IMG/VR virus record: IMGVR_UViG_3300027621_000003
Span: 124,001-188,000 of that record
DNA: 64,000 nt
Strand: one strand, 5' to 3'
Shown: piece after piece, positions 1 to 64,000 of the stretch
Layout of the letters: every line of letters starts with the position of its first letter
Numbering within the stretch: the first letter of the stretch is position 1
Translations under genes and position numbers: made by a program
Notes under the pieces: model-generated
The model's input: only the letters and a program-made list of their open reading frames with translations
Told to the model about the DNA's origin: nothing
Database searches by the model: none

Positions 1-591
1 TTTTGGCATGTATTCATCCAATACCTTATCAACAATGGTAAAGAATTCACTGTCACGGTTGAATAGACGTACACCAGAACAAACTTCAGTAACCATGTAG
101 TTCAACGGTGCGTCCAACTGAATTGCGTAAGCCACATCAACAAAGAAGTTTGGGTCGGCTTTACGAGAACCCCAACATCCTGTTTCTTCACTAACAAAGA
201 ACGCCGCCTTTACGTGTGGTAAATCCAATAAAGCTGACATTGCTCCAAACACACCACATTTGTCATCACCACCAATACCGGTTTCTTTACCTTCAGGGGT
301 GTAACCCTTAAGACATACTTTAAGGTTTCCTTCGTAATCAGGTAGAGTTTCTGTGTGAACAACAATCTCGTTCATTCCGTGAACAGTATCGGTATGACCA
401 ACCATACATGGATAAAGTTTTCCTTCAAAACCTTCACTTGTTTTGGTTGCGTAAATGTTCATCATTTCATCTACCACGTAAGGAATGTTATTTTCCTTAA
501 GCCAGTTGGAAATGAATTCCACCATATATTCTTCATGGTACGTAGCGGTTGGAACGCTAAGGACTCTTTCTAATAAATCTAATCTGTTCAT
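1..591 (-). CDS. M20/M28-family zinc peptidase (partial, runs off window start)
   Basis: Hand translation from ATG at 591: MNRLDLLERVLSVPTATYHE...GHTDTVH...GIGGDDKCG...VSEETGCWGS...QLDAP. Contains the metal-binding motifs of M20/M28. TATCTTTG promoter at 599-606. Confidence 0.75.
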   Translation of the reverse strand, partial: MNRLDLLERVLSVPTATYHEEYMVEFISNWLKENNIPYVVDEMMNIYATKTSEGFEGKLYPCMVGHTDTVHGMNEIVVHTETLPDYEGNLKVCLKGYTPEGKETGIGGDDKCGVFGAMSALLDLPHVKAAFFVSEETGCWGSRKADPNFFVDVAYAIQLDAPLNYMVTEVCSGVRLFNRDSEFFTIVDKVLDEYMPK

Positions 592-598
592 CTTACCA

Positions 599-606
599 CA
601 AAGATA
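599..606 (-). promoter_or_regulatory. Bacteroidota sigma-A -7 promoter element (TAnnTTTG), representative of many
   Basis: TATCTTTG lies 7 nt upstream of ATG 591. The same element occurs at 6698-6705, 9204-9211, 14523-14530, 15019-15026, 16287-16294 and before many other genes. Confidence 0.75.
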
Positions 607-624
607 CAACAAAATTATGAATTA

Positions 625-2418
625 TCAAAAAAGTTGTAGATTATAAATAAAATCTTTGAATTTTTCAAATGGTAATCTCATTTTTTTCAAATCTCTTGTT
701 TCCCTATTTTGTAGTGCAAACGTTACCCTATCATCTTCCATGTCCAAATCGGTGATTTTTAACATGTATCTTTTGTCACCAGGCATATCAATCCACTCAT
801 CAAAACCACCCAATTTTTTGATAAAATCATAATGGTCAATGTAATCACCTGTTATGTTTTCATTTTCATTGATAGTTTCTTCCATAGTGTCCAATAATTT
901 TTCTATGGCACTGTTGGTACTACTATATTCATAATTATTAGTCCTAAACTCATATACACTATCAGCAATACTTGGGGGGTCAATATTTTCAAGATTAATA
1001 ATTCTTCTCAATAACCCATAAATTCCAATATTAAACGTTGGATTGTATTTTTGATACGTTTTTATAAGGTCATCTAATTTAACGGTTTTTTTATAAAAAG
1101 TTCCCGTCATTGGTAATCCATATTCGGCAAACATATTTGAATAATCTTTTTCCAAATATTCTCTAATACCTTGTTCGGTATCAGCATTCATGTCATAAGT
1201 ATATTCACTGGTTATGTTATCAACGGCATTTTCAAATGCTTTTGACAAGAATTCGGAAACTTTAATTCTACAATCATCACTATCTCGTTCTTTTAATCCC
1301 AACGTACATTCATATAATTTTGGATTAATAATTTTCATATACGTTTGAAGTCTTTTCATTTGTTCGTCATCAAAGTTAGAAAACAAATATCCCTCTTTCC
1401 ATTCTTCTTCAGCATAATAACTATCAAAAATTTCACCTGTACCGTAACTAGATAATGAAATATCTAAGTACATTCTATCACCGTCACCTTCGTTCCACTC
1501 AAATAAATCAAAATAATCGCTATCTCTTCCGTTAAAATCTAAATTCAAAGTGACATTATCTTCATTATCTCTATTGTAACTGGTGATTAATGGGTCCACC
1601 CTATCAGCATTCCAGCTTGAAATAGTTCCGTCTTTAATTCTTTCAAATCCTGATTTTACTTTTCCACCACCCAATAGTTTTTCAATAACAAAATTCTCAA
1701 CCTCGGGATAAACATGGTATAGAAAATCCACATCATGTCCAGTATCCGCAGCATCATACACAGTTGGGTCACCGTCTTTAATATATAAAGCAATCTTTTG
1801 TCTTCTATTTGATTTGTCAATAAAGTAATAAAGTTTACCGTCTTTGGTGTATTTGTTAAAATAATCTGGCTGTTGTCCCGCAGTACACCAACGTGTACCT
1901 GAACCATAATAACAAGAAGCATTATGTGTGATGGCTCTGATTCCCAATACATCACCATCTTCAAATACTTTTTCAGCTTCTTTTTTCGCCGCTCGTTCTT
2001 TTTCTCTTTTGGATGAAATCATTGAAAGGGCTTGTGTCAAATATCCCAAGGTATTAATATTATACGAATTAATATCTTTGGGCGATTTCATCACAACATC
2101 TAATTTTGGAAACGCCCTTGACTCAACACCGTCCCAAAGTTCTTTAACAGTACCAATTACTTCAGGTGTAATTTTATTACTATTTTTATTAAAAAATTCT
2201 ATTTGTCTGATTAGCCCAGATATAAAGACATCAAAATCCGTAAACGGGTCAAAAAGAAATCTTTTGGTTTCAGTTTCAACAAAAGGAATGTATTTTGCAC
2301 CTAACTTTGCAGTCTCATCAAATATTTTGTCTATAAAATCAGAGTCGTCAGGAAACATTTCCTTAACCCTTTTAATAGAGTCTTCTTTCTTACCCTCTTG
2401 TAAAAATATTTTGTACAT
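625..2418 (-). CDS. phage protein with ASCYYGSGTRWCT domain (possibly PcfJ-like), paralog 1
   Basis: 597-aa ORF; motif shared with 10719..12278 and 32058..33005. Confidence 0.6.
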   Translation of the reverse strand: MYKIFLQEGKKEDSIKRVKEMFPDDSDFIDKIFDETAKLGAKYIPFVETETKRFLFDPFTDFDVFISGLIRQIEFFNKNSNKITPEVIGTVKELWDGVESRAFPKLDVVMKSPKDINSYNINTLGYLTQALSMISSKREKERAAKKEAEKVFEDGDVLGIRAITHNASCYYGSGTRWCTAGQQPDYFNKYTKDGKLYYFIDKSNRRQKIALYIKDGDPTVYDAADTGHDVDFLYHVYPEVENFVIEKLLGGGKVKSGFERIKDGTISSWNADRVDPLITSYNRDNEDNVTLNLDFNGRDSDYFDLFEWNEGDGDRMYLDISLSSYGTGEIFDSYYAEEEWKEGYLFSNFDDEQMKRLQTYMKIINPKLYECTLGLKERDSDDCRIKVSEFLSKAFENAVDNITSEYTYDMNADTEQGIREYLEKDYSNMFAEYGLPMTGTFYKKTVKLDDLIKTYQKYNPTFNIGIYGLLRRIINLENIDPPSIADSVYEFRTNNYEYSSTNSAIEKLLDTMEETINENENITGDYIDHYDFIKKLGGFDEWIDMPGDKRYMLKITDLDMEDDRVTFALQNRETRDLKKMRLPFEKFKDFIYNLQLF

Positions 2419-2422
2419 TTCT

Positions 2423-2430
2423 TATAAATA
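2423..2430 (-). promoter_or_regulatory. putative phage late-type promoter TATTTAT(A), representative of dozens
   Basis: TATTTATA 4 nt upstream of ATG 2418; recurs just upstream of most genes with (I/L)xE N-terminal tags. Confidence 0.6.
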
Positions 2431-2483
2431 GTTGTGCAGTTCAAAAAATGGTTGTATATTTGTATAAGAAAGGAAGACAAACT

Positions 2484-2903
2484 ATGAAAAACATCATCAC
2501 CACCATCGCAATGTTCATCTTGACTATCGCAGCTCAAGCACAAGTCTATCAGTTTCACTGTAAAGGTTTCTACAGGTTCGAACATACATCAGGGTTGAAT
2601 TCTATGGAAGTTTTGAATAACGACCAAGAAACCAAATTGATGGGTCAAACATCAAATATCTTCTTCATCTTTGATAGTGTTAAAAATACAATGACCAGAG
2701 TGGATTCTTTTAACAAATCAGTTATGGTAAGAACCATTGTTGACTCTCATTCTGAAAACAACTATCAATCATTTACTGTGAGTTCACCTGAAGGAACTGA
2801 CTATCTTTATATCTTTGACAAATATAACCCAACATTTTTGATGTGTGTTTGGAGAAAAGATTTGTTCATGACTCAAGGTTGGGTGTCTAAAAATCTTAAA
2901 TAA
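2484..2903 (+). CDS. hypothetical exported protein (signal peptide)
   Basis: MKNIITTIAMFILTIAAQAQ signal peptide; start moved to the ATG downstream of TATATTTG. Confidence 0.6.
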   Translation: MKNIITTIAMFILTIAAQAQVYQFHCKGFYRFEHTSGLNSMEVLNNDQETKLMGQTSNIFFIFDSVKNTMTRVDSFNKSVMVRTIVDSHSENNYQSFTVSSPEGTDYLYIFDKYNPTFLMCVWRKDLFMTQGWVSKNLK

Positions 2904-2931
2904 AAAAAGGGACCAAGTAGTCCCTTTTTTT
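2902..2931. terminator. bidirectional intrinsic terminator
   Basis: aaaaaaagggac-caagta-gtcccttttttt between convergent genes. Confidence 0.75.
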
Positions 2932-2951
2932 ATAATAATGTTAAATATTTT

Positions 2952-3557
2952 TTAAGCTAATCCCAATTGATTTTTTTGTGAAAATTCTTTAAAAAATGGT
3001 AACGCTTTTTTAACCGCATCTGGTGGCATTACCTTCATACCAGCCTTTACTTGAGCTAAGTAAGTTAAACCATCTCTTAACAATAATAAATCGTTAACCA
3101 TTGCTGATAGGGCGGCCATTGACATTATATTATCAAACGGCCTACCATCCATCATAGCTTTGTAACCACCTGCACTACCCAATTGATATCCAAGTGTTGC
3201 AATTGATTTGTTAAATGAATTAATTAAATCATTGCCCCAAATACCCTGTAAAGCCTCATAAGGTGTTCCTCCAATCAATTTTTTGTCAAAATCTTTTAAG
3301 GCTGAAGCCATAGATGTTAATGTTTTCCTATCTAAAGGTAATTTTTGATTAACAACCAACATGCTTTTATCCAACAACGGCTTTGTTTGGTCAGGTGTAG
3401 ACACTGATGTAGCATCTTGCTCCTTAGTTTCCATTCTCTTTATTTTCAAACCATTAGGTTCTCCTGACATAAAGCCAACACCCATAGATTCTTTTATTAC
3501 ACGTCTTACGATTCTTTCTAAATCAGATTCCGTTAATCTTACAATTTTTTTTGTCAT
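2952..3557 (-). CDS. hypothetical protein with MTKKIVRLTESDLERIVRRVIKE N-terminal tag
   Basis: Start reassigned to ATG 3557 (after TATTTAT); the longer track ORF overlaps the tmRNA. Confidence 0.65.
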   Translation of the reverse strand: MTKKIVRLTESDLERIVRRVIKESMGVGFMSGEPNGLKIKRMETKEQDATSVSTPDQTKPLLDKSMLVVNQKLPLDRKTLTSMASALKDFDKKLIGGTPYEALQGIWGNDLINSFNKSIATLGYQLGSAGGYKAMMDGRPFDNIMSMAALSAMVNDLLLLRDGLTYLAQVKAGMKVMPPDAVKKALPFFKEFSQKNQLGLA

Positions 3558-3635
3558 AATGAAATTATTTCTTAATAAATAGTTGTTGATATAAAAAAGT
3601 ATATTTATATTTGTTGAAATGTTCTTTGAAATTAT

Positions 3636-4021
3636 GGGGATGACACAGATTCGATTGGCGTAGTTAGTCAATGGGTGCATGTATGAGCTGAAATAACTCA
3701 TTAAAAACTGGTTCAAAAAATTAAACGGAAACGTTTTAGACAAAATGGCGACTATCGGATTAATCCGTGAAAACGCTTCTGTAGTAGCCTAATCGCTATT
3801 ACAAAACAGGTCGGGAGACATACAACCTAGGAACAGAAGTCTTTTAAAGGTGTAGTTTCTATCTTAAAAGAAACAAGTGGAGGATTAGTTCTCAGTAAAC
3901 CAAACCACTATAAAATAAGGGAATTGTGAATTTCGGAACATTAGAAAATGTTGACCTAAACATGTAGTACCTCTTGGGTAAGACGAGCAAGACCGGGGGG
4001 CAGTACCTCGCATCTCCACCA
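3636..4021 (+). ncRNA. ssrA: tmRNA
   Basis: 5' GGGGATG pairs with 3' CATCTCC-ACCA, giving the G3:U70 Ala identity. Tag frame follows TAAAC at 3727..3792 (GNVLDKMATIGLIRENASVVA*). T-loop GGCAGTA; terminator follows. Confidence 0.9.
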
Positions 4022-4024
4022 AAT

Positions 4025-4055
4025 AAAAAAACCCATCTTTACGGATGGGTTTTTC
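4025..4055. terminator. intrinsic terminator
   Basis: aaaaaaacccatc-tttacg-gatgggtttttt. Confidence 0.75.
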
Positions 4056-4073
4056 TTTTATATCATTTTTATA

Positions 4074-4376
4074 TTATAGACAACCTGTGAATGGAATAAA
4101 TTGTGGTTTGTGGTGTTTTCTAAGTATCTGTACAACAACTTTGGCGTCAGCCTTACTACTTCCTTTCAAAAATTGTTTTAAGTCCTCTACGGCTCTTTTA
4201 CCGTTCTCGTCTTTTTCTAACATTAATAATTCTACAATGTTTACCAATGCTCCAATATGGTGTTTTGGACCACCAAAACATCCTTCAGGAACAACAACAT
4301 CATCCTTCTTTTTACTATCGGCTTCATTAAGATGTGCAACTAAGCTTTCTCTTATAAGTTTTTTCAATCTATCCAT
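4074..4376 (-). CDS. hypothetical protein (LIRE/LNE tag)
   Basis: 100-aa ORF with TATTTAT upstream. Confidence 0.6.
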   Translation of the reverse strand: MDRLKKLIRESLVAHLNEADSKKKDDVVVPEGCFGGPKHHIGALVNIVELLMLEKDENGKRAVEDLKQFLKGSSKADAKVVVQILRKHHKPQFIPFTGCL

Positions 4377-4483
4377 GTCTATAAATAGTATAATAGTATA
4401 AAAAATTTTTGTCCTTCTATTGTCAAGGACATATTTATTGACTATAATTTAAACACACAAATAAAACACACACACAAAACATT

Positions 4484-4678
4484 ATGAAAAAATTAATTTT
4501 AAGTCTTTTGATGGTTACTGCATTGGTTGCTTGTACAAGCCAAGAAACCGAAACAACTCTTGTTGACTCTACTTTGATGGATAGCACATGTGCTGATAGC
4601 ACTTGTTGTGATTCTGCTAAAGTTTCTGTTGACTCTGTAAAAGTTGAAGAAGTTAAATCTGTTGAATCTGCAAAGTAA
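4484..4678 (+). CDS. small lipoprotein
   Basis: Signal peptide with lipobox LVAC; DS-rich low-complexity tail. Confidence 0.7.
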   Translation: MKKLILSLLMVTALVACTSQETETTLVDSTLMDSTCADSTCCDSAKVSVDSVKVEEVKSVESAK

Positions 4679-4727
4679 TTAGACGGAAACCATCTTAAAC
4701 AAAGAACCCCTCAAACGAGGGGTTTTT

Positions 4728-5441
4728 TTATTTTATAAGTCTTTTGAATTTTTGAATTTCTTCCATAATTTCTTTGGGAAGTTTGGATTCTTTTTTTGGA
4801 GTTGTTAATCCTTTTAAACTTGCCAATGCTGCAACAGGAGTATACACATTTAAAAATTTATCCATGATGTTGTTAAATCCTGACTTACCTGTGCTTTTAA
4901 CTAACCCATCATCACTATCGTCACTATCGTCACTAACATCATTGTTATTTTTTTTATTTTTATCTTTATCTTTGTTTTTTCCAACTAATAATGAACCAAC
5001 AAGGGCTGCACCGCCTAAAGCAGCAACTCCTGTTAAAATTGGTTCTGGATTAATTGGTTGTTTACTACCATCTAATATTTCAAAATGTAAATGAGGTCCT
5101 GTGCTTCTACCTTTATTTGGGTCATTAGGTCCACCACCACTTTCACCAATTTTTTCACCGGTAGTTACTGTTTCACCCACTCTAACATAACGTTTTCTCA
5201 AATGAGCATATTTTGAATAATAAGTTTTTCCATTTAACAAATGTTTAATTATTATTTGACCACCATAACCATTTGGGTCACTTGTATCATCAGATTTAAA
5301 AACTTCACCATCAGTAATGGAAACAACTCTTGTTCCAGAATCGGCTTTTAAATCAACACCGCTGTGTCTTCCAGTTCCTCTTAGACCAAAACCAGATGTT
5401 GCTTCAAATGATTTATTTAATAATGGGTACGTTAATTCCAT
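4728..5441 (-). CDS. M23-family metallopeptidase (peptidoglycan endopeptidase)
   Basis: HSGVD, YAHL and STGPHLHFE motifs; start moved to MELTY. Confidence 0.85.
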   Translation of the reverse strand: MELTYPLLNKSFEATSGFGLRGTGRHSGVDLKADSGTRVVSITDGEVFKSDDTSDPNGYGGQIIIKHLLNGKTYYSKYAHLRKRYVRVGETVTTGEKIGESGGGPNDPNKGRSTGPHLHFEILDGSKQPINPEPILTGVAALGGAALVGSLLVGKNKDKDKNKKNNNDVSDDSDDSDDGLVKSTGKSGFNNIMDKFLNVYTPVAALASLKGLTTPKKESKLPKEIMEEIQKFKRLIK

Positions 5442-5452
5442 AATAATAAATA

Positions 5453-5734
5453 TCACATAATATTTTTTCGGATAAACTCATCAATTTTTGAAATGTCATC
5501 ACCGATTCCTTTTATTGTTATACCTGAATTTGGTTCAGGATAATATACCAATGTTTGTTCATTTAAATGATAAAATAACCCATCATCAATTTTATCACCA
5601 TTATGATTGATAATATCTTTTACAAAAATTTCTTTGTTTTTTCTTTTAAATCCAAGTTTGTATAACCCTTCAATAAAATCATCAACTTCCAAATCCAACT
5701 CATCTTCCAATTCAATATCCCAAAACTCCATCAT
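5453..5734 (-). CDS. hypothetical protein
   Basis: 93-aa ORF overlapping the stop of the upstream gene. Confidence 0.55.
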   Translation of the reverse strand: MMEFWDIELEDELDLEVDDFIEGLYKLGFKRKNKEIFVKDIINHNGDKIDDGLFYHLNEQTLVYYPEPNSGITIKGIGDDISKIDEFIRKNIM

Positions 5735-6357
5735 AATAAATAAGGTTTTAATGAATTGGCATCTTGATATAATTGAGTTTTGAATTCTTCAGTAAACTCA
5801 CCATTACTGGCAATTGATGTTGGGAAATCAGAAAACACCCAACTTACACATAAAACACCAATTAAATGTTTATCGGTATTATAAATTGGAACACCAGCGT
5901 GTGCGTAGTTTCCATAATGTCTTAATAAACTTTTGGTTGGTAAATCACTTATTTGATTATCAACATCAACATAAAACAATCGGTTACCAAGTGTTTCTGT
6001 TAAATACCAATTATAATTTGAAATTAAAATATTTTGAAATTTTTCTGAAATTTTTTCTAATCCATCTGAACATCTTTCATATGTCACAGATGCTTTTTGC
6101 ATTGGTGCTTGAGTATAAAAAGTTCCACCATTATGAAATTGAATGATGTAAACTCTATCTGTAATGTACTTTCGTCTTAATTCTTTTAATGTAAAGTGGA
6201 TTAATTCATCTCTTTGAATCTGTTCCACCAATTTTTCACGACTTTTCTTTTCTTTATTTTTGTCTTGGGTTTTTCTAAAATAACCCGCAGTCACCAACGC
6301 AACTATAACTGAAGCCACCGCTGTTATCAAAGTTTTAAATACATCTGCCCAATCCAT
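5731..6357 (-). CDS. single-TM protein with GAF-like domain (possible T4 gpT-type holin)
   Basis: N-terminal TM, then DRVYIIQFHNGG...VPIY...LIGVLCV GAF-like fold; near the M23 peptidase. Confidence 0.45.
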   Translation of the reverse strand: MDWADVFKTLITAVASVIVALVTAGYFRKTQDKNKEKKSREKLVEQIQRDELIHFTLKELRRKYITDRVYIIQFHNGGTFYTQAPMQKASVTYERCSDGLEKISEKFQNILISNYNWYLTETLGNRLFYVDVDNQISDLPTKSLLRHYGNYAHAGVPIYNTDKHLIGVLCVSWVFSDFPTSIASNGEFTEEFKTQLYQDANSLKPYLL

Positions 6358-6424
6358 TAGTAAAAATATATTGTTTAGTAAATAAATACAAAAAAACCTG
6401 ATATAAATCAGGTCTTTTTAAATT

Positions 6425-6610
6425 TTATTCACCACTTGGTATAAACATCCATAACAACAAATATGTTATACCAATTGGAAATGGATAAAAAAGTAATACC
6501 ACGGAAAATACACGAAGAAAAATTGGGTCAATATTCATACGGTATGCGATACCAGCACATACACCACCGATTACTCGGTCTACTTTTGGTCTATACATTT
6601 TTTGTTTCAT
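6425..6610 (-). CDS. pspC: PspC-domain membrane protein
   Basis: MYRPKVDRVIGGVCAGIAYRMNIDP..LR PspC signature. Confidence 0.85.
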   Translation of the reverse strand: MKQKMYRPKVDRVIGGVCAGIAYRMNIDPIFLRVFSVVLLFYPFPIGITYLLLWMFIPSGE

Positions 6611-6611
6611 T

Positions 6612-6688
6612 TGGTGGACCCTGTAGGGCTTGAACCTACGACCTACTGATTATGAGTCAGCCGCTCTGACCAACTGAGCTAAGGGTCC
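6612..6688 (-). tRNA. tRNA-Ile2 (CAU, lysidine type)
   Basis: GGACCCT...CTGACTCATAATCAG...GGGTCCACCA; Ile2-type body, encoded CCA. Confidence 0.8.
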
Positions 6689-6717
6689 ATTGTTATACAA
6701 AGATAATAAAAAAATTC

Positions 6718-7140
6718 TTAATCCCACCAATGTTCAATTTTTTGTTCAAGAATTTTAAATAATAAACGTTTAGCTTTATTGTGCTTATCTGTTACCATTT
6801 TAAGAGCTTCAGATGACCGTTTATCTAACTCATAAAACCCATCATAATATGATTCATTTTGTATTTTATCAATTAACCTAACACAAGTCATCATTAACTC
6901 AGCATCACGTTCAGAACTTTCATGAGAACCATATTTAACAAGATGTTTGGCTTGTTTTTCTAACTTGAATTTTAATACCTGAAAAACATAATGGTGGTCC
7001 CAATCCCTATCTTTCCATATTATCCAAAACCATTTATATAGGTTCTGAACTCCATACTTAATGTATTTGTGTTGGTTGGGTAGTTCCCATCTTACCCATC
7101 TGTAAAGTTTCCAATACCATTCGTTATATTCTGTGTTCAT
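6718..7140 (-). CDS. hypothetical phage protein (Trp-rich, DRDWD motif)
   Basis: 140-aa ORF inside tRNA operon 1. Confidence 0.6.
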   Translation of the reverse strand: MNTEYNEWYWKLYRWVRWELPNQHKYIKYGVQNLYKWFWIIWKDRDWDHHYVFQVLKFKLEKQAKHLVKYGSHESSERDAELMMTCVRLIDKIQNESYYDGFYELDKRSSEALKMVTDKHNKAKRLLFKILEQKIEHWWD

Positions 7141-7154
7141 AGTTATGATTTTAG

Positions 7155-7228
7155 TAGACGAGAAGGGACTTGAACCCCCAACCTTGATGATATAAGCATC
7201 CTGCTCTAACCTGTTGAGCTACCCGTCC
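7155..7228 (-). tRNA. tRNA-Ile (UAU)
   Basis: Cloverleaf; anticodon arm GATG-CTTATAT-CATC. Confidence 0.85.
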
Positions 7229-7233
7229 AAATA

Positions 7234-7419
7234 TTAGTTGAAATGAGTACAATCCCCTTGAGTATTATCCCACGGGCATATGTACATTTCTGGTTGGGTA
7301 TGTATGTAAACTCCATCAACACCAAAGTTGTCATTTTCACCATACAACCCAAGTGACTGACTTAATTCTGTCAATTCGGTTAAAAAATCTTCCTGCGTCA
7401 TTTGAGTCTTGGGGTCCAT
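7234..7419 (-). CDS. hypothetical protein
   Basis: 61-aa ORF between tRNAs. Confidence 0.45.
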   Translation of the reverse strand: MDPKTQMTQEDFLTELTELSQSLGLYGENDNFGVDGVYIHTQPEMYICPWDNTQGDCTHFN

Positions 7420-7432
7420 GATTATTGTGTTT

Positions 7433-7509
7433 TGGAGCCTGAAGACGGACTCGAACCGCCAACCCCCTGATTACAAGTCAGGTGCTCTACCAATTAAAGC
7501 TATTCAGGC
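7433..7509 (-). tRNA. tRNA-Thr (UGU)
   Basis: CCTGA-CTTGTAA-TCAGG; CCA encoded. Confidence 0.9.
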
Positions 7510-7528
7510 ATTTATGTTTTAATATATA

Positions 7529-7816
7529 TTACTTTCCTTGTTTTTTGTAAACATAAGTGATGGTATCACCAATGTTGTACTTCCTCAAAGAAGTAAACTC
7601 ACTGCTGTCTGACATGAAATACTTGTACTTCCTGTCAAGTTCAATTGTGCTGTGAGGTGGCAATTGAACCATTGAATCAATAACGAACTTTTCAACTACA
7701 TCACCTTTTTCAATCAAAGGTTTCTGTTTACAAGCTCCTAACATAGTGGCAAGAATAATAGATAAAATAATCCATAAGGAAAAATAAAGTCGGGGGTCTT
7801 TTAATATGTTTTTCAT
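7529..7816 (-). CDS. putative membrane/lipoprotein
   Basis: TM followed by LGAC; start placed after TACCTTTG promoter. Confidence 0.55.
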   Translation of the reverse strand: MKNILKDPRLYFSLWIILSIILATMLGACKQKPLIEKGDVVEKFVIDSMVQLPPHSTIELDRKYKYFMSDSSEFTSLRKYNIGDTITYVYKKQGK

Positions 7817-7817
7817 G

Positions 7818-8369
7818 TTACAAAGGTAATATATTTTTTTCAAAGTTTTTTACATAATTGTCAACTATGTGTTGAATTTCATTTTGATATCTACTATGAA
7901 CATACTGATGATGTGTTGGACATAATGGTACCAAGTTTTTTGGTTCGTTATTTTGGTGATTATTGTCATAATGATGGATAGTCACAATTTTATTTTCACT
8001 ACAAATAATACATTCTTTTTTGTGATAATTAAAACCAATTCTTCTATAACCGTTACGTTCTTGACTATCACCAAAATTTCCCCAATTTGGGTTATTTTCA
8101 CCACTTCTAAAAAAGGTGTTTGAACAAGAATAAGAACATGTTGTTCTTTCTTCTTTCCCTCCAACTTTTGTTTCAAATTGAATATCACAAACAGGACACA
8201 ATTTAATAACTGATTGGTATTTTATTTCTCGACTTCTTAAATGCGAAACGTCAATTTTATTTTCAACAATGAAATTTTCAAATTTTTTTCGAGTTTTTCC
8301 ATTGTCAAAACCATAGAGTTTTTTAATAGCTTCAGCCCTTGTCTTAGAATTTTTAATTATTTCTACCAT
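7818..8369 (-). CDS. HNH homing endonuclease
   Basis: CPVC/CSYSC zinc motifs and CIIC...IHHYD.NH.NN..NL..LCPTHH. Confidence 0.8.
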   Translation of the reverse strand: MVEIIKNSKTRAEAIKKLYGFDNGKTRKKFENFIVENKIDVSHLRSREIKYQSVIKLCPVCDIQFETKVGGKEERTTCSYSCSNTFFRSGENNPNWGNFGDSQERNGYRRIGFNYHKKECIICSENKIVTIHHYDNNHQNNEPKNLVPLCPTHHQYVHSRYQNEIQHIVDNYVKNFEKNILPL

Positions 8370-8431
8370 ATATAATAAATATATTGATTGTCGTTAAAAT
8401 TAGATTTGGTCAAATATTTTTTTAACGATTG

Positions 8432-8507
8432 TAGCGTAGACTGGATTCGAACCAGCGTGCCTCTGCTCCCAAAGCAGATGAGATAAACCTGACTCCTCTA
8501 CTACGCT
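8432..8507 (-). tRNA. tRNA-Pro (UGG)
   Basis: TCTGC-TTTGGGA-GCAGA. Confidence 0.85.
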
Positions 8508-8516
8508 ATTTGTTTG

Positions 8517-8586
8517 TGGACACTGTGGGAATCGAACCCATACGTTCTGATTGCAAATCAAACGGTCTGCCGTTGACATCAGGCCC
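8517..8586 (-). tRNA. tRNA-Ala (UGC), atypical
   Basis: TTTGA-TTTGCAA-TCAGA with G3:U70; irregular acceptor and D arms. Confidence 0.65.
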
Positions 8587-8597
8587 TTTTATTTTTG

Positions 8598-8669
8598 CGG
8601 TCCCACCGGGAATCGAACCCGGCACTTTGCCGTGACAGGGCAATATTATAGCCGATTAACTACAGGACC
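8598..8669 (-). tRNA. tRNA-Asp (GUC)
   Basis: TTGCC-CTGTCAC-GGCAA. Confidence 0.9.
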
Positions 8670-8737
8670 GTAAGTTAGTAAACCCGGGCCCAACAAGCCG
8701 TGATAAACACGGAAGGGCCCTTTTTAAGATTTACTTT

Positions 8738-8813
8738 TGGAGCGAGAGACCAGGTTCGAACTGGCGACCCTCAGTTTGGTAAACTGATGCTCTACCGACT
8801 GAGCTACTCTCGC
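8738..8813 (-). tRNA. tRNA-Gly (ACC)
   Basis: GCGAGAG acceptor, U73, CCA; anticodon arm TCAGT-TTACCAA-ACTGA. Confidence 0.85.
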
Positions 8814-8818
8814 TTTTG

Positions 8819-8890
8819 AGCGAGTGGGGAGAATCGAACTCCCATATCCAGCTTGGAAGGCTGGAGTAATAGCCTTTATACTACACTCGC
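8819..8890 (-). tRNA. tRNA-Gly (UCC)
   Basis: CCAGC-CTTCCAA-GCTGG. Confidence 0.9.
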
Positions 8891-8982
8891 TTTTTTCGAG
8901 TCAGAGTAGTCACGGCCACCTCTTATCCTTCTGACTCTTGATGTAAAAGTGGCCAATGTGGCACGACCCAAGTTACATCCAT

Positions 8983-9056
8983 TGGTTGCGGACCCGAGAC
9001 TCGAACTCGGAACTATGGGTTATGAGCCCATTATGTTACCATTACACCAACCCGCG
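8983..9056 (-). tRNA. initiator tRNA-fMet (CAU)
   Basis: C1:A72 mismatch, three G-C pairs in anticodon stem, CCA. Confidence 0.9.
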
Positions 9057-9065
9057 ATTTATTTG

Positions 9066-9137
9066 TACTCGGTAGGGGAGTCGAACCCCTCTTTCCAGGA
9101 TGAAAACCTGGCATCCTAACCGATAGATGAACCGAGC
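9066..9137 (-). tRNA. tRNA-Glu (UUC)
   Basis: CCAGG-TTTTCAT-CCTGG. Confidence 0.9.
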
Positions 9138-9150
9138 AATTATTTTTTTC

Positions 9151-9171
9151 TTACCAATACGTCAAAGAACT
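9151..9171 (-). promoter_or_regulatory. boxA-like antitermination element
   Basis: AGTTCTTTGACGTATTGGTAA, identical to 16088..16108, directly upstream of the first tRNA. Confidence 0.7.
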
Positions 9172-9242
9172 TTTTTGTTCTGTTGTCTTATTCAACAACA
9201 ATACAAAGTTAATACATTTTTTTAATACTACCAAACAAACAC

Positions 9243-9274
9243 AAAAAAAACCCATCCTTTCGAGATGGGTTTTT
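9243..9274 (-). terminator. attenuator terminator of tRNA operon 1
   Basis: AAAAACCCATC-TCGAAAG-GATGGGTTTTTTTT. Confidence 0.8.
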
Positions 9275-9295
9275 GTAAGATATTTTTTTACAATA

Positions 9296-9364
9296 TTATC
9301 CCATCTCCACTTTGGAAGTATCAGCCTCTGTTGCTGGTGTGCCGAATATGAATATGGTTTTCAT
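9296..9364 (-). CDS. leader peptide of tRNA operon 1 (22 aa, MKTIFIFGTPATEADTSKVEMG)
   Basis: Hand-translated; last codons GAGATGGG are complementary to the terminator 5' arm. Confidence 0.7.
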   Translation of the reverse strand: MKTIFIFGTPATEADTSKVEMG

Positions 9365-9421
9365 TGAATGTATTATTATTTGATTTCTTATTAAATATAA
9401 TAAACTTTTAAAAAGTGTCAA

Positions 9422-10690
9422 TTAAAACGCCAAAGAATTTACATAACTTACCGATTTTTGTACAGACTTTTCAATTGTTTTAATAATTGAGTCCAAATTT
9501 AACTCGGCAACATTACCAATTGAGATTCTAAACCATCCTTTGTTACTCTTTGAACCAAAATATTCAAACGGAACAATTCCCAACCCACAGGTATTAATTA
9601 AGAACGAAATATACTCTTCTGTGGATGAAAATGAATGAACATAACCCAAGTAAACCGAAATATAAATTCCACCATCAGGTTTTTGGTAATCAACATTATG
9701 ACCTTTGTTTTTCAATTCTTCCAACTTGTCACAGATTTTATCTGATATAAATTCATACGATTTTGTTACATAGTTTATGTGAGAAATGTAATCTTCATAA
9801 TCTACTCTGATGTACGCATCCAATGCTCGTTGTTCAGGTTTTGGTGCCCATGCTCCAATGTGAGACAAAACTTCGGTTATCTTTCCAATAATATCTTTTG
9901 GACCAAACAACCAACCAACACGAACACCAGTTGCGTTTAATGATTTTGAAATACCATCAGCACAAATCAAATAATCTCTGATTTCAGGACATAAAGTTAA
10001 TGGGTGGATAAACAAACCTTCTTTGGTGATGTCAGAATAAATCTGGTCAAAGAACAAATACAATGGTCTTGAACCTACTTGTGTTGACCTGATTTTATTT
10101 TCTCTCACAATCAACTCACAAATACCTTTCAGAACTTCGGGGTCAATTACACGACCTGTTGGATTTTGTGGCGAACAAATGCAAACCAATGATGTTTTAT
10201 CACTTATTCTACCGTCAACATCTTCAACGGTTGGAAAAAATGAATTTTCAGGTGTACATTCAATTTCTTCTTTTTGTGCATTATGTAAAAAACAATAGTG
10301 GTTATTATTCCAAGATGGTACAGGATAAATCACCTCTTCATTCGGATTTACCGTGGCTTTATAAACCGTATAAATCAATGGACGAACTCCACCACCAATT
10401 AAGATTTCTTCAGGTGAATAATCAACATTGAACTGATGTTTAATGTGTTTGGAAACAGATTCCCTTAATTCAAGTTCTCCTTGTGAGTTTGGATAGTTGG
10501 TTAAATCCCACTCGTAAGCATCTTGAATGTGTTTTCTTAATTTTGAGGGTATTGGCCATAGTTTGGAATTAAAGTCACCTATGGTTAGGTTAGATACTGG
10601 TTTTGTTTTAGCAATTTCTTTGATTTGTTGTGAGATTTTAATAATTTCAGAGCCAACAATATTGTTCCCTACATTTGATAATTTTTCCAT
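9422..10690 (-). CDS. class I/II PLP-dependent (aspartate-type) aminotransferase
   Basis: SPQNPTG, DQIY, GISKSLNATGVRVGW (PLP lysine) and WFRIS motifs. Confidence 0.9.
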   Translation of the reverse strand: MEKLSNVGNNIVGSEIIKISQQIKEIAKTKPVSNLTIGDFNSKLWPIPSKLRKHIQDAYEWDLTNYPNSQGELELRESVSKHIKHQFNVDYSPEEILIGGGVRPLIYTVYKATVNPNEEVIYPVPSWNNNHYCFLHNAQKEEIECTPENSFFPTVEDVDGRISDKTSLVCICSPQNPTGRVIDPEVLKGICELIVRENKIRSTQVGSRPLYLFFDQIYSDITKEGLFIHPLTLCPEIRDYLICADGISKSLNATGVRVGWLFGPKDIIGKITEVLSHIGAWAPKPEQRALDAYIRVDYEDYISHINYVTKSYEFISDKICDKLEELKNKGHNVDYQKPDGGIYISVYLGYVHSFSSTEEYISFLINTCGLGIVPFEYFGSKSNKGWFRISIGNVAELNLDSIIKTIEKSVQKSVSYVNSLAF

Positions 10691-10718
10691 TATCAAAAGT
10701 ATAAGACACTAATAAGAA

Positions 10719-12278
10719 TTATTCAAATATTTTACTATAAAATTTGTCAAAGTTTGGTCCTTTAACCAAACCACTTTTTCCTTGTCTGGCACTAATACCT
10801 GCCATATTTGACGCCGAAAAGAAACTACTATATTGACCAGGACCACTTCTTCTACCTATTTGAGTTAAAAATTCGTTCTTATTACCGACCTTACCTTCAG
10901 GAATGTTTTTAAGATATTCCATAAATGCTTTGGTTAACGCACCTTTACCTGTGAAGGTGTATTTTGACCTGGTATAAGTCTTAGACTTTGTTGGTGGATA
11001 CCTATCTAACAAGAATTCATCTTCACTAAGTTCTTTGTATATTGTATAATAAAATTCTTTATACAAATTATCTAATAAATTACTAGTTCTTCTTAAAACG
11101 TGTTCAGGGTCACTCTGTCTATCCTCATCCAATATTAAAGTTTTAGTATAGGTTGATTTTTTAACAATATTTTGGTCCGTATTATATGGTATTATCTCAG
11201 CGTCAAATCTAACGATGTGTTTTCCTATCATTACTTGAGTATTATAAACCTTAAAATAACAATCAATAACGCCATCTTCACTATAAGAAGTTTTTCCTTC
11301 TTTATCAATTTCTACAACCTCCCAAGGCGTACTAATTCTAATACTCGTATTATCTCTATCACTATCTTCAACGCTTGGTCTTCCAATATAAAACTTTAAT
11401 TTCCCACCTTTGAATTGGTATATCTCATTGTGGCTTGTAGTAACTTTTGGTATTATTTTATAAATAACATCCAAGACATCTTCTTTAGGGAATGATGTTT
11501 TATAGTCATTAACCATTGAATTATACGCATCTTTTGGCATATGAGCCAATACTGATTCTTTTTCTCTTGATGTCAATCTTTCGTCAGTTGAATCGTACCA
11601 AATTGAATCTGAATCAAATTTTCCATTCTTTGGTGCGTGAATGGCCATTTTGTAAAATTTATTATCCCTGTCAACATTTTTTAATATTAAATAATACAAG
11701 TTTCCATTTGAACTATATTGATTGAAATACGATGGATTACCTTTCATTGTTGTACACCATCTTGTACCTGAACCATAATAACAAGATGCGGTAAATGATT
11801 TTGGTTTTATAACCAACAACGTATCGTTTTCAAAAATTTTATCTATTTCTTTCTTGGCTAATTTTTCTGTCTGTTTGGTCTCAACGTCAGTTTTAATCTT
11901 TTGAGCTTCATTGAAAAAATCTTGTATATTTGTACTGTATTGTCTAAACTCAGGATATTTGAATTTTGATTTGTGTTTTTCAAATGTATCTAAAGAAGCA
12001 ACAATCTTGTCAATTTCACTCCTCATTCTAAATATTAGAGTTCTTGCTCTGTCTTTGTCTAAAGGCTCAGCTTCACCTGAATAATAATTTACGGTATAAT
12101 AATAATCCAAAATATCATTAAGATATTTGTAATTAGTCTCTTTTATAAAAGGTTCACCAATTAAAAAATCATACGCAGACGCATCATCCATGTAAGTGGA
12201 TATCATCTTTCTTTCACCATCAATACTTTTTTGGAATTTCTTAAATGAGTCTTCCTTACGACCTTCAAATAAAATCAT
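10719..12278 (-). CDS. ASCYYGSGTRWCT-domain protein, paralog 2
   Basis: 519 aa; shares the domain and the LFEGRKEDS N-terminus with 625..2418. Confidence 0.6.
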   Translation of the reverse strand: MILFEGRKEDSFKKFQKSIDGERKMISTYMDDASAYDFLIGEPFIKETNYKYLNDILDYYYTVNYYSGEAEPLDKDRARTLIFRMRSEIDKIVASLDTFEKHKSKFKYPEFRQYSTNIQDFFNEAQKIKTDVETKQTEKLAKKEIDKIFENDTLLVIKPKSFTASCYYGSGTRWCTTMKGNPSYFNQYSSNGNLYYLILKNVDRDNKFYKMAIHAPKNGKFDSDSIWYDSTDERLTSREKESVLAHMPKDAYNSMVNDYKTSFPKEDVLDVIYKIIPKVTTSHNEIYQFKGGKLKFYIGRPSVEDSDRDNTSIRISTPWEVVEIDKEGKTSYSEDGVIDCYFKVYNTQVMIGKHIVRFDAEIIPYNTDQNIVKKSTYTKTLILDEDRQSDPEHVLRRTSNLLDNLYKEFYYTIYKELSEDEFLLDRYPPTKSKTYTRSKYTFTGKGALTKAFMEYLKNIPEGKVGNKNEFLTQIGRRSGPGQYSSFFSASNMAGISARQGKSGLVKGPNFDKFYSKIFE

Positions 12279-12307
12279 ATATATAAATACTCACAATTAT
12301 GTATTTG

Positions 12308-12381
12308 TAGCGAGGGAGGGAATTGAACCCCCCACCTCAGGGTTATGAATCCTGCGCTCTAACCGACTGAGCTACCTCGCC
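12308..12381 (-). tRNA. elongator tRNA-Met (CAU)
   Basis: GGCGAGG...CAGGATTCATAACCCTG. Confidence 0.85.
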
Positions 12382-12385
12382 ATGA

Positions 12386-12997
12386 TTATTCTATGGTTTC
12401 ACCATCCAATGTATAAATCATACATGAGGATGATTTCCCTGAATTATCCAAACAATCTTCAATTTCTAATGGTTGTCCTTTAAAAAAGACTTGACCGATA
12501 AAATCATAATCACCTTCTGGTGTTCCTATTGAACCTGATGAGTACGTAAAATCTGTCGGAGTTGGTACTGTGTCAGACTCAAGTGAAAATTTAAACATTC
12601 CACCTTTGTTTTCATCAATACTCAAATAGACATTTGTTGGTCCTTCTTTTTGAGGAAACGCATTATACTCTCTGTACTCATACTTTTCTTCAAAATCTTC
12701 AATTGTTTCGTATAAGTCGGCGGTTTCATCAATACCAAACTCTAATACTTTATTTTCTTCTTCATCAAGAAGTTCAAAGTGCATTGTACCATTGTCAAAC
12801 GCTTCGGTTTTGTGAAAGATTTCACCGTCCCAAAAATCAAGGTCCAAAAGTTCATCTAAATCAAAACGGATTTCATGAAGTTCAGAAAAACCTTCCTCTT
12901 CCATTTTATCTTTAATAATTTGTATTTGTTCGTCAGTTAGAGATTTGCAGACTGCCTCAAAAGACCATCCATAAGTGTTAAGTGTGTATTTAGCCAT
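12386..12997 (-). CDS. hypothetical acidic protein
   Basis: 203-aa ORF with TATATTTG promoter. Confidence 0.6.
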   Translation of the reverse strand: MAKYTLNTYGWSFEAVCKSLTDEQIQIIKDKMEEEGFSELHEIRFDLDELLDLDFWDGEIFHKTEAFDNGTMHFELLDEEENKVLEFGIDETADLYETIEDFEEKYEYREYNAFPQKEGPTNVYLSIDENKGGMFKFSLESDTVPTPTDFTYSSGSIGTPEGDYDFIGQVFFKGQPLEIEDCLDNSGKSSSCMIYTLDGETIE

Positions 12998-13032
12998 ACG
13001 GCAAATATAAATTATAAACCGTGATTCGTCAA

Positions 13033-13470
13033 TTATTTTAAGAATCTTAATTTGTATAATGTTGAGTAAATCAATTCTTGAACTCCATCAATTTGATTTT
13101 GAATATAAGATTCTTTAACCGATGTCCTATTTTTTTCAATATTTTCATCTAATTCTTTAAAATAAGCTATTACTTGTTCTGTTGATTTGTAATCAACTGT
13201 TTTAATTGTTTTATAACCAGTAATTATTTCGTATTTTCCTTGATAACTTTCAACAATATTATCAACTAACCCATCAATTCCATCATAATATTCTTGTAAA
13301 GCTTTATGTTCAGAAAATGATGATTGTGATTTTGTCTGCCAATGAAAGATATGTACTTGAGACTGTGAATGTAATAATGTTGCAATCATATCAACCACAT
13401 CGGCAGTTTCAGTTGCAGGATTTGATTTTGATGATAAACCATTTAAAAGGTCTCTTTTTGTAATTTCCAT
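13033..13470 (-). CDS. ferritin/Dps-like four-helix protein
   Basis: HIFHW...EHKALQEYYD...VD..VE pattern. Confidence 0.6.
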   Translation of the reverse strand: MEITKRDLLNGLSSKSNPATETADVVDMIATLLHSQSQVHIFHWQTKSQSSFSEHKALQEYYDGIDGLVDNIVESYQGKYEIITGYKTIKTVDYKSTEQVIAYFKELDENIEKNRTSVKESYIQNQIDGVQELIYSTLYKLRFLK

Positions 13471-13491
13471 ATCAATAAATATACTGATGTG

Positions 13492-14175
13492 TTAATATGT
13501 CTTAAACTTCATTTCTTTGATAACACAATTTCCAATTTTTTTATGTCCTGATGGTGCCATATGACAAAGTCCATCCCAACAATCCGATTTTGTAATCACA
13601 CGAGTATTAATCACTTTTCCACCAACAATTTTTTTTATCAATTCATTCTGAAATTTGGAATACTTAACTCTGTAGTTTGGATTTTCTGGTGTGTTGATGC
13701 AAATTAATGGGTCAAATCCGGTAATTACAACTGGTTTAACACCTTTGGAATTACAAATGTTTACAATTTTTTGAATGTTCTTTACTGCGCTTTCAATGGT
13801 GATTTTGCTGTTATACATATCATTGGCACCTCCATAGATAAAACAATAATCTAAACCATTGTGAATAGATTCTTTTGCTCTTTCTAACATCCAACCTGTG
13901 GTTTTTCCACCAACAGATATGTTATTCATTCTCATTTTTGTTTTGTTGGATAGAGTATATTGCCAACCATTAGGATTTGATGTGTGAGAATCACCAATAA
14001 AAAGAACGTATTTTCCTTTTACATCCACAATTGTGTCTTGTGGTTTAATTTTTACCGTATCAATTTTAACGGTATCTTCAATTTGTTTATTGTTACCCCA
14101 AACTTTCCAACTTGTTATGAATCCTAAAATTGCTATAACAATGACCAAAATAATTGCTTTTACTAAATTTTTCAT
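13492..14175 (-). CDS. SGNH/GDSL hydrolase, membrane-anchored
   Basis: IGDSHT, GG.TT, YGGAND and DGLCH blocks. Confidence 0.85.
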   Translation of the reverse strand: MKNLVKAIILVIVIAILGFITSWKVWGNNKQIEDTVKIDTVKIKPQDTIVDVKGKYVLFIGDSHTSNPNGWQYTLSNKTKMRMNNISVGGKTTGWMLERAKESIHNGLDYCFIYGGANDMYNSKITIESAVKNIQKIVNICNSKGVKPVVITGFDPLICINTPENPNYRVKYSKFQNELIKKIVGGKVINTRVITKSDCWDGLCHMAPSGHKKIGNCVIKEMKFKTY

Positions 14176-14281
14176 ATTTTTTATTAAAAAACACTCTCAA
14201 GCTCTCTACTCCCAGTTCCGAGGAATTGTATCTTACTTAGCCCGTCTCACCACTGTGTGGGTACTTGAGTTTATGTTTTTG

Positions 14282-14359
14282 TAGTCAGGACAGGATTCGA
14301 ACCTGTAACACCGGTTTGACCACTTACGTGGTTGCGTCTATCCATTCCGCCACCTGACT
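14282..14359 (-). ncRNA. tRNA-like RNA (Leu-type body, no canonical anticodon loop)
   Basis: AGTCAGG/CCTGACT acceptor, GGCGGAATGG..AGACGC D arm, TTCGAAT T loop; anticodon arm ACCAC-GTAA-GTGGT. Confidence 0.7.
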
Positions 14360-14436
14360 ATAGTTGTCAGTCTCTCCTGACCGTCACCCCCACTCCGAAG
14401 GTATGAGCCTTCATATGTGATGCTGGGTTAGCTTTG

Positions 14437-14510
14437 TGGTGTGAACGGGAATCGAACCACGTGGCACGTAGGGTTTCAATCTACTGCTCTACCTGCTGAG
14501 CTACCACACC
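14437..14510 (-). tRNA. tRNA-Phe (GAA), second copy
   Basis: GTAGA-TTGAAAC-CCTAC; slightly irregular T stem. Confidence 0.75.
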
Positions 14511-14537
14511 ATTATTGTTATACAAAGTTAAAATATA

Positions 14538-15014
14538 TTATCCAATTTTCCAAGCTCCAATTATGTGTTTTTTTATTTTTTTACCGTCCTCAGGGTTACC
14601 AATAACAACACCATCTTTAATGGTAAATGCGTGACCTTTAACAACCACCATGTAAGAACCAACAGGATATTTTTTAATGAACGAAAATGTTGTTGTTGCT
14701 CTTAATTTTTTAACACCTTTAACTACAACATAATACAACATGGTATTGTGTTCCTCAGAAATAATTTGAACGTCTTTACCGTTAATTTGTTTACCATTCT
14801 TTGATAACAAATTCATGCCAGTACCAAGTAAAAAAGTACCTTTACCATTTTTTCTCTTGAAAGTTTCTTTAACAAATTGGTGGGCGGAATCATAGTCCAT
14901 ATCCGCGGCTGATGCAATTGCCCTAACAACACAATCGTTTTTTTCAGATTTGGCAATTTTTGATTCAGTATATCCTTTGATTGCGTTTGAAGATGATATA
15001 AACCCCTTTTCCAT
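14538..15014 (-). CDS. hypothetical phage protein (NDCVVRA...GHAF motif, possible Cys/His dyad)
   Basis: Start moved to MEKG after TATATTTG promoter. Confidence 0.55.
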   Translation of the reverse strand: MEKGFISSSNAIKGYTESKIAKSEKNDCVVRAIASAADMDYDSAHQFVKETFKRKNGKGTFLLGTGMNLLSKNGKQINGKDVQIISEEHNTMLYYVVVKGVKKLRATTTFSFIKKYPVGSYMVVVKGHAFTIKDGVVIGNPEDGKKIKKHIIGAWKIG

Positions 15015-15060
15015 ACTACAAATATACAACAGGTATTTGACATTACAAAAAAATATTTTG

Positions 15061-15133
15061 CTCCCCGGATAGGATTTGAACCTATGACCTATCGCTTAAC
15101 AGGCGAGTGCTCTAACCACTGAGCTACCGAGGA
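15061..15133 (-). tRNA. tRNA-Asn (GUU)
   Basis: TCGC-CTGTTAA-GCGA. Confidence 0.9.
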
Positions 15134-15139
15134 ATGTTG

Positions 15140-15221
15140 TACCAAAGGTGGGAGTCGAACCCACACGTCTTTAAGACATTAGTTTCTAAGACTAATGCGG
15201 CTACCGTTACGCCACTTTGGT
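15140..15221 (-). tRNA. tRNA-Leu (UAG)
   Basis: TTAGT-CTTAGAA-ACTAA, long variable arm. Confidence 0.9.
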
Positions 15222-15227
15222 ATTTTG

Positions 15228-15298
15228 CGCAAGTGGAAGGACTCGAACCCTCGCCAAAAGTTTTGGAGACCTTTATGCTACCATTACACCACACTTAC
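15228..15298 (-). tRNA. tRNA-Trp (CCA)
   Basis: AAGGT-CTCCAAA-ACTTT, G73. Confidence 0.9.
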
Positions 15299-15305
15299 GT
15301 ATTTG

Positions 15306-15380
15306 TGATTCCTGAGGGACTCGAACCCCCACATCTTCTCGTCCGTAGCGAGATGTTTTATCCAATTAAACTAAGGAACC
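15306..15380 (-). tRNA. tRNA-Arg (ACG)
   Basis: TCTCG-CTACGGA-CGAGA. Confidence 0.9.
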
Positions 15381-15383
15381 ATT

Positions 15384-15458
15384 TGGGGTGACTGATGGGA
15401 TTCGAACCCACGACACTCGGCACCACAAGCCGATGCTCTACCACTGAACTACAGTCAC
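15384..15458 (-). tRNA. tRNA-His (GUG)
   Basis: TCGGC-TTGTGGT-GCCGA, C73, CCA; G-1 not encoded. Confidence 0.9.
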
Positions 15459-15460
15459 AG

Positions 15461-15534
15461 AGTCCATAGTTGGAATCGAACCAACGAATAACAGTTTTGC
15501 AGACTGTCCCTTTGAACCGCTCAGGCATATGGAC
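15461..15534 (-). tRNA. tRNA-Cys (GCA)
   Basis: ACAGT-CTGCAAA-ACTGT, U73. Confidence 0.9.
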
Positions 15535-15542
15535 TTATATTC

Positions 15543-15589
15543 TATAATCCTCCAAATCTAGTAAAAAAAGTGAGTTTTGGAGGATTATA
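15543..15589. repeat. 14-bp inverted repeat hairpin in tRNA spacer
   Basis: tataatcctccaaa ... tttggaggattata. Confidence 0.7.
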
Positions 15590-15596
15590 AGTTTTG

Positions 15597-15678
15597 TGCC
15601 AGCAGTAGGACTCGAACCTACGAACTCAAATGAGAGCGGGTTTACAATCCGCCGCAATTGCCGCTATGCGATACTGGC
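15597..15678 (-). tRNA. tRNA-Tyr (GUA)
   Basis: GCGGA-TTGTAAA-CCCGC, long variable arm. Confidence 0.9.
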
Positions 15679-15685
15679 ATTTTTG

Positions 15686-15758
15686 TCTTTCCTGTTGGAT
15701 TTGAACCAACGACATCTTGGATGTAAGCCAAGTGCTCTTCCAACTGAGCTAAGGAAAG
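15686..15758 (-). tRNA. tRNA-Val (UAC)
   Basis: CTTGG-CTTACAT-CCAAG. Confidence 0.9.
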
Positions 15759-15764
15759 ATATTG

Positions 15765-15838
15765 TGACCCCATCGGGACTCGAACCCGAAACCCCCGTGT
15801 TAAAAGCACGGTGCTCTAGCCAATTGAGCTATAAGGTC
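15765..15838 (-). tRNA. tRNA-Lys (UUU)
   Basis: CCGTG-CTTTTAA-CACGG. Confidence 0.9.
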
Positions 15839-15844
15839 ATATTG

Positions 15845-15915
15845 TTACCCCTGAAGGATTCGAACCTCCACTAAGTGGACCAAAACCACTCGTCCTGCCG
15901 TTAGACGAAAGGGTA
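15845..15915 (-). tRNA. tRNA-Gln (UUG)
   Basis: AGTGG-TTTTGGT-CCACT. Confidence 0.9.
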
Positions 15916-15920
15916 ATTTA

Positions 15921-15997
15921 TGGTTGGTGATACAGGACTTGAACCTGTGACCCCTACGGTATCAGCGTAGTGCTCTAACCAACTGAGCTAATCACCA
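15921..15997 (-). tRNA. tRNA-Ile (GAU)
   Basis: CTACG-CTGATAC-CGTAG, CCA. Confidence 0.9.
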
Positions 15998-16006
15998 ATG
16001 TATTTG

Positions 16007-16079
16007 TGGGGTAGACAGGTATCGAACCTGTTCCTTCGGATTTTCAGTCCGGCGCAATGACCTCATCTGCCACTACCCC
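16007..16079 (-). tRNA. tRNA-Phe (GAA)
   Basis: CGGA-CTGAAAA-TCCG. Confidence 0.85.
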
Positions 16080-16087
16080 ATTTTTGG

Positions 16088-16108
16088 TTACCAATACGTC
16101 AAAGAACT
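16088..16108 (-). promoter_or_regulatory. boxA-like antitermination element
   Basis: Identical 21-mer to 9151..9171. Confidence 0.7.
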
Positions 16109-16109
16109 T

Positions 16110-16146
16110 AAAAACAAAAAAACCCGAACCTTGTGAGTTCGGGTTT
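16110..16146 (-). terminator. attenuator terminator of tRNA operon 2
   Basis: AAACCCGAAC-TCACAAG-GTTCGGGTTTTTTTGTTTTT. Confidence 0.8.
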
Positions 16147-16167
16147 CCTTTTTTAGGCTACTACGTG

Positions 16168-16263
16168 TTAACTTATAACACCCGAACTTGAAAATACGCG
16201 AAGATACCAATTCTGACAGAATTGAATGACATGTTTCACGATTTGTTTATTTACGAGTTTCAT
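16168..16263 (-). CDS. leader peptide of tRNA operon 2 (31 aa, MKLVNKQIVKHVIQFCQNWYLRVFSSSGVIS)
   Basis: Hand-translated; downstream of TATCTTTG promoter; 3' end carries AGTTCGGGT, complementary to the terminator 5' arm. Confidence 0.8.
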   Translation of the reverse strand: MKLVNKQIVKHVIQFCQNWYLRVFSSSGVIS

Positions 16264-16312
16264 TGTGTTTAGTATTAAATATGGTACAAAGATACAAAAG
16301 TTTCTTGATATG

Positions 16313-16573
16313 TTAAATATTTTTTTCGTTTTTATTTTTTAATAACCAGTTGGCTCCGACTACAAACCCTTGTTTCCATTTTGTAATATCATCATCACAC
16401 ATCCCTTCACTGTATTGTTGATATTTGTCATCAGCGCCAATATGAATCATTTGTTGGATTCTTTTTTCTATAAAACCGGGCTTAGTTTCAAACTCAGGTT
16501 CTCCCAATTCAACCATACCATTTTTCCACTTTTTCCAAGTGTCAAAATCTTTTAAATCTTCAATGTTAATCAT
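16313..16573 (-). CDS. hypothetical protein
   Basis: 86-aa ORF. Confidence 0.5.
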   Translation of the reverse strand: MINIEDLKDFDTWKKWKNGMVELGEPEFETKPGFIEKRIQQMIHIGADDKYQQYSEGMCDDDITKWKQGFVVGANWLLKNKNEKNI

Positions 16574-16586
16574 ATTATTTTTTTAA

Positions 16587-17003
16587 TTATAACCTGTCTT
16601 TTACAATATTCAATAAGTCCTCATTAAAAGGTACTCCATGTCTTGAATCAAATTCATCTTCCAATCTTTCAGTTGACATATCATTTTTCTTCAATAAAAT
16701 ATACGCTCCCAAATCAGCTTCAATTTCATCTTTTTCAGACCTCGGTCCGTTGTGTCCCAATAACAAATGTGAGATTTCATGAGCTTCAATAAATTTCATG
16801 TCATCCATAGTTAAACCATCATCACCCAAAAATATTTCACCGTCAATAAAAATTGTTTTGAATTCTGGTGCAAGAAATCCATAACCGTATTGGTCAAAAA
16901 TTTTTCTCATTGCACTATAATTTGGATTTTCTTTGAATACCAAATTAATATTCATGTTTGGGATAAAACTACTTTTGTACGCTATGATGTCTTGGTCTTC
17001 CAT
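16587..17003 (-). CDS. HExxH metallopeptidase-like (ImmA/IrrE-like)
   Basis: AHEISHLLLGH...EIEAD. Confidence 0.65.
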   Translation of the reverse strand: MEDQDIIAYKSSFIPNMNINLVFKENPNYSAMRKIFDQYGYGFLAPEFKTIFIDGEIFLGDDGLTMDDMKFIEAHEISHLLLGHNGPRSEKDEIEADLGAYILLKKNDMSTERLEDEFDSRHGVPFNEDLLNIVKDRL

Positions 17004-17005
17004 TT

Positions 17006-17569
17006 TTATAATAAATATTCCAATACTTTTTCTTTTATGCCCGTTTGTTTAATGCCTTCTTTATTTTCGGGTGTTAATACAAAGTTCTTCAATCCCCAAG
17101 TCTTATCGTGCACATCCGTTAATGACATATTCAAATCATCAATTGCCACCCAATGTGTGATTACAGGATTCTGACCAATATATTGCGCAATCTCCAAACT
17201 ACGAGTTTGTTCTAACTCCGATTTGTTGTGCCATGGGAAATCATCATAATCATCATATAAGATAGAATCGGTAAAGGCAATTGGTTTTTTAATAATACCT
17301 TTTGATTCGTAATATTCTCCCATCTCCTCAACTGTCGCCCAATTTTTCCAATCTGAAGATACAACAATTTCGGCACCTGTTTCCTCTAAGATTTCATTAA
17401 GAACTTTAACCGCCTCCTCATCAAAATTATCAAAACGATACTCAACGGGCATACTTAAAGTACTCATAGACAATTTACGTTTACCCCAACTTTTTTGTTT
17501 TTTGAAACGATTACCCCAATTATCAGACAGACATATCACACCATCGTGGTCCAAAAATATAACTTTCAT
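17006..17569 (-). CDS. HAD-superfamily phosphatase (Swiss-army-knife RNA-repair type)
   Basis: MKVIFLDHDGV, IVVSSDW and WVAIDD motifs. Confidence 0.8.
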   Translation of the reverse strand: MKVIFLDHDGVICLSDNWGNRFKKQKSWGKRKLSMSTLSMPVEYRFDNFDEEAVKVLNEILEETGAEIVVSSDWKNWATVEEMGEYYESKGIIKKPIAFTDSILYDDYDDFPWHNKSELEQTRSLEIAQYIGQNPVITHWVAIDDLNMSLTDVHDKTWGLKNFVLTPENKEGIKQTGIKEKVLEYLL

Positions 17570-17677
17570 AACACAAAGATAATAAAAGTTATTCTTGTAT
17601 CAAAGAAATATCGTAATAAAAACTATTGTATCATATTTTACAATTTGACAAATATGTTGTATTTTTTTTAAAAAACT

Positions 17678-18394
17678 ATGTCATATTTAAATACACCAAT
17701 TCCCGTAGTAGAGGCTTACATTAGAGGAAACTTCTTAAGAAACCAAGAAGATTCTCACGATAAAAAATTCCCTTGTTACATTTTTGGAATGTCGTCAATT
17801 CCAGCACAAGCACCATTATTTCACTTTATCATGGAGGATGGGGCATTATGGTGGAGAATGCCAATACAGGCATTTTGTTGGAAAGAAGATGCACCTGAAC
17901 AAGAACTTGATGAATTAGTGTTATGGGATTCATTTTCATATCATGTTGGAGCAACAGCATTCCCTATGTTAAAAAACAAGACATGTAAATTCATATCAAG
18001 ACGTAGAGTAGAATATACGGGCAAATATTTATTTACCTTAGATTGGGGGTCATCTTCAGACATGGGAGACACAGATTTTGGATTAAGTGAATTCCCATCA
18101 CAACACAAATGTGGTCATTTCATTGCCATGGATAATGGAAACTTTGCAATACAACCAAACAATAGGTTTGTGCTTCATGACCCATCGTTCACAGTAAAAG
18201 ATGAATTGGTTATACATAGAAAATACAATACCACATTATGGACTGCTGAAAGAAATGGAAGATGGGTCACACCTGATACTGACATTATGAATTACGACCA
18301 TACCGATTTAGAAAAAGGTGAGAGTAATAAAAAACGGTCAGATGAATATAATAAAATTGATTCCGAACGTTTAAAGAATGAAGGTTCAATTTAA
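17678..18394 (+). CDS. hypothetical phage protein
   Basis: 238 aa; HKCGH..MDNGNFAIQPNNR motif. Confidence 0.65.
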   Translation: MSYLNTPIPVVEAYIRGNFLRNQEDSHDKKFPCYIFGMSSIPAQAPLFHFIMEDGALWWRMPIQAFCWKEDAPEQELDELVLWDSFSYHVGATAFPMLKNKTCKFISRRRVEYTGKYLFTLDWGSSSDMGDTDFGLSEFPSQHKCGHFIAMDNGNFAIQPNNRFVLHDPSFTVKDELVIHRKYNTTLWTAERNGRWVTPDTDIMNYDHTDLEKGESNKKRSDEYNKIDSERLKNEGSI

Positions 18395-19007
18395 CCACCA
18401 AAATGGATTCTTTTTAGACGGGAGAATATTTTGTGAAGTTTACGGTATTGCGGAAAACGAATCAAATGATGAGTTATTAAATTCAGGATGGTTACCGTCA
18501 ATGGAGGAAAAAAATATTTGGTATCAATCAAGAAGTCATAGAATAGAACTATCTAATTTTGAGATATCAAAAAAACGAAGACACATAATTAAAAAGTTAA
18601 CCTGTGAAGTAAGTGATTATATTCAAAACCAAGAAATAGATGATTTCTTTCAAGAATACTACAATGATAAGGATTTTGATATTATGGATGATTATAATAA
18701 CTGTTCAAAGTTTTTTGAACCAAAAATATTGTACTTAAGATTAGAAGGTAAATTAGTTGCGGTGGGAAGATACTTAGAAAATAAAAAGTCTAATGTATTT
18801 TTAAATCTTGCTTATGATAACAATAATTTAAAGTTATCTCTTGGTACTAATTTATTTTACATACTCGCAGATATTACCAAGAAACAAAATAAAGATTATT
18901 TGTATATCTATGAATCATATGATGATAGTTTTTCATATAAACAAAAATTACCTAACTTAAATTTTTGGAGTGGGACTAAATGGATATCAAATGCTATTTA
19001 TAAATAA
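18378..19007 (+). CDS. aminoacyl-tRNA-protein transferase-like (Bpt/ATE family, GNAT fold)
   Basis: LNSGW, WYQSRSHRI, LVAVG, Y...KLSLGT, YLYIY and YKQ patterns. Confidence 0.55.
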   Translation: MKVQFNHQNGFFLDGRIFCEVYGIAENESNDELLNSGWLPSMEEKNIWYQSRSHRIELSNFEISKKRRHIIKKLTCEVSDYIQNQEIDDFFQEYYNDKDFDIMDDYNNCSKFFEPKILYLRLEGKLVAVGRYLENKKSNVFLNLAYDNNNLKLSLGTNLFYILADITKKQNKDYLYIYESYDDSFSYKQKLPNLNFWSGTKWISNAIYK

Positions 19008-19009
19008 AA

Positions 19010-19732
19010 ATGGAAGAGGGTAATTTTAAAGTATTAGTTAATACAATTGAAGAACTAAAAAAATATAAAAAAGTTCTTTTATTAACTTGCTCTAACAGAG
19101 GTGAAGAAATTTCAAAAGAAGAAACACCAAAATCTACAATTTTAGCAAAAGTAATACATAACAATCTTAGTAATTCTACAATAATAGATGTTACTAAACT
19201 TAAAATTTATCCATGTGAGGGAAATGTTTCTTTAATGGAAGGAAACGTTTGTGGTGTTAAAGATGCTCTTTTAGACGACCCTGAGAAAAATCCATCAGGA
19301 TATCATAGATGTTGGGCTTCAATTCATAATCCTGACGATGAACTTTGGAAAATAAGCAAAGAACTTTTTGAATCTGACTGTGTAGTTTTTTTCGCGTCAG
19401 TTAGATGGGGAGCTGCTAATATGTTTTATCAAAAACTTATAGAAAGACTAAATTGGATTAATAATAGATATATCCCATATGGTGAAGACAACATAATAAA
19501 AAATACAACATCAGGTTTTATAATTGTTGGACAACACAAATATGGTGATGATATTGCCGAACTTCAGTATAACAATCACGAATATTATGGTTTTAAAGTT
19601 AACAAAAAACTATATTGGAATTGGAACGCCGAAAATATTGAATACGATGATGAAACCTTACAAGGATATATTGAAAGTTATCCCGAATTTTTTAAAGATT
19701 TTAAGATAAAAAAGAAACCTGTTCTTGATTAA
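19010..19732 (+). CDS. flavodoxin-like / NAD(P)H-dependent FMN reductase family
   Basis: TCSNR, IYPCEG..S, SDCVVFFASVRWG and KLIERL motifs. Confidence 0.75.
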   Translation: MEEGNFKVLVNTIEELKKYKKVLLLTCSNRGEEISKEETPKSTILAKVIHNNLSNSTIIDVTKLKIYPCEGNVSLMEGNVCGVKDALLDDPEKNPSGYHRCWASIHNPDDELWKISKELFESDCVVFFASVRWGAANMFYQKLIERLNWINNRYIPYGEDNIIKNTTSGFIIVGQHKYGDDIAELQYNNHEYYGFKVNKKLYWNWNAENIEYDDETLQGYIESYPEFFKDFKIKKKPVLD

Positions 19733-20403
19733 AACTCTTCTTGATGGAAGACAACATCTTCATATGCATATTCATTCCAAGTAAATTTTAATGTAATTGT
19801 ACCCGCTCTTGAATCAATCATGAAATTTCCAAAAGAACCTTCATCATTTTCCCAACCACCATACACTCCCAACATATCGTATAAATAATCATCTAATCCT
19901 GGTACACTATCTACGTTTCTTTCTGGTTTACTACCAGAATCAACATATAAGGTACCATCAATATATCCATCATCACCACCACCATTAAACGTAACTTCAG
20001 CAAATGGAAATATGTCCTCTTGTTTAAGAAAATTCATAATCTCTTTTAGATTTTCATCATCTTCTTCACTTCTTTCAGTTTCACCTGAAGGTCCGTCAAC
20101 AATTTCTTGATAAGTTCCACTAATAGTAACTGTTCTTGTTTGGGGATATAACGCAAAAGTTATTGCATTCAAATTATCTTCATCAAAATCTGAAGCATTT
20201 TCACCAACATATTCGGTAATTATCTCACTAATATCAAATGGTAATTTTTGTGGTGTTTCATGTTTTTCAATTCCACAACCAAAATTTCTACCGTTATATG
20301 GTGTGTGATTCCAAGGGTCAACATCCATCTCAAGATACTCACAACCACGAGAAGATGCGTATTTGGATATTAATTCAAAAATTGATTTTTGTTTTGGGGT
20401 CAT
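19729..20403 (-). CDS. hypothetical acidic protein (DUF6878-like)
   Basis: FNGGGDDG and GWENDEGSFG motifs. Confidence 0.55.
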   Translation of the reverse strand: MTPKQKSIFELISKYASSRGCEYLEMDVDPWNHTPYNGRNFGCGIEKHETPQKLPFDISEIITEYVGENASDFDEDNLNAITFALYPQTRTVTISGTYQEIVDGPSGETERSEEDDENLKEIMNFLKQEDIFPFAEVTFNGGGDDGYIDGTLYVDSGSKPERNVDSVPGLDDYLYDMLGVYGGWENDEGSFGNFMIDSRAGTITLKFTWNEYAYEDVVFHQEEF

Positions 20404-20414
20404 AGTAATAAATA

Positions 20415-20768
20415 TCAATCATCTACTTTGAGGTCCAATGTTCTTAACATCCACATTGGTTTCTTTTCAGCTTGTAAAGCATCTATCCAATCTTTTGCCG
20501 TTGGAATATAATTAAAACAATCTTCTTTCACGTGTTGTTCACCAACATACCTGGTGTAGACAGTTTTACCGTCACTATTAACAAATGATTTACCAAAGAT
20601 TTTTTCCATCTCAAAGATACCTTCTGAGTGGTGACGAAACATTCTATGATTTGAATGTCCAACCCACGCCTTTGTTTCATCTAACCAATCGTGTAAATGA
20701 ATATAATCTTCAAATTTTCCACCAAATTTTTTGGCTGAAGATTTTGCATGAATTAAAGGATGTGCCAT
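20415..20768 (-). CDS. His-rich hypothetical protein (DUF6915-like)
   Basis: MAHPLIHAKSSAKKFGG...HRMFRHH..G...EQHVKED. Confidence 0.65.
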   Translation of the reverse strand: MAHPLIHAKSSAKKFGGKFEDYIHLHDWLDETKAWVGHSNHRMFRHHSEGIFEMEKIFGKSFVNSDGKTVYTRYVGEQHVKEDCFNYIPTAKDWIDALQAEKKPMWMLRTLDLKVDD

Positions 20769-20899
20769 ATTGAAATGATAAAACTAATTAAACAGAATGA
20801 TAAAACGGCAATTGTTGCTACCGTACCAATATTTCTATAATAGGACTCCACTTGTTCTTTGGACCTACCTTGCCATTCGTCTTTATTCCAAAATTTCAT
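20753..20899 (-). CDS. small membrane protein (48 aa)
   Basis: Hand-translated MKFWNKDEWQGRSKEQVE... with C-terminal TM. Confidence 0.5.
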   Translation of the reverse strand: MKFWNKDEWQGRSKEQVESYYRNIGTVATIAVLSFCLISFIISIWHIL

Positions 20900-20903
20900 T
20901 TTG

Positions 20904-20977
20904 TACCCCCGACAGGACTCGAACCTGTGACCTACGGTTTAGAAAACCGTTGCTCTATCCAGCTGAGCTACAAGGGC
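20904..20977 (-). tRNA. tRNA-Arg (UCU)
   Basis: ACGGT-TTTCTAA-ACCGT. Confidence 0.9.
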
Positions 20978-20980
20978 ATT

Positions 20981-21334
20981 TTATTTAAATATTACTTGAA
21001 TTATAATAATCATAACCGCCAAAGTCAAACTAGCCCATGTTTTTGCTGACATCCCTTGATTTAGAAATAAATATGTTAAAATCGCGTACATTACAATCCC
21101 AATTGAAAATCCCAAAAATCGTTGTGGCCACATTAAACCCATGAATGCTTTTTCACCGTAACCTGTTGCCAATATAAAAAGATATGTAAATGGTACACCT
21201 ACAAAAGACATAATTAATGTATTTCTTTTTGCCCAATCCCACATAAATTGAGCATTCAGTTGAAACCATATTCCAGTTTGACCTATTAAGAAAAACAAAC
21301 AAGTGAGTAAGAAATACTTTAAATTAATATTCAT
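20981..21334 (-). CDS. 4-TM membrane protein (SMR/DMT-like)
   Basis: Four hydrophobic segments. Confidence 0.55.
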   Translation of the reverse strand: MNINLKYFLLTCLFFLIGQTGIWFQLNAQFMWDWAKRNTLIMSFVGVPFTYLFILATGYGEKAFMGLMWPQRFLGFSIGIVMYAILTYLFLNQGMSAKTWASLTLAVMIIIIQVIFK

Positions 21335-21394
21335 GTGATACAAAGATAAATCAAATATTTGACCTTTTCAAGGAATACACCTATTTATGTCTAA

Positions 21395-21508
21395 ATGAAC
21401 AACACGGCAATGAATATTGGGCAAACAGAGATTGTGTATCTTAACGGTACGCCTTCGTTATTGTTTGATAAACCTATGACCCTTTTGAAACGCCGAACCA
21501 TATATTAA
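21395..21508 (+). CDS. putative leader peptide (37 aa)
   Basis: MNNTAMNIGQTEIVYLNGTPSLLFDKPMTLLKRRTIY*, followed by a terminator. Confidence 0.4.
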   Translation: MNNTAMNIGQTEIVYLNGTPSLLFDKPMTLLKRRTIY

Positions 21509-21519
21509 AACGTGTTTAG

Positions 21520-21550
21520 AAGGGTCCTGAGAAATCAGGACTTTTTTTTT
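21520..21550 (+). terminator. intrinsic terminator (possible attenuator)
   Basis: agggtcctga-gaaa-tcaggacttttttttt. Confidence 0.75.
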
Positions 21551-21586
21551 ACACATAAATTTCGTAAATTTGTAAAACATATTGTA

Positions 21587-22078
21587 ATGGATAAAGTATT
21601 AGTATTAAACTCAGACTACACACCCTTGAACGTAACTTCGGTTCGTAAGGGATTTGTATTGGTAATAAAAGGAAAGGCTGAGGTATTAAAACAAGACTCA
21701 CAAAAATTGTCATCATCAGTTAAAGAATATGTTAAACCATTAATAATTCGTTTATTGTCTTATGTTAGATTTAAAACACGAAGTGTACGGTTAAACAGAA
21801 AACGTATCTACAAAAGGGATAACAACCAATGTGTTTATTGTGGAAGTGAAAAGAATTTAACAATTGACCATATTATACCTCGTTCACGTGGTGGAAAAAA
21901 CAGTTGGGTTAATTTGGTAACTTGTTGCTCATATTGTAATTTAAAAAAGGCAAATAAAACACCTGAAGAAGCTAACATGAAAATGAGATACAAAGCGTAT
22001 GAACCAACTGTATTCTCATCTATTATTAGTTCTGACGTTGAGTGTTTATGGAATGATTATAAAGAATCATTTGTCTAA
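21587..22078 (+). CDS. HNH endonuclease (McrA-like)
   Basis: VLVLNSDYTPL...RD...CVYCG..LTIDHIIPRSRGG..W.NLV.CC..CN..K. Confidence 0.9.
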   Translation: MDKVLVLNSDYTPLNVTSVRKGFVLVIKGKAEVLKQDSQKLSSSVKEYVKPLIIRLLSYVRFKTRSVRLNRKRIYKRDNNQCVYCGSEKNLTIDHIIPRSRGGKNSWVNLVTCCSYCNLKKANKTPEEANMKMRYKAYEPTVFSSIISSDVECLWNDYKESFV

Positions 22079-22110
22079 TTCAAAAATTGTTCTTATATTT
22101 GTTAAACAAT

Positions 22111-22195
22111 GCCGATGTGGTGAAAAGGTAGCCACGCAGGACTTAAAATCCTGTGGACTGTAAGGTCCGTGCCGGTTCGACTCCGGCCATCGGTA
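22111..22195 (+). tRNA. tRNA-Leu (UAA)
   Basis: CAGGA-CTTAAAA-TCCTG, long variable arm. Confidence 0.9.
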
Positions 22196-22210
22196 CAAAT
22201 TATATAAAAT

Positions 22211-22888
22211 ATGGATTACGGAAACGATTTCAAAAACTACTTTACCAAACACTTAGGTAAAAGTTCACTCAATCTTCATCATTATGATAGACAGATTGAA
22301 AATTCAATGACTCCTTACATTTTGGAGGAAAGGGAAATGAGGGTAACTCAAATGGATATTTTTTCTCGTTTAATGAGAGAAAGACTATTATGGGTTGCTG
22401 GACCTGTAAATGACAACATGTCAACCATTGTACAAGCTCAGTTAATGTACTTGGACTCGGTTGAGAGTACTGACATCACAATGCACATTGATAGTCCTGG
22501 TGGGTCAGTAAAATCAGGTTTGTCTATGGTTGATGTTATGGATTACATTCGTTGTGATATTCGTACAGTAAACACAGGTATGGCAGCATCAATGGGTTCA
22601 GTTCTGTTAGGCGCTGGTACAAAAGGTAAACGTTCTTCATTACGTTTTTCTCGTACAATGTTACACCAATCATCAGGTGGTTATGAAGGTAACATTCAAG
22701 ACGCAGAAATTTCAATGAAAGAATGGAAAAAAATTAACGATGTTCTTTTTGATTTGTTGGGTGGGTATTGCGGTAAAACAACAAAACAAGTTATGAAGGA
22801 CGCATCTCGTGATTTATGGTTAGATGCTAAAGAAGCGTTAGAGTACGGAATTATTGATGAAATTGTTGTTAAAAAAGAAAAAAAATAA
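22211..22888 (+). CDS. clpP: ATP-dependent Clp protease proteolytic subunit
   Basis: DIFSRL, IDSPGGSV, GMAASMG, MLHQ and YGIIDEI motifs. Confidence 0.95.
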   Translation: MDYGNDFKNYFTKHLGKSSLNLHHYDRQIENSMTPYILEEREMRVTQMDIFSRLMRERLLWVAGPVNDNMSTIVQAQLMYLDSVESTDITMHIDSPGGSVKSGLSMVDVMDYIRCDIRTVNTGMAASMGSVLLGAGTKGKRSSLRFSRTMLHQSSGGYEGNIQDAEISMKEWKKINDVLFDLLGGYCGKTTKQVMKDASRDLWLDAKEALEYGIIDEIVVKKEKK

Positions 22889-22986
22889 CCAATAAAAAAA
22901 GGGTTCCTCACGGAACCCTTTTGGTTTTAAAATCACCCCCTTTATTTTAGTTGATTTATATTAACAGGTTCTAACCTGATAATTTC

Positions 22987-24459
22987 TTAAGCCATGACTT
23001 TAGTTTTTAATTCGTCATATTTGTCCGAAATTTTACTACTAACTTTGGACATTTTGGGACATAAAAAGTCTGCTATTTTATCTTCTAATTTTTGAATCAT
23101 TGAATCACTACCTTCTGCGTAATAATCCACTACTGAGTTTCTAAGTGCTGTTACAATAAATCCACTTGCACCTTTGTCTAAATTTGATTTTTCTTGTAAT
23201 TCTTTTAGGTAACCCTTAATTAATGCATCTGCTAAAGCGTTTGTTGTAAATCTACAATCCGTTAATACTCTATCATAATCACTAACATTGATACTTGCAA
23301 TAAATGTACTGATAACTTTAGCCATATAAGAACCTGAAGGGATGTTTAACACCTTCATCAACCAATCAACTAAGTATTCACCCATTGCTGATGGTAAAGC
23401 TGTTGCAGTACCACCAAATATTGATGATAGTGTTGCAAATAAACCCGCAGCTTCTTGAATAACTTTTGAATCGTATCCTTGAGTTCTTAAATAAGATACT
23501 TCAGCAATATAGTCTTCCATAAATAATTCCAAATCTTTATCAGTTTCAAATTTTCTGTTTTCAACTAAAAAATTAAATCTGTTTGTAATTATTTTACTTT
23601 CAACCATTAAATCTTCTTTTTTTGATTTAACTTCTAATAAATTTTTCTTTAATATATTTTTCACGTCTAAATGTTCACCTAATCTTTTACGGGCAGCAAA
23701 ATTAATTGCAAATCTTTGTCTTGCTCCACCATAAGAACTAATTTGTTTAATGTCTTCAGGTACAGATGATAATAAACCCCAATTATCAATTTGGTCATTA
23801 CAATTCATAATTTGATTTGCGTAACTATCTAATAATTGTTTGTCAATTTTCATGTTTTTGTCTGCAGCATCCATGTATAAATCAATTAATGTTTTACAAG
23901 CCTTTTTATTAACAATTTGACTAGTAGTAATTTTGTTAAGAGCATCTTCGGTTGTTTGTTGATTACCTGTTTGTTTTTGACGATACATTTCTTTTCCAAT
24001 TAAAGTAAATGATTCAGAATCAATCTCAGATAATTTCTCATACAATGGTAACATTGATGTTAATGGTTCTTGTAAACTCCAACCCTGTTCAACTAAACGT
24101 TGTATTTCACCTTGATTTTTAAGTTCTGTTTTTTGTGTTTGAGTTTGTGTTGAAATTTCACTTTGTTTTTGTTCAGGTGATTTAAAATTTGCAATTGCTT
24201 CATCACATGTAAATGTTTCGGGAATTAATTTTACTTTATTATCTTGACCTACCAAACCAATTTTACCATCATGAAAAAAATATAAAGTATTTCCTTTTGC
24301 AGTTTTTGTATAAATCGCTTCGGGGTATTTTGATAAACCGGTATTTTCAATTAGTTTACCATTTGGGATACAACCAAATTTTACATATTCAATTAGTTTT
24401 TGTTTGTTTGTTGGCGGTTGTGGACCTGAAGCTAATTGTTCTTTTATATTTTTTTTCAT
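22987..24459 (-). CDS. hypothetical protein (putative virion protein)
   Basis: Start moved to MKKNIKEQ; several internal (L/I)xE motifs. Confidence 0.6.
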   Translation of the reverse strand: MKKNIKEQLASGPQPPTNKQKLIEYVKFGCIPNGKLIENTGLSKYPEAIYTKTAKGNTLYFFHDGKIGLVGQDNKVKLIPETFTCDEAIANFKSPEQKQSEISTQTQTQKTELKNQGEIQRLVEQGWSLQEPLTSMLPLYEKLSEIDSESFTLIGKEMYRQKQTGNQQTTEDALNKITTSQIVNKKACKTLIDLYMDAADKNMKIDKQLLDSYANQIMNCNDQIDNWGLLSSVPEDIKQISSYGGARQRFAINFAARKRLGEHLDVKNILKKNLLEVKSKKEDLMVESKIITNRFNFLVENRKFETDKDLELFMEDYIAEVSYLRTQGYDSKVIQEAAGLFATLSSIFGGTATALPSAMGEYLVDWLMKVLNIPSGSYMAKVISTFIASINVSDYDRVLTDCRFTTNALADALIKGYLKELQEKSNLDKGASGFIVTALRNSVVDYYAEGSDSMIQKLEDKIADFLCPKMSKVSSKISDKYDELKTKVMA

Positions 24460-24463
24460 AGTA

Positions 24464-24811
24464 TTAATATTTTGATAAGATATTTGATGGTGACATTGGT
24501 ACTGAAGATGCTGTACCAATTTCATTAGGGTCTTTTGTTAATTCATCGCAAGTCCAAGCACCTTTCGCCATTGGTTTTGAATTTGTGGCAGGTGCCACCC
24601 ATGTCATATCGGCATAATAATATATAGTTCTATCATTTTTATTAATAAATTTGAAACCAACACGACCTTCAGATGTGTTCCATAACTTTGATGATGGTTG
24701 TTTTGATGAAATTACCTCAGCATTTTTTACAGGTAAACAACCCAATGTTATTGCTTTTTCTAACTTTGGGATATCAGGATTAGACTGTTCTTTTAATATT
24801 TGTTTTTCCAT
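24464..24811 (-). CDS. hypothetical protein (ILKEQ tag)
   Basis: 115 aa; GCLP...YYYAD..W resembles the N-terminal domain of the downstream gene. Confidence 0.55.
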   Translation of the reverse strand: MEKQILKEQSNPDIPKLEKAITLGCLPVKNAEVISSKQPSSKLWNTSEGRVGFKFINKNDRTIYYYADMTWVAPATNSKPMAKGAWTCDELTKDPNEIGTASSVPMSPSNILSKY

Positions 24812-24813
24812 TA

Positions 24814-25779
24814 TTATAATTCATTAATATCATCAGTTGAAGAATCCGCAACGGGACTTTCTTTTTGACATATTTTATCAATATCAGCATCGGTTACACC
24901 ATTCTCATAACCATTGGCCTTTAATGCCGCTTGTGTTAACTTACCGAAATAAATATCATTTCTTCCTGTGTATGAAGTACCTAAACAATTTTGCAATTCT
25001 TTAATTCTTGTTGATTTACAACCCTCAACATATTTTCCAGTACAAAGTTTGTATGACATTGTGTTGGTAGCTGATGAACTACCACCTTTTTTACCATCTT
25101 TAGCCTCAACACCAGCCTTTTCTTGTTCTTGGGGTGTTAACATTATTTCAGTGTCTTCAATCATACCTGCAATAGGTCTTGTAAACATTTTCCATTCATC
25201 AGGACTATCAGTTAAATTGTCTAAAAATAGATATAACCCGCCAGCTATTTTCTTGTCTACAGCACATAAATCAGCAATAGTTGGTATTTTTTGTAATTCG
25301 GCAGCAATAGTATCTTCATCATCATCCCAAGTATCTTTAGAATCTTCAATTGCATATGCAATACTTCTAATATCCGATTTTGATAGTTGAGGAACTAACT
25401 TTGAAGCTCCTGCGGCACTACATGCACTCATAATTTTTTTAAAACCATCCGCTCCATTATCATAATTTGCGCTCCAATTAAGTAACACACCAAGACCTAA
25501 TCCCGCAACAGCACCAACTGCAGTACCAACAACAGGAAAAACACTACCAAGGGTTGCACCTGCGGCCGTAGCCGCAGCTATTCCACCACCAGCAGCAGTT
25601 GCCCCAAGAATAGCCCCACCTGCACCACCAACCAATGTTGTTGGGTCCGATAAATCACCCGCAGTTTGTTCAAAAATTGTTTGTTTATTCTCAGTTAGAG
25701 TTTTTTTACTATCATATTTCATTAGTAATAACGCTCTTTCTAACGCTTCTTTACCTTCTGATATAATTTGTTGTTTCAT
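24814..25779 (-). CDS. glycine-zipper protein with degenerate annexin-like segment and C-terminal PG-binding-like domain
   Basis: GxxxG TM hairpin; IKELQNCLG...FGKLTQAAL. Confidence 0.5.
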   Translation of the reverse strand: MKQQIISEGKEALERALLLMKYDSKKTLTENKQTIFEQTAGDLSDPTTLVGGAGGAILGATAAGGGIAAATAAGATLGSVFPVVGTAVGAVAGLGLGVLLNWSANYDNGADGFKKIMSACSAAGASKLVPQLSKSDIRSIAYAIEDSKDTWDDDEDTIAAELQKIPTIADLCAVDKKIAGGLYLFLDNLTDSPDEWKMFTRPIAGMIEDTEIMLTPQEQEKAGVEAKDGKKGGSSSATNTMSYKLCTGKYVEGCKSTRIKELQNCLGTSYTGRNDIYFGKLTQAALKANGYENGVTDADIDKICQKESPVADSSTDDINEL

Positions 25780-25804
25780 ATTATTTTATGTATAAATATC
25801 TTTC

Positions 25805-26044
25805 TTATAGTAAAGTATTCGCTTTACCTCTTGTTATTGTATAAGAATCTTTCCATTTTGTATTACCAAGTGGATTGGCAGAACCTCTTTTAATTCCCGT
25901 TTCCCATTTGGTAACTGCAGGATAACCTCCTCCACCACTAGTTGATGTAGATTCACCTTCTTGTTCACCCATTTCATTTTTACTTTGAGCTAGTTCGTTA
26001 AAGATGTCTGTTAATGTATCTATATCAAGTGTCTTGACTGCCAT
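25805..26044 (-). CDS. hypothetical protein
   Basis: 79 aa, repeated KW..(I)xRGxAN motif. Confidence 0.55.
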   Translation of the reverse strand: MAVKTLDIDTLTDIFNELAQSKNEMGEQEGESTSTSGGGGYPAVTKWETGIKRGSANPLGNTKWKDSYTITRGKANTLL

Positions 26045-26059
26045 GTATATAAATATCAG

Positions 26060-26368
26060 TTAAAACATTTCTGATGGTGGTACGTGGTCATTTATTAAGA
26101 AAAACTCATTCATAAATGATATTAATTCATCTTCATCTATTTCTAACGAATCATCATCATCAATTTCTACCTCACCATCTTCCCATTCGTCATCATCAAA
26201 ATCAAATAAATCAAAATTTTCCGTGATAACATTATAACCGTAATCTTCAATTTCTTGTAAGTCAAATTCCGTAATTCTAATAACTTCATCAGTATCAGTG
26301 CTCATTCTAAATCTAACTTCTAATAAAGGTTCTTTAATAACCGTTTCTACAATTTCTCTAACTTCCAT
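26060..26368 (-). CDS. hypothetical acidic protein
   Basis: Start moved to MEVRE. Confidence 0.55.
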   Translation of the reverse strand: MEVREIVETVIKEPLLEVRFRMSTDTDEVIRITEFDLQEIEDYGYNVITENFDLFDFDDDEWEDGEVEIDDDDSLEIDEDELISFMNEFFLINDHVPPSEMF

Positions 26369-26498
26369 TTGTTTATGGATAAAAAGTTTATTTAATAACA
26401 AATATCATATTATGTTGTAAAAGGATATAGTTCTTTAATAAATAAAAAAAAATCCCCCATTATTATTGGAGGATTTAATTATTAACTAATTTAATTAA

Positions 26499-27299
26499 TT
26501 ATAAAAATTTACTCATTCTTTGGAACATTTCCAAAGTAAGTTTTCTTTCTTTAGTAAAAGATTCTTGTAAATCTTTATCTACTTCTTCTTCAACATTAAA
26601 CTCACTATCATCATCACCTTCTTCTGGACCATCAGATGTAAAAGTATAAGGTGATTTAATCATTGATAAATCCATATCATTTTCGGTGTCTTGACCTAAA
26701 CCTTCATCACCTTCTCTATCAACATCACCAGCATCGTGTTGGAACGTGTCTGATGGTCCACCACCAAAGGCCATACCATCTGATAAATTACCAAACATGT
26801 CACTCAAATCATCACTTGGGTCATATCTTTCAACATCTTCCATTGAGTTATAATCATGGTGTGGGTGTTCTGAATCATAATCATCTAATGTTCCGTAAAC
26901 ATCTTCAGGACCGTGAGATTGGAATTCGTATGCTGGTTCTACATCTGAAGCAACTTCACCATCTTCAAAATCTTCTTCTAATGATTTGTTACTTGAACAT
27001 TGTTCACACATTTCTTCTTCCATTTTTCCACCACATTGTTCACACATTTCTTTATCAGTTTCAACGTATGATTTTCTTTTTTTAGATTCATTTATTCCCA
27101 TATTGGTATAGGCTTTAACTTCACCTTTGTTATTAACAACCAAACCTTCTTTGTCATTTGCAAAGTCTTGGGTATATAATGGTTGTTCATTTGCCACTGG
27201 ACTTGGGTTTAACGTTCTATAACCGTTATAAACGTGTCTATGTTTGCTGAGGATGTTTTCTTTTTCCTCAGGTGTTACTCCTACAAAAAATGCATTCAT
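26499..27299 (-). CDS. acidic hypothetical protein with two MCEQC repeats
   Basis: Start MNAFF after TATTTAT; EEKENIL..H tag. Confidence 0.6.
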   Translation of the reverse strand: MNAFFVGVTPEEKENILSKHRHVYNGYRTLNPSPVANEQPLYTQDFANDKEGLVVNNKGEVKAYTNMGINESKKRKSYVETDKEMCEQCGGKMEEEMCEQCSSNKSLEEDFEDGEVASDVEPAYEFQSHGPEDVYGTLDDYDSEHPHHDYNSMEDVERYDPSDDLSDMFGNLSDGMAFGGGPSDTFQHDAGDVDREGDEGLGQDTENDMDLSMIKSPYTFTSDGPEEGDDDSEFNVEEEVDKDLQESFTKERKLTLEMFQRMSKFL

Positions 27300-27369
27300 A
27301 TCTTTTTCTATATAAATAGTTGTGGGAATGAAAAAAAGTTGTATCTTTGTATAACAAATAACCACCACC

Positions 27370-28113
27370 ATGACAACAGAACAAAAAGTCCGCAACTATC
27401 AAGGTAACAACCAATTCTTGAACAGCCTTAAAGAGTCTTTGACTCGCTACCCATCTTTGACTCAACGTCAGTGCGAAATTGCTGACAGAGCTTTAAAAAG
27501 TATTGAGCGTAATGGTGAGTTGGTAATTTCAAATCTTTCTGAGGATTTGCAGTTGATTATGAACTACACAGGTTCTAATGAGTTCATCTTGAAGATGAAA
27601 GACAGTTACGCTAAATGGAGGGACTTGTCTGAGCGTCAAATTTCTGCGGCGGTTAAATCTATCAAAAAAGAAAAGACCCCAACTATGGAAATTCGTGTTG
27701 ATTTGAAGAACGAATCTATCCGTATCAAACGTGGTATCGCTTTGAAAATCAAAGAAGAGTATGGTTTGGAATTCATGCCAATCTTGGTTGACTTGGTTGG
27801 AACAACTCACATCAGTGCCAAGGCAGTAAGAGTTCGTGCCAAATTGACTAAAGAAAATGGTGATGTGTGTCGTTGTTGTGGAGCTGAGTTGACTGATGAG
27901 TTCTCAATCTTGACTGGTATGGGTCCAGTATGTGCTAAGAATTTGAGAGTAAAATACATCAAAGATAAAGTTGAGGTGGCTCGTTTCCACGAAGAATTGG
28001 CACTTCGTGTTGAAGAAATCGGTGAGTTTGAGTTATGGTTACCAAAATCTCAAATTAAAGAATACGTTCAAGGTGGTCGTTTCAAATTCTTGGCCGAAAA
28101 ATTCTACAACTAA
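27370..28113 (+). CDS. zinc-finger protein (DUF6011-like CxxC...GxGPVC)
   Basis: CRCCGAELTDEFS..GMGPVCA; two N-terminal LT/SxRQ repeats. Confidence 0.65.
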   Translation: MTTEQKVRNYQGNNQFLNSLKESLTRYPSLTQRQCEIADRALKSIERNGELVISNLSEDLQLIMNYTGSNEFILKMKDSYAKWRDLSERQISAAVKSIKKEKTPTMEIRVDLKNESIRIKRGIALKIKEEYGLEFMPILVDLVGTTHISAKAVRVRAKLTKENGDVCRCCGAELTDEFSILTGMGPVCAKNLRVKYIKDKVEVARFHEELALRVEEIGEFELWLPKSQIKEYVQGGRFKFLAEKFYN

Positions 28114-28251
28114 TTGACTATGTAGAATAAATAAGTTAAGTTTTCAATAAGGGTTTCCCACACAGATAATTTAGAGTAGTCGTAGTATCTTGGTAATTTA
28201 TTCTGAAAGCCCTGAACTCTGTGTGGAACCTTTTTATTTGAACTTAACTAA

Positions 28252-28551
28252 ATGGAAACAAGAGAAATATTAGAGATTGACGAATATTGTGAAGGTTCAG
28301 TTCTTTTAAATGGGTATGAAAATGCCATTATCGGTGTTGTTGACTCATTTGAAGGTCGTAGAATATTGTACTCAAAACAACAAATAATTGATAGTTTGTG
28401 TAAGGACGAAATGACTTGGTTAGAAGCCGAAGAATATTTTGACTACAATATCAAAGGTGGGCATTTTGGTGAGTTGTCACCTGTTTTTTTGGAAACTACG
28501 GTAATACCAATTAAAACACACGGGGAATACAGATACGAAATTATTTCTTAA
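28252..28551 (+). CDS. hypothetical phage protein
   Basis: G..AIIG...YS...EA.EYFDYNI.G motif. Confidence 0.6.
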   Translation: METREILEIDEYCEGSVLLNGYENAIIGVVDSFEGRRILYSKQQIIDSLCKDEMTWLEAEEYFDYNIKGGHFGELSPVFLETTVIPIKTHGEYRYEIIS

Positions 28552-29167
28552 AGTAAGTTGAGTATAAACTTGTGTACATTTCCATAACCGCTCTACAAAC
28601 TTTTTGGAAAACACTATTGATTGTAGTATCGTTAAACTCCATATTTTTTTCTTCCATAATTCTAATTGTTTCAGAAACTAAAATTTGTCTTACATCATCA
28701 ACATTTTCAAATAATTCAGGATAATCATCGGGTTCACCATCAAACTTATAAATCAATTTATGTAAATTGTGTGAGTCTGTCATTAAAAATGGCATTGCCT
28801 GAATCATATTAACCAATCCTGATTTTTGCACAAGTTTTAGATAATCAAGAACTGGTCTATAATCCATATTCTTGATAATGTCTTTATGTTTTGATAACGT
28901 TTTTAATTCATTACCAAATTCTTCAGTTGTTAAATTTTTCTTTGATTTAACATCTGTTGCTAACACCCAACTATCTGTATCAGGTAATAAATCTAATGTA
29001 GAACCATCATCCCATTTAACATTATATTGGTATCCCATATCAAACGGAACTCTAACAATTTTAAGTACGGTACCTTTTGTACCCATACGAACAGCACTAT
29101 ATGGGTCATCCATATGAAGTAAAACTATTCTATCACCAGGCTCTAATTTTGGATTTAATTGCGACAT
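28541..29167 (-). CDS. DUF4314-like domain protein
   Basis: GDRIVLLHMDDPY...GTKGTV...VKWDDGSTL. Confidence 0.6.
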   Translation of the reverse strand: MSQLNPKLEPGDRIVLLHMDDPYSAVRMGTKGTVLKIVRVPFDMGYQYNVKWDDGSTLDLLPDTDSWVLATDVKSKKNLTTEEFGNELKTLSKHKDIIKNMDYRPVLDYLKLVQKSGLVNMIQAMPFLMTDSHNLHKLIYKFDGEPDDYPELFENVDDVRQILVSETIRIMEEKNMEFNDTTINSVFQKVCRAVMEMYTSLYSTYFKK

Positions 29168-29203
29168 ATTATACAGAATAAATATATCAAAGTATTTATT
29201 AGT

Positions 29204-29818
29204 ATGGATGTTTTAATTACAGAAAGTCAAAGAACATTAATTTTGACCGAAAGTTTAAATGATACTTTAAAAACTATACATGAACATGGTATAGATTTTT
29301 CAGCTAGTTTATATAAAAGAGTTAAAAAAAGATTAGGTTTTAATTTTAAAATATTATTAACCTTTGGTGCCGCTGTTGGTGGATTGGTAGAACCTTTGGA
29401 AAAATTTTTACAAGGAAAATATCCTGAAATGACAGAACAACAAACGCTTGTGGTGATTGTGGCTACTGTTTGTGTCTTGTTTAATGAAGGAAAAAACATT
29501 TTAAAGGAACTTTTACCTAAAATTAAAGAAGAGGGTTTAGAAGACATATTTAGAACTTCTATTGTTAAATCAAGAAAACTTGTAACAGCCTTTAAAGGAT
29601 TTTTAGCTACCTTAGGAAACTCCGCTGCGTTTTTAACCGATGTTATTGGTTATATTTACATGATACCGTTAATTGGGTATCTAACCATGGCAATTCAAGG
29701 ACATGATATGTCATCAGATGATGTTTCAAGATTGGTAGAAAGAATTGCGGCAATTGGCGTATTTCACATAGCATCTTCAGTTCTTGAAGAAATTGTGAAT
29801 AGAATTATTAAAAAATAA
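29204..29818 (+). CDS. hypothetical membrane-associated protein (MDVLITESQ tag)
   Basis: Start after TATTTAT; hydrophobic helices. Confidence 0.55.
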   Translation: MDVLITESQRTLILTESLNDTLKTIHEHGIDFSASLYKRVKKRLGFNFKILLTFGAAVGGLVEPLEKFLQGKYPEMTEQQTLVVIVATVCVLFNEGKNILKELLPKIKEEGLEDIFRTSIVKSRKLVTAFKGFLATLGNSAAFLTDVIGYIYMIPLIGYLTMAIQGHDMSSDDVSRLVERIAAIGVFHIASSVLEEIVNRIIKK

Positions 29819-30790
29819 TTATTTAATATATTCGTCCATTAGACGAGCAACAATTTTATCAATTGTTGATTGTTTTAAATTATACACTTCTTTTCTTCTA
29901 TTGAAAAATTCCCTCATTACATCTTCAATATTTCTACCTTGTATTTTGGCTTTTCTTTTGAATCCCGCAACCTGAGCTTCAATTTCATGTTGTTGTGTAT
30001 AATACCTTAAAGGTTGTTTGTATTCCTTATCAGGAAATTCATATCCCGAATATTCTTGTTTTCTGTGTTCCAATTCATGTCTTATGTCATCATTTAGTTC
30101 ACCAATCAATTCATAAAAAATTTCATTACCAGCCTTTTCATCAATATCAACCTCAACTTCAATTTTATCTTCACCTTCAACCCAAAAAGCCTGAACATCA
30201 AATGGTTTTAATAATTCATGTCTATGTTTTTTTGGTGTTGGATTCATTTTCAATACCAATTCAAAAGGTGGGTGTTGACCAAGATTGTACTCAGGAAATG
30301 TGATTTCTCTTTTACCTCTTAAATTCTTTTTTATTTCAAAAACCATATCTCTTACAACATCACGAACAGTTTTTCTATACCCTGAATCTTCAGTAATTGT
30401 TTCTTCTTCACCAACAAGTACAGGTTTTATAGATGTCACAATAACATCCAATTCAGATACTAATTTTAAGGCTTTTGTTATTTTATCTGCAGTACCATTT
30501 TTAATTGGGTAAAAACGTAATAGATTTTCACTATCCCCCCAAATTTCTTTGTATTCACCAGAAACAAGTTTACCAAGTATAGTTTTTGGGTCAACATGTA
30601 AAGTAACCTCAACAAGGGCGTGGTCTTTCCACTCACCCACAGAAATCATCGGTTTGATTTTGTCAATTTGAAAAGTAAAATCGTAACAATCTTGGTCGGC
30701 ATTCTCATCATACCTCAAAAAATTACCACACCAAGTTAATTTTTTGGTTTTGAAAATCTTATTAATCTGTTCTATGGTTGAATTGTCCAT
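29819..30790 (-). CDS. hypothetical protein with HELEH zincin-like motif
   Basis: RHELEH..Q...Y....EIEA. Confidence 0.55.
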   Translation of the reverse strand: MDNSTIEQINKIFKTKKLTWCGNFLRYDENADQDCYDFTFQIDKIKPMISVGEWKDHALVEVTLHVDPKTILGKLVSGEYKEIWGDSENLLRFYPIKNGTADKITKALKLVSELDVIVTSIKPVLVGEEETITEDSGYRKTVRDVVRDMVFEIKKNLRGKREITFPEYNLGQHPPFELVLKMNPTPKKHRHELLKPFDVQAFWVEGEDKIEVEVDIDEKAGNEIFYELIGELNDDIRHELEHRKQEYSGYEFPDKEYKQPLRYYTQQHEIEAQVAGFKRKAKIQGRNIEDVMREFFNRRKEVYNLKQSTIDKIVARLMDEYIK

Positions 30791-30802
30791 TGAATATAAA
30801 TA

Positions 30803-31279
30803 TCATAACCTAAAGTTATTTCTGTATTGGATTGGGAATGATATACCGAAACCAAAACGAGTTGTGGTTGATTTGTAGAATGATAATACAATATCAAACG
30901 AATACGGGTCTTGACTAATCAAACGAATTGGGTGTAACGATACACCAAATTCAGGACGCAAATCAAAATTATTTATACCTTTTGGTGTTATTTTAATACC
31001 ACCACTTAATCTAATTCCATCTTTCATATACCCCTTAGAAATACCCAACCGATTGATTGCGTTGAATGGTGTGTAAAAAATACTACCACTGAATAAACCA
31101 CCATACTTAACACCCAAGTAAATTCCAAAGTCTTTTTTATCCAACCCGTTAAACCCAGTGATTAAAGATGTGTCACCCTGAACCAAGATAAAATCACACG
31201 TCCTACCATTATTGTAGTTCGTCTGTGCCTTGGCAGATATTGTCATCAAAATAAAAATTAAAATTATTAAGCGTTTCAT
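30803..31279 (-). CDS. exported beta-rich protein
   Basis: Signal peptide MKRLIILIFILMTISAKAQ. Confidence 0.55.
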   Translation of the reverse strand: MKRLIILIFILMTISAKAQTNYNNGRTCDFILVQGDTSLITGFNGLDKKDFGIYLGVKYGGLFSGSIFYTPFNAINRLGISKGYMKDGIRLSGGIKITPKGINNFDLRPEFGVSLHPIRLISQDPYSFDIVLSFYKSTTTRFGFGISFPIQYRNNFRL

Positions 31280-31335
31280 AAGACAAAGATACATAATCAA
31301 TTTGATTTCCACAAATAAATTTATATATTTTTATT

Positions 31336-31761
31336 ATGGAATTATTGAACACTCACCCAATCAAAAAATCAGATTTAGGTTTTCACGGAAATTTATTTGG
31401 GGGTAAAATACTTGCTTGGGTTGATTCAGCGGCATCAGCATTATCAATGCAACTTTGTGATTCACCAAGATTGGTTACAATTGCATTAGATGAATGTAGA
31501 TTTATTAAACCCGGTAAAGAAGGTCAACTATTAAAAATATATGGTAAACCCCTTAAGGTTGGGAACACATCAATCACACTTTATTTTGAGGCCAGGGCAC
31601 ATAGTGTTTATACAGGAAAACAAACCGTCATCTTACATACACAAATCACCTTTGTGAGAATTGATGATGAGGGAAACCCAATTCCAATTAGTGACAGAGC
31701 GAAAAATAGGATTAATCAAATTATTGATGGTAGTCTTGATATTTTAGACAAAACTATATAA
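31336..31761 (+). CDS. acyl-CoA thioesterase (hotdog fold, YciA-like)
   Basis: DLGFHGNLFGGKILAWVD, VGNTS and FVRID..GNP motifs. Confidence 0.85.
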   Translation: MELLNTHPIKKSDLGFHGNLFGGKILAWVDSAASALSMQLCDSPRLVTIALDECRFIKPGKEGQLLKIYGKPLKVGNTSITLYFEARAHSVYTGKQTVILHTQITFVRIDDEGNPIPISDRAKNRINQIIDGSLDILDKTI

Positions 31762-31782
31762 ATTTGTATTTATTATCACTAC

Positions 31783-31869
31783 GGAGGTTTGGCAGAGCGG
31801 TCGATTGCGTCAGTCTTGAAAACTGAAGATGTTGAAAGGCATCCTGGGGTTCGAATCCCTAAGCCTCCG
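31783..31869 (+). tRNA. tRNA-Ser (UGA)
   Basis: TCAGT-CTTGAAA-ACTGA, long variable arm. Confidence 0.9.
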
Positions 31870-31904
31870 CAAAATCTTGGGACACCAACCCAAGATTTTT
31901 TTTT

Positions 31905-31989
31905 GGAAGATTGGCAGAGTGGTAATGCAGCGGTTTGCTAAACCGTACATCCTTAAAAGGATGCGTGGGTTCGAGTCCCTCATCTTCCG
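31905..31989 (+). tRNA. tRNA-Ser (GCU)
   Basis: GCGGT-TTGCTAA-ACCGT, long variable arm. Confidence 0.9.
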
Positions 31990-32057
31990 CAAAAAAAGAA
32001 CCTATTTATTTGACTCGGTTTTTTTTATTTACTATCTTTGTATCAAATAATTTAATC

Positions 32058-33005
32058 ATGACAAAATTAAAAAAGTTTAAAGAAACCGTACCACCTTGGA
32101 TGAACCTATCACTTATTGATGTGTTAGAAATGATTGACCCATCAAATACTAATAAATTTTTACCTATGTTGACAAACATTGTTGATTCATCATTCAAAAA
32201 TAAAGTTGGTGATTGGAAAGAAGACACTATAGATTATATTCGTAGAATTGAAGATATTGCACCACACTTAAAAGGTACTTTTGATATTTTAGACCCATCA
32301 TTTGTTTTTAGTTTTTGGAGTGGGTTACAACATATTCCCAACAATGAATTAGATTCTTTAGTAGACTTTATTGAAATGTATGAAAAACATCAAATTACTG
32401 GTGTAGATATTAATCAAATAAAGACTTTGACTGAAATTGAAAGTGTCATCAATTTAATTAACATAAAAAACATAGGAAAAGAGTTTTCTAAACAAACATA
32501 TGTTGATTTAGATACTGAAAAATGGTTGGTTATTAGACCGTTAACCTACGAAGCATCATTAAAATATGGAGCACATACTAAATGGTGTACCGCAGCAAAA
32601 CATAACCCATATCAATTTTTTAGATATACTGAAGAGGGTGTTTTAGTTTATTGTATAAATAAAGATACTGGATATAAATTAGCGTTTCATATGTTTAGAA
32701 ATGGTAACAAATTTTATGACATTTCATTTTGGAACTCCGTTGATGAAAGAATAGATTCTTTATCAGCTGAAATTGATTTTGATGTTTATCAGTTAATTAA
32801 AAATATCTATACATCTTCAGAAACTAAAACCAATAAAGAACTTGGTGGTGAGTATTGGGTACAATCTCATGATTTACACATGAAAGAAGATGAATTATCA
32901 CCAATACCTCTTGGAGATGGTGAACCAATTAGAACTGTTAACAGACGTGTTAGAAATGAAGTTTCAATAATAATTAATGAACCCATGGAACAACAAATTG
33001 ATTAG
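32058..33005 (+). CDS. ASxxYGxxTxWCT-domain protein, paralog 3
   Basis: YEASLKYGAHTKWCTA; start moved past tRNA-Ser to the ATG after TATCTTTG. Confidence 0.6.
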   Translation: MTKLKKFKETVPPWMNLSLIDVLEMIDPSNTNKFLPMLTNIVDSSFKNKVGDWKEDTIDYIRRIEDIAPHLKGTFDILDPSFVFSFWSGLQHIPNNELDSLVDFIEMYEKHQITGVDINQIKTLTEIESVINLINIKNIGKEFSKQTYVDLDTEKWLVIRPLTYEASLKYGAHTKWCTAAKHNPYQFFRYTEEGVLVYCINKDTGYKLAFHMFRNGNKFYDISFWNSVDERIDSLSAEIDFDVYQLIKNIYTSSETKTNKELGGEYWVQSHDLHMKEDELSPIPLGDGEPIRTVNRRVRNEVSIIINEPMEQQID

Positions 33006-33012
33006 AGTGGGC

Positions 33013-33732
33013 CTATAGATTATGATGGTGGATGATGGTCCACTTTCCATCATAATCTTCAACCAAGGCTGTACAACTTTCACACCAATCACCTGAGTTC
33101 ATATATTTTTCACTCAACTCAACTTTGTGAATGTGTCCACAAACAGCCACATCACAATTTTTTTGTTTGGACAAAAGTACTGCGTTTTTTTCAAAATCAC
33201 CAACAAAATTAACCGCCGCTTTAACACCTTGTTTAATATCATTAGATATTGAATAATATGGTAGTTTTCTGAGTTCTCTGTATTTGTTATAAACTCTATT
33301 TAACCACAAAGCAAAATCATATCCAATAGAACCTATTTTTGCAATTAGTTTGAATTTTGATGAGAATACATCTAAAACATCTCCATGAAAAATATAATAT
33401 AATCTCTTATCAATACCTTTATACATCAAATCTTTTTTTATTGTAATATTACCTAATGTTAGTCCCATGTAGTTTTCTAAAAAATCATCGTGGTTACCTT
33501 TAACCCAAACCACATTAGTTCCTTTTTCAGCCATCTTAAGTATTTTTCTAATGACTTTAGTATGTGAATCTTTCCATTTTGAACCACGTTTCATTGCCCA
33601 CCCATCAATAATATCACCATTAAGAAATAAATTATGACACTCAATTGTTTCCAAAAAATTAATAATATCTTTTGACCTTGAAGCTTTTGAACCTAAATGT
33701 AAATCTGAAATTATAACCGTTCTATAACTCAT
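33013..33732 (-). CDS. UDP-2,3-diacylglucosamine hydrolase-like metallophosphoesterase
   Basis: SDLHLG, GDIIDGW, GNHD, HGD, CGHIH and NSGDW motifs. Confidence 0.85.
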   Translation of the reverse strand: MSYRTVIISDLHLGSKASRSKDIINFLETIECHNLFLNGDIIDGWAMKRGSKWKDSHTKVIRKILKMAEKGTNVVWVKGNHDDFLENYMGLTLGNITIKKDLMYKGIDKRLYYIFHGDVLDVFSSKFKLIAKIGSIGYDFALWLNRVYNKYRELRKLPYYSISNDIKQGVKAAVNFVGDFEKNAVLLSKQKNCDVAVCGHIHKVELSEKYMNSGDWCESCTALVEDYDGKWTIIHHHNL

Positions 33733-34436
33733 GACCAATACGAATGTGTTTTTTCAAAAAAACTTTGGTTATTTCTATTAAGAAAAGAAAGGAACATTAA
33801 TTTAGCCATGTACCAAACACCTTTAGATTTTAATCTTCTTGATGATGTGTGTATTATATTTTTTGATAAAATAAAATCTTTTGAGTTAACTTTTTTACTT
33901 AAGTTATAATCTTCAGCAAATTTATCATTTGGATTAAATCCACCAAGTTTAAAATAACTTTCAGTATTAAACAACATAATTCCACCCAATGCAAATGGTC
34001 CTGTTATTCTGTGAAATTTTTGTATTAAATCAAAAAACTTAAAAAAGTTGTTATATTTGTTATCTGCGGTTCTAACTTTACAAGTAAGTAATGAACCTTT
34101 TTTAGTAATAATTTCATTTAATATTTTTTCTAAAAAATCTGTATCTTTAATTTCCATGTCTGAATCCAAAAACAAAGTGTATGGTGTTTCAGACATTAAA
34201 CCACCTTGATGTCTACCATAAGCTGGATATCCACCGCCAATTATTAAAATTTGAATGTTTTTATTTCTTTCAGAATTTATATGATGAACTGTTACCATAT
34301 CATCACTAATGTCAGCAACAATCACCAATAAATCTTTAGAATTTTTTTGTTTGTTAAGAGAATTTAAAATGTTTCGGACATTCTCTTTTTCATTTTTACA
34401 CGGTATAACTACCGTTAATATATCTTGTAATTCCAT
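33729..34436 (-). CDS. family 2 glycosyltransferase
   Basis: VVIPCKNE, FLDSD, GGF...AED and TSSRR motifs. Confidence 0.85.
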   Translation of the reverse strand: MELQDILTVVIPCKNEKENVRNILNSLNKQKNSKDLLVIVADISDDMVTVHHINSERNKNIQILIIGGGYPAYGRHQGGLMSETPYTLFLDSDMEIKDTDFLEKILNEIITKKGSLLTCKVRTADNKYNNFFKFFDLIQKFHRITGPFALGGIMLFNTESYFKLGGFNPNDKFAEDYNLSKKVNSKDFILSKNIIHTSSRRLKSKGVWYMAKLMFLSFLNRNNQSFFEKTHSYWS

Positions 34437-34498
34437 ACATCTATAAATAGAAAATGGAATGTTTGAGAATATTATATTAATATTAAATTACTATAGAA

Positions 34499-35086
34499 TT
34501 AAGATTTAATACCCAACTTTTTTCTATACTTTGATATATTACACGCCCAATATACAGCTTTGGTTTTGTCATGTTTTGTGTCACATTTGTGACGTACTCT
34601 AAAATTTTTCTTTGTTTCGGGCTTGTTATTTGGGTCACCAAATTTAACCATTTTAATATCACCACTTGGTTCTTTTACATACACAGCAAATTTCTTTAAT
34701 TTACCTGAAGTTTTAAATGGCGAATTTAATTTAACATTTTTTCCGTTATATTCAGCCTCATTAATAGATTCATCATCCTCTTCTATTAAAAATGGAATAT
34801 CTAACCAAACTTCATCACCTTCAAACATTGCTGTTTTTCCAATATCAGTTTTTAATAACCACTCATCATCTTCACAAAGTTGGACTAACCCATTTTTCCA
34901 AAGACCACGTGTTTCATTTATTAACGAAAAAAACTCATCTGAAAATGGTATAAAAACATTTTCAACTAAAGGCAAATCATATTCTTTGTGATATTTTAAT
35001 CCTTCTGAGATTTCAACACCTTCTTTTATTAGAATACCTTTTTTTGGTAAGTTTTCTTTTAATATATAACGAATAAAATTTTTCAT
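34499..35086 (-). CDS. hypothetical phage protein (ILKE tag)
   Basis: KKFAVYVK...KFGDP...RHKCD...YWAC. Confidence 0.6.
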   Translation of the reverse strand: MKNFIRYILKENLPKKGILIKEGVEISEGLKYHKEYDLPLVENVFIPFSDEFFSLINETRGLWKNGLVQLCEDDEWLLKTDIGKTAMFEGDEVWLDIPFLIEEDDESINEAEYNGKNVKLNSPFKTSGKLKKFAVYVKEPSGDIKMVKFGDPNNKPETKKNFRVRHKCDTKHDKTKAVYWACNISKYRKKLGIKS

Positions 35087-36186
35087 TATTCCGGCCTCAA
35101 TACAGTTAATGCTTCAGGATATTCTTTACTTAAGAATTCTTCATTTTTTCCTTTATATGGTATGTTCTGTAAAACATATCTTATTGAATTTAATCCTGAC
35201 ACTCTTTTATCTGACGAATCTAAAATAACCCAAGGATGGTTTACCGTTGATGTCCTATCAAATAGTTTTTCTTTGAATTCAGTAAATCTATCCCATAAAT
35301 CTAACATCTTTTCATCATTAGGTGAATATTTCCATTTCTTTAATGGTGAACTTAATCTTTGTTTGAATCTTTTTCCCATGGTTTCTTTATCAATTGAGAA
35401 CCAAAGTTTGAAAAGGAAATCTCCATTTTCTACTAGTGAATTTTCAAAGTTCTCAACGTTTTCCATAAAGTCTTCATATTCTTCAGGAGTACCATAACCA
35501 GCAACAGGTTCAACTAAACCTCTGTTGTACCAACTTCTATCAAATAAATTGATTTTACCTGGTTCAATTTGTTTTCTATATCTACCCCACCAATCAGCTC
35601 TATCATCAGGTGTTGGAATTCCAAGTTGAATAACTTTAAATCCTTTTGGATTAATATTTTCTGTGAACTTTTTAATTGATGAACCTTTACCCGCACTGTC
35701 TCTACCTTCAAAAACAATAAGAACGGTTTTACCTGTTTCAGCCAACCACTCTTGTAATTTAATTAATTCAACTTGTAATCCGTATAGTTCTTTGTTAAAG
35801 ATTTTTTTAGGTACAATTGAAATATCTTCATTTCCAAAACCAAAATCATCAGTTTCAGGTTCTATACCATAAATTCCTTTTTCTCTAAACTCTAATGATG
35901 TAAAGATTCTTAAGAAATAGTCTTCAACATTTTTCTTACGATTACCTTTTTTCAACATCACATTTTTAAGGTTTTTTTCAATCAAATCAAAGTCAATAAT
36001 GTTGGTCTCACCAAACTTAATAACCTTATCAATAAGTTTTTTAATCGTAGATGAATATAAACCACTAAACTTTATAATGTTTAGAATATTTTGTGCATGT
36101 TTGTTAATAGAATTTAAATCTTGGTCTTCTTTAATAAGACCCATCATTGTTTTTATTTTTTTTACTTCTGTTATTAAATCAAACAT
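35086..36186 (-). CDS. ppk2: polyphosphate kinase 2 with N-terminal extension
   Basis: LQVELIKLQ, FEGRDSAGKG, FDRSWYNR and KWKYSPND motifs. Confidence 0.9.
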   Translation of the reverse strand: MFDLITEVKKIKTMMGLIKEDQDLNSINKHAQNILNIIKFSGLYSSTIKKLIDKVIKFGETNIIDFDLIEKNLKNVMLKKGNRKKNVEDYFLRIFTSLEFREKGIYGIEPETDDFGFGNEDISIVPKKIFNKELYGLQVELIKLQEWLAETGKTVLIVFEGRDSAGKGSSIKKFTENINPKGFKVIQLGIPTPDDRADWWGRYRKQIEPGKINLFDRSWYNRGLVEPVAGYGTPEEYEDFMENVENFENSLVENGDFLFKLWFSIDKETMGKRFKQRLSSPLKKWKYSPNDEKMLDLWDRFTEFKEKLFDRTSTVNHPWVILDSSDKRVSGLNSIRYVLQNIPYKGKNEEFLSKEYPEALTVLRPE

Positions 36187-36289
36187 ATATATAAATACTC
36201 AGTCACCCTAAAACCTTTTTATTTCTTTTTCAGTGTTCTAAATCAACAATAATTCAACAATTAATGATAATAGTGTAAGTTCGGGGAAA

Positions 36290-36650
36290 AATAATAAAAA
36301 CAATACCCAATTGGGTACAAATATGACTAAAATGGGGTTAATAATGCCCGATTAGGTACAAATAAGGGAAATATAGGTCAAAATAACCCAATTTATGGCT
36401 CAAATTTACCCCAAAATGAGCTAAATTCACCCCAAAATGAGCCACAAACGGGTAATAGGTCAAAATTTAGGTCAAAATGGAGAAAATAGCGGTAATTCAA
36501 GTAATTTGGGCGGTAATATGGGGAATTCAAGTAATTTGGGCGGTAATATGGGGAATTCAAATAGAAATACACCTCAAAATGGTGAAAATATGGGTAATTT
36601 GGGGTTAAATATGGGGAATTCAGGTGGTAAAAATGATATTAAAAATTTTA
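36290..36650. repeat. helically phased A/T-tract region with a 30-bp tandem repeat
   Basis: AAT/AAAT tracts alternate with G/C runs about every 10 nt; aattcaagtaatttgggcggtaatatgggg x2 at 36494-36553. Confidence 0.7.
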
Positions 36651-36705
36651 CTATGGGTTTTAACCTATTCTTGTAAGGTAATATTTATAGTAAAACTAAG
36701 ATACT

Positions 36706-37536
36706 ATGATATTAAAAAATGGTTCAAAAGGAGAAGAGGTTAAAGCTCTTCAAAAAAAATTAGGATTAGTTGCTGATGGTAACTTTGGTCCTGGAACTGA
36801 AAAAGCAATTAAAGAATGGCAAATAAAAAATGGATTGACAGCTGATGGAATCATCGGACCATCATCATTAAAAAAACTTGGATTAGGTGCAACACCTGCA
36901 GTAATCAAAGAAGACGTTGTTATTCCTAAAGGTAGTCCAATCAATTTAGAAAAATTAAAAGGACATATACCTGACTCTGTAATTGCACAAATTCCAACAG
37001 TAATGGAAAAATTCCAAATTAACACTCCTTTAAGATTGGCACATTTCTTGGCACAATGTGGACACGAATCAGGTGGATTCAAAGCAACACAAGAAAACTT
37101 AAATTACTCTGCGGATGGTCTTAAAAAGATTTTCCCTAAATATTTCCCTGGTAACATTGCCGAATCTTACGCAAGAAACCCTGAAAAAATCGCATCAAAA
37201 GTTTATGGTGGTAGAATGGGTAATGGTGGTGAAGAAACTAAAGAAGGTTATAAATTCAGAGGTAGAGGTTACATCCAATTGACGGGTAAAGAAAACTATA
37301 CATCTTTTGCAAAATCAATCGGTGAAGATACTGTCTCAAACCCTGATTTGGTTGCTACCAAATACGCATTGGCGTCAGCAGGTTGGTTCTTCAGTAAAAA
37401 CGGATTAAATGCAATTTCTGATAAAGGAGCTAACGATGCTACAGTAACATCTGTTACGAAACGAGTTAATGGTGGGATAATAGGTTTACCTGATAGAATT
37501 AAACACTTTAAAGAGTATTATCACTTATTATCGTAA
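36706..37536 (+). CDS. endolysin: PG-binding domain plus GH19
   Basis: LQKKLG..ADG.FGP.T; AHFLAQCGHESGGF, ENLNYS, RGRGYIQLTG and VNGG motifs. Confidence 0.9.
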   Translation: MILKNGSKGEEVKALQKKLGLVADGNFGPGTEKAIKEWQIKNGLTADGIIGPSSLKKLGLGATPAVIKEDVVIPKGSPINLEKLKGHIPDSVIAQIPTVMEKFQINTPLRLAHFLAQCGHESGGFKATQENLNYSADGLKKIFPKYFPGNIAESYARNPEKIASKVYGGRMGNGGEETKEGYKFRGRGYIQLTGKENYTSFAKSIGEDTVSNPDLVATKYALASAGWFFSKNGLNAISDKGANDATVTSVTKRVNGGIIGLPDRIKHFKEYYHLLS

Positions 37537-37601
37537 TCCTCAAATAAAATTATTTTTAAGAAAAGTGTTGTTAATTCAACACTTTTTTTTATCTTTGTTG
37601 T

Positions 37602-37823
37602 ATGAACACAGTAAATGATGATTTTAGTTGGGTAATAAAGGTTTTAAATTCTTGTGAAACAATTAGCCATGTTATGAGTACCGAAAAACTATTTGATAAT
37701 TTTAAAAATAAACACAAGGATTATTTTAAGAGTTTGGGTAAAAACAACCTTCTTAAAAAAACTATTAAAAATGAATTTAAAACTTTAATGAGAGAAAAAT
37801 TAACAATCATTAAAAATGCGTAA
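37602..37823 (+). CDS. hypothetical protein
   Basis: 73 aa, TATCTTTG promoter. Confidence 0.55.
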   Translation: MNTVNDDFSWVIKVLNSCETISHVMSTEKLFDNFKNKHKDYFKSLGKNNLLKKTIKNEFKTLMREKLTIIKNA

Positions 37824-37970
37824 TTTTTTACACTAATACGTGAGATTTTTTTAACTTGGATATATTTATATATCTCCACCTTCGGGTGTCTTTTTATATA
37901 TACCTTTTCCACAAGACCCAAGAAATTGGGTCTTTTTTTTACCAATTTTTTTTATTACATTTGAAAAACT

Positions 37971-38405
37971 ATGGACAAACTAAATCAACTCTATCATTTT
38001 ATGGGATACAAATTTTCCCAAACAGTAAAATGTAATCACAATGAAAAATTGAATGAAGATGTGTTTATTCAATCAAAATGGGAATTACCTCATTTAGAGT
38101 ATTCAATTGAAGACATTGTTCGCATGGAAGATAATGGTGACATTATCTCATATTTCCAAGATGTATATTGTACACCATTTTTTTGTTGGGATGGCGCAAT
38201 GGAAGTGGTTGATAAAATTGAATTGACTCCATGTAATGATGGGTTCCCATTTGTTATTTTATCGGGAAAATATTTCAGTATTGAAATTGATGGTGAACTT
38301 TTTGTAATTGAAAGAGAACACTCAGATAACAAATTAGAAATTTTAGAAGAATTAGTTTATGAATTCTTAAACTATTATTATACTAATGTAGAAAAAAATA
38401 ATTAA
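37971..38405 (+). CDS. hypothetical protein
   Basis: 144 aa, TACATTTG promoter. Confidence 0.55.
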   Translation: MDKLNQLYHFMGYKFSQTVKCNHNEKLNEDVFIQSKWELPHLEYSIEDIVRMEDNGDIISYFQDVYCTPFFCWDGAMEVVDKIELTPCNDGFPFVILSGKYFSIEIDGELFVIEREHSDNKLEILEELVYEFLNYYYTNVEKNN

Positions 38406-38414
38406 CTTTGTAAT

Positions 38415-39092
38415 ATGAAACAGTATATCTATTTGGATGATGTAAGAACTCCCACTCAGGGTGTAGGTGATGATAACCAGCCTTGGGTGGTTGTTCGTTC
38501 CTACAATGAGTTTGTAGAGAAGGTGAATGAGATTGGTTTGGAAAATATTCAATCTATTTCTTTGGACCATGATTTGGGTGATACTGCAATGGCGGAATGG
38601 CACAGAAATGTTTATAAAAACTACGAATTGAACTACGATAACATTACCGAAAAAACTGGTATGGATTGTACCAAGTGGTTGGTTGAACAATGGATGGATG
38701 GAAAACCTGTTGTTGATGTGGTTGTTCACTCTGCAAATGCGATTGGTAGTGGAAATATGATGGGTTATATCAACAACTACAGACACATTAACAAATTACC
38801 TCAAAATTGTGTAAGAGTTCGGATTGAACATACTATTAAGATTATGAAAACAAATATTAAAGAAATAGAAGATAAACTTGAGAATTTCAAAGCCGTTCAA
38901 TATAGAATGGGTGATAAAGGTATGGATTATTGTTTTGAACACTACAGTTCATTTGAAGAAATTGAAGATGAAGAATTTCATAAATTGAGAAATGAATTTT
39001 TGGATAGTATGAAAAAAATACGTTCATATGTTGAAAACAAAATTGAAACATTGTCAGAAGAAATTGATGATACACCATGGGGAGACTATTAA
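38415..39092 (+). CDS. cyclic-phosphate-processing receiver-like protein with C-terminal extension
   Basis: IYLDDVRTP...VVRSYNEF...ISLDHDLG...TGMDC...VHSAN..G. Confidence 0.7.
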   Translation: MKQYIYLDDVRTPTQGVGDDNQPWVVVRSYNEFVEKVNEIGLENIQSISLDHDLGDTAMAEWHRNVYKNYELNYDNITEKTGMDCTKWLVEQWMDGKPVVDVVVHSANAIGSGNMMGYINNYRHINKLPQNCVRVRIEHTIKIMKTNIKEIEDKLENFKAVQYRMGDKGMDYCFEHYSSFEEIEDEEFHKLRNEFLDSMKKIRSYVENKIETLSEEIDDTPWGDY

Positions 39093-39220
39093 AATTAATA
39101 TATGATTGTTTACCTTTGTCATACTTTGGTACTTTTTTTAACCATGATGCTCACAGTATTGTTTCAAAAAAAGGAAAAAAAATAATAAACAATATCAAAT
39201 AAATTAACTATCTTTGCATC

Positions 39221-39979
39221 ATGATGAACATTGTACACATATCAGACACACACGGATTCCACAGAAACGTTAATGTTCCTTTTGGTCAGGTGTTAATTCA
39301 CAGCGGTGACATCAGTAATCGCGGTGAAAGATATCAGGTAGAAGACTTTATTGATTGGTTTGTTAATCAACCCCACAAATATAAAATCTTCATTGCTGGT
39401 AATCATGATATCTGTTTTGATGAACATCACCCTTTGAATGAAAATAAGTTGGAGAAACATCTTATTGGTGAAAACTACACACCATTAAAACCAACGTGGT
39501 TAAATAACATCTTGGATAATTTGCCCGACAATGTGTTCTACTTGGAAAATGATGGTTGTGAAATTGAAGGTGTTAAGTTTTGGGGTTCTCCTACAACTCC
39601 TTGGTTTGGTGGTGATTTTTGGGTATTCAACAAACAAAGAGGTTACGACATCAAACAAGTATGGGATAAAATACCTATGGACACTCACGTAGTGATTACT
39701 CATGGTCCCGTGATGTATAAGTGTGATTACATCCCACAACAACAATTCTTTGCTGGTTGTGAAGACTTGGAACGCAAAGTACAAGAGGTTAAACCTATCC
39801 TTCATTTGTCAGGACATATCCACGAAGGTTATAGTTGGGCATACAATGGTAGTACCGAATTCTTTAACGGTAGTGTCTTGGATGCTAATTACGAAATGAA
39901 GAATGACCCTTGGGAAATTGAACTAAATGTTCACTACAAAGAAGTAAAAGTTCTAAATAACATTTTAACCCCTAACTAA
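39221..39979 (+). CDS. calcineurin-like metallophosphoesterase (MPPED-like)
   Basis: SDTHG, HSGD, AGNHD, ITHGP and GHIHE motifs. Confidence 0.9.
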   Translation: MMNIVHISDTHGFHRNVNVPFGQVLIHSGDISNRGERYQVEDFIDWFVNQPHKYKIFIAGNHDICFDEHHPLNENKLEKHLIGENYTPLKPTWLNNILDNLPDNVFYLENDGCEIEGVKFWGSPTTPWFGGDFWVFNKQRGYDIKQVWDKIPMDTHVVITHGPVMYKCDYIPQQQFFAGCEDLERKVQEVKPILHLSGHIHEGYSWAYNGSTEFFNGSVLDANYEMKNDPWEIELNVHYKEVKVLNNILTPN

Positions 39980-40006
39980 TGTTGGGGGTTTTTATATTTA
40001 TTGTAT

Positions 40007-40399
40007 ATGGCATATTCAGATAAAGTTATTGACCACTACACAAATCCAAGAAATATTGGAACGTTAGATAAGAACGACTCAAGAGTTGGTACAGGTTTAG
40101 TTGGCGCACCAGAATGTGGTGATGTTATGCGTTTGCAGATAATGGTTGAGAATGATATTATTACTGACGCTAAATTTAAAACTTTTGGATGTGGTTCAGC
40201 AATTGCATCGTCATCTTTAGCAACAGAGTGGTTAAAAGGAAAATCATTGACTGACGCTTTAAAAATTGACAATATGGAAATTGTTGAAGAGTTGGCTCTT
40301 CCTCCAGTTAAAATACATTGTTCAGTTTTAGCAGAAGATGCTATAAAACAAGCCATTGAAGATTACCAAAAGAAACAATGTACGGAAATACAAATTTAA
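40007..40399 (+). CDS. iscU: Fe-S cluster scaffold IscU
   Basis: [31 protein letters not shown] and LPPVKIHCS motifs. Confidence 0.95.
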
Positions 40400-41349
40400 C
40401 CAAAGACTTTGTTGTTGATGATGACCCGATAAAACTTGCTGAGTTTGAGGCAAGGATTGCTTCAGGTGATAAGATTGAACCAAAAGATTGGATGCCATCA
40501 GAATATAGAAAACAACTTATCCGTATGATTGAGCAACACGCTCACTCAGAAATTATTGGTTCATTACCTGAAGGCACTTGGATTACAAGAGCACCTGGTT
40601 TTAGAAGAAAGTTAGCGTTAATGGCAAAAGTTCAAGATGAGGTTGGTCATGCTCAACTTTTATATTCTGCGGCTGAGACTCTTGGAAAACCACGTGAGGA
40701 TATGGTTAACGATTTAATTTCGGGTAAATCAAAATATTCCAACGTATTTAATTATCCCTCTAAGACTTGGGCTGATACTGCGGTAATTGGGTGGTTGATT
40801 GATGCTGCAGCAATTGTAAATCAACTTGCAAATGCTAAAGGTTCTTATGGGCCTTATTGTAGAGCATTAGAACGTATCTGTTACGAAGAAAGTTTCCATT
40901 TGAAACAAGGACATGACAACACGGTTTATCTTGCAACAGGAACACCACAACAAAGAGAAATGGTACAAGATGCTCTTAACAGATGGTGGAGACCTGTAAT
41001 TCATTTTTTTGGTCCACCAGATTCACAATCAGTTCATTCTGAAAAACTTATCAAATGGAAAATCAAAATGATGACAAATGACGAAATGAGAAATCAATTC
41101 TTCAGTATGTACGTTCCAAAGATAGAAGAACTTGGTTTAACATTACCTGATGCCGATTTAAAGAAAAATGATGACGGAACATGGACTTATTCTGACCCTG
41201 ATTGGGATGAGTTTTGGGCGGTTGTTAAAGGTAATGGTCCTTGTAATAAAGAACGAATTGCCGTTAGACGTATGGCTGAGGAACGTGGAAGATGGGTGAG
41301 AAAGGCCTTACAAAATAAAGATTCTGTTTATGTATCACCGTTAGCATGA
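40378..41349 (+). CDS. paaA: 1,2-phenylacetyl-CoA epoxidase subunit A
   Basis: [34 protein letters not shown] and GNGPCN motifs. Confidence 0.9.
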
Positions 41350-41684
41350 TGGAAATTATTACTGTATCTGAAAAAGCAAGAATACAAATCCAAAAACTTT
41401 TGGAAGAACAAAAGTTAAATAAGGAAACTCATTTTTTAAGAGTGGGTGTTAAAGGTGGTGGTTGTTCAGGAATGTCTTATGAATTGGGATTTGATACTAT
41501 ACCACAAGAAGGTGATAATATAGTAGAAGATAATTCTGTAAAAATTGCAATAGATAAAAAATCTTTTCTTTATTTATTTGGAACTGAATTGGATTTTTCG
41601 GATGGGTTAAATGGAAAAGGTTTCCAATTTATAAATCCAAATGCCTCTCGCACCTGTGGTTGTGGAGAAAGTTTCGCAATTTGA
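41346..41684 (+). CDS. iscA: A-type Fe-S carrier (IscA/HesB)
   Basis: GGGCSG and [12 protein letters not shown] motifs. Confidence 0.9.
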
Positions 41685-41727
41685 AAAACTTTATTAATTA
41701 CAAATATATTTATAAAAAAAGAATATT

Positions 41728-42174
41728 ATGAAAAATTTATTAAATATTTCCGAAGAAGAAAAAAATAGAATATTGGAAATGCATACATCCGCAACCAATA
41801 AGCATTATCTAAATGAACAACCAACCGTTGGTAATGCAAAACCATTAATTTCACAACAAAAAAGTAAATACCCTGAAGATGACCCAATTCAAAAACCTTT
41901 CTATGATTATGTTCAGACTAGATGGGGACATGATGAAGACCCATATGCTTCTACGGATATAGATTTTGACCAAAATGGAAATTATAAACTATGTGATGGA
42001 CCTTGTAAAGCAATGATTCCTGGAACAGATGAAAATACTATAATTTGGGATTATAAAAAAGGGATGGTTTCAGGTTTAAAATCGTTTGGAATTGACCCAA
42101 AACCAATTTCAATTAAATCTAATTTTGGACAAATGAAACAATGGTTTGACAACACTTATGGAAAGCATCAATAA
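41728..42174 (+). CDS. hypothetical protein (MKNLLNISEEEKNRILEMH tag)
   Basis: N-terminus nearly identical to 57516..58211. Confidence 0.65.
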   Translation: MKNLLNISEEEKNRILEMHTSATNKHYLNEQPTVGNAKPLISQQKSKYPEDDPIQKPFYDYVQTRWGHDEDPYASTDIDFDQNGNYKLCDGPCKAMIPGTDENTIIWDYKKGMVSGLKSFGIDPKPISIKSNFGQMKQWFDNTYGKHQ

Positions 42175-42316
42175 AAACAACTAATAGCCGTGGACATTCC
42201 GATGGTGTGTAATTATATATTTGATTAATAATCAATAAATCATTTTTACAAAAAAATAAATTAAAAACCTCTTCCCATAAAGAAGGGGTTTTTAATTTAT
42301 GTTATATTTATAATTT

Positions 42317-43096
42317 ATGGACAAAAGATTATTGGAGGAGGTTTCTCGTCAAAAAGAACTGATGAATTTAAATGAACAAAATATTATGGGCGATATTGCC
42401 GATAAAGTTGTTGGCTCATTATCCAATAGTATTTTAAAAAGCATTTTCAAAAATACGTTAAATCCTGATAATGAAGATGAAGATGATGAAGATGATGAAA
42501 CAGAAACATCTTCAAGTGATACTGAATATGACAAACTATCAACAACTGATTTTGAAAAAGAAGTAAATAAAGTTATAGATAATTTAGAGGGTGGTTACTA
42601 TCATCCTAATATGAATAAATCCGATATGGGTAAATCAGGTGAAACTATGATGGGTATGGATAGAAAGTATGGTACTGGTTTTGCACAAACTTCTGCAGGT
42701 AAAGAGTTTTGGAAATTAATTGATGATGCCAATGCCAAAAACAATTGGAAACACTATTACATGGGTGGACCATTAGAAAGTAGATTAAGAAAGTTAGTTG
42801 TTAAAATGATTCAACCTGAGTACGAAAGATTATCAAATAGTTATCTTAGTGAAGAGGCTCGTGAAATTGTAAACAAAAGTCCCAACTTAATGTTTCATTT
42901 TATATACGCCACATGGAATGGTTCCGGATGGTTTCAAAAGTTTGCAAAGAAAATTAATGAAGCCGTTGATAAAGGTGTAACCAAAATATCTGATTTGGAA
43001 TCAATTGCTATGAAATCTAGAAAAGAAAGTGGAAACTCAATCATTGCCAGTGGAGGTCAAAAAATATCCAAACTTTTAGGTATTAAAAACGTGTAA
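42317..43096 (+). CDS. GH108-like lysozyme with N-terminal tag
   Basis: LEGGYYHP...GETMMG resembles the GH108 EGGY/GET motif. Confidence 0.5.
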   Translation: MDKRLLEEVSRQKELMNLNEQNIMGDIADKVVGSLSNSILKSIFKNTLNPDNEDEDDEDDETETSSSDTEYDKLSTTDFEKEVNKVIDNLEGGYYHPNMNKSDMGKSGETMMGMDRKYGTGFAQTSAGKEFWKLIDDANAKNNWKHYYMGGPLESRLRKLVVKMIQPEYERLSNSYLSEEAREIVNKSPNLMFHFIYATWNGSGWFQKFAKKINEAVDKGVTKISDLESIAMKSRKESGNSIIASGGQKISKLLGIKNV

Positions 43097-43097
43097 G

Positions 43098-43730
43098 ATG
43101 AAAACTATACCAAAAGAAAAATTAGTTCAAGGGTTAAAAATTCTTTACAAATTGTGGAATAGAGAACATGATAGTGATAGTGATTGGCCATCAAAACATT
43201 ATATTGAGTGGGACCAAGGTGTTCCTTATGAATTTTATTACAAATACCAAAAACAATTAGGTCTTGGTAATGAGGCTGATGATTACTATTATTGGATGAA
43301 TGCTTTAGAGGAAAATGAAGATAATTTAGAAAGTGACTCATTAACTGTTGATAATGTTATTGTTCCAAAATATTATACGTTTGATGTTGAAACTTATGAA
43401 GATAGGTATGAACAGGTACATGTTACTTATGAAGGTCAAGTAGATGGTTATTTTACTGAAGACCAACTATATAAAAGTTTCTATGAATTAGGTAGTGGTA
43501 CTATTTTTAATTTCTATGATTTTGATGAAACTGATAGAGATTATGGTGATGGTGAAGGTAATGGTATAGAGTTAAGAAAGATTACTATGGTTTCTGACGT
43601 GATACCAGAATCAAACAAAAAAAGAAAAGTTATGTCAATAAAAGAATCTAATTTGGATTCTTTTATCAATAGTCTTAACGAATCAGAAACAAAGTTTTTG
43701 ATAGAAAAACTACAAAAGAAACTCCTTTAA
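43098..43730 (+). CDS. hypothetical acidic protein
   Basis: 210-aa ORF. Confidence 0.6.
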   Translation: MKTIPKEKLVQGLKILYKLWNREHDSDSDWPSKHYIEWDQGVPYEFYYKYQKQLGLGNEADDYYYWMNALEENEDNLESDSLTVDNVIVPKYYTFDVETYEDRYEQVHVTYEGQVDGYFTEDQLYKSFYELGSGTIFNFYDFDETDRDYGDGEGNGIELRKITMVSDVIPESNKKRKVMSIKESNLDSFINSLNESETKFLIEKLQKKLL

Positions 43731-43940
43731 TTATTTTTTACGACTTTTTTTCTTAGGTACCAAATCACCAAGAGTTTGTTTTTTTTCTAAGATGTCTTTT
43801 TTGTAAGTTATACTTACAGACACGGGTCCACTTTTTGTAATGGAATAATCATATCTCCAAACTGACTTAGTATTTTCAGTTTCATACACACGTTCAAATT
43901 TTGTGTTCTCAGACGCTTTTGTGGTTTCAGACGTAGACAT
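43731..43940 (-). CDS. hypothetical protein
   Basis: 69 aa, TATCTTTG promoter. Confidence 0.55.
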   Translation of the reverse strand: MSTSETTKASENTKFERVYETENTKSVWRYDYSITKSGPVSVSITYKKDILEKKQTLGDLVPKKKSRKK

Positions 43941-44007
43941 ACTACAAAGATAATAAAAAACCCCTTAAACGTCAAATTTAAGGGGTTAAATTTAATTTTA
44001 GTAATGG

Positions 44008-44253
44008 TTATTCACCATCTTTTTTAGGTTCAGAATTTTTCTTCTTAGCAAAGATTGCTTCCAATGTAGTAAGTCCCAAGAAACTACCACATAATAAAGC
44101 CAATGTATCATACATATATTCAGGTGTAACACCAGATTTATATGTTGCCACATAAGCTAATCCAATTAAGTTAATTAATGTGATGATACCTGAGAATCTT
44201 TTAGAAGATACATCAGAACCATCACCCATTAGTTTTTTAAAAAAGTTTTTCAT
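44008..44253 (-). CDS. two-TM protein (holin-like)
   Basis: SSKRF followed by two TM segments and a charged tail. Confidence 0.5.
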   Translation of the reverse strand: MKNFFKKLMGDGSDVSSKRFSGIITLINLIGLAYVATYKSGVTPEYMYDTLALLCGSFLGLTTLEAIFAKKKNSEPKKDGE

Positions 44254-44303
44254 ATCAAGGTAATTTATCTTTTATAAATATCAATAGATATTTATTTATC
44301 AAT

Positions 44304-44555
44304 ATGACTTGTCCAATCACCGCAAATATTTGCAATACTTTAGTAGAAAAGTATTCATTCTTAAAATCAATAAATTTACATTGTGTAGATAAAGATAATT
44401 CATCAGTTTATATGGACCCATCAATTGTGGTTAATATAGCACCATTACCTGGAACATATTTTGATTTAAAAAGAGATGTGTATACTATGGTGAACGAACA
44501 AACAAAAAAGACACCACATTTAAGAAGTGGATGGAAGATTACCACTGAAGTTTAA
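44304..44555 (+). CDS. hypothetical protein
   Basis: 83-aa ORF. Confidence 0.5.
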   Translation: MTCPITANICNTLVEKYSFLKSINLHCVDKDNSSVYMDPSIVVNIAPLPGTYFDLKRDVYTMVNEQTKKTPHLRSGWKITTEV

Positions 44556-44694
44556 AAATTCCCTAGAAGTTCTTATAGAAGTAAATTAAAATAGAACTAG
44601 TTAATTAGCAACCAGACTAGAAGCTATACTAGAATAAATATGGCAATTTTTGTCTTTTATTCATTTAACCCAAAAATAAATTATACTTTATTTT

Positions 44695-44970
44695 ATGAAG
44701 GCAAAACTATTAGAATCCTATGTTAATAGAGGTTGTAAAGATAAGTTAGAGTTGTTCTTCGGTGTGGGTTCAAGGATTGAAATAAAACAAGTGTTTTCAC
44801 TTTCACAATTAAAAACAGAACAGGTTGAGGTGAAGGTTTTTTTGACCGACCCTGAAACATCAATGAATTATTGGCCCGAAAATATAAATTGGTTAATTGA
44901 GGACTCGTGGGAGTTTGTCCACGGAAAAGGTGCTAAGGCTGTTGTCGTAGCAACCTACGATATTATTTAG
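44695..44970 (+). CDS. hypothetical protein
   Basis: 91-aa ORF. Confidence 0.55.
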   Translation: MKAKLLESYVNRGCKDKLELFFGVGSRIEIKQVFSLSQLKTEQVEVKVFLTDPETSMNYWPENINWLIEDSWEFVHGKGAKAVVVATYDII

Positions 44971-45256
44971 TCGTAGTATCTTTTACAACTTTAACCTCTT
45001 CACAATGTTTCTTGTGACACACAATACGGAAGGTATCGTGTACAATAATCTTTTGGGGGTTTGGTAAATAGATTGTATCAGGACCATCATAAAAAACGGT
45101 ATCCGTCATATTTGTTTTTTGATTAAAGAATCTACTTACTTTAGGTTCACAAGATTTAATAACTGAAATTACAATTGTTGATATAAGAACAACAAGTACA
45201 ATAAAAATACTAAGACCAATTTTATAGGCATTTGAATAGGGCGATTTTTTACTCAT
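44963..45256 (-). CDS. single-TM protein
   Basis: N-terminal TM, DTV/DTI repeats. Confidence 0.55.
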   Translation of the reverse strand: MSKKSPYSNAYKIGLSIFIVLVVLISTIVISVIKSCEPKVSRFFNQKTNMTDTVFYDGPDTIYLPNPQKIIVHDTFRIVCHKKHCEEVKVVKDTTTK

Positions 45257-45276
45257 ACCACAAAGATAATAAAAAA

Positions 45277-45648
45277 CTATTGTAAAACAATACGTAAAGT
45301 AACTGGTCCTGATTTAAATTCTGAACCAGCCATTCTTCTTGCCAAATAAAAATCTTTTTTAAGACTTGTTTCTAATGTTTTGGCACGACCAACATTACTT
45401 TGATTATTATCTGTCACAGAAACAAAATGGTTAAATGGTCTATCTAACAAATCTTTTTTAAGTTTGCCAGTTCCATCAATAAAATTTGGGGATATAGGTA
45501 AATAAGATTGGAATTTTTTTCCGTCACAAAATAATGTTAATGTATATTCAACATCATCACCATCACTATCTTTATCCACTTTCAATTTTGTAATAAATGG
45601 ATAAATGTTTCTAAAGAAACTAACTAATATTGATTCCAAATTATCCAT
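45277..45648 (-). CDS. hypothetical protein
   Basis: 123 aa, TATTTAT upstream. Confidence 0.55.
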   Translation of the reverse strand: MDNLESILVSFFRNIYPFITKLKVDKDSDGDDVEYTLTLFCDGKKFQSYLPISPNFIDGTGKLKKDLLDRPFNHFVSVTDNNQSNVGRAKTLETSLKKDFYLARRMAGSEFKSGPVTLRIVLQ

Positions 45649-45676
45649 AGATTATAAATATCTATGTTTTTGGAAA

Positions 45677-45997
45677 TCAATCTTCGTAAAAATATTGTTT
45701 TTTTAACTCATCAATATACTTCTTAGCTGTCAATCTTTTTGAAGCATCATTTAAATTAGGAAAATCATCACCGTAGGCATTTAATAAAACATTAACCAAG
45801 TACTTTTTGGAATTATTTAATAATCTTGATTTACCATTAACGTACATTAAAACAAATGGTTTGTCAGAAAAATCAACAGTTCTACTTTCAACTTCAATAT
45901 TTGACTTTAAAAAATCATAAAACTTTTTATCAATACTTCCTTGATATTGTAATTTAATATCATTTTTGTCATCTTCAGTTAAAATTAAACGTCCCAT
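45677..45997 (-). CDS. hypothetical protein (LILTEDDK tag)
   Basis: 106 aa, TATTTAT upstream. Confidence 0.55.
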   Translation of the reverse strand: MGRLILTEDDKNDIKLQYQGSIDKKFYDFLKSNIEVESRTVDFSDKPFVLMYVNGKSRLLNNSKKYLVNVLLNAYGDDFPNLNDASKRLTAKKYIDELKKQYFYED

Positions 45998-46065
45998 ATG
46001 ATTATAAATAGAACAAAATACAAAAATGATTTTGAAAAGTCAAATAGTATACTTATCTTTGTTAT

Positions 46066-46761
46066 ATGAAAAAGAAAGTTTTATTTATCCTGTTGATTGT
46101 TTTGATTGGCATATCTTTCAAAAAATTCTATTATGATGTTTATGATTCTGATTTCATCTCTATTAAATCAAACTTAAAATATCATACAATTACATTCAAA
46201 GAAGGTAAAACATCTTTTGAAGTTACCAAGAATAAAAACAACTATGATTTTTATGTTAACTCTAATTTTTTCACAAAAAAGAATGATGTTATAGGTGGAT
46301 TAGTAATCAACGGTAAAAAAGAAAATTCACAAACTAATAAAGGTGGTTCATTTGTGGTTAAAAACGGTAAACCTAATATTGTTTTTGGTAAAGTAAAAAA
46401 ATGCGATTATCTATCTCAAAGTATTGTTTGGGCAATTAAAGAAGGTATTGTTAATAAATCTATGTTATATCAGAGACACTCAAAAGAAAATACAATGAGA
46501 CTTTTATTAGGTAAAAACAAAAATGGTGAGATGGTGATTGTTCATTCTAATCCATTGGTTTTTGTTACTATGGATGATATTGTAACTTACGCCAAAGAAC
46601 AAGGTATTGTTAACGGTATTATTTTAGATAGTGGTTCTTCAGTTGATTTGAGTATTGGTACAAAAGAATATTCTCACTCAATTAAAGCAATTCCTTCTTT
46701 TATCAAAAGAAAAATTAAAATTCACGAACCAGTTGTATATATTGCCGGTAACTTCAATTAA
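46066..46761 (+). CDS. phosphodiester glycosidase (NAGPA)-like exported protein
   Basis: VNSNFF..G.VING, R.LLG and LDSGSS motifs. Confidence 0.65.
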   Translation: MKKKVLFILLIVLIGISFKKFYYDVYDSDFISIKSNLKYHTITFKEGKTSFEVTKNKNNYDFYVNSNFFTKKNDVIGGLVINGKKENSQTNKGGSFVVKNGKPNIVFGKVKKCDYLSQSIVWAIKEGIVNKSMLYQRHSKENTMRLLLGKNKNGEMVIVHSNPLVFVTMDDIVTYAKEQGIVNGIILDSGSSVDLSIGTKEYSHSIKAIPSFIKRKIKIHEPVVYIAGNFN

Positions 46762-47561
46762 AAACAAGTATATTTTTTAATATTATTAGCAACTTCTTTT
46801 ATATAACCATGTGTTGATATATTAACTCCATCCCATCTTTCAGTTTTAAAGTTTGGGATGTAGTTAGTTACGGGCCTGTTAAAGACATTTAAATTTTCTT
46901 TTGTTGTTTTTCCTGCAAGTTTACAATCCCTCTTTAAATCAGGATTATTAGTTTCACAATATTTTACAATTTTATCAGGTCCCGTATTAAAACCAACAAT
47001 TGAGATATCTAACGCAGAATTTTCAGTTCCGTCTTTAAAGTTTGAAGATGGGTTTGCGTTATATCCAACATTTCTTGCGGTATTGTAATTTTTAACAACG
47101 TATTGATAAACCGCACCTAACGCACCTATCGCGGTGTTCAAATCAGAAATATCCATTCCAAACTGAGCGGCGGTTTCTGGTTTAACCTGTCCATAACCAA
47201 CAGATGTTTGACCACCAACATAAGCGTATAATGTCTTTAATGGGTTTAGATATGTAAATCTATCACTCCCACCAAAATCACTTTCTCTACCTATAATACC
47301 TAATGCTGTTTTTAGAAAAAGAGGATTGTAACCTTTTTTTAATAAAATATAAACAGGGTATCTAAATACTGTTGGTACACAACTATATTTACTAATTAGA
47401 TTTAAGTCTTCATTTTTATTCTTTGACGATATAAGTCCCGAAGTCATTGATGATGGTGTATCACTATATTGAATATTTGGATTTGAAATCATTTGTTCCA
47501 TTAAAACCTTTTTAATGATTTTTTCTAAATCAGACTCAGAAAGTTTTATAATTTTTTTCAT
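46758..47561 (-). CDS. lytic transglycosylase-like protein with MKKIIKLSESD tag
   Basis: GRESDFG, SVGYGQV and FNTG motifs. Confidence 0.55.
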   Translation of the reverse strand: MKKIIKLSESDLEKIIKKVLMEQMISNPNIQYSDTPSSMTSGLISSKNKNEDLNLISKYSCVPTVFRYPVYILLKKGYNPLFLKTALGIIGRESDFGGSDRFTYLNPLKTLYAYVGGQTSVGYGQVKPETAAQFGMDISDLNTAIGALGAVYQYVVKNYNTARNVGYNANPSSNFKDGTENSALDISIVGFNTGPDKIVKYCETNNPDLKRDCKLAGKTTKENLNVFNRPVTNYIPNFKTERWDGVNISTHGYIKEVANNIKKYTCF

Positions 47562-47562
47562 A

Positions 47563-48981
47563 TTAAAATAATCTAGTGAATGATTCCCACCAACTTGGAG
47601 ATGTTTCTTCTGGATTAACAACGGTACCAGTTGGTCCTGTTTTAACCCAAATTACTTTAGTGTTACCCATCTTACTTAAAGGTGTTGCATGTACGGTGCC
47701 ATGTACAGCGTGAAATATAATAGGTTCACCATTTACAATAGCTCCAACATAGCCCAAGTGAGTATTAATACCAAATCCAGAACCATTTTTCAAACTATTA
47801 CCAGGTATAAATTCAATTTTTTTCTTTAAATCTGAAGGGTTCCAAGGTTGACCATTTTTAGTCATAAAATATGGACCATTGGTTACTTTACTACCACCAC
47901 CCATTTCATCATATCCTGTTGCACCTTCAAAGAAAGCTTTAGTAAAATTATCAGAGCCATTCCAAAAAAGACCAACAACATCATTAACATTTAATATTTT
48001 TTTCAAACCTTGTTGGTTTGGTATTAAACTCATAACTAAATTTTTTGCATTACCTTCTTGACTTTTTTCTGTGGGATTGGAGTTTATTTTACTAAAAAGA
48101 ATTGCCATTTGTCTTTGAGTGTTTGGACTAAGATTTTTGAATGGTGAGAACTCCATATTTTTTTGTCCAATATTGTGTGAGTGCCAAGCATTTCCTTGTC
48201 TTTGGAGACCTAAATCATCCAATTGATTTGAGACCCATTCAGCACAACCCTTTTCCGTACATTTGAATGGTTTTGTTTCTTTGTTAGGGTCAAATAAGAT
48301 ATCTTGTTTAACTAATGAGTCTGAAACTAAAACATTATTTTTAGATATATTATTCTTAGGATTTTTATCCAATCCCTGTATTTTAGTTATTGGGTTGGGG
48401 TTTTTACCTGATTTCCAATCTTTCCAAGCCTTATCGGTTAATTTACCCCAAAATCCATCAGCACCTTTTGAACCTAAATTATATCCAAGAGATATTAATT
48501 TACGTTGTATTCTACGAACTTTTTCTCTAACTTCGGGACTAGTTTGTTCTTGTAAATTTAACGATGGTGGAAACTCTTGTGATTTAGCTCTGTGTGGCTC
48601 ATCCCTTTTACTTAAAGTATGTAATATTTTTTCAAGTACTTTAATGGTCATTACTTTACCATTTTTTCTGTAATATGCGCTGGCTAATTTAAATAACTCA
48701 GCTTCATCACCATATTGTTCTAGTAGTATAGATTTACGTCCCATTTGTAATAAATATCCTTTGTTATCATTTTGTTCATTGTACTGATGTTTAAAATGAA
48801 CATGGTCAGGTTTCATTTGATAGGCTGGCGCATCATATGGTCCTGCACCTTCATCAGTTTCACCTTTAGTGTTTTCGTGACCACATTGATGACATAAATA
48901 TGGATGTTTGTCATCAGGTTCTATGTCCCAAGACCATCCACAATTATCACAGGTGACATCTTTACGAATTAATTTTTTCAT
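47563..48981 (-). CDS. modular cell-wall hydrolase: Zn ribbon, PG-binding domain and CHAP/NlpC-like amidase
   Basis: CDNC/CHQC; IQRKL..LGY..GADGFWGKLT; CAEWVS..GNAW...THLG. Confidence 0.6.
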   Translation of the reverse strand: MKKLIRKDVTCDNCGWSWDIEPDDKHPYLCHQCGHENTKGETDEGAGPYDAPAYQMKPDHVHFKHQYNEQNDNKGYLLQMGRKSILLEQYGDEAELFKLASAYYRKNGKVMTIKVLEKILHTLSKRDEPHRAKSQEFPPSLNLQEQTSPEVREKVRRIQRKLISLGYNLGSKGADGFWGKLTDKAWKDWKSGKNPNPITKIQGLDKNPKNNISKNNVLVSDSLVKQDILFDPNKETKPFKCTEKGCAEWVSNQLDDLGLQRQGNAWHSHNIGQKNMEFSPFKNLSPNTQRQMAILFSKINSNPTEKSQEGNAKNLVMSLIPNQQGLKKILNVNDVVGLFWNGSDNFTKAFFEGATGYDEMGGGSKVTNGPYFMTKNGQPWNPSDLKKKIEFIPGNSLKNGSGFGINTHLGYVGAIVNGEPIIFHAVHGTVHATPLSKMGNTKVIWVKTGPTGTVVNPEETSPSWWESFTRLF

Positions 48982-49150
48982 TACTTTTTGTTATCTCTAT
49001 TACCCCACCACCAACTAACACTGACAACACAAATAAGTACAATACCAACAATTAAAAAGTTCATAATTTTATTTATACTAATTAGTTTATGGTTTTAATA
49101 AACCTTATTAGTTATAAATACTATGAAAGTAATGTTGTTTTACTTTTAAA

Positions 49151-49336
49151 TTAAAAAAGTTTGTTGACTTCCATCATAATTCTTTGTTGTTGCATTTCAA
49201 GAACTTTGATTTGTTTGATGTCATCTTCAGTTGGCTCAAATTTATCAGCTTTGATTAATCTAATTTGTTCGGTAACTCTACCGTGTTGAAATAACAAGTT
49301 GTTATATGCTTGAGCCTTTTGTTCGTTTTTGTCCAT
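49151..49336 (-). CDS. hypothetical protein
   Basis: 61-aa coiled-coil ORF. Confidence 0.55.
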   Translation of the reverse strand: MDKNEQKAQAYNNLLFQHGRVTEQIRLIKADKFEPTEDDIKQIKVLEMQQQRIMMEVNKLF

Positions 49337-49389
49337 AAGAATATTATAGTAATTAACTTAGTTTAATGAATAGTTATTCATTATAATAA

Positions 49390-50190
49390 TTATCTAGCTG
49401 CTAGTGTTGCTGGTGCTGGTGTTGCTGTTGCCGGTTCCTGCACAACACCTGCTGTTGCTGTTTCGGGATTTGGTGTCACAGGTTTTGCCGCTTGTAGTGG
49501 TTCTTCTTCCATAGCATTTGGAAATGCATTGTTCAAATTGGCTATAGTTGTTGTAATAGTAGATAAATCAAATTCTTTTCCATTGGCCAAGTTCTTACCA
49601 AACCATTTTTTATCTTTTACACCATAACGATATTTTTTATCATTTGGATATTCATATTGGTAAATAACACCAATACTACTTCCTGTTGTATTTGGTGTTG
49701 ATTGTCCTGCGGCTTTTAATGCTAGTTTTTTAGCTGGTTGTACCTTAGATTGCTCGGGGGTATTATTGGCCCAAACAACATCAACTCCTGAATTATCCGA
49801 TTTACATTTCCAAGTACCTTTTTTTGTTTCGGCACCTGATGTATTTCCATTTCTAACATATTCTTTAATTGTATTATTTTCCCAATAAACAACAATTGAG
49901 TTGGGGTTAAACAATCTAACAAAGTCCATGTTTGCTGGTGTATAACGTCCTTCAGTATTCAAATTATCTTTCTTGTAATAAACACATGGAAACTTTGGTG
50001 ATTTAGCCTTGACAAGAGCCATGTTCTTTACATTATTTGCAACATTATCATTATATCTTGCCCCACTTGCCTCCATTTCCCCTGCCGTTGCTTCAGTAAT
50101 ATTTTGTTCGTTCAAACTATTATATCCATGGTCTTCATGCATTCCCAAGATTCTATTTTTTTCTTCTTCTGTTATTATAAATTTTTTCAT
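49390..50190 (-). CDS. hypothetical protein (MKKFIITEEEKNRILGMH tag)
   Basis: Tag shared with 51043..51477. Confidence 0.65.
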   Translation of the reverse strand: MKKFIITEEEKNRILGMHEDHGYNSLNEQNITEATAGEMEASGARYNDNVANNVKNMALVKAKSPKFPCVYYKKDNLNTEGRYTPANMDFVRLFNPNSIVVYWENNTIKEYVRNGNTSGAETKKGTWKCKSDNSGVDVVWANNTPEQSKVQPAKKLALKAAGQSTPNTTGSSIGVIYQYEYPNDKKYRYGVKDKKWFGKNLANGKEFDLSTITTTIANLNNAFPNAMEEEPLQAAKPVTPNPETATAGVVQEPATATPAPATLAAR

Positions 50191-50192
50191 AA

Positions 50193-51038
50193 TTATTTTC
50201 CTATATATTGTAAAGTAATATTAATGCCTTGACCTGCATCAATTTTTGCTGTTTGTCCTTTTGTTGATTTTAATGATTGAATTCCTTGATTTAATTTTTC
50301 ATTTGGGACTAATATCTTTAACCAATCGTCTTCCGTTAAAATATCATCAGACACTGTTTGTCTCATAAACCATGCTGCCTTGGAGTTTGATGGCAATGCC
50401 TCACCTGTTAAGTTTCCTTGTTCATCTCTTTTAAGATTTCTTATATTAACATCAAAATTAATACCCTTAAAAGACCCACCAATTTTATATTTGTATGTTG
50501 TATTTGGTATTTTTTTTCCTGCAGCATCTCTTATTGACAAAAAAATTATATTATTATTGTTTGTACTATTTTGAAATAGTATTTTATTTGGTGTAACAGC
50601 CAAAGTATCCATAACCGTTGGTGGACGAACAGGTGCTGGTGGACTCATTACCGTTTCCTCCATCATCTCACCGCTCATTTCTCTTGTGTCTTGGAGAACG
50701 AGTAGAATCGCTTCTTTTGCGTCATCCTGAGTATTATATCCTTGTCCGTTATTACTCCATATTGTACCTTCATATTGAATTGGTGTTTTTTGTGTTGCGT
50801 TTGTTTGATATATGTAAAACTTACCACCTTTATTATAGATATAATATTGTACTGGAGGAGCGCCAAAAGGTCCCGCAACCTTTGTTTCTGCCTGCTCATT
50901 AACCAATGGTTTTGCATCACCAAGTTTGGCATTTAACAGTCTTGAGAAATTTTCGGACATAACCTTAATTCCACCTGTATGTTGTTTACGGATACTATTT
51001 TTCTCCTCGTTTGATAAATCGTTTAAAATGTGTTTCAT
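50193..51038 (-). CDS. hypothetical protein (LSNEEKNSIRKQH tag)
   Basis: 281-aa ORF. Confidence 0.6.
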   Translation of the reverse strand: MKHILNDLSNEEKNSIRKQHTGGIKVMSENFSRLLNAKLGDAKPLVNEQAETKVAGPFGAPPVQYYIYNKGGKFYIYQTNATQKTPIQYEGTIWSNNGQGYNTQDDAKEAILLVLQDTREMSGEMMEETVMSPPAPVRPPTVMDTLAVTPNKILFQNSTNNNNIIFLSIRDAAGKKIPNTTYKYKIGGSFKGINFDVNIRNLKRDEQGNLTGEALPSNSKAAWFMRQTVSDDILTEDDWLKILVPNEKLNQGIQSLKSTKGQTAKIDAGQGINITLQYIGK

Positions 51039-51042
51039 AATT

Positions 51043-51477
51043 TTAAGTAAAATAATTAATTAATAAATTTTTTATATTGGGTAATAATCTTGTAATATCT
51101 TTTGTTTCAGGGTTGTTTAACATATCGTCTAACAATTCATAATCAACATAATCAACATTGGTATTTAAATCTCTGTGAAGTCTATAGGCTTTCACCAATT
51201 TACCTTGTTCAATTAAACTAAATAATGTTTCATCAGTACTAAATTTTGGTGACATCATTAATTTCTTTAATACTGTGTTAACAGCATTAATAATTTTTGG
51301 GTCGTTGATTTGTTCAACATCTTGTTCATTTTGCTCTGACTTTTGAATTTTCAATCCGTTCATTTCAGGACCAAATCCAACACCAGATGGGCTTTCGTTC
51401 AAAGAATTATATCCATACTCTTGGTGCATACCCAAGATTCTAGTTTTTTCTTCTTCTGTAATTATAAATTTTTTCAT
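51043..51477 (-). CDS. hypothetical protein (MKKFIITEEEKTRILGMH tag)
   Basis: Also shares GVGF..NGLKI...EQD with 2952..3557. Confidence 0.65.
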   Translation of the reverse strand: MKKFIITEEEKTRILGMHQEYGYNSLNESPSGVGFGPEMNGLKIQKSEQNEQDVEQINDPKIINAVNTVLKKLMMSPKFSTDETLFSLIEQGKLVKAYRLHRDLNTNVDYVDYELLDDMLNNPETKDITRLLPNIKNLLINYFT

Positions 51478-51606
51478 TAATAATAAATATCACACTACCA
51501 AGAATAACATCTCTCGTATCTCATATTTAACTTTTCAGCACGTTTTGGTTTCCAAACTTTTTTGTGTGATGAACAGGAAAATAAAAACAAACAACAAACA
51601 AGTAAT

Positions 51607-51906
51607 TTAATTTTCATATTTTTTAAATTCTATATCTACCCAATTACTATTTCCAATTATATTACCAAATAATTCTCTGGCTAAATTATAAAGTTTTTGT
51701 ATGGGTAACCCATCAAAATCATTTGAGTATACGGTAAAGTAATAACTTTCGGCTGAAGACCAATTACCCTCATCATCAACATCATCGGCATCTTCTTCAT
51801 ACTCATCTAACACAACAGTTAAATCTGAAAAATCTCTATCATACTTTTTTGTGAAAAAAGTTTTTAATAGTTTTGTTAAACCCTGTTCTAAATTTTTTTT
51901 ATTCAT
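51607..51906 (-). CDS. hypothetical protein
   Basis: 99-aa ORF. Confidence 0.55.
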   Translation of the reverse strand: MNKKNLEQGLTKLLKTFFTKKYDRDFSDLTVVLDEYEEDADDVDDEGNWSSAESYYFTVYSNDFDGLPIQKLYNLARELFGNIIGNSNWVDIEFKKYEN

Positions 51907-51908
51907 AA

Positions 51909-52274
51909 TTAATTTTCAGTAAATAAATGAATACCATTCTTGTCCACAACAAAAAGAAGTATTTTTATAAAATAATCTTTACCCACCAATGGTTTTAATA
52001 TTTTATTTGGAATAATATATGCGTGCCACCAAGCTGGGTCCAAGTTGTAATCTTCCCATAACTTCCCCCTTACCTCCCACTCAGATAAACGAGGTGTGGA
52101 TTCACCGGTACCTAAAAATTCATCTTTAGTTATATTCAAAAACATTTTTATAACTAAGATTTTGGATTCAAAAGGACTAACATTAACTTCAAATTTTTCA
52201 ATAATATCATTTTCTAAAAGATTCAAAAACGAATCTCTATTCATTAATTTTTCTATTACATTTGTAAGTTCCAT
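51909..52274 (-). CDS. hypothetical protein (distant paralog of 52623..52982)
   Basis: LVIK..LNI...KILKPL/KILRPL shared. Confidence 0.55.
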   Translation of the reverse strand: MELTNVIEKLMNRDSFLNLLENDIIEKFEVNVSPFESKILVIKMFLNITKDEFLGTGESTPRLSEWEVRGKLWEDYNLDPAWWHAYIIPNKILKPLVGKDYFIKILLFVVDKNGIHLFTEN

Positions 52275-52598
52275 TTAAAACTTTTGAATGGTTTTTTGTG
52301 AGAATGAAAAACCCCAACCTCCACCATATCTATTGTATCCTAAATTGAAGGTTTTATCTGTCTTACTTATAATACTTTGTTTTAACTCAAAAAGGTTTGG
52401 TTTAGTCAATTCATCATCCAAATTATTAACCAAAACATTAATAATAATTTCTTCACCTCTATCTTTTCCATTAATAGGACCTGAACCATAATAAACACTT
52501 CTGTTTGTAAACCACACATCATCAACCCTATCAAAATTTGATAAGATATACTTTTTAATAATGTTTTCTTTTTGGCTTTCTGTAATCAGGTATTTCAT
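52275..52598 (-). CDS. hypothetical protein (MKYLITESQ tag)
   Basis: 107-aa ORF. Confidence 0.6.
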   Translation of the reverse strand: MKYLITESQKENIIKKYILSNFDRVDDVWFTNRSVYYGSGPINGKDRGEEIIINVLVNNLDDELTKPNLFELKQSIISKTDKTFNLGYNRYGGGWGFSFSQKTIQKF

Positions 52599-52622
52599 TA
52601 GTTATAAATATAAGAAAATAAA

Positions 52623-52982
52623 TTAATCTTTCACCATCACCACGTTTATCATTGAGTGTTCAATAAGTCTATTACCACTAGCATCAATAACAATTAACAC
52701 TCCCCAAGATATTGATTTTAATAAACCTAATGGTCTAAGTATTTTTTTAACAATGGTTTCACTAAGTTTATAAGCGTCAAAATTATTTTCATACAACATT
52801 CTTTCACCATCACCACGTTGTCCTTTATTATTAACATCAATATTAAGAATAACTTTAATAACCAACAACTCTACATCATTGTGTGATGCCACGGTGTATT
52901 CGTGTATAATATCATTTGGTGGTATAATCTTTGGGTTATTCAATAACTCCAAGATGGCTTTGTCGGTGTAAGTCATTTCCAT
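52623..52982 (-). CDS. hypothetical protein
   Basis: 119-aa ORF. Confidence 0.55.
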   Translation of the reverse strand: MEMTYTDKAILELLNNPKIIPPNDIIHEYTVASHNDVELLVIKVILNIDVNNKGQRGDGERMLYENNFDAYKLSETIVKKILRPLGLLKSISWGVLIVIDASGNRLIEHSMINVVMVKD

Positions 52983-53037
52983 GTAGTTTCTATAAATAGT
53001 TTGTTAGTATCATAATTTTTTATTACCTTTGTTCCAA

Positions 53038-53910
53038 ATGAAAGATTTAGGTAAACTAATTAATAAGATGATTGACAAGGCTGTTGTGGGTTGTGATAAA
53101 TATGTTCACAATCATAGTACTTGGTTAATTTTTACTGATGAAAAAAAATGGGTTATTGAATTAACTAAAGATGGTACTTTGTGGTACAATTACGATTTTT
53201 TCAAAAATTTATTTAAGGTTCTTTCTTTAGATGTTGTTGAAAATCAACACTATATTACCAAATGGGTTGAAGATACCATTATAAATGGGGTGAAAAACAC
53301 CACATTTGTATACCATCCACGCATTGATGTTGTTGAAGAAACCATTATAAATGGGGTGAACTACACCGGGTCAAATACCCGGGATGAGTGCCACCAAGTT
53401 GAAGACACCATTCAAAATGGGGTAAAAGAGACTCATTCAGGTTGTGACCTTCTTGTTGATGATTATATTGAGGATACCATTCAAAATGGGGTGAAAGAAA
53501 CCAAGAATGCCATGAGAACACCGAACATAATAATTGAAGACACCATTCAAAATGGGGTGAAACACACCATAGACACCACACATCATAAAAACAAATATGT
53601 TGAAGACGCCATTAAAAATGGGGTGAAACATACCGAATATGGTGATTGGTTAGATGGTGATGAAAGATTTGATGACATCATACAAAATGGGGTAAAACAC
53701 ACCGAAAAATCTCTACAAATTGATGGTTCTTGTGTTGTAGAAGATGTTATTCAAAATGGAATTAAAGAAACCCATGATGATGTTTATCACCATAAAGGTA
53801 GAGTTGGTGGTGTAATTAAAAATGGTATTAAAGAAACAAAATTAATTGATTACTCAGACAATACTGAATTTATTGTAAATGGTGTTATAAGTAGGGGAAT
53901 TAGTATTTAA
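53038..53910 (+). CDS. tandem-repeat protein (about 9 x VEDTIQNGVKxT plus variable spacer)
   Basis: 22-23-aa units; start after TACCTTTG promoter. Confidence 0.7.
   Translation: MKDLGKLINKMIDKAVVGCDKYVHNHSTWLIFTDEKKWVIELTKDGTLWYNYDFFKNLFKVLSLDVVENQHYITKWVEDTIINGVKNTTFVYHPRIDVVEETIINGVNYTGSNTRDECHQVEDTIQNGVKETHSGCDLLVDDYIEDTIQNGVKETKNAMRTPNIIIEDTIQNGVKHTIDTTHHKNKYVEDAIKNGVKHTEYGDWLDGDERFDDIIQNGVKHTEKSLQIDGSCVVEDVIQNGIKETHDDVYHHKGRVGGVIKNGIKETKLIDYSDNTEFIVNGVISRGISI
53266..53838 (+). repeat. constant/variable tandem array, 66-69-nt period
   Basis: gaagacaccattcaaaatggggtgaaa-like repeat separated by unique spacers. Confidence 0.8.
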
Positions 53911-54235
53911 TAAAACTTTTACGTAACCAAAAATACATATCTTTATCCCAAGCCTTATCAAAATCAATTTTAGATAACATCCACAACAATAACTCTTCTT
54001 TTGATACTCCACAGTATTTGTGTAACGCAAATAAAGCATTATAGACCGTTTCATTTAACATACCTAAATTATCATATATTGGAATGTGATATGTATCCCA
54101 TCCATTGACGTACATTATGGGATGTAAAAATTCAATTTCAATTTTAATACAAAACTGATAGGTCGCTGAAACCGTATGGTCCATGTAGTGAACTTTCACC
54201 ACTTTTACCATTTTATCAATAATATTCGGTTTCAT
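53900..54235 (-). CDS. hypothetical protein
   Basis: 111 aa, TATCTTTG promoter. Confidence 0.5.
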   Translation of the reverse strand: MKPNIIDKMVKVVKVHYMDHTVSATYQFCIKIEIEFLHPIMYVNGWDTYHIPIYDNLGMLNETVYNALFALHKYCGVSKEELLLWMLSKIDFDKAWDKDMYFWLRKSFIKY

Positions 54236-54274
54236 ACAACAAAGATAATGTAAATTACTTATATTTACAATTAT

Positions 54275-54529
54275 ATGGTAAATGCTATTGAAAATGTACT
54301 AAACTTGGTTGTAAAACCAAAATATCCATTAGTGGATAAGATAGTGGTACGTGAAGACAATGATTTTGACTATACAACCTATATGATTTACATTATATCA
54401 GATAAGTACGAAGCGCTTAATTATGAAAATAACATTGTTAAAGATATAACAAATGTTTGTAAAAGTATGGGATTAAAAAGAAGAGATATTGAAAATATTA
54501 CTTTTGCAACAAAAGGCATTGATTATTAA
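54275..54529 (+). CDS. hypothetical protein
   Basis: 84-aa ORF. Confidence 0.55.
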   Translation: MVNAIENVLNLVVKPKYPLVDKIVVREDNDFDYTTYMIYIISDKYEALNYENNIVKDITNVCKSMGLKRRDIENITFATKGIDY

Positions 54530-55605
54530 GAAAATGGGTTTTTAATAGGTGAAGAATAGTGAGTCACTTCTCTTCCTGTTTTGTCTATAGAATAATTAGA
54601 ATTTGGGAAAATAATAAATGAATCAAGTGCGTTGTTTGTATAAACAATGTAATCCAAATTTTTCTTATACTTGTATGAATTTTTCATACCAAAAGTATAA
54701 ACAACAATACCATTATCGGTTTTAAAAGTTTTATTGGATGGTTTTACTTGGAACGTTTTTCCTTTTATTGAGAAATCAATTGAATCTACTCTATCTTTTA
54801 TTGAGCCCAAACAATATCTAACAACATCTTTATCCTCAAGACCAAATTTTTGTTTAACAGTTCTCATAAAAGTATCTTCTGTTTTAGAACCACTTTCAAA
54901 AGACCTTATATTTGTTTTAATGGCTCGTTTAAGAATCTCACTATTTTGACCAAAAAGTTTTTCACCATTTTCATTTATCCAAGATTTAAAATCATCAATA
55001 GATTCATTTCGGTTTTCTTTTTTATACTCCTCTAATAATATTTTAATTACACCAGGATTTGTATCAAAAAAGTTAAGGATTGACCATCGTTCACCCTCAA
55101 CTGCTGGAAATATATCAATTACACCATCCAAAGTTTCACAATCAGGTTGATTGATACGACCCCAATTATTTGGATATACTTCTTTTAAAGTATCCAATAT
55201 TGTTTTAGGTACTCCTGATTCGTTTTTCTTCAAATATGTAATATCAAAATTTTCTGTAGATGGTTGTTTTGGTTGGTCAATTAATTCCAACAAACTATCC
55301 ATTTCTTTTGGGTAAATTTGTTTAAAGACAGAACCTTCAACATAGGCATTTCTTTTCAAACGATTATAATTAAAATCGTCAATATCAAATTTATAAACAT
55401 CACCATCATTTGAAATCAAAGATATATTTTCACTATCGGAACCAAACCTTCCTGATTTAGGTGAAAGGTTATTAAAGTATATCCTGTTCATCGGATACTT
55501 AATCCACGGCTTAATATCACGAAAATTAAACTCAACATTAGCATCTCCGTCTGATGAATTTTCAGTTATGATAGTTTTTAATATCTTTAAAAATTTAAAT
55601 CCCAT
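54526..55605 (-). CDS. hypothetical protein, possible C-terminal PD-(D/E)xK nuclease fold
   Basis: G...E...D...IDF...TFQVK pattern; IITE tag. Confidence 0.45.
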   Translation of the reverse strand: MGFKFLKILKTIITENSSDGDANVEFNFRDIKPWIKYPMNRIYFNNLSPKSGRFGSDSENISLISNDGDVYKFDIDDFNYNRLKRNAYVEGSVFKQIYPKEMDSLLELIDQPKQPSTENFDITYLKKNESGVPKTILDTLKEVYPNNWGRINQPDCETLDGVIDIFPAVEGERWSILNFFDTNPGVIKILLEEYKKENRNESIDDFKSWINENGEKLFGQNSEILKRAIKTNIRSFESGSKTEDTFMRTVKQKFGLEDKDVVRYCLGSIKDRVDSIDFSIKGKTFQVKPSNKTFKTDNGIVVYTFGMKNSYKYKKNLDYIVYTNNALDSFIIFPNSNYSIDKTGREVTHYSSPIKNPFS

Positions 55606-55689
55606 AATTCTCTACTGTTAATAAATACACTTATACACATATTAAACACAATTGTTTTAACTTAAATGTTAATATGTTATCTTTGACAT

Positions 55690-55848
55690 ATGAAACAAAA
55701 ACTTATTTACCCAATTATTTTGATTGTATTAGGACTTTTAACATTTGTAAGGTTGTACTTTAATTTAGACCAAATTGGTTGGTTTACAGAGTCCGTATCA
55801 CCGTTGATTGCGGTTTACGCTTTGTACAAGATGTCAAAAGAACAATAA
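55690..55848 (+). CDS. small two-TM protein (52 aa)
   Basis: Hand-translated; ATG right after TATCTTTG, followed by a terminator. Confidence 0.5.
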   Translation: MKQKLIYPIILIVLGLLTFVRLYFNLDQIGWFTESVSPLIAVYALYKMSKEQ

Positions 55849-55885
55849 ACAAAAAACCCCACCTTTTGAGTGGGGTTTTTAATTT

Positions 55886-56530
55886 TTATTTTGTTACTTT
55901 TTTATAATGTTTTGTTGAATCCGCATCAGGTATAATTGTTCCTACAGGATAAGTTGCTCCGACAGGTGCTTGAGTTACGGATGTTTCACCTGGTAACGCT
56001 CTAACTGATTGACGTAATGGTAATGCCAATTCATTAATTGGACCATAACATTTTGCCAATGTTACACCATTAACTTTTTCTGCCAATATCTTACATGGCA
56101 TACACCACATATTACTCATACCACCACCTGGTTTTTCTGTGATTGTAAATGTTCTGTTTTCCGTTGGTAGATTTACCCAAGTTGGTGCTTGAGGAACACT
56201 ATCATAATACCAAAAGTATGACCATACAGTCTTGTTTGTACTATCAGGAGTGGTATAAGGGTCACCAACCAGTAATGTGTTAACAAGAGCAGTTCCTTCC
56301 ATTACAGGACACGTGGCACATCCTTCAAGAAACGTATCACCTTGAACAACAATCTTGTTTCCTGTTAACGTTGCTGGTGATGCTCCACAGAAGGCAAACT
56401 TACCGTGAAATAATTGTAATGCACGTTGGTGCGTAAATTCTTCTTTACTCTCTTCTTTTTTTCCATTATCACAAGAGGTCATCGCTACGATTGTGAATAA
56501 TGCAATTAATGATAATAATATTTTTTTCAT
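55886..56530 (-). CDS. Cys-rich lipoprotein
   Basis: Signal peptide with MTSC lipobox. Confidence 0.65.
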   Translation of the reverse strand: MKKILLSLIALFTIVAMTSCDNGKKEESKEEFTHQRALQLFHGKFAFCGASPATLTGNKIVVQGDTFLEGCATCPVMEGTALVNTLLVGDPYTTPDSTNKTVWSYFWYYDSVPQAPTWVNLPTENRTFTITEKPGGGMSNMWCMPCKILAEKVNGVTLAKCYGPINELALPLRQSVRALPGETSVTQAPVGATYPVGTIIPDADSTKHYKKVTK

Positions 56531-56566
56531 GTTTTTTTTAATAAATATAGTCTTTACAACTGAAGG

Positions 56567-57370
56567 TTAAACAAAATCAAGTTCAAAAGAATCTTTGTTA
56601 TAACCGTACTTCTCAAATAAATCTTTCATAAATTTTTCAAACTGAGTTCTTACTTCCCAATACCTATTCATCCTTCTGTTTCTTGGGCTAATAATTGAAA
56701 TTTTTAATTTATCATTAGTAATTTTAATTGACATACGTTGAATATACTCATTAAATATAGATTCTTTAATTTCCTTTTTAATCTTTTTATTCATGACATT
56801 TGTAATCCATTCGTCACCATTCATAACATTGGTGCCATAACCGTTCATATTTAATTTACCATGAGCTGGCGAACCAAATTCAACACCAAGAAACTTTTGA
56901 ATATTAATTCTTAGATTAGCTTGAAATTCATTGGCTTGTCTTTTTTCTTCATTTGAAAGTTTTAACCAATCTTCTGTATCAATGTTAACGCGAACATAAA
57001 CTTCATTTGGTTTTTCTTCACCAATAGTTATCTTATATTTTGGATTGATTTTTATTCTTGATATAATTTTTGACAGGGGATTTGCGTATTTTTCGGTAAA
57101 CTTTTCTTCAGGTCTGAATGTTTCAAATTCAATGGCACCTTTTTGAATAAGTTGTTGAGTAAGTGGAATAATTTTATTTGGGTAATACCTTGAAGTATCT
57201 AATTCGTATTTTTCAATAATTTCATCTCTAAGACCTTTATCCAAGTAACTAATTGGTAATTTCTTTGAGAAGTTTTTACCAGTCTCATCGGCATAAAATC
57301 TTAAAAACTGATTCCAATAATCTTGATAATCTTCAGTTGTTAAATGTGATAAGTCTATTTCGTTAGCCAT
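56567..57370 (-). CDS. hypothetical protein
   Basis: 267 aa, TATTTAT upstream. Confidence 0.6.
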   Translation of the reverse strand: MANEIDLSHLTTEDYQDYWNQFLRFYADETGKNFSKKLPISYLDKGLRDEIIEKYELDTSRYYPNKIIPLTQQLIQKGAIEFETFRPEEKFTEKYANPLSKIISRIKINPKYKITIGEEKPNEVYVRVNIDTEDWLKLSNEEKRQANEFQANLRINIQKFLGVEFGSPAHGKLNMNGYGTNVMNGDEWITNVMNKKIKKEIKESIFNEYIQRMSIKITNDKLKISIISPRNRRMNRYWEVRTQFEKFMKDLFEKYGYNKDSFELDFV

Positions 57371-57515
57371 TAGTTATAAATACAAAGATAAACAAAAAAC
57401 CCCACCTTATGGATGGGGTTTTAATTATTTTAATTTGACATTTAATTATCTAGTTGTTATTCCCTACCTTGTATTTCCTGTAAATCTGCCTCCAGTGGCG
57501 CATTATTAATTACCG

Positions 57516-58211
57516 TTATCTCAGCCTTCGGGAACTGCCGTGGGTCGTATTATAGATTGTCCCCGGAGGTGGAGGTGTTGGAGCTTGAGGTCTTGTTTGA
57601 GTTGTTGTTTGTTGTTGAAGTTTTTTAGATATTTCCTGTTGCGATTTAAGAATCATATCTCTTAATGGTCTCATTATTTCAACCCATTCATTTTCTGCGT
57701 CAAAATCACCATCCAATGCTGTATATAAATCTTCACCATAACTATCTTTATATGATTTAACTACACCACAAAATTCAGCAATACTTCTTGTAGCTTTAAG
57801 TGACCTATAAACATTATCTTCATTAGTACCAGCCCCTGATATGGCCCTATAAATATTATCAGCAATTAGGTTTGTATTTGAAGTTACCGGAAATTTATTA
57901 CCACAATTGTTAATAATTTTTTGTACTTTTTTACTTGCGGCATCACTACCATTCATGATTGATAGGACTAAAGCTCCAATTGCACCGGCAGTACCACCAG
58001 CCGCAGCACCAACTAATGTCCCAACAAGAGGTACTACAGAACCAGCCGCAGCTCCAGCTCCAGCTCCAGCTAATGCTCCAGCTCCAGCTCCAGCTAATGC
58101 TCCAGCACCAACGGTTGTTTGTTCTTTTAGATAATGTTTATTGGTTGCGGATGTATGCATTTCCAATATTCTATTTTTTTCTTCTTCAGATATATTTAAT
58201 AAATTTTTCAT
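57516..58211 (-). CDS. glycine-zipper plus annexin-like repeat protein
   Basis: GAGA-rich TM; AISGAGTNEDNVY...YKDSYGEDLYTALDGD annexin signature. Confidence 0.6.
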   Translation of the reverse strand: MKNLLNISEEEKNRILEMHTSATNKHYLKEQTTVGAGALAGAGAGALAGAGAGAAAGSVVPLVGTLVGAAAGGTAGAIGALVLSIMNGSDAASKKVQKIINNCGNKFPVTSNTNLIADNIYRAISGAGTNEDNVYRSLKATRSIAEFCGVVKSYKDSYGEDLYTALDGDFDAENEWVEIMRPLRDMILKSQQEISKKLQQQTTTQTRPQAPTPPPPGTIYNTTHGSSRRLR

Positions 58212-58258
58212 AATAATGTTTAATAATAAATACAACGACAGTTAAAAAAGTTTTTTAT

Positions 58259-58549
58259 TTAATTTTGGTTCTCTTCCCAAAATTCACGAATCTTATCACC
58301 AAGAAGATGTATTAATATTTTCTCGTATGTTGGAATCTCTTCGTAATCCGTGTGAGGAAAAATATCATACATCATTATGTCAATCACATAATTAACAAAA
58401 TCTTCCACATCATTGTATTCATCGGCTTCCAAACTCATACCGTTATTCATCATAACATCATACATGAGTTCCTGTAGACCATCCAACCTTCTTTTCAAAG
58501 GTGTAGGGATAATCATATCAAGTTGTGATTCACTAATTATGTATCTCAT
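58259..58549 (-). CDS. hypothetical protein (MRYIISESQ tag; LxRR family)
   Basis: Paralogous to 58551..58844 and 62306..62578. Confidence 0.6.
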   Translation of the reverse strand: MRYIISESQLDMIIPTPLKRRLDGLQELMYDVMMNNGMSLEADEYNDVEDFVNYVIDIMMYDIFPHTDYEEIPTYEKILIHLLGDKIREFWEENQN

Positions 58550-58550
58550 A

Positions 58551-58844
58551 TTATTGGCAATTTCTGTTATTATATTTTTCAGTTAAATCAACATAAACCA
58601 TATCAAAGATAACATTATACAATAAATCAACATAAAAATTATTATTTAAATAATATTCAGGATGAAGACCATCCGTAGTGTAATGTATCACCATGTTGAT
58701 ATACCTTTCACTGTCATCATAATTACAAGGATTAATTTCTCTAAGTGACTGATTATATTCATTCATGAACAACTCTTGTCTTCTTAAGAGCCATTGTTTC
58801 ATTTTTAATTTATTATGTTGCGATTCCGTTACAATAATCTTCAT
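58551..58844 (-). CDS. hypothetical protein (MKIIVTESQ tag; LRR...PC.Y family)
   Basis: 97-aa ORF. Confidence 0.6.
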   Translation of the reverse strand: MKIIVTESQHNKLKMKQWLLRRQELFMNEYNQSLREINPCNYDDSERYINMVIHYTTDGLHPEYYLNNNFYVDLLYNVIFDMVYVDLTEKYNNRNCQ

Positions 58845-59027
58845 TACTTATAAATACAAAGATAAATAAAAAACCCCCAACATAAGATGGGGGTTTAAAA
58901 ATTACTTGTTAGATTCTTTGGCCTTATTCAGAACCTCGTTGTTCTGTTTAATTCTTAAGGCAAATTTCTTACTCATTTTTCTACATCTTGAATACGTACA
59001 TTTTGAACTTTTCATAATGAATAAATA

Positions 59028-59993
59028 CTATATTTTTGATATTTGTTTTTGTAAGTTCATTATGGGTTCAATTACTTTTGTATCTACAAATTGTTCTTGC
59101 CAAGATTTTATGTGTCCTTCACCTATAAAATAAATTCCACAAACTAAATTGTTTTTAATGTATTCTCTTCTTCTTTTTGTTGCGGTTTCCGCCATGTTAG
59201 TCAATAAATTTTTACCATCTTGGTAACCAAAATTGTCTTTCTTTGAATCAAAATTTCCCCACATAATATCAAACCCACTTTGAATAAATTTTCTTATATT
59301 TTCAGGTGTTGGCTCACTTTGTAGTAATGACATTATATTTTGTGTGTTGGGTGTATTTTTTATTTGTTCAATAAACCATTTTTTATCATTATCATTAAAA
59401 GATAAACTACCATCCCAAAATAACTTTGACCCATCACCAAAAATAATTAAGTCATAAATTGAATTTATTTTCTGACCATTATTTTTTAATATGGAAAGTT
59501 GGTCTAATAAAATTTTATCTTGGTTGATTCCATCTAACTTTGCTTTAGTTTTTTCATCTACCGCATTCCCATTAGAAAAAAAAGTATACATAAAATACTT
59601 TTTGTCGGGTTGGTCATTATTTATCTTTGGTTCGTAACTTCCCTTCTCCTCAATACCATTTAACTTTAATTCTTCTTTGAAAAATCTCTCGATGTTCTTC
59701 AGGTCGTCTCCGCCTACACCCTCATAATAATACCCACAGTTTGTTGCAACTTCTTTTATATCATTAATAATTGAAGGGTCTATATCATCAAGTTCTAAGT
59801 ATACAGGGTTTTTTTCATCAAAATGTGTGACACCAATTATAAAACTATTAAGTTTTTTTCCTTCTTGTCCTTCTTGATAAGGTTGTTTAATCACAACTCC
59901 GTGATTAGTTCCTTTTACTGCAGGTTCATTTTCATCTTCTATAAGAAGACCCATCATTTCTTTAATCCTATGTATATTTTCTTGTAAGTTCAT
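59028..59993 (-). CDS. hypothetical protein (MNLQENIHRIKEMMG tag)
   Basis: 321 aa; GVTH, YEG and R...GEGH pattern reminiscent of TraB/GumN. Confidence 0.55.
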   Translation of the reverse strand: MNLQENIHRIKEMMGLLIEDENEPAVKGTNHGVVIKQPYQEGQEGKKLNSFIIGVTHFDEKNPVYLELDDIDPSIINDIKEVATNCGYYYEGVGGDDLKNIERFFKEELKLNGIEEKGSYEPKINNDQPDKKYFMYTFFSNGNAVDEKTKAKLDGINQDKILLDQLSILKNNGQKINSIYDLIIFGDGSKLFWDGSLSFNDNDKKWFIEQIKNTPNTQNIMSLLQSEPTPENIRKFIQSGFDIMWGNFDSKKDNFGYQDGKNLLTNMAETATKRRREYIKNNLVCGIYFIGEGHIKSWQEQFVDTKVIEPIMNLQKQISKI

Positions 59994-60499
59994 ATTAAAT
60001 TTCTGTGGTAATCTATTAATTCTTTATATGTACGCGGAAATAAATCTTTAAAGTCATCAAAACCATCTGTAACATCAACCCAATTATTTTTATTACCGTA
60101 TATATGTTTAATTATTTTTTTATCATCTTTATTTTGTAAATCAAAAACACTTCTATTAAAATTCGTTTTAATGTTATAATCCTGGTAATTATTATACATC
60201 CACGGGTCAATAATGTATCTATCGTTCATTATCGCAAAATGATGTCCTTCATCACCTTCTTCATCTGAAAAGTATACTGTATCAGGATTTTTATCTATAC
60301 TAAAACCATAAATTTTAACATCATCCCCCTCTAACATTTTTACAGCAGATGCAACATATGAACAAATAAACGAACTTCCATCTTTTTCTATCGCATTTTC
60401 AATCTCTTTAACAAATTTGGGGTCATCATAGATATATGGATTTTTACTACCTATCCCCATCATTTCTTTAATCCTATATATGTTCTCTTGTAAGTTCAT
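59990..60499 (-). CDS. hypothetical protein (MNLQENIYRIKEMMG tag), transglutaminase-like C-H-D
   Basis: ICSYVA...GHHFA...YIIDPW. Confidence 0.55.
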   Translation of the reverse strand: MNLQENIYRIKEMMGIGSKNPYIYDDPKFVKEIENAIEKDGSSFICSYVASAVKMLEGDDVKIYGFSIDKNPDTVYFSDEEGDEGHHFAIMNDRYIIDPWMYNNYQDYNIKTNFNRSVFDLQNKDDKKIIKHIYGNKNNWVDVTDGFDDFKDLFPRTYKELIDYHRNLI

Positions 60500-60924
60500 T
60501 GTTCAAAATAAATATCACCACCAACTTTATTTATCATTTGTTTTATTTGAAGCCATTTATTGGACATTGGAGTGTTAGTTAAAAACAAATCACCGCCAAC
60601 GTAAGTTAAATTTTCAAGGGATTCAACTGGAGTTCCATCCAAATCCAAATTACCACCAACTGAAGTTAGACTACCAAGTGATTTGAGTGGTGTATCATAG
60701 GCGTATATATCACCTTCTACTGAAACAAGGTTTCCAAGAGATTCAACTTTTAGACCAACCAAATTTAAGTTTCCACCTAAAGAATATGGTGGGTTTCCTT
60801 TTGATTCCAAAAATTTCTGCAATCCATCCCAGTCACCAAATAATTTTACACCAGGAATTTGAAGAACCTTTTGTTCCTCCTCAAATAATCTTTTGTGTTG
60901 AGATTCAGATATTATAATCTTCAT
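60496..60924 (-). CDS. leucine-rich-repeat-like protein, tandem paralog A
   Basis: SLGNL..VGG.L repeats; MKIIISESQHKRLFEE tag. Confidence 0.7.
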   Translation of the reverse strand: MKIIISESQHKRLFEEEQKVLQIPGVKLFGDWDGLQKFLESKGNPPYSLGGNLNLVGLKVESLGNLVSVEGDIYAYDTPLKSLGSLTSVGGNLDLDGTPVESLENLTYVGGDLFLTNTPMSNKWLQIKQMINKVGGDIYFEQ

Positions 60925-60927
60925 ATA

Positions 60928-61380
60928 TTAATATAAAATGTTTCCTTGAACATAAACCTTATGGCTTATCGTATCTTCCATCCTTTGCTTTGAACGTGGG
61001 GATGCATCTTTAGGAAAGAGTGGAGTACCTTTCAAAACCAAACTACCACCAACAAAAGATAAGTTCCCAAGGGATTCAATTTGAGTATTACTTATATCCA
61101 TTAAACCACCAACTGAAGTTAGACTACCAAGAGATTTAAGTGGAGTATCATAAGCATATAAATCATGTTGGACTGAAACAAGGTTTCCAAGAGATTCAAC
61201 TTCCAAACCAACCAAATTTAAGTTTCCACCCAAAGAATATAATGGATTTCCTTTTGATTCCAAAAACCTTTGCAGATTATCCCAGTCATCACCAAATATT
61301 CTAATATCAGGAATGTGAAGAACCTTTTGTTCTTCCTCAAATAATCGTCTATGCTGAGATTCAGATATAATAATCTTCAT
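60928..61380 (-). CDS. leucine-rich-repeat-like protein, tandem paralog B
   Basis: Highly similar to 60496..60924. Confidence 0.7.
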   Translation of the reverse strand: MKIIISESQHRRLFEEEQKVLHIPDIRIFGDDWDNLQRFLESKGNPLYSLGGNLNLVGLEVESLGNLVSVQHDLYAYDTPLKSLGSLTSVGGLMDISNTQIESLGNLSFVGGSLVLKGTPLFPKDASPRSKQRMEDTISHKVYVQGNILY

Positions 61381-61536
61381 TACAAATAAATATAACCAAA
61401 CCCACCTTTTTTAAGATGGATATAATTAGGGGGACAATATAACACCCGAAGGGTTCGGGAGGTCAGAGAACCGTCCGAAGGACGGGTGGACGGGGTCAGA
61501 AAAAGGGGGTGGGGGGATTTTATTTGGTTTCCGGCA

Positions 61537-62061
61537 TCATTCATATATTCCAACAAACAAACAATGATAAGCGGTAATACCATAATTAAAATAAATTGTG
61601 TTATTTAACATATTCTCAACGCAACCCTCAATTTGTCCATATAAAGTTTCAAGGTCTTCGTAGTCATTCAAATCAACAGAGCCATGATATTCATTATTAA
61701 ATACAGGTGAATCATTTTTGATGGAAAAATTTACATCATAACTATACCATTCCTCTACATCACCAGAACCATCAACAAGAACGATTTTACGAGGAACAAA
61801 AACAATACTATCAAGTCTTAAAGTAAACTCATCACCATCACATTCATGGTAGTTTTCAATCAAAGTCCTAACTTGTTCTTCAACTTCATCAAAGTTAAAA
61901 TTACGATATTCAAAAAGATATTTGGCAGTTTCATATTCAGATAAAGAAAAGTATTTTCCCATCTCAATAGATGGACCATTTTTATCCCAATACTTAAACA
62001 AGTAATCTTTTACAGAATTTTTTGATTCTTCCCTTAAGACCCTTTTGATTAGTTCCTTCAT
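61537..62061 (-). CDS. hypothetical protein (MKELIKRVLREE tag)
   Basis: 174-aa ORF. Confidence 0.6.
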   Translation of the reverse strand: MKELIKRVLREESKNSVKDYLFKYWDKNGPSIEMGKYFSLSEYETAKYLFEYRNFNFDEVEEQVRTLIENYHECDGDEFTLRLDSIVFVPRKIVLVDGSGDVEEWYSYDVNFSIKNDSPVFNNEYHGSVDLNDYEDLETLYGQIEGCVENMLNNTIYFNYGITAYHCLFVGIYE

Positions 62062-62074
62062 ATCAATAAATACC

Positions 62075-62248
62075 TTACATTACAAAACTATCTTCCAATA
62101 ATTTAGTTACCCGTTTAATATGTCCCAAATGAACACCCCTATCTCCACCCATACGTTCCCTCATTTTCTTTTCAACATACATCTTCTCAATTTTGTCTGT
62201 ATATACACGATACTCCGACATCATCTGAATTACGGTCTTTGTTTCCAT
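62075..62248 (-). CDS. small hypothetical protein (57 aa)
   Basis: Hand-translated METKTVIQMMSEY...; TATCTTTG promoter. Confidence 0.45.
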   Translation of the reverse strand: METKTVIQMMSEYRVYTDKIEKMYVEKKMRERMGGDRGVHLGHIKRVTKLLEDSFVM

Positions 62249-62305
62249 ATTACAAAGATACTAAATTAATGGGAAATAAAAAACCCCTCGGTAATGGAGG
62301 GGTTG

Positions 62306-62578
62306 TTAACAATCTTCTTGGGAATTAATATAATATTGAATGATATAATCTTTTAGGTTTTGTTTTACAAAATCAATAACCTCTTCAGGTTGAATCCTTT
62401 TAATACCCTCTAAATCTAAAAAGGTTTCCAATTCATAAATTACCCCAATATAAAAATAAGATTCATTTGAATAATCACAGGGGTACATATTATCCAATAC
62501 AACATCCAATACTTTTTTAATATAATAAAACCTTCTTCTTAATGACGTGTTCTGTTCCTCAGTGATAATGATTTTCAT
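62306..62578 (-). CDS. hypothetical protein (MKIIITEEQ tag)
   Basis: LRRR...PCDY family. Confidence 0.6.
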   Translation of the reverse strand: MKIIITEEQNTSLRRRFYYIKKVLDVVLDNMYPCDYSNESYFYIGVIYELETFLDLEGIKRIQPEEVIDFVKQNLKDYIIQYYINSQEDC

Positions 62579-62610
62579 ATTCCATAAATATACGGGAGGG
62601 TAAAATAGGA

Positions 62611-62671
62611 AAATTTTCCCAAAAATTCTATTTCACATATAGGGTATCTTCATAAGAAGGGGGGTCATGTT
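62611..62671. repeat. about 60-bp intergenic direct repeat (copy 2 at 63483..63544)
   Basis: aaaaattctatttcacatataggg..ta.cttcataagaaggggggtcatgtt. Confidence 0.8.
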
Positions 62672-62728
62672 TATAGGAAATAAAAAACCCCTCTGTTGGG
62701 AGGGGTTCCAAGTATTTTTTTAAATGTA

Positions 62729-63427
62729 TTACCCACAAGGTACTACACTATCTTTAACCGTACTGGCAAACCAGTTAATTTGTAATGTATCATCTTTACG
62801 TTGAATTATTTTATCAAAAGGAATTTTTACACAAACGTTATAAAGAAACTTTTGTTGAGGATATTTTTCGGTGCCTGCTTCATAAGAGTCCACATCATAA
62901 TACTCTATTGATTCTGCTTTGATAATAATACCATCTTTGTCTTTACGGATAACTTTAGCACCCTCGATGTCTACGAACAACTCTCTTTTATCTCCCATTG
63001 TACTTGAATAAGTATATGACCTACCAATAATCATTTGTCTATTAGTGATAAGACGAATTACCGTACCAGGATTGTACATTGAATTTTGTTTCTGAGACTC
63101 ATCTTCTTGTTGATTAACCAATTTCATTATCAAATTATAATCAATATGATATTCATTCTGTAACCATTGGTCCAAGTTTTGACCATCTTGAACACCAAAT
63201 GCTTTTTTAACCCCTTCCCAATCCTGCTTGTTATTAATTCTGTTTACTATAGTTTGTTGAATGTTTTTTGCGGCGTCGCTTGTAACATTTAACCCCGTCA
63301 TCAATTCTTTGAAATAATCAGCAATTTCTTTGTAGTCTTGTGGGGTAAGTTTTTTGGCTTGTTCACTAATTACTCTTCTAACAATTCTTGTTAAATCTGA
63401 TTCTGTTAATCTTATAATTTTTTTCAT
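62729..63427 (-). CDS. hypothetical protein (MKKIIRLTESDLTRIVRRVISE tag)
   Basis: Tag shared with 2952..3557 and 46758..47561. Confidence 0.65.
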   Translation of the reverse strand: MKKIIRLTESDLTRIVRRVISEQAKKLTPQDYKEIADYFKELMTGLNVTSDAAKNIQQTIVNRINNKQDWEGVKKAFGVQDGQNLDQWLQNEYHIDYNLIMKLVNQQEDESQKQNSMYNPGTVIRLITNRQMIIGRSYTYSSTMGDKRELFVDIEGAKVIRKDKDGIIIKAESIEYYDVDSYEAGTEKYPQQKFLYNVCVKIPFDKIIQRKDDTLQINWFASTVKDSVVPCG

Positions 63428-63669
63428 ATTAATTTTCTTTAGTTATAAATATATTAAAAAGAGAAAAGGAGTATTTTTCCCAAAATTTTCCAAAAATTCT
63501 ATTTCACATATAGGGGGTACCTTCATAAGAAGGGGGGTCATGTTCCCGAACGGTATTTTTTATAACCATATGTCCCCCACCCATATAATATATTCCCGAA
63601 CGGGAAACAATTCAGGGATGGGCAATAAAAAACCCCTCTTTATGGGAGGGGGTCTTTAAATTAGTTTTA

Positions 63670-64000
63670 TTAATTATCAGGAGTAATCGGCATCGGTAAA
63701 TCAATTCCGATTTTTTTATCAGGAAGTACCTCACCCACCTTACTAAAGAATTTAGATGATGCCTTTTGAAAGTCTTGGTCATATACTTGAGCCAATATCT
63801 TCCCTGTTGTAATGTCAGTTAATTTAACGTAGGTTGCAAATACGTCTTTCCAAACACAAACCATGTATGGGGTTTTAGTCCCCGTCCCACCTGTTCCTGT
63901 ATTACTATTACATAAAGGATTCTCAGATGTTCCTTGTTGTTTTTGAGGTGTAGACTGTTCCACTAAGTATCTACCCTCTAATCTCTTGTTTGCGTCTTCC
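63670..64000 (-). CDS. hypothetical protein (5'-truncated by window end)
   Basis: Frame stays open upstream of GTG 63963 (…EDANKRLEGRYLVEQ…). Confidence 0.5.
   Translation of the reverse strand, partial: EDANKRLEGRYLVEQSTPQKQQGTSENPLCNSNTGTGGTGTKTPYMVCVWKDVFATYVKLTDITTGKILAQVYDQDFQKASSKFFSKVGEVLPDKKIGIDLPMPITPDN

Follow-up and report, generated by a model that had tools for sequence, protein, structure and literature searches.

How does a phage time and dose the tRNAs that it carries, and can the tRNA genes of one array be controlled by the supply of their own products? tRNA genes in general are thought to be controlled at the promoter and not by attenuation. The question is raised by a locus in front of a tRNA array within a stretch of 64,000 nucleotides (hereafter the window; positions 124,001 to 188,000 of IMG/VR record IMGVR_UViG_3300027621_000003), where a 22-codon open reading frame (ORF), followed by a predicted switchable terminator, spells out amino acids whose tRNAs follow. 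The original prediction described this as a leader-peptide attenuator matched to the downstream tRNAs, with a second promoter supplying basal transcription. We examined its anatomy, conservation, predicted folding and occurrence elsewhere, and conclude from sequence alone that the phage probably makes more of these tRNAs when they run short.

Anatomy of the locus

All the features that had been listed (promoter P1, ORF, terminator, second promoter P2, boxA and tRNAs) were found on the minus strand where they had been placed, and the observation is confirmed (Table 1).

Table 1 Features of the tRNA array 1 locus and related positions in the window.
Feature	Position	Strand	Description
Aminotransferase-like gene	9425-10696		Pfam PF00155; precedes P1
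Promoter P1	9421..9394	-	TTGACA-16-TATATT(TA); TTGAC at about -33/-35, TATATTTA at -7
Leader ORF	9364..9296	-	ATG at 9364, stop at 9298..9296; 22 codons plus stop (MKTIFIFGTPATEADTSKVEMG)
Proposed control codons 3-16	9358..9317	-	T I F I F G T P A T E A D T
Predicted antiterminator 5' strand	9307..9300	-	GAGATGGG; last eight sense-strand bases of the ORF before the final A and the stop codon
Small predicted hairpin	9293..9273	-	TTGTAA / TTACAA, inside the antiterminator loop
Intrinsic terminator	9274..9243	-	Hairpin plus T8 tail at 9274..9246; 5' arm CCCATCT at 9263-9269, 3' arm at 9251-9257
Complement of the antiterminator strand	9269..9262	-	CCCATCTC, in the terminator's 5' arm; exact complement of GAGATGGG
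Promoter P2	9235..9204	-	TTTG-N20-TAACTTTG, Bacteroidota consensus
Hairpin after P2	9201..9180	-	TTGTTGT / ACAACAG, in the position of a boxB-like element
boxA-like element	9170..9151	-	GTTCTTTGACGTATTGGTAA; 34 nt after the end of P2, 13 nt before tRNA-Glu
tRNA array 1	9137..6612	-	Interrupted by ORFs; Glu (at 9137), initiator Met, Gly-TCC, Gly-ACC, Asp, divergent Ala-TGC, Pro, Thr, Ile-TAT, Ile2-CAT
CAT tRNA, initiator-like	8983-9056	-	C1xA72; three G-C pairs in the anticodon stem
Ala tRNA, marginal	8517-8586	-	Anticodon TGC; G3:U70
CAT tRNA, Ile2	6612-6688	-	83% identical over its full length to E. coli genes annotated tRNA-Ile
Terminator after the array	6420..6389	-	The only strong same-strand terminator after 9246
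Second boxA-like element	16088-16107		Same 20-mer, just upstream of the other array
Sister element	16088-16320		Leader and terminator of the other array

P1 is the best sigma-70-like hit in the 11.5 kb scanned (11 of 12 positions), and TATATTTA is a 7-of-8 match to the Bacteroidota -7 motif. P2 matches the Bacteroidota housekeeping promoter (-33 TTTG / -7 TAnnTTTG, spacing 18-21 nt) exactly; this motif occurs 15 times in the window against 4.8 expected. The boxA 20-mer occurs exactly twice in the window (0.02 expected), each time just upstream of a tRNA array.

ARAGORN found Glu, Met-CAT, Gly-TCC, Gly-ACC, Asp, Pro, Thr, Ile-TAT and Met-CAT. The Ala tRNA is called only by Rfam, with 29.5 bits against a 29-bit threshold, and has a poor acceptor stem and D arm, although relatives carry a normal Ala-TGC at that position. 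The first CAT tRNA has initiator features, and the assignment of the last as Ile2-CAU is supported by its match to the E. coli genes; the array therefore carries two tRNAs for ATA. Single tRNAs elsewhere in the window (Ser pair, Leu-TAA, Arg-TCT) have no leader.

The window is essentially identical to a 294,914-bp IMG/VR contig. A search of GenBank phages with 2.3 kb around the element gave only tRNA hits and no related cultured phage. Promoter type and boxA both point to a Bacteroidota host: the 16-nt core of boxA lies, letter for letter, 12-42 nt upstream of 23S rRNA in Cryomorphaceae, Crocinitomicaceae and Fluviicola genomes and in one unclassified Bacteroidia genome. Freshwater Bacteroidota jumbo phages of this size and G+C content have been described, without any mention of tRNA regulation (PMC9723584).

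Conservation of the element

Conservation of the leader and covariation of its pairing in related phages had been named beforehand as tests. A pattern taken from the 3' part of the leader recovered 31 distinct variants from viral and lake metagenome contigs, two further hits being chance matches; 30 variants were complete enough to align. TTGA and TATATTTA of P1 are invariant while the spacer varies; the ATG and the reading frame are kept throughout, the only indel in the ORF being 3 nt long and confined to one lineage. In the part of the ORF that the pattern did not fix, codons 8-11 vary only at third positions (GGC/GGG/GGA, ACA/ACG, CCA/CCG, GCA/GCG), codons 12 and 13 never change, and codon 14 switches between Ala and Gly, the one amino-acid change in the core, both being array amino acids. 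Codon 6 is always ATA, although ATA makes up only 27% of Ile codons in this phage. The original prediction had noted that both Ile codons are ATA; only that at codon 6 is invariant, codon 4 being ATA, ATC, ATT, AAA or AAC.

Residues with no tRNA in the array drift: K2 (K/I/R/Q), F5 (F/N/Y/S) and F7 (F/Y). The eight invariant residues outside the search pattern (T3, I6, G8, T9, P10, A11, T12, E13) are all array amino acids, against two of the five variable positions (Fisher p 0.035). This is the signature of a translated ORF whose amino-acid or codon-box identity matters. Codons 2 and 4 use ATT or ATC in some variants, however, which the array's Ile tRNAs would not be expected to read.

P2 is likewise under selection: in the 30 variants TTG, TA and TTTG are fixed (one has TTTT for TTTG), while nn varies among AC, AG, AT, TC and TA. 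The caveat of the original prediction was therefore right; P2 is a real promoter, the attenuator is not the sole route of transcription into this array, and attenuation can be only one of two inputs. A simpler reading is that the terminator only ends upstream transcription (of the aminotransferase gene or of a tiny stand-alone gene), that P2 alone drives the tRNAs, and that the composition of the ORF and its complementarity to the terminator are incidental. In its favor, P2 is a conserved consensus promoter, the tRNA array of crAss001 has only a plain promoter and no leader, and a 22-codon ORF on its own is weak evidence in an AT-rich genome. We consider it unlikely, since P1 is conserved separately from the upstream gene, substitutions in the ORF core are synonymous only, leaders match their own arrays and terminator arms in ten families (see below), and most families have only 9-22 nt between terminator and boxA, which leaves no room for a promoter.

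The hairpin after P2 had 95.9% of cells paired across the 30 variants, with two compensatory cells; similar hairpins precede boxA at array heads that lack an attenuator. This locus differs from most of its class (see below) in having P2 and a boxB-like hairpin between the terminator and boxA.

Match between leader and array

With Ala included, 15 of 21 residues belong to the eight amino acids of the array (0.44 expected), and 8 of 8 set members are covered (joint simulation p 0.0019); in codons 2-16, 12 of 15 residues fall in the set (p 0.005). Six of 22 residues (K, F, F, S, K, V) have no tRNA in the array. Against the set of the sister array this leader scores 7 of 21, and the sister leader scores 4 of 30 against array 1.

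The sister element is the clearest case. Its 31-residue leader contains all twelve amino acids of its array, including Cys, Trp, His and Tyr, and spells Leu as CTC and CTT and Arg as CGC, matching Leu-TAG and Arg-ACG of that array, in a phage in which 74% of Leu codons are TTR and 76% of Arg codons are AGR (from the codon analysis, only split-box comparisons were used). The phage splits 20 amino acids between two arrays, each with its own matched leader.

Predicted RNA switch

The RNA that exists before the terminator's 3' arm is made is predicted to fold into an 8-bp helix between GAGAUGGG and CCCAUCUC, enclosing the small hairpin (-15.0 kcal/mol, z -4.89, 0 of 200 shuffles as good). The duplex of the leader strand with the terminator arm has -11.2 kcal/mol, the best of 10 arms tested. 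Once the 3' arm is added, the terminator (hairpin energy -14.1 kcal/mol) is the minimum-energy fold. Small upstream hairpins are predicted, but none sequesters GAGAUGGG; in the absence of a clear protector (1:2) hairpin, an untranslated leader would read through.

Within the family the stems are almost invariant and MAFFT misaligned the one diverged lineage, so that pair counts were uninformative; covariation rests on this lineage (L246/L278, aminotransferase 67% identical), which was read by eye, and the search pattern fixed part of the leader's 3' end. L278 has GGGTGGG in the leader, CCCACCC in the arm and GGTGGG in the 3' arm, which gives two A-U to G-C exchanges in the antiterminator and one T-A to C-G in the terminator, while the encoded peptide end changes from VEMG to VRVG. 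The composition match is not significant in L278 (10 of 22, p 0.15). The center of the ORF is thus constrained as codons and its end as RNA, as an attenuator predicts. A micropeptide acting in trans, with the terminator as its ordinary gene end, could account for the conserved peptide core GTPATE[A/G]DT, but appears very unlikely, since the C-terminal residues change radically where the RNA pairing is kept, and peptides of different families share nothing except MK at the start and the match to their arrays.

Occurrence at other tRNA arrays

The boxA 16-mer was used only as a handle to collect tRNA array heads from IMG/VR; it lies 6-19 nt before a tRNA in about 40 of 76 distinct phage contexts, in front of and inside arrays. 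Every head with a terminator just upstream also has a short ORF ending 19-39 nt before it, which nearly always starts with Met-Lys and follows a TAnnTTTG promoter. Ten independent families, judged by unrelated leader and terminator sequences, share the order promoter, short ORF, terminator, boxA, tRNA array. Their leaders match their own arrays (summed z 25.6; none of 200,000 re-pairings as good, p<5e-6), and their 3' ends match their own terminator arms (same test, p<5e-6). All ten are predicted to fold into an antiterminator before the 3' arm is made; an inner hairpin is predicted at the same place in 9 of the 10 (none of L016, L032, L022, L092, L004, L042, L085, L050 and L072 is missing one; L013 is less clear). 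In the sister element and most other families the predicted attenuator is the sole route of transcription into the array. Searches of GenBank phages with the leaders of other families gave only tRNA hits.

Further examples were found without the boxA motif: L261, found by synteny with the aminotransferase gene (22 of 35 residues match, joint p 1e-5); Cellulophaga phage Calle_1, with two reciprocal leaders before its two arrays (p 0.006 and 0.016) and the same TATATTTA in front of a leader; and Tenacibaculum phage Gundel_1, in which a run YSYSCFSSWF precedes Tyr-like, Trp-like, Phe, Ser, Cys and Ser tRNAs and the last codons complement the terminator arm. The paper describing these two cultured phages only counts their tRNAs (PMC8776804). 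In all, the architecture heads the window's other array and at least ten unrelated arrays, and recurs with matching leaders at at least 13 other array heads.

In a limited sample of 120 rows from a scan of bacterial chromosomes, the boxA 16-mer never had a tRNA within 60 nt; in Bacteroidota it lies in rRNA operons. No evidence was found in this limited sample that hosts use the leader design.

Interpretation

The interpretation given in the original prediction is supported by conservation, covariation, predicted folding and a strong cross-lineage statistic. We propose ribosome-mediated transcription attenuation that senses the supply of the array's own charged tRNAs, with a probability of roughly 0.75. 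In this model, RNA polymerase starts at P1 and transcribes the ORF, whose central codons (Thr, Ile-ATA, Gly, Pro, Ala, Glu, Asp) call for the tRNA species encoded downstream. If these charged tRNAs are plentiful, the ribosome would run to the stop codon and cover GAGAUGGG, the terminator would form and the P1 transcript would end at the U-run. If any of them is scarce, a ribosome held up at codons 3-15 would leave GAGAUGGG free to pair with CCCAUCUC; the antiterminator would form first and polymerase would read on through P2 and boxA into the tRNA genes. The result would be negative feedback, added to transcription from P2. The boxA probably loads the host Nus antitermination complex, so that the long untranslated, ORF-interrupted array is transcribed to the terminator at 6420..6389, an inference from what is known of rRNA operons.

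Sequence anatomy, conservation, covariation, predicted folds and the leader-array match across many lineages come from the analysis itself, whereas translation of the ORF, stalling, conditional read-through in vivo, and Nus recruitment with its effect on termination are inferred, without transcript, ribosome or reporter data. The array does not depend on read-through, the Thr and Ile tRNAs lie 1.6-2.5 kb downstream behind inserted ORFs that may have their own promoters, and transcription-translation coupling is not known to have been studied in Bacteroidota. A non-specific attenuator, reporting overall translation capacity (ribosome availability, host shut-off), would agree with the lack of an evident protector hairpin and with leaders that carry many different codons rather than runs of one. 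It would not need leaders matched to arrays, however, and is considered unlikely, since the two leaders of this phage, and the two of Calle_1, are reciprocal, and rare residues such as Cys and Trp appear exactly where the array has those tRNAs.

If the element works as inferred, it is a feedback loop in which translation of a test peptide measures the pool of specific tRNAs and adjusts their synthesis; it gives a direct handle on why particular tRNAs are grouped into particular arrays, and yields natural multi-tRNA sensors that could serve as reporters of tRNA availability in Bacteroidota. Two cultured phage-host pairs, Calle_1 on Cellulophaga sp. HaHa_2_95 and Gundel_1 on Tenacibaculum sp. 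AHE14PA, carry the same design, so the idea is open to testing at the bench. More tentatively, Bacteroidota phages, from 73-kb podoviruses to 295-kb jumbo phages, might carry a previously undescribed class of 'tRNA-stat' attenuators, in which shortage or destruction of any listed tRNA, for example by host shut-off or tRNA-cleaving defence nucleases, stalls the ribosome and derepresses exactly the array that can replace it.

Comparison with known systems

The proposed mechanism belongs to the leader-peptide attenuators; new are the target (tRNA genes), the many-amino-acid leader defined by the content of the array, the phage setting, the Bacteroidota host and the coupling to boxA. A full-text literature search, with little coverage of subscription journals, found nothing that links leader peptides or attenuators with tRNA genes or phage tRNA arrays. 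The E. coli tRNA-Phe genes pheU and pheV, reportedly preceded by an attenuator-like leader, were considered as a precedent and dropped, since in the K-12 sequence both have only a promoter directly upstream and no leader ORF.

Attenuators of amino-acid biosynthesis operons in Proteobacteria (trp, his, pheA, leu, thr, ilv) likewise have a promoter, a short ORF with regulatory codons, an intrinsic terminator and an alternative helix that uses the terminator's 5' arm, and a ribosome at the stop codon masks the antiterminator strand. There the regulated genes are enzymes and the leader has a run of one amino acid; here they are tRNAs, the leader lists seven or eight different amino acids once to four times each, a second promoter and a boxA follow the terminator, and the element is phage-borne in a Bacteroidota host. 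No Rfam leader family reaches its threshold and no curated family covers 9151-9421; the Thr_leader and Phe_leader models give only weak sub-threshold hits to the sister element (Thr_leader) and to the Gundel_1 element. Multivalent attenuators (ilvGMEDA with Ile/Leu/Val; thr with Thr/Ile) also sample several amino acids with one leader, but two or three linked by a shared pathway, whereas here up to 13 are sampled and the set is defined by the tRNA genes downstream. The pheST attenuator of E. coli, with the pheM leader, controls a component of the translation apparatus and responds to charged tRNA, but controls a synthetase for one amino acid. T-box riboswitches sense tRNA status and switch a terminator/antiterminator pair, but bind uncharged tRNA directly and need no translation; no T-box match was found at E<=1 in positions 6000-17000 of the window. 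In rrn operon antitermination (boxA with NusB/NusE and partners), boxA also precedes structured, untranslated RNA genes, and the phage 16-mer is identical to that upstream of 23S rRNA in Flavobacteriales-type genomes; the phages use it in front of and inside tRNA arrays, and here it is combined with an upstream predicted attenuator.

Second tRNA array

A predicted sister attenuator, inferred from sequence alone, precedes the second tRNA array. It consists of a TATCTTTG promoter, a 31-codon leader containing all 12 amino acids of its array, a AGTTCGGGT segment that complements the terminator arm, and the terminator itself; the same boxA follows only 11 nt after the terminator, with no second promoter. 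Coordinates of this element and of the other features described here are listed in the table.

Coordinates of the predicted sister attenuator, boxA-like elements, tRNA genes, and associated features in the window and in two cultured phages (L326, Tenacibaculum phage Gundel_1; L327, Cellulophaga phage Calle_1)
Feature	Sequence	Position	Strand
Predicted sister attenuator	Window	16088-16320	minus
Leader of the sister attenuator	Window	16263..16168	minus
Terminator of the sister attenuator	Window	16150..16116	minus
boxA-like element, two copies	Window	9151-9170; 16088-16107	
Ser codon TCC (S17) of the first leader	Window	9314-9316 (9317-9319 region)	minus
tRNA-Gly, anticodon ACC	Window	8738-8813	minus
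tRNA-Ala(UGC)-like gene	Window	8517-8586	minus
Region with the similar anticodon arm at the head of the first array	L327	about 2501-2570	
tRNA with two-base anticodon	Window	14281-14359	minus
ORF-interrupted part of array 1	Window	6690-8400	minus
Cys/His-rich ORF, no Pfam hit	Window	7818-8369	minus
Inserted ORF	Window	7529-7843	minus
Inserted ORF	Window	6718-7140	minus
Two sub-threshold tRNA-like genes	L326	3143-3262	
tRNAs found by Rfam, not annotated in the record	L327	4716-4787; 5420-5494	

Unusual tRNA genes and the leader Ser codon

One tRNA-Gly of the first array carries the anticodon ACC, an A at position 34 being unusual for Gly; relatives have GCC at the same array position in some lineages and ACC in others. 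The tRNA-Ala(UGC)-like gene is non-canonical, with a short D arm and a weak acceptor stem, and is missed by ARAGORN. A similar anticodon arm (TTGATTTGCAATCAG) is found at the head of the first array of Cellulophaga phage Calle_1. This may be a conserved odd tRNA rather than a decayed copy. A further tRNA is reported by ARAGORN with a two-base anticodon ("ta") and is scored by Rfam at 41 bits; it may have an irregular anticodon loop.

The single Ser codon of the first leader is TCC, which accounts for 4% of Ser codons in this phage. Some relatives (loci L300, L301, L316, and L322) carry a tRNA-Ser(GGA) inserted just after tRNA-Glu, but this phage does not; the codon could be a relic, or it could be kept by the small hairpin in which it takes part.

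Insertions in array 1 and the locus in relatives

Array 1 is interrupted by three ORFs. Relatives differ in tRNA order, in extra tRNAs (Ser-GGA, Gly-CCC, a second Met), and in inserted ORFs, which suggests frequent insertions, possibly by homing endonucleases. In relatives that lack the tRNA array after the aminotransferase gene (loci L236, L242, L244, L245, L248, L250, L255, and L272), the same position holds a small gene encoding a signal-peptide/lipobox-like protein (M-K..A-L-A-S-C-G), followed by a strong terminator.

Comparison with cultured phages and known elements

In Tenacibaculum phage Gundel_1, the two sub-threshold tRNA-like genes lie between the terminator and the annotated tRNA-Phe, with anticodons GTA (27.8 bits) and CCA (25.7 bits), respectively; the tRNA listed as "undetermined" in the record has anticodon GCA. 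For Cellulophaga phage Calle_1, the feature coordinates printed for the reverse-complemented locus are about 52 nt lower than where Rfam and the sequence itself place the tRNAs.

The Phe_leader model of Rfam gives a weak hit (27.9 bits, E 0.019) to the leader-terminator unit of Gundel_1. In the window and in phage loci L001-L112, the boxA-like 16-mer lies 6-19 nt before a tRNA in about 40 of 76 distinct phage contexts, both at array heads and between tRNAs inside arrays. Placement and sequence of this motif were observed directly, whereas its function in antitermination, like that of the sister element in attenuation, is inferred. The 16-mer is identical to the motif upstream of 23S rRNA in Flavobacteriales-type genomes. 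Phages appear to borrow the host rRNA antitermination signal for their tRNA arrays.

Follow-up and report, generated by a model that had tools for sequence, protein, structure and literature searches.

A Bacteroidota-type boxA and a putative leader-peptide attenuator precede the tRNA arrays of a freshwater phage

Phage tRNA arrays are common but almost nothing is known of how they are expressed, and we asked how a 295-kb freshwater phage might transcribe two long arrays of tRNA genes and a tmRNA gene, none of which is translated. The window analysed is a stretch of 64,000 nucleotides (positions 124,001 to 188,000 of IMG/VR record IMGVR_UViG_3300027621_000003). An initial annotation, made from the sequence alone, had noted an identical 21-bp boxA-like element within about 15 nt of the first tRNA of both tRNA operons and a partial copy before the tmRNA, had likened its core to the rrn boxA bound by NusB/NusE, and had inferred that the phage borrows host rRNA antitermination to carry transcription of long untranslated RNA operons past Rho. 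Our searches confirmed the observation. The 21-mer occurs exactly twice in the window, and no match appeared in 100 dinucleotide shuffles even with 3 mismatches allowed; both copies are on the minus strand (the initial annotation gave no strand), as are the tRNAs, so that each copy lies upstream of its array. The flanks of the two copies differ, so this is not a larger duplication. The elements and the RNA genes that they precede are:

16088..16108, minus strand: boxA copy 1 (21-mer; conserved core of 17 nt at 16091-16107), 8 nt upstream of tRNA-Phe (16079)
15060..16079, minus strand: tRNA array 1, Phe, Ile, Gln, Lys, Val, Tyr, Cys, His, Arg, Trp, Leu, Asn (12 genes, about 1 kb untranslated)
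9151..9171, minus strand: boxA copy 2 (21-mer), 13 nt upstream of tRNA-Glu (9137)
8431..9137, minus strand: tRNA array 2, Glu, Met, Gly, Gly, Asp, Ala (8517-8586, anticodon UGC, found by Rfam only), Pro; the unit continues with ORFs and tRNA-Thr, Ile, Met to the terminator at 6389-6420
3621..3637, plus strand: boxA variant (13/17) abutting the tmRNA, its last two G being tmRNA nucleotides 1-2
3636..4021, plus strand: phage tmRNA gene, with a TAnnTTTG promoter box at 3606-3613 and a terminator at 4027-4054

The tmRNA is real (Rfam RF00023, 63.7 bits), although ARAGORN misses it, and the 9-mer core of the element (3621-3629) lies 6 nt before it. This 9-mer occurs five times in the window (1.12 expected; 0 of 100 shuffles reach 5) and 14 times in the 295-kb genome; three of the 14 sit directly before RNA genes, while one of the others, at 10047, lies inside the 424-aa ORF 9422..10696. 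No other tRNA in the window has a match better than 10/17 within 80 nt upstream; single tRNAs have only a promoter, a TAnnTTTG box 9–16 nt upstream, and no boxA, so that in the window the element heads only the long untranslated units, where it lies on the transcribed strand, downstream of Bacteroidota-type promoters.

We next asked whether the element matches the rrn boxA of Bacteroidota, a comparison that had been set in advance as one that could refute the interpretation. The 17-nt core proved letter-for-letter identical to the element about 35 nt upstream of 23S rRNA in the 16S-23S spacers of Bacteroidota genomes: in five whole genomes all nine exact copies are spacer copies, and at least 16 further spacer copies occur among 120 bacterial loci. 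A 15/17 variant lies 71 nt upstream of 16S in Fluviicola. The exact 17-mer is not universal in the phylum, as only 10 of 61 sampled genomes have a copy with at most 1 mismatch, partly because many metagenome-assembled genomes probably lack rrn operons, and since the true host species is unknown the agreement is with the phylum's rrn operons rather than with those of a named host. In addition, about 16 of 30 Bacteroidota tmRNA genes carry a boxA-like core directly upstream, the same layout as that of the phage tmRNA, and exact copies precede the tmRNA in two further loci (L188, and L139 by eye); the copy that the initial annotation called "partial" is therefore the normal host form for tmRNA genes. 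CRISPR-like arrays lie directly downstream of the exact 17-mer, never upstream, in seven bacterial loci, which parallels the boxA noted upstream of gammaproteobacterial CRISPR operons (cited in PMC13753749). By eye, the core shares 8 of 12 positions with the E. coli boxA consensus and 8 of 11 with that of B. subtilis, both as printed in PMC13753749 (U-rich core CUCUUUA / UCUUUGA). The interpretation given in the initial annotation is thus supported, with binding by NusB/S10, and a benefit by escape from Rho rather than by faster elongation or RNA folding, remaining inferred; tRNA transcripts are highly structured and are not classical Rho substrates, so the selected benefit may be speed or folding.

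In IMG/VR, 39 of 59 distinct contexts of the core have a same-strand tRNA within 40 nt, usually 5–18 nt, heading arrays of up to 13 tRNAs, and 34 of 92 contexts of a one-letter variant do the same; the element thus heads tRNA arrays in dozens of unrelated phages, always in the orientation of the RNA genes. The Nus factors would be supplied by the host, as NusB (PF01029) is present in G001 and G002 (genomes representing host lineages) and in the Bacteroides thetaiotaomicron control, while no NusB, NusG, S10 or RNA polymerase beta subunit was detected in the phage.

Two alternative roles for the 17-mer were considered. The first, which we regard as unlikely, is that it is an RNA processing signal, for example a landing site for an endonuclease or a maturation factor shared by the precursors of 23S rRNA, tmRNA, CRISPR RNA and tRNA. 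In favor of this, the element always lies in a 5' leader that must be removed (5–18 nt before tRNAs, abutting the tmRNA, and about 35 nt before 23S), and the last 7 nt of the core have no counterpart in the E. coli or B. subtilis boxA. However, the first 10–12 nt match the boxA consensus of distant phyla, where NusB binding has been shown (PMC13753749, PMC3177189), the set of loci (both rrn positions, CRISPR leaders, a prophage early region) is the set known for boxA, tRNA 5' ends are made by RNase P, which needs no leader sequence, and single tRNAs in the same phage lack the element. The second, which appears very unlikely, is that it acts at the DNA level, as part of a promoter or as a binding site for a transcription factor that drives stable-RNA genes; it does contain TTTG and TTGAC, which resemble promoter hexamers, and is preceded by T- or A-rich tracts. 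Against this, its distance to upstream T runs varies from 3 to about 25 nt, it occurs inside transcription units (in rrn spacers and between tRNAs within arrays), separate canonical TAnnTTTG boxes exist upstream, and the tRNA would start only 5–18 nt after it, too close for a -33 element. RNA libraries also bear on this point: one metatranscriptome contig spans the leader, terminator and boxA of array 1 (16087-16318), and an adapter-bounded fragment that starts within boxA joins it to tRNA-Phe and tRNA-Ile (15954-16094), although these data are contigs, which cannot show RNA ends or exclude DNA carry-over.

When we examined the regions upstream of the two copies, we found that both follow a short leader ORF, an antiterminator/terminator pair and a T run, an arrangement that the initial annotation had missed. 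Its predicted parts are:

16287..16294, minus strand: Bacteroidota-type -7 promoter box (TAnnTTTG) of the array-1 leader; a box at the same relative position (190–265 nt before boxA) occurs in most of the other phage families examined
16168..16263, minus strand: leader ORF 1 (31 codons), of which codons 2-24 use only, and use all of, the 12 amino acids of array 1
16180..16187, minus strand: antiterminator segment 1, an 8-nt copy of the terminator's 3' arm, inside the end of leader ORF 1
16116..16150, minus strand: attenuator terminator 1 (GC hairpin plus T run, the latter at about 16110-16116), 7 nt before boxA copy 1 and the top-ranked terminator-like site
9296..9364, minus strand: leader ORF 2 (22 codons), containing Glu, Met, Gly, Asp, Ala, Pro, Thr and Ile, which are all 8 amino-acid types of array 2 and its continuation
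9246..9274, minus strand: attenuator terminator 2, with its antiterminator segment at 9300-9306, inside the end of leader ORF 2
9178..9211, minus strand: second promoter box (9204-9211, TAnnTTTG), then a small hairpin (about 9178-9201) directly before boxA copy 2, a hairpin-then-boxA order that matches that of rrn leaders

The truncated RNA of leader 1 folds into the antiterminator at -16.9 kcal/mol (matched by 0 of 200 shuffles), and the corresponding fold of leader 2 is -15.5 kcal/mol (matched by 1 of 200 shuffles). A copy of the terminator's 3' arm (8–11 nt, a different sequence in each phage) lies 38–63 nt upstream of the hairpin in 8 of the 15 loci examined, and in those eight 0–3 of 300 shuffles do as well; the arm copy changes together with the terminator sequence in most of the unrelated families, although some families have only a 5–6 nt arm copy. 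Across 10 unrelated phage families the leader ORFs (22–46 codons) encode every amino acid whose tRNA lies in the compact array just downstream (10/10); the product of the chance probabilities is about 1e-9.7, and 0 of 18,413 swaps of leaders between phages reach 10. With arrays extended to 4.5 kb the summed z is 27.8, against a swap mean of -2.8 (sd 4.2, max 13.9; 0 of 22,066 reach it). Most matching codons are readable by the array's anticodons (e.g., 20/20, 10/10 and 22/25), and in three related phages the leader contains the amino acids of tRNAs that lie beyond a gap of about 500 nt. An independent replication set run through an automatic pipeline gave p of about 0.004; this set is small, and only part of the boxA-headed arrays have the attenuator (7 of 34 in the replication set by strict criteria, some of these seven calls being weak).

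It remains possible that the small ORFs and repeated arm segments are incidental, the hairpin being only the terminator of the preceding gene and the arrays being expressed by leaky readthrough or from unrecognised promoters, as the genomes are AT-rich and short ORFs are common. We consider this improbable, because the leader composition is specific to its own array in the swap tests and in the replication set, and because promoter position, ORF length and the position of the arm copy at the end of the ORF recur across families. In array 2, however, the second promoter lies between the terminator and boxA, so that this array is not controlled by the attenuator alone.

Based on these results, our preferred reading (probability roughly 0.75) is that the 17-nt core is the boxA of the phage's Bacteroidota host, the RNA signal that loads NusB-S10 onto RNA polymerase in rRNA operons, placed by the phage at the 5' end of its long untranslated units (a 12-tRNA array, a 7-tRNA array and the 386-nt tmRNA), and that in both window arrays, and in many unrelated phages, it is the second half of a two-step cassette. 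In this view host RNA polymerase starts at a TAnnTTTG promoter and transcribes a short leader ORF whose codons call for the tRNAs that the array encodes and whose end can pair with the 5' arm of the following intrinsic terminator. If ribosomes run through the leader to its stop codon they would cover the antiterminator segment, the terminator would form and the array would stay off; if a ribosome stalls for want of any of those tRNAs, the antiterminator would form, and the polymerase would pass the terminator, meet boxA and transcribe the array. Once boxA is transcribed, host NusB/S10, together with NusG, NusA and the other factors, would convert the polymerase into the rRNA-type termination-resistant, fast form that finishes the untranslated array, and placing boxA after the terminator would keep the antitermination complex from overriding the sensor. 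What our analysis establishes is limited to the sequence identities, positions, folds and statistics; all of it is computational, and Nus binding, antitermination and Rho resistance, translation of the leaders, ribosome stalling, termination at the attenuator, the response of readthrough to charged tRNA and the direction of the switch are inferred.

We further speculate, and think it more probable than not, that many Bacteroidota phages carry this arrangement as a portable cassette of promoter, "menu" leader peptide, attenuator, host boxA and tRNA array, in which the leader spells out, codon by codon, the tRNAs encoded downstream. The phage would then switch its array on only when the cell's decoding capacity for any of those codons falls, for example through host shut-off, tRNA-cleaving defences or a codon-usage mismatch, and boxA would guarantee complete transcription of the array. 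We found no such feedback switch in the papers searched; it would be the first leader-peptide attenuator found to control tRNA genes and the first feedback control described for viral tRNA arrays. If confirmed, it gives a direct handle on the long-standing question of why phages carry tRNAs and when they need them, as the leader sequence would state which tRNAs the phage monitors; it would also extend classical attenuation from one or a few amino acids to as many as 13, and offers a compact, programmable sensor of translational capacity for synthetic biology. The 17-nt Bacteroidota element, found before rRNA, tmRNA and CRISPR arrays, also makes Nus-factor antitermination testable in this phylum.

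Each half of the proposed cassette has known counterparts. Like the rrn boxA of E. coli and B. subtilis, bound by the rRNA antitermination complex (NusB-S10, NusG, NusA, SuhB, S4), the phage element is a short U-rich sequence in the same order after a small hairpin and at the start of a long untranslated transcript; however, it heads phage tRNA arrays and a phage tmRNA rather than rRNA, and its conserved block of 17 nt is longer than the classical boxA of about 12 nt. BoxA-dependent antitermination of CRISPR arrays is reported from Salmonella/E. coli (Stringer et al. 2020), with the same logic of a boxA in the leader protecting a long array of short untranslated RNA genes from premature termination, whereas here the array consists of tRNAs, sits on a virus and is coupled to an upstream putative attenuator. 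The leader regions resemble the ribosome-mediated attenuators of amino-acid operons (trp, his, leu, thr; multivalent ilv leaders) and of pheST in having a short leader ORF enriched in regulatory codons, alternative antiterminator and terminator hairpins and a T run before the regulated genes. They differ in that the regulated genes are tRNAs rather than enzymes, the leader samples up to 13 different amino acids instead of repeating one, the layout has three segments and a boxA follows the terminator. The best Rfam matches to the leader, to the Thr and Leu operon leaders, are weak (Thr_leader, 25.7 bits against a cut-off of 55), and no T-box or leader family (Thr_leader, Leu_leader, Trp_leader) passes its threshold in the whole window; the module would therefore work like these leaders but is not a member of them. 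As with the phage lambda nut sites (boxA, boxB and N protein), a phage would use the host's Nus machinery through a boxA on its own transcripts. Here, however, the element is an exact host rrn copy rather than a diverged boxA, the targets are RNA genes rather than delayed-early mRNAs, no conserved boxB was identified, hairpins precede boxA rather than follow it, and no N-like protein was identified, although none was sought. A closer analogue of nut may be the stem-flanked copy of the element in Bacteroides prophage-like regions.

The 21-mer described in the initial annotation as a shared element before both tRNA operons occurs exactly twice in the window, with no match in 100 dinucleotide shuffles, and that observation therefore holds. 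All nearby tRNA genes are also on the minus strand, so that each copy lies upstream of its array, and because the sequences flanking the two copies differ we rejected a larger duplication and consider this a discrete element:

16088-16108, minus strand, copy 1, 8 nt before tRNA-Phe (16079)
9151-9171, minus strand, copy 2, 13 nt before tRNA-Glu (5' end at 9137)

The 9-nt core of the element occurs five times in the window against 1.1 expected, and 14 times in the whole 294,914-bp IMG/VR virus record, which has a G+C content of 32%. One core copy lies 6 nt before a tmRNA gene identified by Rfam at 3636-4021 but missed by ARAGORN; over 17 nt this copy matches 13/17, and its final GG are the first two nucleotides of the tmRNA. 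A megablast search against GenBank phages returned only a 94-nt hit, so that no annotated relative is available, although the phage recurs in at least a dozen freshwater and lake metagenomes dated 2017-2021.

As comparison with host rRNA operons had been set beforehand as the test of the boxA interpretation, we scanned one genome per prokaryotic species for the exact 17-nt core. This search returned more than 120 stretches, most of them from Bacteroidota, with scattered hits in other phyla lying in what look like coding regions. In Bacteroidota the element sits in the 16S-23S spacer, after tRNA-Ile and tRNA-Ala and about 35 nt before the 5' end of 23S rRNA, and in five whole Bacteroidota genomes searched separately all nine exact copies are such spacer copies. 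In the complete Fluviicola genome a 15/17 variant lies 71 nt before 16S, downstream of a TAnnTTTG promoter, and the element therefore occupies both classical boxA positions of an rRNA operon. Its first 10-12 nt agree with the boxA consensus of E. coli and B. subtilis as printed in PMC13753749. The exact 17-mer is not universal in the phylum, as only 10 of 61 sampled genomes hold a copy with at most one mismatch (the commonest variant has A at position 11), although many of the sampled genomes are metagenome bins, which commonly lack rRNA operons. Six tandem 15/17 look-alikes in the genome designated G003 (G003:C2:241515-249754; loci L223, L227, L230, L232, L234 and L236) at first resembled a new boxA-headed array; however, they lie inside a giant repetitive ORF and are coding repeats, and we consider them chance matches.

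The host also uses the element elsewhere. Among 30 Bacteroidota tmRNA loci (L239-L268), about 16 tmRNA genes have a boxA-like core directly upstream, typically 15 nt followed by the GG that begins the tmRNA, such that the last GG of the element serves as tmRNA nucleotides 1-2; to our knowledge this fusion has not been described. One of these (L240) is nearly the phage's version, and two bacterial loci appear to have the exact 17-mer at this position (L188 by ARAGORN, L139 by eye). The copy before the phage tmRNA, which the initial annotation had regarded as partial, is therefore the normal host arrangement for that gene. In seven bacterial loci (L097:2300-4690, L205, L140, L128, L135, L127 and L208) the exact 17-mer is followed, and never preceded, by a CRISPR-like repeat array starting about 140 nt or more downstream; these include three Sphingobacterium species and two loci with 19 and 39 repeats starting about 140 nt downstream, and suggest boxA-dependent CRISPR transcription in Bacteroidota. 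A boxA upstream of gammaproteobacterial CRISPR operons is noted in PMC13753749, and Stringer et al. (2020) reportedly showed that it mediates antitermination of those arrays. The common denominator of all these loci is a long untranslated transcript. In B. thetaiotaomicron (locus L138:7380-7480, minus strand) the exact 17-mer is instead flanked by an 8-bp stem (stem, boxA, stem) in an intergenic region upstream of small ORFs, one of which is a Cro/C1-type helix-turn-helix protein; the same class was seen in L129 and L183 and in about 17 IMG/VR stretches such as L010, L019 and L023, and could represent a nut-like antitermination site of Bacteroides prophages.

Use of the element by phages is widespread and specific. 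The exact 17-mer occurs in 92 IMG/VR stretches that make up 59 distinct sequence contexts, and in 39 of these a same-strand tRNA starts within 40 nt (usually 5-18 nt) and is usually the first of an array of up to 13 tRNAs; the position-11 variant gives 34 of 92 contexts with a tRNA within 40 nt. In the window only the two long arrays and the tmRNA carry the element, whereas the single tRNAs examined (Met at 6612, Phe at 14436, Leu at 22111 and Ser at 31783) each have a TAnnTTTG box 9-16 nt upstream and no boxA. A reading of the element itself as a promoter was rejected, as its spacing is variable, it occurs inside transcription units and separate TAnnTTTG boxes exist. In the five bacterial genomes no copy with at most two mismatches lies next to a tRNA outside the rRNA operons, and the few tRNA-adjacent hits among the bacterial loci resemble phage contexts, e.g., the bacterial locus L186 matches the viral locus L053. 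Heading tRNA arrays therefore looks like a phage adaptation of a host signal. No NusB, NusG, S10 or RNA polymerase beta subunit was detected in the phage, whereas the bacterial genomes have NusB; together with the host-type promoters of the RNA genes, these results point to host RNA polymerase and host Nus factors.

We next examined what lies just upstream of each copy. Copy 1 follows by 7 nt the strongest terminator-like site in the region, with no promoter between them, and copy 2 has the same parts together with a second promoter box and a small hairpin before boxA:

16294-16287, minus strand, nearest promoter box upstream of copy 1
16263-16168, minus strand, leader ORF 1 (31 codons)
16187-16180, minus strand, 8-nt copy of the terminator's 3' arm, within the end of leader ORF 1
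16150-16116, minus strand, terminator-like site preceding copy 1
9364-9296, minus strand, leader ORF 2
9306-9300, minus strand, arm copy of the second module
9274-9246, minus strand, terminator of the second module
9211-9204, minus strand, second promoter box before copy 2

The arm copy at the end of leader ORF 1 can pair with the terminator's 5' arm. While the minimum-energy fold of the full leader shows only the terminator, RNA cut off before the 3' arm folds into exactly this antiterminator at -16.9 kcal/mol, which none of 200 shuffles matched, and the corresponding fold for copy 2 is -15.5 kcal/mol. The architecture recurs in unrelated phages, with a promoter box 190-265 nt before boxA, an ORF of 22-46 codons and a GC hairpin with a T run. 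In 8 of the 15 loci examined there is also an 8-11 nt copy of the 3' arm at the ORF's end, each with its own sequence, and only 0-3 of 300 shuffles do as well; other families have only a 5-6 nt copy.

The predicted leader peptides match their arrays. Codons 2-24 of leader 1 use only the twelve amino acids whose tRNAs form array 1 (Phe, Ile, Gln, Lys, Val, Tyr, Cys, His, Arg, Trp, Leu and Asn), and they use all twelve. Leader 2 contains Glu, Met, Gly, Asp, Pro, Thr, Ile and Ala; we predicted Ala from the leader, and then found that a tRNA at 8517-8586 (minus strand), missed by ARAGORN and scored by Rfam just above threshold (29.5 bits), has anticodon UGC, which is Ala. Across ten independent families the leader contains every amino acid of the compact array just downstream in 10 of 10 cases (product of the chance probabilities about 1e-9.7), whereas when leaders were swapped between phages the mean was 3.7 families and the maximum 8, with 0 of 18,413 swaps reaching 10. 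When we counted all same-strand tRNAs within 4.5 kb, the part of the leader before the arm copy was 23/24, 17/18, 21/24 and 16/25 within its own set, and similar in the other families; the summed z was 27.8, against a swap mean of -2.8 (sd 4.2, maximum 13.9; 0 of 22,066 reach it). In one family the hydrophobic-then-acidic core of the leader is built solely from Leu, Val, Ala, Trp, Asp and Glu, exactly the downstream set, and in three related phages the leader names Ala, Gln, Met, His, Arg and Ile, whose tRNAs lie beyond a gap of about 500 nt. Most matching codons can be read by the array's own anticodons (20/20, 10/10, 22/25 and 19/21). A replication set built with the variant boxA and a fully automatic pipeline gave seven modules, with coverage of 15/17, 9/10, 10/10, 10/10, 13/13, 2/2 and 3/3 and a summed z of 7.9, against a swap mean of 2.9 and sd 1.8 (59 of 14,621 swaps reach it).

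Based on this layout, which is that of a ribosome-mediated attenuator, we infer the following mechanism. A ribosome that reaches the leader's stop codon would cover the arm copy, the terminator would then form and the polymerase would stop before boxA, for copy 1 at the T run (about 16110-16116), whereas a ribosome that stalls earlier, because one of the sampled tRNAs is scarce, would leave the arm copy free, so that the antiterminator forms and the polymerase reads on. The first element then transcribed would be boxA, which would recruit host NusB-S10 and the rest of the rRNA antitermination complex for the untranslated kilobase ahead; putting boxA after the terminator, and not before it, is what one would expect if the sensor must not be overridden. 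The sequence identities, positions, folds and comparative statistics are thus direct results of the analysis, while binding of Nus factors, antitermination and attenuation by the leader are inferred from sequence alone. The initial annotation's proposal that the phage borrows host rRNA antitermination is supported on the sequence evidence; however, its view that the benefit is passage past Rho is one of several possibilities, as sequence does not discriminate between resistance to Rho, faster elongation and assisted RNA folding, and tRNA precursors are structured and not typical Rho substrates.

The element agrees with boxA by every criterion that sequence can address. The upstream module would work like classical leader-peptide attenuators but belongs to no Rfam leader family, as a search of the leader at a permissive threshold gave only sub-threshold matches. 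Our literature searches found no description of boxA before phage tRNA arrays, or of leader peptides controlling tRNA genes, although absence from the papers searched is not proof of novelty, and Baniulyte et al. (PMC5725501) searched only gamma-proteobacterial protein-coding genes for boxA and explicitly left out non-coding RNAs. While boxA and leader-peptide attenuators are each of known kinds, their inferred use before phage tRNA arrays appears to be new and rests on strong comparative statistics rather than experiment.

Weak support at the RNA level came from four lake metatranscriptomes that hold parts of the region as contigs, which cannot show true RNA ends. One contig (depth 23.7) covers 16087-16318, is continuous through the leader, terminator and boxA, and ends 8 nt before tRNA-Phe, and one adapter-bounded fragment covers 15954-16094 and joins the 3' part of boxA, tRNA-Phe and half of tRNA-Ile. 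The mature tRNA block at 15426-15823 has no coverage in any of the runs, which argues against plain DNA carry-over. One RNA-library contig (X16) joins 14583 to 16321, skipping 1737 nt that comprise the promoter, leader, boxA, the 12-tRNA array and part of the next ORF, and another (X17) diverges from the window exactly at 16318; although the supporting flanks are short, the cassette may be present or absent among strains, with a boundary just upstream of its promoter. At 14281-14359 (minus strand) ARAGORN calls an odd 79-nt tRNA with an undetermined anticodon, and contigs in RNA library X15 show joints that skip 32-34 nt inside it (14307 to 14340/14342); as the flanks are only 21-22 nt, this could be a small intervening sequence or a cross-match from another organism. 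In addition, ARAGORN predicts unusual anticodons for tRNA-Gly at 8738-8813 (minus strand; ACC) and tRNA-Ile at 7154-7228 (minus strand; UAT), which may bear on the decoding strategy or on evasion of anticodon nucleases.

What the first reader, a model, noticed from the sequence alone, without database searches (positions are those of the whole stretch)
14282..14359. tRNA mimic with the anticodon loop replaced by a GNRA tetraloop
It has a perfect 7-bp acceptor, a Leu-type D arm, a canonical T arm and A73, but the anticodon arm is ACCAC-GTAA-GTGGT with no 7-nt loop. Intact stems argue against simple decay. LeuRS largely ignores the anticodon, so it could still be leucylated. Possible roles are a decoy for tRNA-targeting defences or a non-ribosomal Leu donor for the Bpt-like transferase (18378..19007).
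Basis: partly seen in the sequence, partly recalled or inferred. Interest (0 to 1): 0.62.

Follow-up and report, generated by a model that had tools for sequence, protein, structure and literature searches.

The report
Phage Leu-type tRNA mimic family
The odd "tRNA without an anticodon" is real and is the smallest-bodied member of a large, apparently undescribed family of phage RNAs that keep everything leucyl-tRNA synthetase needs but swap the decoding half of the tRNA for an ever-changing insert.

Summary
On the minus strand, 14359..14282 encodes a 78-nt cloverleaf with a perfect 7-bp acceptor stem, a Leu-type D arm, a canonical T arm and A73. A 5-bp hairpin capped by GUAA sits where the anticodon arm should be.

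It is not a one-off deletion. The window is part of a 295-kb freshwater jumbo phage. The same acceptor/D/T "frame" (AGUCAGG...CCUGACU-A) occurs in more than 120 IMG/VR contigs, from 33 kb to 295 kb and 32-52% GC, often in several copies. The region replacing the anticodon and variable arms varies from 16 to about 200 nt and is almost always unrelated between copies.

The frame keeps the bacterial LeuRS identity set: A73, A15-U48, G18G19 and the T loop. Its D and T arms nearly match a Bacteroidota tRNA-Leu. Its flanks are like those of the phage's true tRNAs.

A close relative carries about 107 nt at the same spot, and a third allele appears in metatranscriptomes.

The proposed partner (18378..19007) does have an ATE1/Bpt-like fold. 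However, it is absent from 50 of 50 other phage records that carry the family.

Best reading: a non-decoding, host-processed and probably leucylatable tRNA-like scaffold with a minimal central module. Its downstream role is unknown.

The parts
14282..14359 (-). Gene for the 78-nt non-decoding, Leu-type tRNA-like RNA (a 'mini' member of the AGUCAGG-frame family)
   Evidence: Rfam tRNA 41.2 bits. ARAGORN calls it tRNA-???. The family model R1 scores it 77.8 bits against 37.8 or less for every true tRNA of the genome.
14353..14359 (-). Acceptor stem, 5' strand AGUCAGG (pairs with 14283..14289)
   Evidence: Read from the sequence. It is invariant in the family.
14334..14350 (-). D arm GCGG-AAUGGAUAG-ACGC (Leu type; A14, A15, G18G19)
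   Evidence: All three Watson-Crick D-stem pairs show compensatory changes across 30 members. The arm is closest to tRNA-Leu D arms. A Bacteroidota tRNA-Leu(CAA) D arm differs from the family consensus at one base.
14319..14332 (-). Hairpin ACCAC-GUAA-GUGGU replacing the anticodon arm (loop at 14324..14327)
   Evidence: Read from the sequence and the fold. L049 has GCCCC-GUUGA-GGGGU and G004 has CCAC-AGCAA-GUGG at the same place. A variant reads GUUA in run X19.
14307..14318 (-). 12-nt variable-region remnant CAAACCGGUGUU, ending in the U48 equivalent
   Evidence: The last base before the T stem is U in 157 of 186 members, while the bases before it are random.
14290..14306 (-). T arm ACAGG-UUCGAAU-CCUGU
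   Evidence: Read from the sequence. It is near-invariant in the family. L005 keeps the stem through two compensatory changes.
14282..14289 (-). Acceptor 3' strand CCUGACU plus discriminator A73; followed by C and A-rich sequence, with no encoded CCA
   Evidence: The phage's true tRNAs have the same flanks.
14360..14436 (-). Element 'U': a GC-rich structured spacer between tRNA-Phe and the mimic. It ends in a GGGUGAC + 5-bp hairpin (GAGAGA loop) + AACUAU leader
   Evidence: Conserved in L005. The same UGAC-hairpin(GAAAGA)-AACAU leader precedes about 12 of 190 family members, with covarying stems.
14182..14281 (-). Element 'D': a conserved structured RNA directly 3' of the mimic
   Evidence: Eight homologs lie next to tRNAs or tRNA-likes. 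14 of 22 predicted pairs have compensatory changes. No Rfam match at E of 10 or less.

Best explanation
The sequence is a functional gene for a tRNA-like RNA that cannot decode. It is the minimal-centre member of a widespread phage-borne family derived from a Bacteroidota-type tRNA-Leu.

In this family the acceptor stem (AGUCAGG/CCUGACU), A73, the Leu-type D arm, the T arm and the tertiary-core bases are kept almost letter for letter. Together these make up the complete bacterial LeuRS identity set and everything RNase P, 3' trimming and the CCA-adding enzyme need. The anticodon and variable arms are replaced by a hypervariable module of 16 to about 200 nt. In this phage the module is only a 5-bp hairpin capped by GUAA plus 12 nt.

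Proposed course, with each step marked:
- Inferred from gene order and shared flanks: the RNA is transcribed with the neighbouring tRNA genes.
- Inferred: host RNase P cuts after U(-1).
- Inferred; the phage has no CCA enzyme: the 3' end is trimmed behind the encoded C74 and completed to CCA by the host enzyme.
- Supported by covariation: it folds into the tRNA L-shape.
- Shown from the sequence: it cannot read a codon.
- Inferred from conserved identity elements and published minimal-tRNALeu biochemistry; not tested: it is probably leucylated by host LeuRS.

Its downstream role is not shown. My best guess is that the frame is a tRNA 'handle' that gives processing, stability and a Leu-charged or LeuRS-binding end to a swappable central module. 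On that view this copy acts through the frame alone.
For: 1. Family. 186 distinct members have the same 5' and 3' parts and lengths of 54-259 nt.
2. Control. 232 ordinary tRNAs in the same 120 loci never share a 3' 22-mer between more than 2 contigs.
3. Not a host tRNA. The 22-mer occurs in only 21 MAG contigs among 185,579 species genomes. One of those hits is a CRISPR spacer in a Bacteroidetes array.
4. Structure. 97.8% of cells pair. All 3 D-stem pairs and 5 pairs overall have double-sided changes, and no shuffle in 500 reaches the observed covariation. L005 keeps the T stem through two compensatory changes.
5. LeuRS identity set. A73 92%, A15 89%, U48-equivalent 84% (neighbouring positions are random), U8 96%, GG in the D loop 92%, T loop invariant. 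These are the elements the review PMC9976931 lists for E. coli, and truncated tRNALeu lacking both arms stays active.
6. Host likeness. The D and T arms nearly match tRNA-Leu(CAA) of a Chitinophagia MAG, with one D-arm difference and two T-arm differences.
7. Processing context. The flanks are the same as for the phage's 27 true tRNAs: A/U-rich leader ending in U, then N73-C followed by A-rich sequence.
8. Anchored, acceptor-agnostic scan. Of 119 phage genes with this D arm, 84 are canonical tRNA-Leu carrying 48 other acceptor stems. The AGUCAGG acceptor is enriched among anticodon-less genes (10 + 4 dubious against 21 + 84, Fisher p = 2e-4).
9. Rapid module turnover. A phage whose adjacent gene product is 95% identical carries about 107 nt in place of 27 nt, within otherwise near-identical flanks. 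A third allele appears in run X16. 149 of 186 centres match no other.
10. Real hairpins. Centre hairpins are enriched about 10-fold for GNRA caps (19 of 60 tetraloops).
11. Persistence. The mini allele is identical in 4 records and is present in at least 14 DNA runs dated 2017-2024. It also lies in contigs of four RNA libraries.
Against: - No experiment shows transcription ends, CCA addition or charging. The RNA-library data are contigs. Their boundary at 14361 is explained by a strain SNP at 14362, and their depth is comparable with neighbouring genes.
- The near-invariance of the acceptor and T stems is not explained by LeuRS, RNase P or EF-Tu, none of which is known to read those base pairs. 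It could instead point to a DNA-level or recombination role.
- The main sample was retrieved with the invariant 22-mer itself, so conservation of that part is partly by construction. Independently found relatives (G001, G004) differ by 1-2 compensated pairs.
- No conserved protein partner was found near the element or shared among five complete carrier phages.
- The fold's z-score against shuffles is weak (-1.24).
- If the centre is the effector, this copy with an almost empty centre may be a spent or null allele.
Confidence: 0.55

Rival explanations
1. Punctuation signal. The tRNA-like is kept only so that host RNase P and 3'-end enzymes cut the long transcript at defined places. This would release the neighbouring structured RNAs (elements U and D) and tRNA-Phe, as tRNAs punctuate mitochondrial transcripts. 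The RNA itself would have no further function.
For: - It sits between two conserved structured RNAs, and D has 14 of 22 covarying pairs.
- D homologs always adjoin tRNAs or tRNA-likes.
- L034 is a ~3.8-kb RNA island of about 9 members, true tRNAs and structured spacers without ORFs.
- Only the parts that processing enzymes need are conserved.
Against: - Processing enzymes read shape, not sequence. Letter-for-letter conservation and the exclusive use of a Leu-type body with the LeuRS identity set are therefore unexplained.
- 71 of 120 loci have no true tRNA nearby.
- Only about 12 of 190 members have the U-type leader, and few have D next to them.
Confidence: 0.15
2. Dedicated non-ribosomal leucine donor for the phage's own ATE1/Bpt-like aminoacyl-tRNA transferase (18378..19007). 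This might feed an N-degron route with the phage ClpP (22211..22888).
For: - The ORF's model (pLDDT 85.7) matches human and yeast ATE1 (E 1e-7, TM 0.6-0.69), then FemX and MprF. Its Pfam ATE_C hit is weak.
- ClpP lies nearby.
- The LeuRS identity set is retained.
- Precedent: Staphylococcus tRNAGly species set aside for cell-wall synthesis (PMC3239215).
Against: - The transferase profile finds nothing in 50 of 50 other phage records carrying the RNA family, including 9 that are at least 90% complete. No homolog lies in any fetched locus either.
- The acceptor stem does not carry the features E. coli L/F-transferase prefers (G3:C70, A4:U69, C68, C72; PMC4105747), although that is a different enzyme.
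- The T stem predicts a ddG of only about +0.4 kcal/mol for EF-Tu against the yeast tRNAPhe reference, so it is not an obvious ribosome-avoider.
Confidence: 0.1
3. Decoy or sponge for a host factor that attacks or senses the acceptor/elbow half of tRNAs. Candidates are toxins that modify or cleave tRNA 3' ends, or a tRNA-sensing defence. The hypervariable centre would be irrelevant or would serve evasion.
For: - Multi-copy arrays occur in some phages (12 or more in G015, 8 or more in G019).
- The locus is hyper-allelic, as in conflict genes.
- The body resembles host Bacteroidota tRNA-Leu in the D and T arms.
- The phage carries an RNA-repair-type HAD domain gene nearby.
Against: - No target is known.
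- The acceptor stem, the most conserved part, is unlike host tRNA-Leu (GCCCAGA), and the 22-mer is absent from host genomes.
- Anticodon nucleases cannot be decoyed without an anticodon loop.
- Most complete phages carry only 1-4 copies.
Confidence: 0.12
4. DNA-level element. The invariant 5' and 3' parts would be short homology arms or recognition sites for recombination that shuffle cassettes between phages. The tRNA shape would be ancestral baggage.
For: - Identical ~25-nt ends occur in phages of 32-52% GC that share no proteins.
- The centre was replaced between near-identical phages.
- tRNA-like modules are gained and lost at the C|AAA junction.
- G052 has a canonical tRNA-Ile(UAU) built on the same acceptor and T arm.
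Against: - D-stem covariation, conserved tertiary bases (A15/U48, G18G19) and GNRA-capped centre hairpins are RNA-level constraints.
- No recombinase or endonuclease is consistently linked.
- CCA is not encoded, so the copies are not retro-copies.
Confidence: 0.08
5. A decaying tRNA-Leu pseudogene that lost 3 nt of its anticodon loop.
For: - The anticodon arm is 14 nt instead of 17.
- The phage has two intact tRNA-Leu genes.
- The fold z-score is weak.
Against: - All stems are perfect, and the copy is identical in four records and across runs from 2017-2024.
- Homologs with small loops exist in distant phages, with compensatory changes.
- It belongs to a family conserved far beyond ordinary tRNAs.
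Confidence: 0.04

Closest known systems
Minimal tRNALeu constructs (E. coli tRNALeu lacking the anticodon and variable arms; Larkin et al. 2002, as summarised in PMC9976931)
   Same: Acceptor, D and T arms plus A73 and the D/T-loop tertiary core are retained. The anticodon and long variable arms are dispensable. Such RNAs are still leucylated and edited by LeuRS.
   Different: Those are laboratory constructs. This is a natural, conserved phage gene family with an invariant, non-host acceptor stem and a variable insert. Charging was not tested here.
tmRNA tRNA-like domain
   Same: The 5' and 3' ends form an acceptor stem and T arm, and the anticodon arm is replaced by other RNA. tmRNA is processed by RNase P and aminoacylated without an anticodon (PMC3985003 abstract).
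   Different: tmRNA has G3-U70 (Ala identity), a reduced D arm, pseudoknots and a tag reading frame, and it needs SmpB. Here the pair is U3-A70, the D arm is a full Leu-type arm, and centres can be as short as 16 nt with no consistent ORF. The phage has a separate true tmRNA at 3636..4021.
Bacterial Y RNA (YrlA) tRNA-like domain
   Same: A non-decoding tRNA-shaped module inside a non-coding RNA (PMC4201824, listed).
   Different: From my own knowledge of YrlA, its acceptor-like stem continues into a Ro-binding helix and it is not aminoacylated. Here the flanks do not pair with each other, the genome has no TROVE/Ro gene, and the ends look like free tRNA ends.
Non-proteinogenic tRNAGly of Staphylococcus (cell-wall donors)
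   Same: tRNA species set aside from translation as amino-acid carriers (PMC3239215).
   Different: Those keep a normal anticodon arm and avoid EF-Tu through weak T-stem pairs. This RNA lacks the anticodon loop altogether, and its T stem is not predicted to be unusually weak.
Engineered tRNA scaffolds, and viral tRNA-like processing modules (MHV68 tRNA-miRNA RNAs, mascRNA)
   Same: From my own knowledge, a tRNA frame gives RNase P/Z processing and stability to an RNA placed in or beside it.
   Different: Those are eukaryotic or artificial. No bacterial-virus family of this kind is known to me or was found in Rfam 15 or in the paper searches.

Membership tests
Canonical tRNA-Leu | 7-nt anticodon loop with U33 and a Leu anticodon (NAG/NAA) on a 5-bp stem | tested here: not met
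   The loop is 4 nt (GUAA) on a 5-bp stem. ARAGORN can only force a 2-base 'anticodon'.
Canonical tRNA-Leu | A73, a Leu-type D arm (A14, A15, G18G19), the A15-U48 Levitt pair and the T loop | tested here: met
   The element list comes from PMC9976931.
Canonical tRNA-Leu | Long (type II) variable arm | tested here: inconclusive
   A 12-nt remnant with at best a 3-bp AAC/GUU stem. It is not conserved in relatives.
Rfam tRNA (RF00005) | Score at or above the gathering cut-off of 29 bits | tested here: met
   41.2 bits, with the anticodon loop treated as a deletion.
AGUCAGG-frame Leu-type tRNA-like family (defined here) | Acceptor AGUCAGG/CCUGACU + A73, Leu-type D arm and T arm ACAGG-UUCGARU-CCUGU, with a non-anticodon centre | tested here: met
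   77.8 bits with model R1. This is the top score in the genome, and true tRNAs score 37.8 or less.
tmRNA | G3-U70, pseudoknots, a tag-peptide frame with resume codon and stop | tested here: not met
   The pair is U3-A70 and the centre is 27 nt. The true tmRNA lies elsewhere in the window.
Y RNA / YrlA | A Ro-binding stem formed by the 5' and 3' extensions, and a Ro (TROVE) protein partner | tested here: not met
   The flanks are not complementary. No TROVE gene in the 295-kb genome.
Aminoacylatable tRNA-like structures (functional class) | Charged by an aminoacyl-tRNA synthetase | not testable with these tools
   Only the identity elements could be checked. This needs an in vitro LeuRS assay.
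tRNA pseudogene | Relaxed constraint: mismatches in stems and no conservation beyond close relatives | tested here: not met
   The stems are perfect, the frame is conserved in more than 120 contigs, and the D stem covaries.

The most novel reading that the evidence does not exclude
Phages of freshwater Bacteroidota (and perhaps other hosts) carry a modular RNA system. A nearly invariant, leucine-chargeable tRNA frame acts as a universal handle. A rapidly exchanged central module, different in almost every phage and every copy, acts as a specificity or effector domain in phage-host conflict. This would resemble a natural counterpart of engineered tRNA scaffolds, with the aminoacyl end used for something other than translation. 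The copy in this window would be the bare handle.
Probability: 0.2. Interest if true: 0.9.

Novelty: new variant of a known kind. Interest (0 to 1): 0.72.

Why it matters
tRNA genes in phages are usually read as codon-supply or anti-defence spare parts. Here, roughly a quarter of the phage genes that carry this Leu-type D arm (about 31-35 of 119 in an acceptor-agnostic scan) have no anticodon arm at all. One sub-family keeps its acceptor, D and T arms letter for letter across phages that share no proteins.

That points to a second, non-decoding use of the tRNA-Leu body. It appears to exploit the fact that LeuRS ignores the anticodon.

The question is directly testable with charging, RNase P cleavage and pull-down assays on a 78-nt transcript. 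It also gives annotators a model that separates these RNAs from true tRNAs and from 'pseudo-tRNAs'. If the central modules prove to be effectors, this would be a new class of phage regulatory or counter-defence RNA and a natural template for RNA scaffold engineering.

Tried and rejected
- First viral scan with a pattern carrying one N too many: no hits. This was my error and a wasted scan.
- Megablast of the region against cultured phages: nothing. A distant blastn of the 78-mer against 50,697 cultured phage records gave only generic T-arm matches, so no cultured phage carries the family.
- Rfam at E of 10 or less on the locus, and at gathering score on 16 family loci: only tRNA, tmRNA and one group I intron. 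The centres and elements U and D match no family.
- Intron idea: the inserts are too short for group I introns, and ARAGORN's intron-allowed anticodon calls are scattered over all amino acids.
- tmRNA-like tagging: no consistent ORF. The 34-codon frame I read by eye in the L005 insert is not seen in G004 and is within chance.
- Y RNA: no Ro gene.
- Own enzymes: no phage CCA-adding enzyme, class Ia synthetase or L/F-transferase.
- Partner-protein hunt: no ORF cluster lies near the element in more than 15 of 120 loci (DUF932, terminase, T5orf172, phosphoesterase). No family is shared by five complete carrier phages.
- EF-Tu avoidance: the T stem predicts only about +0.4 kcal/mol, so this was dropped.
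- Retro-copy idea: CCA is encoded in only 5 of 190 copies.
- HDV-like or other known ribozyme for element D: no Rfam hit and no convincing hand fit, so it is left open.
- Sigma-70 promoter or terminator scan of 13400..16400: not above shuffles for promoters and not informative.
- RNA-library contigs of 84-85 nt lying exactly on the gene looked like a mature species at first. The 14361 boundary coincides with a strain SNP, so I do not count them as RNA ends. The 'AACCA' joint in X19 may be a tandem copy in a relative rather than added CCA.
- Paper searches by keywords and by the conserved sequence strings found no description of the family.

Full report
**What is there**

The window is positions 124001-188000 of a 294,914-bp IMG/VR phage record rated 98% complete. 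It has about 32% GC. All 28 ARAGORN tRNA genes and a tmRNA of the genome lie inside the window.

The finding lies on the minus strand. The RNA runs from 14359 to 14282 and reads as follows:
- acceptor AGUCAGG
- UG
- D arm GCGG-AAUGGAUAG-ACGC
- A
- ACCAC-GUAA-GUGGU
- CAAACCGGUGUU
- T arm ACAGG-UUCGAAU-CCUGU
- CCUGACU
- A73

Rfam's tRNA model scores it 41.2 bits (cut-off 29) and has to delete the anticodon loop. ARAGORN reports 'tRNA-??? (ta)'. RNAfold gives the cloverleaf as both MFE and centroid structure, though its energy is only 1.2 sd better than shuffles.

**It is not a private accident**

Three other IMG/VR records carry an identical copy.

In a phage whose adjacent GDSL-lipase-like gene product is 95% identical (L005), the flanks and the acceptor and D arms are nearly unchanged. 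The T stem is kept through two compensatory changes. However, the 27 nt between the D and T arms are replaced by about 107 unrelated nucleotides (Rfam still calls it tRNA at 30.5 bits).

A distant, complete 180-kb phage (G004, whose corresponding gene product is only 56% identical) holds two homologs:
- A 'mini' form with a 4-bp stem and 5-nt loop, a compensated D stem (GUGG/ACAC) and a compensated acceptor pair.
- A 'maxi' form with the same AGUCAGG acceptor, a hairpin inserted in the D loop and a ~75-nt centre.

**The family**

Extraction gave 190 instances and 186 distinct sequences of 54-259 nt, median 104:
- The first 16 and last 25 bases are near-invariant.
- The discriminator is A in 92%.
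- The next base is C in 98%, but CCA is encoded in only 5 of 190.

The centre is hypervariable. 149 of 186 centres have no detectable similarity to any other. ARAGORN's forced anticodon calls scatter over all amino acids. No centre matches an Rfam family. A few small clusters of related centres show compensatory changes in their hairpins. Predicted centre hairpins are capped by GNRA tetraloops ten times more often than chance (19 of 60; GAAA 11, GUAA 8). The centres are therefore folded RNA rather than junk, but GNRA itself is not obligatory. 'Mini' relatives have loops of 3-7 nt of any sequence, and a lake variant of this very gene reads GUUA.

**Controls on the conservation**

- The 232 ordinary tRNAs in the same 120 loci never share a 3' 22-mer between more than two contigs.
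- Carrier phages range from 33 to 295 kb and from 32 to 52% GC. Five complete ones share no protein family at blastp 1e-4.
- The 22-mer is not a host tRNA. Among 185,579 species genomes it occurs in only 21 MAG contigs of mixed taxonomy, about half of them Bacteroidota. These look like phage DNA with the same kind of element.
- One of those 21 hits is a 30-nt spacer in a CRISPR array (47-nt repeat, period 77) of a Bacteroidetes MAG. At least one host has therefore targeted the invariant part.
- No cultured phage carries the family.

Because the sample was retrieved with the 22-mer, I also ran a scan anchored on the D arm only and blind to the acceptor. Of 119 genes:
- 84 are canonical tRNA-Leu carrying 48 different acceptor stems other than AGUCAGG.
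- 14 have the AGUCAGG frame. Ten of these have no Leu anticodon arm, and 4 have one only by lenient calls that do not pair on inspection.
- 21 more lack an anticodon arm but have other acceptors (AAUCAAA, AGUCCUG and others).

Anticodon-less Leu-type genes are thus common in phages. AGUCAGG is their dominant sub-family (Fisher p = 2e-4).

**RNA-level constraint**

On an alignment of 30 short members, 97.8% of cells pair. All three D-stem pairs show double-sided changes. No shuffle in 500 reaches the observed covariation, and slid controls collapse to about 30-39% pairing.

A covariance model built from this alignment (R1) separates the family (about 45-78 bits) from true tRNAs (about 40 or less). 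It gives 1-4 copies in complete phages, at least 12 in G015 and at least 8 in G019. In the window's genome only one hit scores in the family range.

**Why tRNA-Leu**

The family D arm is closest to tRNA-Leu D arms. The conserved single bases are A73 (92%), A15 (89%), the U48 equivalent (84%, next to random positions), U8, A14, G18G19 and the T loop. The review PMC9976931 lists these very elements as the E. coli leucine identity set. [quoted passage not shown]

A Chitinophagia MAG's tRNA-Leu(CAA) differs from the frame consensus at one D-arm base and two T-arm bases, while its acceptor stem is different.

So the family keeps what LeuRS needs and has discarded only what LeuRS ignores. That is the main reason I think charging matters. 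A pure processing handle could have been built on any tRNA.

**Maturation**

The phage's 27 true tRNAs and the mimic share the same context: an A/U-rich leader ending in U, then N73-C followed by A-rich sequence. The family as a whole does too.

The phage has no CCA-adding enzyme, class Ia synthetase, L/F-transferase or Ro protein. Processing, CCA addition and any charging would therefore be done by the host.

**Expression**

The DNA occurs in at least 14 freshwater runs dated 2017-2024. Contigs from four metatranscriptomic libraries cover the gene, and in every run the bin containing it is deeper than the adjacent coding bins. Contigs with the same frame and other centres are also present, one at depth 113.

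These are contigs, DNA carry-over is possible, and family members share k-mers. The neat 84-85-nt contigs end at 14361 because of a strain SNP at 14362. I count this as 'present in RNA libraries', not as proof of a mature species.

**The proposed partner**

ORF 18378..19007 has only a weak ATE_C hit. Its AlphaFold model (pLDDT 85.7) matches human and yeast ATE1 best, followed by FemX and MprF. 'Bpt-like aminoacyl-tRNA transferase' is therefore a fair name, and a ClpP gene lies nearby.

However, a profile of its homologs finds nothing in 50 of 50 other records that carry the RNA family. No other protein is consistently adjacent either. A private partnership in this one phage cannot be excluded, but it cannot explain the family.

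**Context**

The mimic is flanked by two structured elements.
- Element D (14182..14281) has eight homologs, all next to tRNAs or tRNA-likes. 14 of its 22 predicted pairs are supported by compensatory changes, and it has no Rfam match.
- Element U (14360..14436) ends in a UGAC + hairpin + AACAU leader. That leader precedes about 12 of 190 members, with covarying stems.

Some phages have multi-kilobase RNA islands of such genes.

**Verdict**

It is a real, maintained, non-decoding tRNA-Leu derivative, and the barest member of a large phage family with an invariant frame and a hyper-allelic centre.

The steps 'processed like a tRNA' and 'leucylatable' are inferred from conserved features and published biochemistry. 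The downstream function is unknown, and the letter-for-letter conservation of the acceptor and T stems is unexplained.

I found no description of the family in Rfam 15 or in the searchable literature. That is absence of evidence within those limits.

Noticed in passing
window 14182..14281 (-); also L019:2231-2334, L033:8646-8749, L035, L089, L048, L133, L024: Element D is a ~100-nt conserved structured RNA beside tRNAs and tRNA-likes. It has a long outer stem, two inner helices and highly conserved loops (GGGCUAAGUNAGAUACAAUUCC, GGGAGUAGAAUGC). 14 of its 22 pairs have compensatory changes. It is not in Rfam and could be a new ribozyme or protein-binding RNA.
   Followed up: partly
window 18378..19007 (+), with ClpP at 22211..22888 (+): A phage-encoded ATE1/Bpt/FemX-fold aminoacyl-tRNA transferase of 209 aa, with about 40 metagenomic homologs and no Pfam annotation. 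It lies near a phage ClpP. It might add N-degrons, or, like phage Mom, use charged tRNA to modify DNA (papers listed).
   Followed up: partly
L157:51-725 (Bacteroidetes bacterium UBA6183 MAG): A CRISPR array (47-nt repeat, 30-nt spacers, period 77). One spacer equals the family's T arm plus acceptor strand. This links the family to Bacteroidota hosts, and such a spacer would match many unrelated phages at once.
   Followed up: partly
L005:3522-3660 (+): An extra ~140-nt tRNA-like insert in the close relative, absent from the window. It has an 8-bp acceptor (UAAUUAGA), a T arm and a 7-bp hairpin like a long variable arm. Neither ARAGORN nor Rfam recognises it.
   Followed up: no
L165:5880-5952 (G052, a 33-kb complete phage): A canonical tRNA-Ile(UAU) built on the same AGUCAGG acceptor and ACAGG/CCUGU T stem. 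It sits next to a family member whose centre has a CUUAAGU (Leu UAA-like) loop on an over-long stem. This suggests the acceptor/T half moves between tRNA bodies.
   Followed up: no
window 8517..8586 (-): A further weak tRNA-like hit (Rfam 29.5 bits, missed by ARAGORN) with an imperfect acceptor stem, lying between tRNA-Pro and tRNA-Asp. The phage has no tRNA-Ala gene.
   Followed up: no
window 17006..17569 (-): HAD_SAK_2, the HAD domain of 'Swiss Army Knife' RNA-repair proteins (E 2.9e-20), beside the tRNA array. This hints at tRNA repair in this phage.
   Followed up: no
window 3636..4021 (+); window 21512..22078 (+): A phage-encoded tmRNA (63.7 bits), and an HNH endonuclease gene immediately upstream of tRNA-Leu(UAA).
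   Followed up: no
window 14309..14314 (-), within the 12-nt variable remnant: The single-stranded stretch contains the self-complementary hexamer ACCGGU (L049 has CCGG at the same place). This could allow dimer contacts. Untested.
   Followed up: no
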